In this document: in pieces, positions 1 to 23,831 of the stretch
How the letters are laid out: each line of letters starts with the position of its first letter
Numbering within the stretch: position 1 is the stretch's first letter
Assembly: GCA_031414595.1 (NCBI GenBank)
Contig: JANNVX010000025.1
Coordinates: 1 to 23,831, forward strand
Source of the DNA: Deinococcales bacterium
GTDB lineage: Bacteria; Deinococcota; Deinococci; Deinococcales; JAAFIG01
Reading direction: 5' to 3'
DNA length: 23,831 nt
Position numbers and translations under genes: made by a program
The notes under the pieces: model-generated
Seen by the model: only the letters and a program-made list of their open reading frames with translations
The model's database searches: none
Told to the model about the DNA's origin: nothing

Positions 1-3
1 TCA

Positions 4-81
4 CAGGGCGGACACGGGGGTCCGCCCCTACCTGACGTATTTTTATGGATTTTGTAGGGACAGACCCCTGTGTCTGTCCTG
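4..81. repeat. Inverted pair of GTAG-type REP-like palindromes
   Basis: 4-31 on the minus strand reads GTAGGGGCGGACCCCCGTGTCCGCCCTG, and 54-81 on the plus strand reads GTAGGGACAGACCCCTGTGTCTGTCCTG. Each is GTAG followed by an imperfect hairpin; the spacer is 22 bp. Confidence 0.75.
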
Positions 82-191
82 CTAGGAAACAATGTTTCAT
101 CATTTCCAAATAGGGAAGTTATTTACGGACAAATCCTTAACCATCGTGCAATTCAAAATTCTTGGTAATTTGATTTTTTAGGAGAGCGGCT

Positions 192-2072
192 ATGAAAAAG
201 GTTTTATTGTTGGTTTTGTGGATGTCTTTGTTTTTATCTGCCTGTAATGGCAATACCGCGCCAACTGTTGGCACAATAACTGGCATTGTTTTAGCACTGG
301 ATACAGCCCTGCCACTCGCCAATGTTCAAGTGCTTATTGGCAGTAGCTCGAGTATAACCAATAGCGACGGTCGCTTTACATTCAGTAATGTTGCTGTAAC
401 TGACAAAGCCGTTGTCAAATTTGAAGCCACTGGTTATATGCTGGCATTTAGAAATGTGGCAGTGATTCAAAACCAGATCACCGACACCCAAGTTGTGTTA
501 AGTAAAATTGCCAGCAGCACCACCTTTGCTGCCAATGCTAATGCTGTTATCAGTGTCTCGAGTTCATTTGCCCAAGTTGCCTTGAGTGCCAACAGTTTAG
601 TCAATGCCAATGGTGTAGTGGCAAGCGGCAACATTACCGCCCAACTCACCCCGATTGACCCAGCCGCTAATCCGCAGAGTATGCCCGGCGATTACACCGC
701 CCAAAACGGACAACCGATTGAAAGTTTTGGAGCGCTGAACATCGAACTCAAAGACTCGAGTGGCAATAAACTCAATCTTGGGCTTGGTAAAACCGCCACG
801 ATTCGTATTCCAGTTGCCAGTCGTGAAACCAATCTGCCAGCCACAATACCGCTTTTTTACTTTGATGAAAAGACTGGAGGCTGGGTCGAAGAAGGCAGTG
901 CGGCGCTTTTAGGAACACCAGTTGACCGCTATTATGAAGGTACAGTCAACCATTTTTCGTTTTGGAACGCTGACCAGATTTATAATACGGTGTTTGTCAA
1001 TGGTTGCTTGGTGGACACTGCCAATTTACCAATCACCGATGGTTTTATAGTCTCGAGCCAAGGCTTTAATTACTCAGGGGCAAATACCAAAGCATCAATC
1101 TCCAATACCAATAATTTTCGTGTGGCAGTCAAGAAAAATGCAATTGCCACACTGACTGCGACCAAGGGCGCGTCTCGAGAATCAAATGCTGTACAAGTGA
1201 CTAACCTGAGTGTCGATACGACCTTGGCAACTTGTTTAGTCTTGAGCGATGTGATCGTCAACAAAAAGCCAGTTATCTTATCGCAGCCAAGCAGTAAAAC
1301 AGTGCTTGTCGGCAGCTCAGCTAATTTTTCGGTCACGGTCTCGAGTGGTAGTCCTGTCTCGTATCAATGGTATCGCAATGCTGTTTTAATCCCCAATGCA
1401 ACTGCCAGCACATATGCGCTTAACCCTACTGTTTTATCCGATAATGGCGCGGTTTTTACAGTTGTTGTGACCAACCTTGGTGGTAGTGTGACCAGTTTTG
1501 CTGCAACCTTGACTGTTTTAGCCACACCAGGAGCGATTCCGATTATCACAGCCCAGCCAATCAGTCTAAGCCGACCAGTCGGTCAAAGTGCCACCTTTGG
1601 AGTTAGCATCAACAGCCCTACAGCGCTGAGCTTTCAGTGGTACAGAAACGGAGTCTTGATTGTCGGTGCAACCAGTAGTGTTTACACCATTCCAGCCGTG
1701 AATAATGCTGATAACGGCGCACAATTTACGGTTGTGATTACCAACTTGGCTGGCAGTGTTACCAGTGCTGCTGCGACCTTGACTGTCACAGCTGCTCCTG
1801 ACCCTTCGATTACCCAACAACCAAGTTCGCAAACTGTATTTCTTGGAATGCCAGTCACATTTAGTGTCACAGCCAGTGGCACAAATCCACTCTCGTACCA
1901 ATGGTTTCGCAACTCGGTGCTAATTCCCAGCGCAACCAACTCGAGTTATACAATCGCTGTTGTGGCACTTCAAGATAATTTTGCGGTTTTTCGTGTCGCG
2001 GTCAGTAATTCTGTTGGCGATGTGATAAGCGCAAATGCAACCCTATCGGTGACTACTCCGATGATACCGTAA
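192..2072 (+). CDS. Lipoprotein with a carboxypeptidase-regulatory-like beta-sandwich N-terminus and three C-terminal Ig-like domains
   Basis: AGGAG RBS; signal peptide with lipobox LSA-C; 'T..DGRFTF' motif; 'V.HFSFWNAD' motif; three ~89-aa repeats of P.I..QP.S..V..G....F.V.......YQW.RN...I..AT...Y. Confidence 0.85.
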   Translation: MKKVLLLVLWMSLFLSACNGNTAPTVGTITGIVLALDTALPLANVQVLIGSSSSITNSDGRFTFSNVAVTDKAVVKFEATGYMLAFRNVAVIQNQITDTQVVLSKIASSTTFAANANAVISVSSSFAQVALSANSLVNANGVVASGNITAQLTPIDPAANPQSMPGDYTAQNGQPIESFGALNIELKDSSGNKLNLGLGKTATIRIPVASRETNLPATIPLFYFDEKTGGWVEEGSAALLGTPVDRYYEGTVNHFSFWNADQIYNTVFVNGCLVDTANLPITDGFIVSSQGFNYSGANTKASISNTNNFRVAVKKNAIATLTATKGASRESNAVQVTNLSVDTTLATCLVLSDVIVNKKPVILSQPSSKTVLVGSSANFSVTVSSGSPVSYQWYRNAVLIPNATASTYALNPTVLSDNGAVFTVVVTNLGGSVTSFAATLTVLATPGAIPIITAQPISLSRPVGQSATFGVSINSPTALSFQWYRNGVLIVGATSSVYTIPAVNNADNGAQFTVVITNLAGSVTSAAATLTVTAAPDPSITQQPSSQTVFLGMPVTFSVTASGTNPLSYQWFRNSVLIPSATNSSYTIAVVALQDNFAVFRVAVSNSVGDVISANATLSVTTPMIP

Positions 2073-2421
2073 TAGTTTACTCGAGTCCGAATTGAACCCT
2101 AAAAATAATAAGGTTTGATTTTCATTCAACGGTGCGTAGCACTTTGAAAAAACTATCCTCGGCTTCTATCACCCCGCCAATTCACCTCGAGCCGATGCGA
2201 GTTGGGAGTGGTCTGGACAGCTGTTGGGAATATCTTGACCGTTGGCTATTCGGATAAAGATGCAACCGACAAAGACGAATGGGTGGTTAGAGTCTATTAA
2301 CCTCGAATAAAACGAGTTTGCTTGGTTTTAAGAGGCAGGATACCCATTTGAAGGTGTCATCAAAAAGCCTCAAGAACTTATTACGATACCAAAAGCAAAG
2401 AAGTTGCAAAGTCAGGGCTAT

Positions 2422-2452
2422 AAAAAAACCCGGAGGCTTTTACGCCTCCGGA
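2422..2452 (-). terminator. Rho-independent terminator of the tRNA operon
   Basis: The minus strand reads CCGGAGGC-GTAAAA-GCCTCCGG followed by G and T7, 3 nt after the tRNA-Tyr CCA. Confidence 0.9.
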
Positions 2453-2453
2453 C

Positions 2454-2541
<88 letters not shown>

Positions 2542-2580
2542 GCTCACCACAGACTCAAGGAGGTTAAGACCCTCGAGTTT

Positions 2581-2657
2581 TGGAGCCGCCCATCGGAATT
2601 GAACCGACAACCTTCCGATTACAAATCGGGTGCTCTACCGGATTGAGCTAGAGCGGC
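2581..2657 (-). tRNA. tRNA-Thr (TGT)
   Basis: GCCGCTC/GGGCGGC acceptor stem; GCTC/GAGC D-stem; anticodon loop TTTGTAA; GGTTCAATTCC T-loop; encoded CCA. Confidence 0.96.
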
Positions 2658-2687
2658 ATTTCCAAACGGACTTGCGTCCGAGTGCAG

Positions 2688-2716
2688 AGGGTATCAAACC
2701 GTATCGCCCGTGTCAA
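2688..2716 (-). promoter_or_regulatory. Sigma70-type promoter for tRNA-Thr/tRNA-Tyr
   Basis: TTGACA (2716-2711), 17-nt spacer ending in TGA, then TACCCT (2693-2688), about 30 nt upstream of tRNA-Thr. Confidence 0.75.
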
Positions 2717-2736
2717 GATGCTAAGCTATTAAGCGC

Positions 2737-3717
2737 ATGATTGAAGTTCTGAATCTCGAGAAACACTACACCGTTGCCGAAAAAGAACCCGGCTTAGCAG
2801 GCAGTCTAAAAAGTTTTTTCAAACGCCAGACCAAATTGGTTAAAGCTGTGAATGACGTAAGTTTTAGAATAGAAAGCGGCGAGATGGTCGGGTTTTTGGG
2901 AGCAAACGGGGCGGGGAAAACCACAACCCTGAAAATTCTATCGGGTTTACTGCACCCGACAGGCGGTTCGGCTCGAGTGGCTGGGTTTGTGCCATTCGAG
3001 CGCCAAACCAATTTTCTTAAAACCATTACTTTAATCATGGGTCAAAAGCAGCAACTGATGTGGGATTTACCTGCGCTGGACAGTTTTTTGGTCAATCAAG
3101 CAATTTATGAAATCTCGGATTCGGACTATAAAACCACAATGCAGGAATTTACCGATTTACTTGGTTTAGAAGATGTCCTCAAAAAACAAGTCCGCAAGTT
3201 ATCGCTTGGGGAACGTATGAAATGCGAATTGGCAGCAGCCCTACTCCATAAACCCAAGGTCTTATTCTTAGACGAACCAACGATTGGCTTAGATGTCAAT
3301 ATGCAAGTTAAAATTAGGGAGTTTATCGCTGAGTACAACCAACGCTTTAACGCCACCGTGATTCTCACCAGTCATTACATGGCAGATGTGACCGCTCTTT
3401 GCAAACGCATTATTATTGTCGACAAAGGCAGAATTGTCTTTGATGGCGACTTAAGTGCCTTACTCGAGACCACCAGCCCAGCCAAAATAATAAAACTCCA
3501 ACTGCTCGAAACCGCCAAAAAAAATCTGCTCGAGCAGTACGGAACAATCCTTAAACTCGAAGGGTTGAATGCCGAGTTAAGCGTTCCCAGAAACGAAGTC
3601 TCGAGCCGCGCCGCCCAGTTACTGGCACAGTTACCAATTGCCGACATCACCATCGAAGACCCACCTATCGAAGAAATCATTGGGCAACTCTTTACCCAAG
3701 CCGAGGCAAGCCGATGA
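2737..3717 (+). CDS. ABC-2 type (DrrA-like) transporter ATP-binding protein
   Basis: Walker A GANGAGKTT, signature LSLGERMK, Walker B LFLDEPTIGLD, H-loop TSHYM. Confidence 0.95.
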   Translation: MIEVLNLEKHYTVAEKEPGLAGSLKSFFKRQTKLVKAVNDVSFRIESGEMVGFLGANGAGKTTTLKILSGLLHPTGGSARVAGFVPFERQTNFLKTITLIMGQKQQLMWDLPALDSFLVNQAIYEISDSDYKTTMQEFTDLLGLEDVLKKQVRKLSLGERMKCELAAALLHKPKVLFLDEPTIGLDVNMQVKIREFIAEYNQRFNATVILTSHYMADVTALCKRIIIVDKGRIVFDGDLSALLETTSPAKIIKLQLLETAKKNLLEQYGTILKLEGLNAELSVPRNEVSSRAAQLLAQLPIADITIEDPPIEEIIGQLFTQAEASR

Positions 3718-4517
3718 ATCAAATTTGGCGCAAATTCAAAGCCCTTTTTGCCGCATGGTTATCGCACATGACCATCTATCGTGCTGAAATCCTGATTTGG
3801 ATGCTGTCCGGCACAATTCCTTTAATCATGATGGCAGTCTGGATTGGCAAAGCCGAAGCTGAAGGCGGCACACTGAACGGATTCTCGAGCAGTGATTTTG
3901 CCTCGTACTTTTTAGCGGCTTGGCTTTCTGGGCAATTGGTGGTGGCTTGGGTGGCTTGGGAAATGGACTTTGCGATTCGCCAAGGCACATTTAGCAACAA
4001 ACTGCTGCGCCCACTTAACCCGTTCTGGGAATACTTTATGCAGCACATCACCGAACGTTTTGTACGCGGACCTTTTTTAGTTGCGGTTGCCGCGATTGGT
4101 GTACTGCTGATTCCCGGCACAAAACTGGTCTCGAGTATCCCGCATTTACTGGTGTTTTTACTGGCGATTAGTCTTGCTTTTGCAGTGCGGTTTTTAATTG
4201 CGTATTGTGTCGGGTTGTGCTGCTTCTGGCTCGAGAATGCCACTGCGCTGGACGAACTGTACTTTATTTTAAGCATCATGCTCTCTGGCAGTTTCGCACC
4301 ACTAGAATTCTATCCAGCTTGGCTCAGACCGATTCTCGAGTACCTACCATTTCCTTACATTGTCTACTACCCAGCCCAAATTTTAATTGGCAAACTTGAA
4401 TGGGCTGAAACGGGGCGGGTGTTGCTGGTGCAACTGCTTTGGCTTGGCATTACCTTTGGGCTGTTTCAAATCATGTGGCGAGTTGGACGCAAACGCTACG
4501 GCGCAGTAGGGGCGTAA
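3714..4517 (+). CDS. ABC-2 family permease (DUF990-like)
   Basis: ATGA overlap with the ATPase; about 6 TM segments; motifs 'IRQG.FS..LLRP', 'SG..APL..YP' and 'LPF...YYP'; C-terminal 'RYGAVGA'. Confidence 0.9.
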   Translation: MNQIWRKFKALFAAWLSHMTIYRAEILIWMLSGTIPLIMMAVWIGKAEAEGGTLNGFSSSDFASYFLAAWLSGQLVVAWVAWEMDFAIRQGTFSNKLLRPLNPFWEYFMQHITERFVRGPFLVAVAAIGVLLIPGTKLVSSIPHLLVFLLAISLAFAVRFLIAYCVGLCCFWLENATALDELYFILSIMLSGSFAPLEFYPAWLRPILEYLPFPYIVYYPAQILIGKLEWAETGRVLLVQLLWLGITFGLFQIMWRVGRKRYGAVGA

Positions 4518-4524
4518 AACCAAA

Positions 4525-4896
4525 TTACTTTTCAGCCTCGAGCAACGCTTTTTGGTGTTCCACACCACCTGGCATGTGTGGACTAGGCTTACCATCTTTG
4601 AGAACTCGCCACCACGGAAATGAAGGTGGCTGAGTGAAGGCAAGCCATTTCCAGTATTTGATTGTTTTAGCTGGACAAGCGGTTTCTGCCTTGCCCAGCA
4701 AAGCCAGTTCACGCCGTAATTCTAGAATTGTTCGGGTTTCTCCAAATGGAATAGCAATAATTACCTTTGCTACGTCGTTTGGGGCTGGTATGAACAGTGT
4801 TTTGGCATTCATGCGTTTGGCTTTTTTTGGCTCGAGAATATGAAAAGACGATTCTGGTGCAAGCCGTAATTTCTCGAGTAATTCGGTTTGGTTCAT
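4525..4896 (-). CDS. MGMT-fold alkyltransferase-like (ATL) DNA-binding protein
   Basis: 'IPFGET' helix start, PWWRV in place of catalytic PCHRV, and 'PGG...Q..LLEAE'. Start moved to ATG 4896 because of the AGGAAG RBS. Confidence 0.7.
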   Translation of the reverse strand: MNQTELLEKLRLAPESSFHILEPKKAKRMNAKTLFIPAPNDVAKVIIAIPFGETRTILELRRELALLGKAETACPAKTIKYWKWLAFTQPPSFPWWRVLKDGKPSPHMPGGVEHQKALLEAEK

Positions 4897-4952
4897 GATT
4901 CTTCCTGTTTGCCAGCAGACCCGAGATTTTTTGACCTCGAGTCGCAATATTC

Positions 4953-5426
4953 TTAGGCTTGTATCACCGCGTTGGCATGGGCGCGACCATGTTCGAGTTC
5001 ACTGGGGGTGGCTTCCCTAATTCCCACAACTTTGACCCAAAACTCGAGGGTGTCGCCTGCCAGTGGGTGGTTAAAATCCACCAGCGCTTCTTCGCCTTCA
5101 ATTTCAAGCACCACAAAACTGACCGCTTCGCCGTCTTCGTTTTCGCCAGTGTAATGCCCACCAACTTCGAGTTCATCTTCAAAACTATCTACTGGAATGG
5201 TTTGAATCATCTCTTCATCAAAAATGCCATACCCTTCGTGGGCTTCGATAAACACCGTCTTTTCCTCACCAAGTTTCATACCCGCCAAAGCATTCTCGAG
5301 TCCAACAATGATATTGCCGTAGCCATGCAAATACATTAAAGGTTCGCCTTCGGATTCATCCACAATGTTTTCTTCGACATGTAAACGGTACTCTAAACTG
5401 ACCACATCATCTTTTTTAATTGACAT
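4953..5426 (-). CDS. slyD: FKBP-type peptidyl-prolyl cis-trans isomerase SlyD
   Basis: Motifs 'VVSLEYRL', 'YLHG..NII.GLE.AL.G', 'VDFNHPLAG..L.F.V.V..IREAT..EL.HG'; AGGAG RBS; only a short His tail. Confidence 0.9.
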   Translation of the reverse strand: MSIKKDDVVSLEYRLHVEENIVDESEGEPLMYLHGYGNIIVGLENALAGMKLGEEKTVFIEAHEGYGIFDEEMIQTIPVDSFEDELEVGGHYTGENEDGEAVSFVVLEIEGEEALVDFNHPLAGDTLEFWVKVVGIREATPSELEHGRAHANAVIQA

Positions 5427-5435
5427 ATTAACTCC

Positions 5436-5885
5436 TTAACGGCTTTTAGCACGAATCAACTCGAGAATGGTCCAGAGTGGTCGTTCTGCTTCGAGTCCAA
5501 TATCTACATCGTATATCGAAAAGGCGCGGTTGCGAATGGCGCTTAAGTCCCCAAATTCTTCTAAGGTGGTTGTATCGTTTAGGAATACATTGTCGTAATC
5601 AAGATGCAGTACCTTCTGAAAAAAATCTCTGGACAGGGCAGCTTGGGCATCTATACGATTTGTACTCGAGAACATCTCCTCGGCGGGTTCACCGGGTACA
5701 GGCAGTGGTTTACCTATAGCGGTGTGGTAAATCAGGCGTTCATCGTAAAGTCGTTGCAGTTCTGCCTTGGCTTGGCTTTGAGTTTCGCCTGTGGCAATTA
5801 GGGCATAAAACTCGAGCAGTTGCGCTTCCCAGACATTCCAATCTTCGCGTTTACTTATTTTTAAGGTGTATTCCTCGAGTTGCAT
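5436..5885 (-). CDS. Hypothetical protein with an N-terminal HicB-like (partial RNase H) domain
   Basis: 'W.A...E.....ATGET..QA...L.............G.PLP.P' resembles the HicB antitoxin fold. TATAAT lies 6 nt upstream of the ATG. Confidence 0.55.
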   Translation of the reverse strand: MQLEEYTLKISKREDWNVWEAQLLEFYALIATGETQSQAKAELQRLYDERLIYHTAIGKPLPVPGEPAEEMFSSTNRIDAQAALSRDFFQKVLHLDYDNVFLNDTTTLEEFGDLSAIRNRAFSIYDVDIGLEAERPLWTILELIRAKSR

Positions 5886-5981
5886 TCATAAATTATACGC
5901 AGCTTAGTGCGGTAAGATAAACCATGCTCGAGAAGTTGGTGTTAAAAAACGTTAGACCCGCCCCGAGATGAGCCTTGAGTT
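5800..5981 (+). repeat. 182-bp direct repeat, copy 1
   Basis: Matches 7832-8013 (offset 2032) with one mismatch (G5847/A7879). Confidence 0.95.
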
Positions 5982-7185
5982 TGCGCCTCGAGTGAATATT
6001 ATTACGGGCGATAATGGTTTGGGGAAAAGTTTTATTTTAGATGTGGCATGGTGGGCATTGACGGGTCTTTGGCTTGGACGTACAAACTCACAAATGCAAC
6101 ATGGAAGAATGGCGAGACCTCAGTCAAAAGAAAAAGTAGCAACCCTTAGCTTTGTAAAATCGAATGGGGCTTCAACTTATCAATTTTCCTCAAAATATCA
6201 GCGCTGGGACACATCTGACTCTGTTTCAACGAACACTGACAATGTAATCACTATGCAAGTATGTCCAGATGGGGAGTTTGGAGTTTTTGACCCATATCGA
6301 TCAAGTAAATATGGCTTTTCGAGTTTAGAAATATGGGATGGAATGGTTCATTTGATACCACTTATTGGACGAGATGATCCAGAAAAAAGAGTGGTTTGTA
6401 ACGGCTTAATCCACGACTGGTCTCTCTGGCTACTCGAAAAGGGTGATTCCCTCAGACAACTTGAGAAAGCGCTCGAAATTTTATCGCCCAACGCCGACGA
6501 AAAACTGACTGCCACAAAATCAACTCGAGTCAGTGTAGATGATGTGCGTGATATTCCAACCCTGAAAATGCCATATGGTCAAGAAGTGCCTGTTACCCAT
6601 GCTTCTTCGGGTATCAAACGCATTATTTCGATTGCTTATTTGCTGGTTTGGACTTGGCAGGAGCATTTGCGAGTCGCAGAACTTCGTCAACTCGAGCCGA
6701 GTAAAAAAATGGTGCTTTTAATTGATGAACTCGAGAATCATTTGCACCCACAATGGCAACGTGTGATTCTACAATCTTTACTTAATGTGGTTAAAGAAAT
6801 TATGCAGGACGATGTAGAAATTCAAATTATTGCCACAACCCATTCACCGCTTGTCATGGCGAGTCTCGAGCCAATTTTTGATGTTGACCAAGATGCTTGG
6901 TTTGACCTGAACTTAGTAAACGGTACTGTCCAACTCGAGAAGATGCCTTGGGCGCGGCGCGGTGGGGCTGAGAATTGGCTTATGAGTGAAGCCTTTGACT
7001 TGCACAGCACAGGCTCAAAGCCTCGAGAAGCCATGATTGAGGAAGCCTCGCGGATTTTCGATGCGGTTAAACCCTCGAAAAAGAAGTTTCTCGAGGTAGA
7101 TAAGAAATTGCGGGCTATTTTATCTGACACTGATGAATTCTGGGATAATTGGCGTTTTCTTGGACGCAAAAAAGGGTGGCTGTGA
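5924..7185 (+). CDS. ABC-type AAA_21/AAA_15 ATPase, Septu PtuA-like; apparent frameshift near 5957-5963 (intact ORF 5968-7185)
   Basis: Walker A GDNGLGKS, 'ASSG', Walker B LLIDELENHLHPQWQR, 'TTHSP'. The ATG at 5924 gives a typical N-terminal strand MLEKLVLKNV.PAP but lies in another frame. Confidence 0.8.
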
Positions 7186-7781
7186 TTCCAGTTGTTTTGC
7201 AGTCTGAACCCTCGGATTTCGATGTCAAAGTACGACAAAAAGGTAAAACGTGGTTATTGGCAAAAGGAATAGATACGACAAAACCTTTACCAAAAAAAAC
7301 CAAGCTGCCTTCTTACTGGACATCATGTATTCCAGATTTACGGCTTGCCTACCGCAACATTTGTGCGTATGTCTGTATTCACATCGAAGAAATTATAGGG
7401 AATGCCACAGTCGAACATTTTAAGCCAAAGTCGTTGTACCCAAAACAGATTTATGAATGGGATAATTATTTGTTGGTCTGTGGCACAATGAACGGTCGCA
7501 AAAGCAATTTTGAAGATGTTCTAAGTCCGTTTTTATTAGCCCCAAACACATTTTATTTGAATTTAGCGAATGGTCGAATACGTCCAAATCCTAGTCTTAC
7601 AACACTCGAGCAACAAGCGGCACAACAAACCATTGACCGATTAAAACTGGATAAAGCCGATGCGCGAAAATTGCGTTTACGGTATTGGAAAAAGTTTACA
7701 ACTGGAAAAATTGCTGAGTCTGAATTACAAGAACTCTCGCCGTTTGCGTGGCTTGAGGCAAAACGCCAAGGCTGGTTGTAA
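7182..7781 (+). CDS. HNH endonuclease, Septu PtuB-like
   Basis: GTGA overlap with the ATPase stop; CAYVC...TVEHFKPKS....YEWDNY.L.C..MN.RK HNH motif. Confidence 0.85.
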   Translation: MIPVVLQSEPSDFDVKVRQKGKTWLLAKGIDTTKPLPKKTKLPSYWTSCIPDLRLAYRNICAYVCIHIEEIIGNATVEHFKPKSLYPKQIYEWDNYLLVCGTMNGRKSNFEDVLSPFLLAPNTFYLNLANGRIRPNPSLTTLEQQAAQQTIDRLKLDKADARKLRLRYWKKFTTGKIAESELQELSPFAWLEAKRQGWL

Positions 7782-7794
7782 AACTTCAAACGCA

Positions 7795-7917
7795 CAACTC
7801 GAGAATAGTCCAGAGTGGTCAAGGTTTCATCAGGGCATAAAACTCGAGCAGTTGCGCTTCCCAGACATTCCAATCTTCACGTTTACTTATTTTTAAGGTG
7901 TATTCCTCGAGTTGCAT
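7795..7917 (-). pseudogene. Internally deleted second copy of the 5436-5885 gene
   Basis: 7832-7917 matches its 5' part (5800-5885) and 7795-7820 matches 5457-5482 (25/26). The two pieces are joined by 11 unrelated nt. It reads MQLEEY...FYALMKP then stop. Confidence 0.8.
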
Positions 7918-8013
7918 TCATAAATTATACGCAGCTTAGTGCGGTAAGATAAACCATGCTCGAGAAGTTGGTGTTAAAAAACGTTAGACCCGCCCCGAGA
8001 TGAGCCTTGAGTT
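7832..8013 (+). repeat. 182-bp direct repeat, copy 2
   Basis: Near-identical to 5800-5981; contains the divergent promoter region and the first ~58 nt of the ATPase gene. Confidence 0.95.
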
Positions 8014-8039
8014 ATGGACTGACAAGTTTATCGCGCTGT

Positions 8040-8453
8040 CTAATTCAGTGTCCGCCCGAAATACGGGCAATTAGCCCCTTTTTGAATCATGGCTGGGCAA
8101 CGTACCCCACCCGAACGCATCGCCTCGAGTTGGGCTTCGGAAAGCATTTCTTGGCAGACTGGGCAGCCAACTTTAACCGTCATTTTTGGAGTCACATCGA
8201 CAGTCTTCGGGTTTTTGGCAGAATTGGTTTGTCCCGTTCTCGAGAAGTCGGTTTGTCCTGTTCTCGAGAAATCTGTGCCGCCACGCACTGTGAAGCCACC
8301 GTTTTTAGTCGCATCTCGCACCTGACGCACAAACTTAAAGGTATTTTTAGCGCCTTGATAGAGTCGCTTCCAACGTCCCCAATAAGGACGCAACCACCAC
8401 GCAAAAGCTGCCGCTACGATAAAAAATAAAACAAGGTTGACCAAGATACGCAT
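8040..8453 (-). CDS. Small membrane-anchored protein with a C-terminal four-Cys putative zinc-binding motif
   Basis: N-terminal hydrophobic helix; CPVC...RCP......NCPY; TAGACT 6 nt upstream of the ATG. Confidence 0.7.
   Translation of the reverse strand: MRILVNLVLFFIVAAAFAWWLRPYWGRWKRLYQGAKNTFKFVRQVRDATKNGGFTVRGGTDFSRTGQTDFSRTGQTNSAKNPKTVDVTPKMTVKVGCPVCQEMLSEAQLEAMRSGGVRCPAMIQKGANCPYFGRTLN
8226..8273 (+). repeat. 24-bp tandem repeat (2 copies), in frame, encoding DFSRTGQT twice
   Basis: GGTTTGTCCCGTTCTCGAGAAGTC / GGTTTGTCCTGTTCTCGAGAAATC. Confidence 0.85.
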
Positions 8454-8490
8454 GACGCTAGTCTAAAACACTTTGAGGTAGGAATAAAGA

Positions 8491-9870
8491 TTATTCTGGC
8501 GGTTCGCCCAACAGTGTCTTCGGGTCAAGTTTAGCGCGCCGTGTTTCTTCGATAGGCATTTCAAGCGCCCTTGCCAGCGCATCCGAACGGGTCTGCGGCA
8601 CAAGCACTTGGGTGTGGCTATGAACATTGTCTGACCCCGGAAAACGCCCACCCGCAAAAAGCCAAGCCGCCAAAAGCGTTGCCAGTGGCACAGCCAGAAT
8701 CAACCCAATGCTGCCAATTAGGGCATGAATAATTTCGGTGGCGACCATCTCGAGGTTAATGGCTTGCCGAAAACTCATTTGTCCAAGGGTAAAGACCACC
8801 CAAAGCGGTAAACTCGAGCCAAGGTTTGCCAGCACCAGTGTGTTGATTAAACTGCCGATGTGGTCAAAACCAACACTCATACCGCTCGAGTAGAGTTTCT
8901 GCCAACCCAGATTAGGATTGATATTACTCAGTTCACGCACCACCGCAGCTTGTGCCACGGTGCTGTCCACCAGTGCGCCAAGTGCGCCAATCAGAATGCC
9001 AGCAATAATCAGGGCGCGTAAATTGACATTCACCCCAGCCTGTTGACTCATTTGCAGAATCATTGCCCCTTCTTCTGCTCCTAAACCGGTTAAATGCGCC
9101 AGCGAAGCAAAAAGATTGGCGAGAACCAAAGTAATAATGGCTGCCAGTACAGTTGCAATTAAACTCGAGTGTGCCGTCCAATTGATACCATGTACAAAAT
9201 AAACACTGGCTGCCAGAATTGCAGTCGAACCAAGAATTGCTACCAGCACAGGATTAAACCCATTGCTGATGCCCGGCACGATAGCAAATAAAATCACAGC
9301 TAAAGAAAACCCCATTGCCAAAACCGCCCGAATTCCCTTGCCACGCCCGACAATTGCCGCAATTGCCACAAATAAAATCGCCAGCCACAAAAGCGGCGCA
9401 CGGCGTACATGGTCATTGGCATACAAAATAAATTCGTTCTCTGGTCCTAGCGTTGGAAAAATCTCGAGCCTATCGCCGACCTTAAAGCGCCGTGAATCAT
9501 CTTGCACTTGAACCAATTTACCTGTGCTGAGCCGCGCTTCGAGCAGTTGTGGTTCTCGAGTATCGGCGGGAGTCTCGAGATTTTGTGTAATCACCCCTTC
9601 GACATACGCCGCGTTATCACCAGGCGACAGCCGATAAATGACTGCCCCACTGCTTAAAGTCTGCGCCACCACTTCGACAGTTGCCCCGAGTTTACCCACC
9701 CCAAGGTCATCCACAACATTGACCAGTTTTTTATTCTCGAGCCGAACTTCAAAATCTGTACCACTGCCAACTGCCGCAGGGCGTTCAATCACCCCTTTGA
9801 TGGCGGGTGGCGGTTCGCCTTGGGCAAAGGCAAAACCACAGAGCAACAACAAACAAATCAGTACCCTCAT
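8491..9870 (-). CDS. YibE/F family membrane protein
   Basis: Signal peptide and periplasmic domain, then multiple TMs with 'IG.LGAL.D.TV.QA', 'SGM.VG.DHIGS.INTLVLA', 'N.E.VA.EI...L.GSIGLILAVP'. Confidence 0.9.
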   Translation of the reverse strand: MRVLICLLLLCGFAFAQGEPPPAIKGVIERPAAVGSGTDFEVRLENKKLVNVVDDLGVGKLGATVEVVAQTLSSGAVIYRLSPGDNAAYVEGVITQNLETPADTREPQLLEARLSTGKLVQVQDDSRRFKVGDRLEIFPTLGPENEFILYANDHVRRAPLLWLAILFVAIAAIVGRGKGIRAVLAMGFSLAVILFAIVPGISNGFNPVLVAILGSTAILAASVYFVHGINWTAHSSLIATVLAAIITLVLANLFASLAHLTGLGAEEGAMILQMSQQAGVNVNLRALIIAGILIGALGALVDSTVAQAAVVRELSNINPNLGWQKLYSSGMSVGFDHIGSLINTLVLANLGSSLPLWVVFTLGQMSFRQAINLEMVATEIIHALIGSIGLILAVPLATLLAAWLFAGGRFPGSDNVHSHTQVLVPQTRSDALARALEMPIEETRRAKLDPKTLLGEPPE

Positions 9871-10256
9871 GCGGCTCTCGAGTCACAAGTCTGGCACAAG
9901 CCATACAAGGTCAAATGATGTTCTAAGACTCGGTAGCCATTGGGTAATAATGTGCCGCTAGGCAAATGCACTGGGCAAAAATCAAGTTCAAAAACTTTAT
10001 TGCACCTTTGGCAACGAAAATGATGATGATGATGCGCTCGGCGTACTTCGTAACGGGCTTCTTCCCCGGGCAATTCGACCTCGAGAATATCTTGGTCGTC
10101 ACGCATCCGGTTGACCGCACGGTAGACCGTAGCAAGCCCAAGTGTGTCTAAGTTGGCTCTGGCTCGAGAATATATATCTGGAATTCCCAAAGGTCCTTCG
10201 GCACTGTGAAGCACTGCTAAAATGGTTTCGCGTTGCCGCGTGTTACGGCGATTCAT
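9867..10256 (-). CDS. Fur family metal-responsive transcriptional regulator
   Basis: Motifs 'RNTRQR..IL', 'LGLATVYR', 'HHHHFRC..C', 'H.L..YGLC..C'; ATGA overlap with YibE/F. Confidence 0.93.
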   Translation of the reverse strand: MNRRNTRQRETILAVLHSAEGPLGIPDIYSRARANLDTLGLATVYRAVNRMRDDQDILEVELPGEEARYEVRRAHHHHHFRCQRCNKVFELDFCPVHLPSGTLLPNGYRVLEHHLTLYGLCQTCDSRAA

Positions 10257-10349
10257 GACTGTATTTTAGCGTTTTCAAATGAGGAAAAACCGTCTCGAGC
10301 TTTCGGGCAAGATTTTCAAAGAAACTTCTGTTGATGTTACGATGTTTTT

Positions 10350-11357
10350 ATGACCATTAACGTTGCGATTATCGGCGCTGGAAACATTGCCGCCACCCAT
10401 TACCGAGGCTATGAAAAAGCAGGGGCAAAGCTGATTGGCTTTGTCGAAGTCAACCCAGAATTGCGTGCAAAACGCGAAATTGAGTGGGCTGTGGGTGGCT
10501 ATGCGACTTTTGCCCAATTACTCGAGAAGACCAAGCCCGAGGCGGTTTCGGTCTGTACCCCCAATGCCTTCCATCTGCCTTTGACTTTGGAAGCGATTCA
10601 GAGCGGGGTTCATGTGCTGTGCGAAAAACCTCTAAGTCTAAGTCTCGAGGAATGCAGCCAAATGATTGAGGCTGCCAAAAAAGCAGGTGTGGTGCTGCAA
10701 ACAGGGCATCATCTGCGTTCTAATTGGTATGTCCAACGCGCCAAGCAGATTATTGACAGTGGTGAACTTGGCAAAGTGACCTTTATCCGTTTGCGACAAT
10801 CACACGATTGGGGTGGCTCGGGACGCGTTCCCGATACCTTTAGCACCTATGCTCGGGCTGGCGGCGGAACACTGCTCGATAACGGCTGTCATCTGATGGA
10901 CTTAGCGCGGCACTTAGCTGGCAATGTAAAAAGCCTCTACGCCCAAATTGCCACGCTTGCCTACCCCGTCGAAGTCGAGGACTTGGCATTGGCTCACCTC
11001 GAGTTTGAAAGTGGGGCGCTGGGCAGTGTCGAAAATTCTTGGTCAAGTGTTGGTTTTGAAGAGGGTTTTTGGGTCTACGGCACAAAAGGCACACTCGAGT
11101 GCAGTTTTACAGGCGGAAGCCCACGCGACTTAAAACATTATCACCGCATCAGTAAACCCACGGAATGGGGCGCACGAGACACCACCACCTACAAAGTCGG
11201 CAATGAAGGCGGACATGTTGCCCAAATCGCCAGTTTCCTTGAAGCCAGTAAAAACAACACCCAAGTTATTTGCACCGGCGAAGACGGACGAGAAAGTGTG
11301 CGACTGGTTTTGGCTGCTTACCAAAGCGCCAAGGAAAAAAGGAAGGTGGACTTATGA
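10350..11357 (+). CDS. Gfo/Idh/MocA family oxidoreductase
   Basis: GAGNIA Rossmann motif, 'CTPN..H', 'HVLCEKP', 'GGG.LLDNGCH..D'. Confidence 0.93.
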   Translation: MTINVAIIGAGNIAATHYRGYEKAGAKLIGFVEVNPELRAKREIEWAVGGYATFAQLLEKTKPEAVSVCTPNAFHLPLTLEAIQSGVHVLCEKPLSLSLEECSQMIEAAKKAGVVLQTGHHLRSNWYVQRAKQIIDSGELGKVTFIRLRQSHDWGGSGRVPDTFSTYARAGGGTLLDNGCHLMDLARHLAGNVKSLYAQIATLAYPVEVEDLALAHLEFESGALGSVENSWSSVGFEEGFWVYGTKGTLECSFTGGSPRDLKHYHRISKPTEWGARDTTTYKVGNEGGHVAQIASFLEASKNNTQVICTGEDGRESVRLVLAAYQSAKEKRKVDL

Positions 11358-12319
11358 ACATCTTGATTCTTGGCGGTACAGCTTTTCTTGGACGGCATTT
11401 GGTCACGGCTGCCTTAGAAAAAAACCATCAACTGACCCTTTTTCACCGAGGTAACCGCAATCCTTACCCGAAGCTCGAGAACATACTGGGAAACCGCGAA
11501 ACCGACCTTGGAAAACTGGCGGGACGCAGATGGGATGCCGTCATAGACACCAGTGCTTATGTGCCACGAATTGCAGCTTTAAGCGCTCGGGCTTTAGCCC
11601 ACAGTGTCGGACGCTACTGCTTTATCAGCACCATCAGTGTCTACCAAGAATTTACCCAAGCCCATGACGAAAACGCCCCTGTTGCGATGCTTGAGTCAGA
11701 CACCGAAGAAGTCACAGGGGCAACTTACGGCGCATTAAAAGCCTTGTGCGAAGGCGAAATCGCCCTCGAGTACGGCACAAAAGCCCTTGTCTTGCGCCCC
11801 GGTTTAATCGTTGGCGCTTTTGACCCGTCCGACCGATTCACCTATTGGGTAGACCGAATCGCCAAAGGCGGCAGTGTTCTCGCGCCAAGCGAACCAACCA
11901 ACGGTGTACAATTCATAGATGCTTTGTCGCTGGCTAGGTTTACCATTCACGCCCTCGAGCAGAACTTAACTGGTACTTACAACTTAAACGGTCAAAGCAT
12001 CGAAATGCAGCATCTTTTTGAAACGATTAAACAGGTCAGTCATTCAGAGGCAACCTTCAAATGGGCAAATGAGAACTTTCTCGAGCAGCACAAAGTCAAC
12101 CCTTGGATGGGCGCAGATAGCCTACCCTTATGGATACCTGAACTTGATACAGCCGTGAGCGGCACAATTGTTAAGGCAGCCCTGAGTGCTGGACTAACAT
12201 TTCGTCCATTCGAGGAGACAATAGAAGAAGTTCTCGAGTGGGCAAATTCTCGGGAAAATCACACTTGGCGCAGTGGCATTACTCGAGAACGCGAAGCTGA
12301 GTTGCTGGCACTGCTCTAA
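11354..12319 (+). CDS. NAD-dependent epimerase/dehydratase (extended SDR)
   Basis: ILGGT.FLG, 'FISTISVY', YGALK, 'RPGLIVG..D..DRFTYW'. ATG 11354 overlaps the upstream stop (ATGA). Confidence 0.9.
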   Translation: MNILILGGTAFLGRHLVTAALEKNHQLTLFHRGNRNPYPKLENILGNRETDLGKLAGRRWDAVIDTSAYVPRIAALSARALAHSVGRYCFISTISVYQEFTQAHDENAPVAMLESDTEEVTGATYGALKALCEGEIALEYGTKALVLRPGLIVGAFDPSDRFTYWVDRIAKGGSVLAPSEPTNGVQFIDALSLARFTIHALEQNLTGTYNLNGQSIEMQHLFETIKQVSHSEATFKWANENFLEQHKVNPWMGADSLPLWIPELDTAVSGTIVKAALSAGLTFRPFEETIEEVLEWANSRENHTWRSGITREREAELLALL

Positions 12320-12331
12320 TTTCTCGAGTTG

Positions 12332-12346
12332 CTAGGTTTCCCTAAA
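12332..12346. promoter_or_regulatory. Weaker DtxR/MntR-type box
   Basis: CTAGGTTTCCCTAAA has the same TAGG-N4-CCTA core as the box at 12417. Confidence 0.45.
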
Positions 12347-12377
12347 TTGGGCTGGTATCAGGTTCTTTGTTTAGCAT

Positions 12378-12407
12378 TTGACAATTTGCAGATGCAAGGT
12401 GTAAGTT
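12378..12407 (+). promoter_or_regulatory. Sigma70-type promoter for the MCO-ZIP operon
   Basis: TTGACA at 12378-12383, 18-nt spacer, TAAGTT at 12402-12407. Confidence 0.55.
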
Positions 12408-12416
12408 TTTATTGTA

Positions 12417-12432
12417 TTTAGGTGCGCCTAAA
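12417..12432. promoter_or_regulatory. DtxR/IdeR/MntR-family operator
   Basis: Near-perfect palindrome TTTAGGTGCGCCTAAA just downstream of the predicted -10, matching TTAGG-N4-CCTAA type boxes. Confidence 0.65.
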
Positions 12433-12514
12433 AAAAGATTTGTTGTATACAAACTTTTCAAAGCTCCAAGTGTTGAGTTTAACTCAGCCTTAGCACCTAT
12501 AAAAATGAGGACTC

Positions 12515-13654
12515 ATGCTTAAGAAATTGCTTTCCAGACGCGCAGTCTTACAGGGCGCAGGTGGTTTAGTGGCAGCCACAAGTGCGGCAACACTTTTAAC
12601 TCAAGCCCCAACAAAGGCTCAGTCCATGCCAATGAATCACAGTCCAATGACGGCTGCTAATCATGGTACAAACATGGCAATGGGCAGTGTCAATCCTGCC
12701 ACCAACGGTTTTGACCCAATGCGAATGCTGGTGGATTGGGATTATGGACAAGTCTCCAAAAAGAACGGTCAGACCTTACGAGAATACGAATTTATAGCCG
12801 TTGATAAAGAAATTGAAATTGCCCCCGGTATTAAGTTTCCAGCTTGGACATACAACGGGCGTGTTCCAGGTCCAAGCATTCGCTGTACCGAAGGCGACAG
12901 GTTACGGATTGTCTTTAAGAACGAAGGTTCACACCCACACACGATTCATTTTCATGGGATTCATCCAGCCGAAATGGATGGTACACCGCTCAATCAACCA
13001 ATGGTCAAGCCCGGCGAAGAATTTACTTATGAATTTACCGCCGAGCCTTATGGGTGTCACCTGTACCATTGTCACGCTATACCACTGAAACGCCATATTC
13101 ATAAAGGGATGTACGGTGCGTTTATTGTAGACCCAATTGGTGGCAGACCTGCGGCTCGAGAATTGATGATGATCATGAATGCCTTTGATACCAATTTTGA
13201 TGGTGGTAATGAAGTTTACGCGGTCAATACGGTCGGTTTTGAATTTGCCAACCGCCCGATTCCAATAAAACTGGGCGAACTGGTCAGAATTTACTTAATC
13301 AACGTTCTCGAGTTTGACTTGATCAACAGTTTTCATTTACACGCCAATATGTTTGATTATTACGACCACGGCACGACCCTAAAACCAACACTGAGGCGTG
13401 TGGATACGATCAGTCAAATGCAGGGGCAGCGCGGCATTCTCGAGTTAAAGTACAAATTTGCTGGGCAGTATATGTTTCATCCGCATGTCTCCGAATTTAC
13501 CGAACTGGGTTGGATGGGGCATTTTAATGTCGTCAAACCAGAAGATTACGCAGCCGCCGTCAAAAGCGTTGGTATGGACAGTGCTTGGGACAAAGCTGGT
13601 CTCGAGGGCAGCACCGTCGAGTACAACCCAAGCAAGAATCGGGTGGACGAATGA
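12515..13654 (+). CDS. Tat-exported two-domain multicopper oxidase
   Basis: SRRAVL twin-arginine signal; domain 1 has HTIHFHG and YHCH....RHI..GM; domain 2 has FHLH and FHPH; GAGG RBS. Confidence 0.9.
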   Translation: MLKKLLSRRAVLQGAGGLVAATSAATLLTQAPTKAQSMPMNHSPMTAANHGTNMAMGSVNPATNGFDPMRMLVDWDYGQVSKKNGQTLREYEFIAVDKEIEIAPGIKFPAWTYNGRVPGPSIRCTEGDRLRIVFKNEGSHPHTIHFHGIHPAEMDGTPLNQPMVKPGEEFTYEFTAEPYGCHLYHCHAIPLKRHIHKGMYGAFIVDPIGGRPAARELMMIMNAFDTNFDGGNEVYAVNTVGFEFANRPIPIKLGELVRIYLINVLEFDLINSFHLHANMFDYYDHGTTLKPTLRRVDTISQMQGQRGILELKYKFAGQYMFHPHVSEFTELGWMGHFNVVKPEDYAAAVKSVGMDSAWDKAGLEGSTVEYNPSKNRVDE

Positions 13655-14841
13655 CCGCGCCTGCTGCTCCTAAGAGTTTTACATGGGTTCTAGCCTTAGT
13701 ACCACTTTTACTGCTTGGTGTGGTCTTGGCGTACATTGTTGTAACCGGCGGCGGGATGCGCGAATTGGCAGGACCACCTGTTGAAAGCCTAAAAATCGAA
13801 CGGGTCACTTTACCTGCCCCTGACCTAATCAAAATACAAGTGATTAACGATGGACCCGCCGAAATTACCATTCCACAAGTTCTGGTAGACGATGCTTTTT
13901 GGCAATTTAGTGTTACCCCAAGCACCACCATTCCCCGTTTAGGACGTGCTACCTATACTCTGGCGTACCCGTGGGTTGCCGAAGAAGCCCATGCCATACA
14001 GCTAATCTCGAGCCTAGGGACTGTTTTTGCAGCAGAGATACCTGTAGCCATTCAAAGCCCCGTGTTTGATTGGAGCTTATTTTTACGCTTTGCCTTAATT
14101 GGGTTTTATGTTGGAGTCATTCCGGTTGGACTTGGAATGCTCTGGTATCCTTGGATGCGAAATTTAAGCCGTAACGCCATGAATTTTATCTTAAGTTTAA
14201 CCATTGGTTTACTGGCGTATTTAGCTGTAGGCACTTACCTTGATGCCCTCGAGTTTGCGGCTGAGTTACCAGCCTTTTGGCAAGGCACACCTCTGGTTTT
14301 GCTGATTGCGGCACTTTCTTTGGGGATTTTACTGGCACTGACCAATAAACCAAAAAAAGCCGTGTTAAATAACGACGAACCAGACACACTGGGTTTATCG
14401 TACCGAATTGCTTTGGGTATTGGTTTACATAACCTTGGCGAAGGGTTAGCCATTGGTGCGGCATTTGCACTTGGCGAAGCTGCTTTGGGAACATTTTTAG
14501 TGATTGGTTTTACGCTGCATAACATCACTGAAGGCGTGGGGATAGCTGCGCCAGTCGTTCGTAAAAATCCAGGTTGGAAGCACTGGATTCAACTTGCTTT
14601 ACTAGCAGGTTTTCCTGCTGTAATTGGCGTTTGGGTTGGTGGCTTTGCCTTTAATCCAATTCTTGCCACTATTTTTCTAGCCATTGGTATTGGTGCAATT
14701 GTCCAAGTTATCTGGGAAGTTGGGCGTTTAGTGGCAAAAGACACGGCAAAAATCGGTTTGCCTTTGGTCAATTGGACCAATCTGGCTGGGGTTTTTACAG
14801 GTGTGGCAATCATGTATTTTACTGCGTTTATGGTCAAATAG
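13651..14841 (+). CDS. ZIP (ZupT/GufA-like) metal transporter with an N-terminal extracytoplasmic domain
   Basis: ATGA overlap with the MCO; two signature helices GLHNLGEGLAIG and TLHNITEG; TM anchor, then a ~110-aa beta-rich domain, then ~8 TMs. Confidence 0.88.
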   Translation: MTAPAAPKSFTWVLALVPLLLLGVVLAYIVVTGGGMRELAGPPVESLKIERVTLPAPDLIKIQVINDGPAEITIPQVLVDDAFWQFSVTPSTTIPRLGRATYTLAYPWVAEEAHAIQLISSLGTVFAAEIPVAIQSPVFDWSLFLRFALIGFYVGVIPVGLGMLWYPWMRNLSRNAMNFILSLTIGLLAYLAVGTYLDALEFAAELPAFWQGTPLVLLIAALSLGILLALTNKPKKAVLNNDEPDTLGLSYRIALGIGLHNLGEGLAIGAAFALGEAALGTFLVIGFTLHNITEGVGIAAPVVRKNPGWKHWIQLALLAGFPAVIGVWVGGFAFNPILATIFLAIGIGAIVQVIWEVGRLVAKDTAKIGLPLVNWTNLAGVFTGVAIMYFTAFMVK

Positions 14842-15000
14842 TAAACAAACCTCATGCCTAAAGGCAGAGGCTTTATCCTTGAAAGGAGGAAACAGAATCA
14901 TGTTCCACACCAACTCTCGAGATGTTCGGCTGGTTTACAGCAGCCCTGCTAATGTTCTTAGCAGCGTTAAGGTCAGCATTGGCAACGAATCCACACGCCA
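14821..15000 (-). ncRNA. Putative TnpB omega/reRNA (5' end uncertain; guide predicted from flank 14840-14821)
   Basis: Inferred from known TnpB biology: the scaffold overlaps the tnpB 3' end and right-end hairpin, and the guide is the sequence following TTAC. Confidence 0.5.
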
Positions 15001-16128
15001 GACACTTAAATTCGGATTGAGACTTCCGATTGTCTTTAGAACAATGCCCACACTTAGAACACGTTCTCGAGGTATTGCGAGGGTCAACCAGTTTGACAGG
15101 CACACCAGCAATAGCGGCTTTGTACTCTACAAATGTTTTGAGTTGATTAAACGCCCAAGAGTGGTGAACTCGTCGTTGTGCCTTTCTAACAGTAATCCGC
15201 ATTCTGATACCACTCAAATCTTCCAGAGCAATACCCCGCTTCGTGTCTTTGGCTCGAGTTACCAATTCTTTGGCAATACGATGGTTTTCTTGTTTAGCAA
15301 ATCGTTGTTCTCTAAGGCTTCGTTTTTTCAACAATCGTTTAGCGCTCTTAGTACCAATACTTTGCAGTTTACTTCTCAGTTCAGCATGGCGTTTTCTCAA
15401 GGCATTGACTTGTTTCCCACTGTACGAATGCCCATCAGAATCGGAGGCAATTTGAACTATCCCAAGGTCAACTCCAAGGTACTCGGTGACATCCAACTCA
15501 GGGTCATTGGGCATTTCAACCACAACGCACAAGTAAAACTTATTACCCGTGTGGAGCAAGTCGGCTTGACCTCTAACCCGATTCAAACGAGTGGCTTGAT
15601 ACCCTCCAAGAATAACAGAGATGGTTTCACGCCCCTCGAGTACCGAGAGACTGACTGCTTCGAGTCCTCGCCAAGCAAGGTTTCTTTGGTCGTAGGCAAT
15701 CGCTCCAAGTGGCTTAAAAGTTCGTTCGGTTTTCTTGTCGAGCTTGTAGGCTTCAACGACTTTACCTATCGCACGAACAGCCATTTGACTCGAGAGTCCA
15801 AATTGTTCACGCACAGCGTAGTAACAAAGTTTGTGCAAACCAACTTGTCCAAACTTGCGTTCAGTAAAAGCAATTTGGCTGATGTAATCACAAGCTGCAT
15901 TGAATCGTTCCATTGTGGCAAGCAACTTCTTGGCTTGCTCGGCAGTTGGATTCAATTTAACTTTCAGGGTTATCAACACATAAGAATTGTATCACAATTG
16001 AGTATAATCATCAATGAATTGAGTTCGACTAAGTGGCTTTTCGCGGTATCTACGATACCGTTTGCAGCCTACGGCTGGACTCCTTACCTCCCCACAGATA
16101 AATCTAGGGGTTTCGCGGAGTCTTTCTG
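14841..16128 (-). mobile_element. IS200/IS605-family tnpB-only (IS1341-like) element
   Basis: Left end: TCAT target, then GAAA guide and CCCCTAGA-TTTA-TCTGTGGGG hairpin (16090-16114). Right end: AAAG guide and CCTCTGCC-TTTA-GGCATGAGG hairpin (14850-14874), ending in TTAC. No tnpA, no terminal inverted repeats, no target-site duplication. Confidence 0.85.
14873..15979 (-). CDS. tnpB: RNA-guided endonuclease TnpB
   Basis: N-terminal 'KLNPT.EQ..L'; RuvC-I GVDLG, RuvC-II IALEDL, zinc finger TSRTCSKCG...CLACG, RuvC-III NADLNAAKNI. Confidence 0.95.
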   Translation of the reverse strand: MLITLKVKLNPTAEQAKKLLATMERFNAACDYISQIAFTERKFGQVGLHKLCYYAVREQFGLSSQMAVRAIGKVVEAYKLDKKTERTFKPLGAIAYDQRNLAWRGLEAVSLSVLEGRETISVILGGYQATRLNRVRGQADLLHTGNKFYLCVVVEMPNDPELDVTEYLGVDLGIVQIASDSDGHSYSGKQVNALRKRHAELRSKLQSIGTKSAKRLLKKRSLREQRFAKQENHRIAKELVTRAKDTKRGIALEDLSGIRMRITVRKAQRRVHHSWAFNQLKTFVEYKAAIAGVPVKLVDPRNTSRTCSKCGHCSKDNRKSQSEFKCLACGFVANADLNAAKNISRAAVNQPNISRVGVEHDSVSSFQG

Positions 16129-16308
16129 ATGAAAAGTGGTGTCAATTTTCGTCAATACGGTTAAACGTCATGTTGAATTGTAGGCAAGAGTAAATCAATG
16201 AAATATTGAAGCTCAAGGTTTCAGTAAAATTAACCTTTGACCTTTCCCCTGCTTTTGGGTAGCCTTGGCAACCTCATTGCACCTTGATTCCAGCCTAGAA
16301 TACGCCTC

Positions 16309-17850
16309 GTGACCGCCCTCGAAGCCTTTTGTTCTAGCCAACTTCTTTCTTTGCATCGTTTAGCCCATACAGATTTCTTGGCGGCACTACAAACTCCTCG
16401 GGTTGTCAATCGTGATGCTTTGTCAGAAGCGGTTCTCGAGTACAGCCTGAGTCTTGGTGCGCCCAAAGCGGTTCTCGAGAATGCCAAGTTACTGGCGCAC
16501 CCGCAGTCCCTAACCATCATGACTGGACAGCAAGCGGGTTTGCTGCTTGGGGCTTCGTACACGATTTCTAAGGCAGTGGATGCGGTTTTGCTGGCTCGGC
16601 GTTATTCAAGTCCTGAACGTCCTGTACTGCCTGTTTTTTGGGTCGCAAGCCAAGACCATGATTCTGATGAGGTGCGTCATGCCTTTCTGCTAGATTTATC
16701 TGAAACCCAGCATCAAATCAGTCTCGAGTTACCCAAAGGAATCCCGATAGGTGCAATTCCACTCGAGCCACATTATCTCGAGACGATTTTGCAGCACCTA
16801 CAGAATTTCGATGCTCCCGAAGTTTTCAAGACTCCAATTTGTGAAATGCTCAAAACAACCTTTGGCGCTTCAAAAACATATAGTGAATGGTTCTCGAGAA
16901 TTTTAATGTACCTCCTTGGGAATTATGGGCTTTTAATTGTTGACCCTTTGTACCCAAGTATTGCGGCGTTGTTCACGGCTGGTATTCAACACGAACTCGA
17001 GTCTCCATTGGCTTCAAGTGCAGGTATTGAACGGGCGGCGGTGAAACTTGAGGATTTTGGACTGACCCCACAATTACGGCGTGGTGAACAAGCCACCAAT
17101 CTTTTTTTAACGGGCGTGGATGGGCAGCGCCGTTTACTTAAATTTGATGGTCAAGAATTTATGGCTGACCATGCCTATAGCAAAGCCGAACTTCTTAGTA
17201 TTCTCGAGTCTAGCCCGTGGCGTTTAACCCCAGCCGCCGGTTTACGCTCAATTCTTGCCGATGCGGTCTTTCCAAGTGTGGTCAATGTCCTAGGACCTGG
17301 TGAACTTGCTTATCATTTGCAACTGCTCGAGGTTTACCAACTTCATCAAGTGCCGCAACCCTTAATGTCACCGCGTCTTAGCATGACAATTATTGAACCA
17401 CCCATTAAACGGATTCTCGAGAAGCACAATTTAACCGCTCGAGAATTCCAGCAAAATAGGGGAGAGCCACTTCGCAACCAATTATTTGAAACACACCGAG
17501 CCAAAACAAGAATTTTAAGCACTTTGGAGCAGAACATGGCTCAGATTGAAAGCCTGAGCAACGATTTAACCCAACTCGAGACTGGTTTTTCCAAGAGCGT
17601 TTGGCGGATGCAAGCCGCCATGCGGTATCAACTCGAGAACAAGCTACCTAAAAAACTTCAAGCTGCGCTGCTTCGTGCCGATACCGATTTGCAAAGTCAG
17701 TTAATTCGTCTCGAGAAGCACTTGCTGCCAAGTGGAATACCTCAAGAACGCCATAACAGTTTCCTCGAGTATATTCTAAAGTTTGGCACGGTTGCGCTGG
17801 ACAAAGTTTTTACCCTCGAGCCGAGTAAAGCATCCGAACTCGAGATTTAA
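16309..17850 (+). CDS. bshC: Bacillithiol biosynthesis cysteine-adding enzyme BshC
   Basis: TGQQAGL..G..YT..KA, PVFWVASQDHD, GPGELAY, C-terminal coiled coil and PQER. Confidence 0.93.
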   Translation: MTALEAFCSSQLLSLHRLAHTDFLAALQTPRVVNRDALSEAVLEYSLSLGAPKAVLENAKLLAHPQSLTIMTGQQAGLLLGASYTISKAVDAVLLARRYSSPERPVLPVFWVASQDHDSDEVRHAFLLDLSETQHQISLELPKGIPIGAIPLEPHYLETILQHLQNFDAPEVFKTPICEMLKTTFGASKTYSEWFSRILMYLLGNYGLLIVDPLYPSIAALFTAGIQHELESPLASSAGIERAAVKLEDFGLTPQLRRGEQATNLFLTGVDGQRRLLKFDGQEFMADHAYSKAELLSILESSPWRLTPAAGLRSILADAVFPSVVNVLGPGELAYHLQLLEVYQLHQVPQPLMSPRLSMTIIEPPIKRILEKHNLTAREFQQNRGEPLRNQLFETHRAKTRILSTLEQNMAQIESLSNDLTQLETGFSKSVWRMQAAMRYQLENKLPKKLQAALLRADTDLQSQLIRLEKHLLPSGIPQERHNSFLEYILKFGTVALDKVFTLEPSKASELEI

Positions 17851-17855
17851 GCACA

Positions 17856-18566
17856 TCATAACTTTTGATTATACTCAACTACTATTTCTACTCGGTTGTC
17901 TGCTTCAGAACGTTTTTCCTTGATACCACTAAATGGTGTCTGGCTTCCTCGAGCAGAGACAGCCAAGTAATTTGATTTGATTTGTCCAAGGGTTGAAAAA
18001 AGATTGGCAATAGTGGCGGCTCGTTGTGCTGATAAGTTCCAATTGTCCAAACCCTGTTTAGATGGTGCGCTATGTCCTTCAATCCGAATCCGACGATAGT
18101 TGCCAAATTGAGAACGCAATGCTTCTGCCAGTGCTAAAAACTTTTGTTCGCCTTGAGGTGTTAGTACCGCCGATTGTGCTGTCTTAAACAGTAATGCTCC
18201 AAGTTTGTTATCTTTATAAAAAACCCAGCGTTGAGCGCCTGGAGGGTCATTGCGAAATGTCGAGGGTAATTCTGTAGGGCGTAGCTCTGGCTTAATGGTT
18301 TGAATTGAAACACGGATTGTTTGCTGCGCCTTTTTGTATTTTACTTTTTCGCGTTCATTTTCTTCAATAATTTGTTGTGCTTTCTGATAAATGGTTTTAT
18401 TGGTTGCGTTTTCTTGAATTATAACTTGTGTTTTCACACGATTAATTTCATTCGCAACCATTAAAGCCGCCATCATAAAAATCAGAATGAAAATCACGTT
18501 AATCGTTACATCAGCAAGTGCAATGTAAGGGTTAATGGTCTCATTTGAGTGGCTATATTTTCTCAT
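17856..18566 (-). CDS. MotB/ZorB-like protein: TM helix with conserved Asp plus OmpA-like peptidoglycan-binding domain
   Basis: PYIALADVTINVIFILIF TM; IRIEGHS, NWNLSAQRA, NRVEI. ATG 18566 overlaps the upstream stop (ATGA). Confidence 0.85.
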   Translation of the reverse strand: MRKYSHSNETINPYIALADVTINVIFILIFMMAALMVANEINRVKTQVIIQENATNKTIYQKAQQIIEENEREKVKYKKAQQTIRVSIQTIKPELRPTELPSTFRNDPPGAQRWVFYKDNKLGALLFKTAQSAVLTPQGEQKFLALAEALRSQFGNYRRIRIEGHSAPSKQGLDNWNLSAQRAATIANLFSTLGQIKSNYLAVSARGSQTPFSGIKEKRSEADNRVEIVVEYNQKL

Positions 18567-20188
18567 TTCTTTCCAAGTGGTCTTGGGTCGCCCTTTTTGC
18601 GCCAAAGCAATTCAAGCTTTTCGTTCCCAGAAGAATTGGAAATATTTTCCTCTTTTTCACTAGGTATACCAACACCTTGTTCCGTCTGAAATATACTTAT
18701 CGCTGCCTCTAGTTGTCTAAAGGAAACATTCAATACTTCAAAAGTTTCATTGAGTACACCAAATGTTTCAATGTATTTTTCAGATAGACTCGGAAGACTT
18801 TTTTCAAGGCGTGCGAACCGATCATCTAGATGTCTGATAATATCGTTTGATTTAGAGATTTGGTTACTGCCCTCTTCACGAAAGGCTTTTATAGTATCAT
18901 CAAGGTTTTTTGCTAATTCACCTAATTGTCGAGAAATTTGATCACTTTTGCTGGAGAAATCCGTTTGTAACTCTGCAATTTTATCGGTTTGACTCGAGAA
19001 GTGTGTAGTCAAAACAGTAGTAGCATTTCCAAATAAACTAGGAAGACCATTTTCGAGTCGTTCAAAACGAGTATCTAAACGTCCAACAACTTCATTTGAC
19101 CGAACAAGCTGTTTCCCACCTTCTTCACGGAAAGCCGCCACCGTTTTGTCAAGAACTCCTGTTAAACCACCCACTTGTTCAAGAATATCATCGCTTTTTT
19201 TGGCAAAGCCAACTTGCAACTCTCCAATTTCTTTAATTTGCCCTGAAAGCTGTTTGGTTAAATCTTCTGCTGCATTTTCAAATCTTTTTGAACCATTTTC
19301 TGCTGCCCTAGCTAAATTCTCAGCTCCTTGATTGAGCAAATTTCCAAATTCATCCACTCGAGCAGTCACTGTATTAATCATTTGTGTGGCATTACTAGAA
19401 ACATCTTCTAGTTTCTCTAGGGTTTCTTGAACATGATTACCCGCGTCTGTTAGAACACTTTTGAATGTCGCTGTAGTAATTGTAAGTACAGTTGTAAATT
19501 CCTTAACAGTCTCGTTACTTTGAGCAAGAAGTTTTTGTTGTTCTTCAAGTTGAGCTTCTGTACTACTTGGAAAAACAAGTGGAATGAACGAAACCAAGAT
19601 AAATGTTTGCAATTGACTTAAGAATTGGTCGCGTAGTAGTGCAAACACACTGAGTAATAATGAAGCAACAACCGAAAGAAAAACTCCAAATAAGGTAGCT
19701 CCAAAACCACCCTGCATTGAAGCCACTGTTGAACTCAGTTGACTCTGAAAAATTTCAAGACTGGTAGGGTTATTTAATTGCAGTTTGCCCACTGAACTTG
19801 CCAAGCTATACACTGTGCCAAGCAAACCTGTTAGCATTAGCAGATTAGGTATAATTTTGGCGGCGCTTAAATAAGTGCCTTCTCGAGAAAAAAGCAAACC
19901 CATAATTGCTTCAATATTTGGATTTGAAATGGTTCGAGACTCCCATATCGCCTTTGTTATGTTGAAAACAACACCATTTTTTTGATCTTCTTGTAAGAGT
20001 TTAGCTATCTGGTTTTTTCCTTCATTTTTTGATTGTTCTTGGATAATAGAATTAAACTTATTGAACAGATTTTTTTGAAAAATAAGATCAAGAGATTCTA
20101 CAAAGAGAATGATAATTAGAAAACCAAAAAAGATTCCAAATATTGCAAGAATAAAAATTGGCATCTCATTCATAAAAACTTCAAGCAT
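18563..20188 (-). CDS. MotA/TolQ/ExbB-like, ZorA-like proton-channel subunit with a long C-terminal helical tail
   Basis: AGGAG RBS; TM1; P..L...GLLGTV; GF.ATLFGV..S; then about 330 aa of helical/coiled-coil sequence. Confidence 0.85.
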   Translation of the reverse strand: MLEVFMNEMPIFILAIFGIFFGFLIIILFVESLDLIFQKNLFNKFNSIIQEQSKNEGKNQIAKLLQEDQKNGVVFNITKAIWESRTISNPNIEAIMGLLFSREGTYLSAAKIIPNLLMLTGLLGTVYSLASSVGKLQLNNPTSLEIFQSQLSSTVASMQGGFGATLFGVFLSVVASLLLSVFALLRDQFLSQLQTFILVSFIPLVFPSSTEAQLEEQQKLLAQSNETVKEFTTVLTITTATFKSVLTDAGNHVQETLEKLEDVSSNATQMINTVTARVDEFGNLLNQGAENLARAAENGSKRFENAAEDLTKQLSGQIKEIGELQVGFAKKSDDILEQVGGLTGVLDKTVAAFREEGGKQLVRSNEVVGRLDTRFERLENGLPSLFGNATTVLTTHFSSQTDKIAELQTDFSSKSDQISRQLGELAKNLDDTIKAFREEGSNQISKSNDIIRHLDDRFARLEKSLPSLSEKYIETFGVLNETFEVLNVSFRQLEAAISIFQTEQGVGIPSEKEENISNSSGNEKLELLWRKKGDPRPLGKK

Positions 20189-20354
20189 CTTTCTCCTTTC
20201 GTATCAATAAAATAATAAAGCGCTTGTTGTGTGATGGACGAACAAAAGGGCTTTCTTTTCATAAGGCAATTGGTTTTCTTGAACTTAGTTGTGATGGGTT
20301 TACACTGTTCAATACAAGTTAGTTGCGGTGCTGTATCCCCTACAGAGCTAACAC

Positions 20355-23300
20355 CTACTGAAATGGATTCCATTCACGCCCAAACGGGTGTAATGGGTCT
20401 TCTGGGTAGAACGAGCAGCGTAATCCGTTGGCAAGGGCTTCTTCTCGTGTGTACCCAACCAAACCACCACAAACAAGACAGTAATAGCCATCTCTGTCAA
20501 AAAAACCGTTACCTTGAGGTCTGGGATCGTTTTGTTTACGCCACAATGATTGTATTAGCTCATCTTCTGGTGGGAATACCGCGTATAAGTCGTTGAGCAT
20601 CTGGCGGTCTTTTAATCGATTAACAATAAGCCGTTCAATAGCTGGTTTACTCCATCCGTCTATAACTGCTCCATTTCCTTCCAGTAATTGCTTTTGTAAG
20701 TACCGAATATAGGCTTGGTTTGCATCTCCAAGTTGTTTACTTTCTTGAACAAAAGATTGATATTTACTATCAATTAAGGCATTTAAGCGTGTTTTGACAC
20801 CATCAAGGCGTTTTTGCCCTGTAGCATCTACATCGGAAAATGCCAACAAACGAGCTGCTCTATCTATTCGGGCGGGGAAGCGACGTTGGCGCTGCTTGGG
20901 GTCTTTGGATTCCCCCATTCCTTCTTGCCAGTCCATAACCAGAAAACCAAACTCGAGACGTAGAACTTCATGCAGGATACCAAAGCATAACAAATCTTCG
21001 GCATCTTTGAGTTTTGCGATTTCTCCATCAGATATTGGAGTCCAGTCCATGTCTTCGCGCTTTCGCGTGAAATATGTTGGATACAGTTCGCACTTGGCAT
21101 TGGCTAAAACTTGGGTAATATCAAGTGAACCACGCAAAGCAAATTTGTACCATTCTTCTAACATCACAATGCGGAAAGGGTTTGTAATATCACTTTGTCG
21201 TGCAGTAGGGTTGGCATTGCGCCACGGCGTTATTGCATTGCGAAACTCATCGGTGAGATTGCGTCCAAGCAATAGCTTTTTCTTTGGCAGTGGGGTCATT
21301 GGGTCTGGCTGCCCGAGATTTTCAGTAATTGGTAAGAAGATCGTGGCGGCTCGAGCGGCTGCCATACTTTCTTGTTCTGGTGAAAAAGTGGGTGATTTTG
21401 CTTCAAATAATCGAGTGACAATATCTTTGTTATTAGGGTCTGATAAAGGACGAAACGGTTCAACAGCTATTTCTTCAAGCCCCCGTAATTGTGCAGGTTC
21501 AAAAATAGCCTGTCCAACAATATAAGACAGCATAAGCCAATCGGGATCATTTCCTGTTGGTACAATGGCTTTGGGTAAATCTACCCAACTGCGAATGATA
21601 TTGCTGCTAACACTTTCTAGCTTATCTTCTGGAACTGCTGTTTTCCATTCAATATCCACAGTACCGTTTGGTGAGGGTTCAAACAAAGCCAGACCATTAA
21701 TGTCAGACTCTTTGCCTTCTAATTTCATGATATTTCCAGACCAATCCAGTGTTTGACTGGTCAATCTCGAAGCCAAATTCCGTAGTCGCTTAATAATCTT
21801 ATTGGTTTCAAGTTCAATGAGACCCAGTGCGCCTATATCGGTTCTTTGTCCACTGCCAGAGTCACGCAACACATCTTTTGTGGCTTGTTCTATTCGGGTT
21901 TTCATTTCATCTTTAAGTGTTTTGTCAAGTTTTCCGATTAAACGCCCAATGGCTTTACTGCGTAAGCCAAAAGCACCCAACAAAACATTTGTTCGGATTT
22001 CATCAATTTTTTCTAACATGGTATTGGTCGCACTTGCACTCACACTCACATCAGCAAGTTTTCGGCTTCGCAATTCGCCAATTCGACCACTCACACCATC
22101 TAAAATCGCTAGAATTGGCGCTGGTCCAATATCATAATCAAGTAATTTGGAACGAATGATTCCAGCAAAATTATTCACGATTTCCGAAGCGGCTCGAGTA
22201 CGATTTACTTCTACTGCACGGATGATTAAACCCTTAAAGCCCTCGCCTTTATCCTTTTCAAAAGCGCCGCGAAACTCTCCTAGTGATTTTTTAGCCGTGT
22301 CTATATCACCACGTTTAGCTGCTGCAGTGACTTCTCTGATTTTTCCTTCAAGTCGTGGACGTAAATTTGCCCCACCTTCTTCACGAATTAAAGCATTGAT
22401 TAAATCAGGTAAAGTTAGCCCCAAGCCATCAAGTTCATCCTCTTGTTTCGTTTCAAGTGGACGGTCTTTCCATTGCTTAAAAGCATGATGCAAAGTTTTT
22501 AATTTACAAGCCTCGATGATTCGTCTAACTGGATATTCAATGGTTGAAAGCCCAAAAGTCGCAAAGGCAAAACTACGTCCGTTCTTTGGTGGTACAACTC
22601 CACCATCTACAATTTGTGCCATTGGATCAGATTCTGGAACAAAAATATTTAAAAACACGCGGTCAGCCACGGCGCTATTCAATTTAGCTTCATCTTCGGT
22701 TGTGGTTTCTCGAGAACGAACCAAATACACCAAATCATAGGGAGTTTCATCTGGCGAGAGTATTTCCTCACCGTAATTACGATCATAATACTTAATACCT
22801 TTATAGCGGTCACGGTCAGTATAATTATGATACTGATTGAGTTCTTGCAAAGCATGGTAAGCATTGGTTTTACGAAGTTCTGCTAAACCAGAATTGTCAT
22901 TTGCAATGGTGTACCCAGGGTGCGGTAAAGTAAAAATGCCAATGAGACGTTCGGATTTACTGGTAATGGTCTGCAACAAAATACCAAAGTCAGAAGCAGT
23001 ACCACTGCATGTTCCTCCAAGCAGCGTGCCAGTCACAATAATCCGTATCCCTTCAGCAAAAATAACATCTGTTTCGAGTCCAACGGCATCTTTATTTAAT
23101 TTATTTTTTGCTTCGGCAGGGGTTAAATTTCTTAGCCGTGCCAGTCTATCAGCTAACGCATTTTTGATATTTGGGTAATTATTTGAATGCAGCAGTGCCA
23201 AACGTCCAACCATACGAATGTTACCTGCTCCCGCATCCACTGCCCCTGCTTTTAACTGACGTAAGGTATCAATGTCCGCCCAACGCTCGAGTGCAATGGT

Positions 23301-23555
23301 ATCGTTGTAGTTTTGAGGGTTGTTAATCACATCACTATAAGAAGCTGCATCCAGTGTTAGGGTCTTAAAATTATCGCCTGGATTAAATCGACTACGCTCT
23401 GCTGCATTTGTTTCTACACACAAAAATTCAATCCAAGGCGCACGGTCAAGCGAACCTACTTCCCACTCCACCCGCTCTGCCAAAGCATTGCAAACTCGAG
23501 TTCCTGTACTACCCAGACCAACTACTAATGTTTTGATAACGCGAAGATCAGACAT
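20355..23555 (-). CDS. Tubulin/FtsZ-like (Tubulin_2 / FtsZl1-type) large protein
   Basis: GGGAG RBS; LVVGLGSTG loop, GAGNIRMVGRLAL, GGTCSG signature, N.YHAL.EL, FGLSTI.YP; long helical region; C-terminal C..C/C...H. Confidence 0.85.
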   Translation of the reverse strand: MSDLRVIKTLVVGLGSTGTRVCNALAERVEWEVGSLDRAPWIEFLCVETNAAERSRFNPGDNFKTLTLDAASYSDVINNPQNYNDTIALERWADIDTLRQLKAGAVDAGAGNIRMVGRLALLHSNNYPNIKNALADRLARLRNLTPAEAKNKLNKDAVGLETDVIFAEGIRIIVTGTLLGGTCSGTASDFGILLQTITSKSERLIGIFTLPHPGYTIANDNSGLAELRKTNAYHALQELNQYHNYTDRDRYKGIKYYDRNYGEEILSPDETPYDLVYLVRSRETTTEDEAKLNSAVADRVFLNIFVPESDPMAQIVDGGVVPPKNGRSFAFATFGLSTIEYPVRRIIEACKLKTLHHAFKQWKDRPLETKQEDELDGLGLTLPDLINALIREEGGANLRPRLEGKIREVTAAAKRGDIDTAKKSLGEFRGAFEKDKGEGFKGLIIRAVEVNRTRAASEIVNNFAGIIRSKLLDYDIGPAPILAILDGVSGRIGELRSRKLADVSVSASATNTMLEKIDEIRTNVLLGAFGLRSKAIGRLIGKLDKTLKDEMKTRIEQATKDVLRDSGSGQRTDIGALGLIELETNKIIKRLRNLASRLTSQTLDWSGNIMKLEGKESDINGLALFEPSPNGTVDIEWKTAVPEDKLESVSSNIIRSWVDLPKAIVPTGNDPDWLMLSYIVGQAIFEPAQLRGLEEIAVEPFRPLSDPNNKDIVTRLFEAKSPTFSPEQESMAAARAATIFLPITENLGQPDPMTPLPKKKLLLGRNLTDEFRNAITPWRNANPTARQSDITNPFRIVMLEEWYKFALRGSLDITQVLANAKCELYPTYFTRKREDMDWTPISDGEIAKLKDAEDLLCFGILHEVLRLEFGFLVMDWQEGMGESKDPKQRQRRFPARIDRAARLLAFSDVDATGQKRLDGVKTRLNALIDSKYQSFVQESKQLGDANQAYIRYLQKQLLEGNGAVIDGWSKPAIERLIVNRLKDRQMLNDLYAVFPPEDELIQSLWRKQNDPRPQGNGFFDRDGYYCLVCGGLVGYTREEALANGLRCSFYPEDPLHPFGREWNPFQ

Positions 23556-23569
23556 AAATCAACTCCCTT

Positions 23570-23686
23570 TTAACTTCTTAATTGCAGAACGAAAGCGAGT
23601 GTAAAAGTCAAGAAAAATACAACTAAACCATAGATAATAGCGTTTACTAAAGTCTGTGGAGGAATAATAAAATATCCAAATGCCAT
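23570..23686 (-). CDS. Possible small hydrophobic ORF, or the 3' remnant of a membrane protein gene
   Basis: Reads MAFGYFIIPPQTLVNAIIYGLVVFFLTFTLAFVLQLRS and stops 14 nt before the tubulin-like ATG. No clear RBS. Confidence 0.3.
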   Translation of the reverse strand: MAFGYFIIPPQTLVNAIIYGLVVFFLTFTLAFVLQLRS

Positions 23687-23831
23687 AAAAACAATAGTCT
23701 GGAACGTTTTTTAAATTTAAGAAATTAAAAGTGGAAGCCCTACTGTAAGCTGTGAGTGTCTAAACCAACGCTCCAAAAAGGCTTCCATGACTATCTTAAA
23801 CCAAATTCTGACCTTAGCGGGTATTCGCAAA

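Follow-up and report, generated by a model that had tools for sequence, protein, structure and literature searches.

Introduction

What a tubulin-like protein does beside a pair of proteins resembling the ZorAB motor of Zorya anti-phage systems is the question raised by a locus of a Deinococcales bacterium (assembly GCA_031414595.1, contig JANNVX010000025.1). The window, i.e. the whole analysed stretch of 23,831 nucleotides, had been described from its sequence as carrying three neighbouring minus-strand genes for a tubulin-like, a MotA-type and a MotB-type protein, which were proposed to form an undescribed defence or remodelling system. Here, we analysed the three proteins, the genes upstream of them, and the distribution and neighbourhood of their relatives.

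Results

All three open reading frames were recovered at their described positions, and all are co-oriented on the minus strand, to which the features below belong unless indicated otherwise. The gene of the 1066-aa tubulin-like protein (20355..23555) is followed by that of a ZorA-like protein of the MotA/ExbB family (18563..20188, 541 aa, assigned by a family profile search) and that of a ZorB/MotB-like protein (17856..18605, 249 aa, TTG start, assigned by OmpA and ZorB1 matches). At ~40% GC, an uninterrupted frame of 1066 codons, together with the E-values given below, far exceeds what chance would produce. Convergent with the MotB-like gene, with 5 nt between the ends as stated earlier, lies bshC (16309-17850, plus strand; TIGR03998, 354 bits vs. 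a cut-off of 265.8). The trio likewise has no adjoining helicase, HNH or flagellar gene, the nearest candidate being a Septu PtuA/PtuB pair ~10 kb away in the window.

The tubulin-like protein matches Pfam Tubulin_2 (PF13809) with residues 10-359 at 205.6 bits vs. a cut-off of 27 (E 1.8e-60), as the preliminary description had led us to expect. We found 40 homologues of full length (about 1050-1087 aa), those of Deinococcus being 47-52% identical from end to end. The Pfam match delimits an N-terminal GTP-binding domain (22479..23528), for which Foldseek ranked CetZ2 (4b45_A, E 1.3e-6) first and tubulins and FtsZ after it. In an alignment of 55 sequences, G180, G181, T182, S184 and G185 of the tubulin signature loop GGTCSGT (residues 180-186; 22998..23018) are invariant, and so are residues of the T1, T3 and T4 loops. 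The long helical or coiled-coil middle, the mostly helical C-terminus and the length of ~1000-1100 aa characterise the FtsZl1 family (Makarova and Koonin 2010, PMC2875224); the window protein has the N-terminal GTP domain, a helical middle, a mostly helical C-terminus and 1066 aa. A canonical ftsZ is present separately in the same genome.

An AF2 model of the protein (mean pLDDT 90.2) was compared with solved structures. CetZ2 (4b45_A) aligned with Z 26.1 over 307 of 334 residues and a model range of 7..826, FtsZ (2vaw_A) with Z 22.2 over 272 of 315 residues and TubZ (4xcq_A) with Z 21.9, whereas FtsZ 7yop_A, which consists of the N-domain only, reached Z 15.0 and a range of 6..287. VIA thus placed CetZ and FtsZ across model residues 7-826, with only ~270-330 residues aligned. 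The model secondary structure places an all-helical insertion of ~380-400 residues at approximately residues 365-745 (21321..22463), and strands at 758-763, 786-788 and 795-805 point, together with the alignment ranges, to a putative second, C-terminal tubulin/FtsZ-fold domain at approximately residues 750-830 (21066..21308). From these ranges we infer a complete two-domain tubulin/FtsZ fold that is split by the ~400-aa helical insert. According to the model, a C-terminal extension of ~230 residues follows (840-1066; 20358..21038) and ends in C1026-x2-C1029...C1047...H1057; C1026 and C1047 show a conservation of 90% or more, and the Cys/His residues may bind zinc. Within it, the family alignment revealed the motif LWRKQNDPRPQG (residues 1004-1015; 20511..20546), which is kept across the family as [LM][WFY][RK]xxG[DE]xxP[KQ]G. 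The Pfam models Tubulin, FtsZ_C and Tubulin_C did not match the protein. An hhalign comparison of the family with the genome's own FtsZ aligned 40 columns and did not locate the T7 catalytic loop, nor had this loop been located in FtsZl1 before (Makarova and Koonin 2010, PMC2875224), so that hydrolysis coupled to polymerisation is not assured for this protein.

The spacer between the tubulin-like and the ZorA-like gene measures 166 nt (20189..20354), a scan of which found neither a terminator-like nor a promoter-like site; gaaaggag precedes the ATG of the ZorA-like gene. The membrane core of the ZorA-like protein (residues 1-195; 19604..20188) is hydrophobic at about residues 9-31 and 160-190 and has a Gly/Thr-rich segment at about 112-134 that aligned with TM2 of ZorA. 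Among 18 aligned sequences G121, T125 and F162 are invariant, and the motifs GLLGT and AFG-S/T are conserved. T125 corresponds to ZorA Thr147 in TM2 (Thr in 18/18) and T165 to ZorA Ser184 in TM3 (Ser/Thr in 17/18). Together with ZorB Asp26, these two are the ion-path residues named for the Zorya structure (Hu et al. 2024, PMC11946911). A profile of the 18 members ranked ZorA (8qyd_A, E 7.6e-10) as the top solved chain, with tail-less ZorA (8qyh_A) at E 5.6e-4, and the best 60 matches listed (to E 0.036) contained no ExbB, TolQ or MotA chain, in agreement with the earlier suggestion that the pair is ZorAB-like. Pfam MotA_ExbB (PF01618) remained below threshold for the window protein (E 0.0059, 16.8 bits vs. 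a cut-off of 22.9) and matched 7 of the 18 family members at E 0.01 or better, the best at 2.1e-6. The protein appears to possess the ZorA architecture, a MotA-like core with a long cytoplasmic helical tail, and stays below the curated family thresholds, the NCBIfam ZorA models scoring 18-22 bits vs. cut-offs of 100-250; matches to PADLOC ZorA models were weak and partly owed to the low-complexity helical tail.

This tail comprises 346 residues (196-541; 18566..19603; helical-repeat Pfam matches) and would form a helical structure of ~45 nm. It contains a tandem duplication of 83 residues (303-385 and 386-468; self-alignment with 51% identity, E 2e-25), and its length varies across the family, the proteins ranging from 392 to 900 aa. 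At the tip of the tail the conserved motif of the tubulin-like protein is copied: LWRKKGDPRPLG (18572..18607) matches tubulin-like residues 1004-1015 at 9 of 12 positions, with a DNA identity of only 24/39, and 2 of 1000 shuffles equalled this match.

In the ZorB-like protein, a single TM helix that contains Asp32 is connected by a linker to an OmpA-like domain at residues 136-245 (nt 17871-18200; PF00691, E 2.3e-12). The single Asp-bearing TM helix is shared with the MotA/ExbB/TolQ-MotB/ExbD/TolR motors. N25, P26 and D32 (nt 18510-18512) are invariant in 19/19 sequences within NP[YF][IV]A..D, and PADLOC ZorB1 matched weakly (E 1.4e-8). Homologues start near Met14, the ATG of which (18564-18566) overlaps the upstream stop as ATGA, so that the translational coupling described earlier holds with either start. 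Where a GHTD motif is usual, the OmpA-like domain carries GHSAP and lacks the Asp; binding to the cell wall is thus not assured.

Components beyond base 23831 had been anticipated, and the genes upstream of the tubulin-like gene were located on another contig of the genome, C64. They encode small membrane proteins and, at C64:1034-2356 adjoining the contig break, a homologue of a protein named c1 here. The structural model of c1 suggests a receptor-like protein, in which a single membrane helix connects a secreted vWA domain (residues 59-258; 4fx5_A, Z 9.2 with 144 aligned residues) to a cytoplasmic FHA domain (residues 315-440; 6ccd_A, Z 9.3 and rmsd 2.6 over 93 residues). No Pfam vWA model matched c1, and its alignment did not show the DxSxS metal site. 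A small membrane protein of 107 aa (c4) is encoded on C64 as well, and the N-terminal half of a second c4-like gene lies at C64:134-679. The window holds the C-terminal half as a remnant of 38 codons that resembles the c4 C-terminus (23570..23686). From 23692 to the end of the window (23831; no strand assigned) extends the end of a multi-copy IS-like repeat, recognised by read depth and genome copies, which breaks the assembly ~136 nt ahead of the start codon of the tubulin gene. Read depth is ~10-fold higher from 23692 on, where a high-depth unitig of 1327 nt begins; the segment is 100% identical at eight places of the genome, with a contig end at or adjacent to it in 7/7 loci showing it, and C64:1-140 behaves in the same way. 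By its insertion, the IS-like repeat has separated the tubulin gene from the genes that precede it, and this copy of the operon may therefore be impaired.

The recurrence of the linkage was assessed in 29 genome loci, 25 of them with downstream DNA. In 18 of these 25, the tubulin gene is followed directly by the ZorA-like gene and this by the ZorB-like gene, as in the window; among the others, the pair is divergent in two and on the opposite strand in one. Upstream of the tubulin gene, 21 genome loci carry a c1 homologue. Within the Deinococcota, the ZorA-like gene is adjacent in 33 of 34 tubulin-positive genomes, the exception being cut by a contig end, and 20 of the 22 usable metagenome loci, which extend 3 kb or more upstream, have the arrangement c1-[c4]-tubulin-ZorA-like-ZorB-like. 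The full operon comprises five parts: the vWA-TM-FHA receptor-like protein, one or two small membrane proteins, the tubulin-like GTPase, the ZorA-like protein as the putative channel subunit, and the ZorB-like protein, whose Asp would relay protons and whose OmpA-like domain would serve as wall anchor. It might still be argued that a tubulin-like gene and an unrelated, independent stator pair have come to lie together by chance in the trio, given that the 166-nt spacer exceeds the gaps of 0-90 nt in other genomes and that the stator family is also found without a tubulin gene. However, the spacer lacks a terminator-like site, the adjacency is as frequent as stated above, and order and orientation are kept in Deinococcota, Armatimonadota, an Actinomycetes-labelled MAG and others. 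We therefore regard a chance neighbourhood as extremely improbable and close to refuted.

Discussion

The ZorAB likeness, the linkage of the motor pair to the tubulin-like gene, the absence of the usual Zorya effectors and the existence of components outside the window, all put forward in the preliminary description, were borne out, while the designation of the system as undescribed was not. Additional file 5 of Makarova and Koonin 2010 (PMC2875224) already gives this operon for both D. radiodurans and D. deserti, with FtsZl1 accompanied by genes labelled "MotA/TolQ/ExbB membrane protein" and "OmpA family protein"; the D. radiodurans genes are tabulated there as DR_0540-DR_0534. Judged by sequence, the operon studied here is the orthologue of Deinococcus radiodurans DR_0540-DR_0536, with which it agrees in gene order and sizes (hypothetical proteins of 421-478 aa and 108-109 aa, a 1070-aa FtsZl1, a 411-aa MotA/TolQ/ExbB and a 200-201-aa OmpA protein). 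It differs from the D. radiodurans operon by the absence of the downstream LRV/HEAT-repeat and kinase-SH3-beta-helix proteins, by the duplicated small membrane gene that the IS-like repeat has split and by the longer motor tail with its 83-residue duplication. In the 2010 study (PMC2875224) the first gene was not recognised as vWA-FHA, the second tubulin domain was not found and the OmpA partner was called a beta-barrel; c1 is the counterpart of the vWA neighbour in the genome studied here. Most FtsZl1 operons of that list contain a vWA gene and no MotAB-like pair (Makarova and Koonin 2010, PMC2875224), and the motor is therefore an add-on rather than part of the core. The literature searched contained no paper naming DR_0536, DR_0537 or DR_0538 and no experiment on any member of the family. 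New in our study are the upstream genes on C64, the predicted full tubulin fold with its helical insert, and sister motor pairs that lack the tubulin gene and stand beside a TerY-PP2C-kinase triad.

With ZorAB of Zorya (E. coli, PDB 8qyd; Hu et al. 2024, PMC11946911) the pair shares a long-tailed MotA-type protein and a MotB-type protein with a membrane Asp, and its OmpA-like domain may be the counterpart of the wall-binding domain of ZorB. The positions of ZorA Thr147, ZorA Ser184 and ZorB Asp26 are conserved in its family, and tail length varies among the members of both. The overall similarity is low, and the operon has no counterpart of ZorC, ZorD, ZorE, ZorF or ZorG according to PADLOC and the families of the conserved block, its partners being the tubulin-like GTPase and the vWA-FHA protein instead. 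The former shares the two-domain fold with CetZ, FtsZ, TubZ, PhuZ and tubulin and has intact GTP-binding loops, but differs from them by the helical insertion of ~400 residues and the C-terminal extension of ~230 residues. What is established for the pair is similarity, from which a motor function would be expected. Such a motor could also energise a process of the outer envelope, such as transport or the integrity of the outer layer, in the manner of TolQR-Pal or ExbBD-TonB, with the tubulin-like protein as a mere scaffold or regulator. Membership in the MotA/ExbB/TolQ superfamily and the OmpA-like anchor, as in Tol-Pal-type systems, are compatible with this, and transport or signalling was raised by a reviewer of the 2010 paper (PMC2875224). 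Yet the conserved block includes no TonB, TolA, Pal or receptor-like partner, the long cytoplasmic tail would, like that of ZorA, direct the output towards the cell interior, and ZorA, not ExbB, TolQ or MotA, was the best solved relative among the 60 matches listed. An outer-envelope role consequently appears improbable to us.

The operon is marked as an accessory module by its scattered occurrence, its low GC content and its changing genomic position. Of the 364 genomes of the phylum, 34 contain the tubulin-like family; in genus g8 the count is 26 of 111, and in the window's own genus it is one of seven other genomes. The GC content of the trio is 38-43%, compared with 45-51% elsewhere in the window, the flanks of the operon vary between genomes, and one broken copy was found (in G057). 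The copy of D. deserti bears Deide_2p locus tags, which we take to denote a plasmid. These features, together with the copy split by the IS-like repeat, speak against a machine for membrane remodelling or envelope maintenance, in which the filament would shape or repair the inner membrane or make vesicles, positioned and energised by the motor and the vWA protein, with no part in conflict with phages; one would expect genomes to retain a core envelope function more uniformly. A remodelling role was argued from the many membrane-associated partners of the family (Makarova and Koonin 2010, PMC2875224), and it is in line with the operon partners found here, all of which are membrane proteins, and with the housekeeping genes that make up the other neighbours in the window. 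Moreover, PADLOC gave no match for the tubulin-like protein, c1 or c4, and strong defence neighbours amounted to a raw count of two in 14 surveyed loci (BrxHI in one, BrxD and BrxHI in the other), so that, even with the Septu pair in the window, the defence-island context is only modest. No relative of the operon was found in viral contigs. On balance we consider the remodelling machine unlikely, though a serious competitor.

We tentatively favour, at somewhat less than even confidence, an accessory and horizontally moving conflict or stress module, most likely directed against phages, which represents an FtsZl1 operon with a ZorAB-like motor; a defence role is plausible from the sequences. 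According to this proposal, the ZorA-like and ZorB-like proteins would assemble into a wall-anchored, ion-driven 5:2 motor that, jointly with the vWA-FHA receptor, reports an insult to the envelope. Rotation or shifting of the ZorA-like tail might then control the GTP-dependent assembly of the tubulin-like protein at the site of the insult on the membrane, with Ser/Thr phosphorylation, read by the FHA domain, as a possible gate. The tubulin-like protein would thereby occupy the place held by nucleases in Zorya.

The sister pairs, which also argue against membrane remodelling, provide a hint of defence. TerY-P, consisting of the vWA protein TerY, a PP2C phosphatase and a Ser/Thr kinase (PADLOC PDLC02224, PDLC02222 and PDLC02223), is reportedly a defence system that was tested by Gao et al. 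in 2020. Its logic of a vWA protein combined with Ser/Thr phospho-signalling is common to the operon. However, the vWA protein of the operon is instead membrane-spanning and carries an FHA domain, is missed by the PADLOC TerY models, and is accompanied by no PP2C; a kinase belongs to the operon only in the Deinococcus versions. In all five Deinococcus loci with a ZorAB-like pair and no tubulin gene, the pair stands back to back with the triad, and in three of the five a NERD-UvrD helicase abuts it as well, all of these neighbours matching PADLOC models. In a tree, the ZorB-like proteins of the tubulin-less pairs nest inside the tubulin-linked family.

Results

ORF calls and translations returned three minus-strand genes at exactly the coordinates of the preliminary description, in a window that is the entire contig C25 of a 4.49-Mb genome in 120 contigs. 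They encode a tubulin-like protein of the FtsZl1 type (20355-23555), a ZorA-like protein of the MotA type (18563-20188) and a ZorB-like protein of the MotB type (17856-18605), and bshC lies convergently 5 nt beyond the last of them, as had also been stated. The first product (1066 aa) matches Pfam Tubulin_2 over residues 10-359 (E 1.8e-60). The second (541 aa) scores 16.8 bits against the Pfam profile MotA_ExbB, below the cut-off of 22.9, with weak ZorA matches in PADLOC and NCBIfam, and the third (249 aa) contains an OmpA domain (E 2.3e-12) and matches ZorB and MotB weakly. Homologues of the 249-aa protein begin near Met14, the ATG of which overlaps the upstream stop codon as ATGA. A promoter and terminator scan placed no site in the spacer between the tubulin-like and ZorA-like genes; since it found fewer sites overall than in shuffled sequence, it is uninformative beyond this empty spacer. 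The sequencing runs listed as carrying the locus were four DNA runs of one study, possibly those from which it was assembled, with no RNA run among them.

The linkage of a tubulin-like gene with a tailed MotA-type and an OmpA-domain gene proved to be conserved across genomes. A homologue search with the tubulin-like protein covered 5.8 billion proteins and returned 41 matches, 40 of which are full-length relatives of 1050-1087 aa, the named ones being from Deinococcus (47-52% identity). With each species represented by a single genome, a scan turned up 29 loci; four of them end within or just past the tubulin gene, leaving 25. In 18/25, the tubulin gene is followed directly, on the same strand, by a ZorA-like gene and next by a ZorB-like one; these loci are recorded under Deinococcus, Meiothermus, Armatimonadota, Chthonomonadales, Fimbriimonas, an Actinomycetes MAG and an unclassified bacterium. 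The pair is present in a more divergent form in two loci (Abditibacteria-type) and nearby on the opposite strand in one, and no such pair was seen in four loci with downstream DNA. According to the ZorA-like family profile, a ZorA-like gene stands right beside the tubulin-like gene in 33 of the 34 tubulin-positive Deinococcota genomes, and a contig end cuts the locus in the remaining one. When metagenomes were scanned with patterns from the ZorB-like family, 29 loci were obtained, 22 of them with at least 3 kb upstream; the tubulin gene was present in 20 and absent in two, a count biased towards linkage because the search patterns were mostly derived from tubulin-linked sequences. Two related metagenome loci (L084 and L090) carry four co-oriented genes (~377, 373-387, 609 and 822 aa) downstream of the ZorB-like gene.

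The operon is real and conserved, yet already catalogued. In Additional file 5 of Makarova and Koonin (2010; PMC2875224), the D. radiodurans entries are DR_0540 (478 aa), DR_0539 (109 aa), DR_0538 as FtsZl1 (1070 aa), DR_0537 as a MotA/TolQ/ExbB membrane protein, DR_0536 as 'OmpA family protein', DR_0535 as 'LLR' and DR_0534 as a kinase; the same order is tabulated for D. deserti, and vWA-FtsZl1-'B7'-'flagellar motor protein' is given for Cyanothece. Because the gene neighbourhood is in print there, the earlier suggestion of an undescribed system has to be withdrawn. The main text of that paper, which predates Zorya, took the OmpA partners for beta-barrel proteins and proposed membrane remodelling (PMC2875224), and a 2023 survey treated Tubulin_2 proteins as uncharacterised. 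A literature search short of most subscription journals found no paper tying Zorya-type motors to the tubulin family and none naming DR_0536, DR_0537 or DR_0538. What is new is the reading of the pair as a Zorya-type motor and its exchange of the tubulin-like partner for helicase and TerY-P modules, together with the receptor of vWA-FHA type and the split fold of the tubulin-like protein.

Comparison with MotA, TolQ and ExbB, as recommended in the preliminary description, came out on the side of ZorA. The best solved match of an 18-member family profile was ZorA (8qyd_A, E 7.6e-10), a tail-less ZorA construct was matched over the membrane part (E 5.6e-4), and no ExbB, TolQ or MotA chain occurred among the best 60 solved matches (to E 0.036). 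The ZorA-like protein alone matched no solved structure by sequence at E <= 10, and a word-based search with it returned a single relative, P0046; this search is probably limited by the helical tail, which would dominate the word index. Thr125 is invariant and aligned with ZorA Thr147, while Thr165, aligned with ZorA Ser184, is Ser or Thr in 17 of the 18 members; both ZorA residues are placed against the ZorB aspartate in the Zorya structure paper (Hu et al. 2024; PMC11946911). In the ZorB-like protein, N25, P26 and D32 are invariant (19/19). In its OmpA-like domain the R-A pair is retained, but the Asp of GHTD, the motif usual for such domains, is missing.

Tail length is spread widely across the family, with proteins of 392 to 900 aa. 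The tail found here (window 18566-19603, minus strand) contains a tandem duplication of 83 residues (residues 303-385 and 386-468, 51% identical), to which much of the excess in length compared with relatives of 402-411 aa is due. Its tip, LWRKKGDPRPLG (window 18572-18607, minus strand), is a near-copy of LWRKQNDPRPQG (20511-20546, minus strand), a C-terminal motif conserved within the tubulin-like family. The two agree in 9/12 residues, a likeness reached by 2 of 1000 shuffles; as no more than 24/39 bases agree, the copy is not a recent DNA duplication. The full motif is absent from the tails of other genomes and was seen in this genome alone; in G131, a genome of the same genus, a contig end truncates the ZorA-like gene. 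The copy may be a small hint, specific to this genome, of direct contact between tail and tubulin-like protein.

An AF2-type model of the tubulin-like protein (pLDDT 90.2, pTM 0.77) retrieved CetZ, tubulins and FtsZ in Foldseek. The structural aligner superposed CetZ2 at Z 26.1 (307 of 334 residues, model range 7-826) and FtsZ at Z 22.2 (272 of 315 residues), and an FtsZ chain matched through its N-terminal domain alone reached Z 15.0. Judged by these aligned ranges, the protein is predicted to have a complete two-domain tubulin fold, split by a helical insertion of ~400 residues. Among 55 sequences, the residues of the G-box and of loops T1 and T3 are invariant. N231 and E238 were considered as T7 loop and dropped, as they seem instead to resemble the EPYN-type T5/H5 motif of tubulin. 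The C-terminus has the form CxxC...C...H. A second domain was not found by the authors of 2010 in the account of the family given in PMC2875224. By sequence, the family profile gave only chance-level matches to solved structures, and hhalign aligned no more than 40 columns with the genome's own FtsZ, the normal ftsZ being kept elsewhere in this genome. A search of viral contigs yielded no relative of the tubulin-like protein. One Deinococcus tubulin-like gene is interrupted by two TGA stops, with a gap of ~1 kb between the pieces (G057:C3:96084-100359), and another genome has two operon copies with identical scores ~79 kb apart on one contig (G111:C41).

Further components had been considered possible beyond base 23831, and two of them were located at the start of a second contig of the genome, C64, oriented towards the contig end: c1, a receptor-like vWA-TM-FHA protein, and c4, a small membrane protein. 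Elsewhere, a c1 of ~430 aa (21 loci) and a c4 of ~107 aa precede the tubulin gene, and in Deinococcus loci an LRV/HEAT-repeat protein and a kinase-SH3-beta-helix protein come after the MotB-like gene. Homologues of the latter two were not found adjoining the locus in the window's genome, and elsewhere only generic repeat and kinase matches were obtained. A second c4-like gene is split across the contigs, with its N-terminal part at C64:134-679 and its last 38 codons at window 23570-23686. From 23692 to the window end, read depth is about ten times higher (four runs), and a high-depth unitig of 1327 nt starts there. This 140-nt sequence (window 23692-23831) is present at 8 genomic positions with 100% identity, with contigs ending at or near it in 7/7 loci shown, and C64:1-140 behaves in the same way (8 places at 100% identity). 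We attribute the break between C25 and C64 to this multi-copy repeat, the high-depth ends of which point to an IS-like element within the second c4-like gene, ~136 nt ahead of the start codon of the tubulin-like gene; the interior of the element is absent from the assembly. The two gene halves and synteny suggest genuine adjacency of C25 and C64, with no bridging contig.

In the c1 model (mean pLDDT 79.9), an all-against-all structural search assigned residues 59-258 to a vWA fold (4fx5_A, Z 9.2, rmsd 3.3 over 144 residues; many further vWA chains at Z 8-9) and residues 315-440 to an FHA fold (6ccd_A, Z 9.3, rmsd 2.6 over 93 residues). FHA domains also ranked first in Foldseek. The hydrophobic N-terminus ending in AHA, together with a single membrane helix (~283-314), suggests that the vWA domain is secreted and the FHA domain cytoplasmic.

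Several observations are evidence for an accessory and mobile operon. The tubulin-like gene is patchily distributed (34/364 genomes of the phylum, 26/111 of the Deinococcus-containing genus g8 and 1/7 others of the window's own genus), the operon has a GC content of 38-43% compared with 45-51% in the rest of the window, and flanking genes vary between genomes, two loci having an integrase or transposase close by; broken and double copies and the IS-like insertion add to this.

A ZorA-like match with no tubulin match was obtained in 12 more Deinococcota genomes and at a second locus of G067. Ten of these 13 loci were retrieved, with the motor pair in 10/10 and a tubulin gene in 0/10. In all five g8 loci (L053-L056 and L059, from G031, G032, G040, G046 and G067), a TerY-PP2C-kinase triad is divergent from the pair (PADLOC matches TerY, E 1.6e-83; PP2C; STK_OB, E 1.4e-61), and a NERD-UvrD helicase adjoins in three of them ('Helicase', E 7e-74 to 7e-81; 'NERD+UvrD'). 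Their ZorA-like proteins have 604-991 aa, and triad, pair and helicase may form one larger system rather than neighbouring ones. Among the other tubulin-less loci, vWA and PP2C genes neighbour the pair in two, both from a different family, and in three there is none of these neighbours. Tubulin-less ZorB-like proteins are 31-38% identical to that of the window. In a maximum-likelihood tree, in which several 'N' rows are merely too short to judge, those of seven tubulin-less loci nest inside the tubulin-linked diversity and those of the other two included, L057 and L058, are distant; strongly supported branches require at least two label changes. Tubulin-less loci and tree together indicate, at the level of sequence, that the motor family has partner modules of at least two kinds, one made of defence-type proteins, and this is the evidence for a conflict role.

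Discussion

FtsZl1 is the most divergent tubulin/FtsZ branch and, sixteen years after its prediction, is without known function. In several phyla it is regularly accompanied by a Zorya-type motor, of a family that alternates with defence-type helicase and TerY-P modules, and this provides a concrete idea that can be tested in the tractable D. radiodurans (DR_0540-DR_0534). As we picture it, the ZorA-like and ZorB-like proteins would form a 5:2 wall-anchored ion motor, the tail of which would reach the tubulin-like GTPase; the vWA-FHA receptor would read Ser/Thr phosphorylation, and the output would be a GTP-dependent assembly at the membrane.

Such an operon could well be an envelope-triggered conflict system, a view that we hold tentatively. 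Strong PADLOC matches occurred in only 2/14 tubulin loci (80 flanking proteins, raw count), one with BrxHI and the second with both BrxD and BrxHI, and these sparse defence neighbours, the distance of the Septu pair in the window and the lack of a viral-contig relative count against a conflict role. The alternative is a membrane-remodelling machine, in line with the proposal of 2010, which we consider rather unlikely. More specific than the conflict reading, and in our opinion doubtful though worth stating, is a further Zorya-like class of immunity, in which a wall-anchored ZorAB-type motor would drive or gate a tubulin-superfamily GTPase with no nuclease recruited, and would swap its outputs between the tubulin-like protein with the vWA-FHA receptor and the NERD-UvrD helicase with the TerY-PP2C-kinase triad. 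If true, a cytoskeletal polymer would act as a bacterial immune effector where the envelope is breached. A role in defence would link bacterial cytoskeletal polymers with immunity and extend the signalling of ZorAB-type tails beyond nucleases; if the defence idea is false, the operon would still offer a new route to communication between an ion motor and a GTPase.

The Septu pair lies on the plus strand 10 kb from the three genes, with housekeeping genes between, and consists of overlapping ORFs for PtuA (5968-7185; PDLC00307, E 2.4e-136) and PtuB (7149-7781; PDLC00348, E 9.4e-60) in a stretch of 42-43% GC. In other genomes, a more distant operon subtype (~31% identity) lies near TerD, a Ter-operon ATP-grasp protein, AIM24 and a vWA-MerR pair at L014 and L017, and adjoins BrxHI or BrxD-type helicase genes at L014 and L021.
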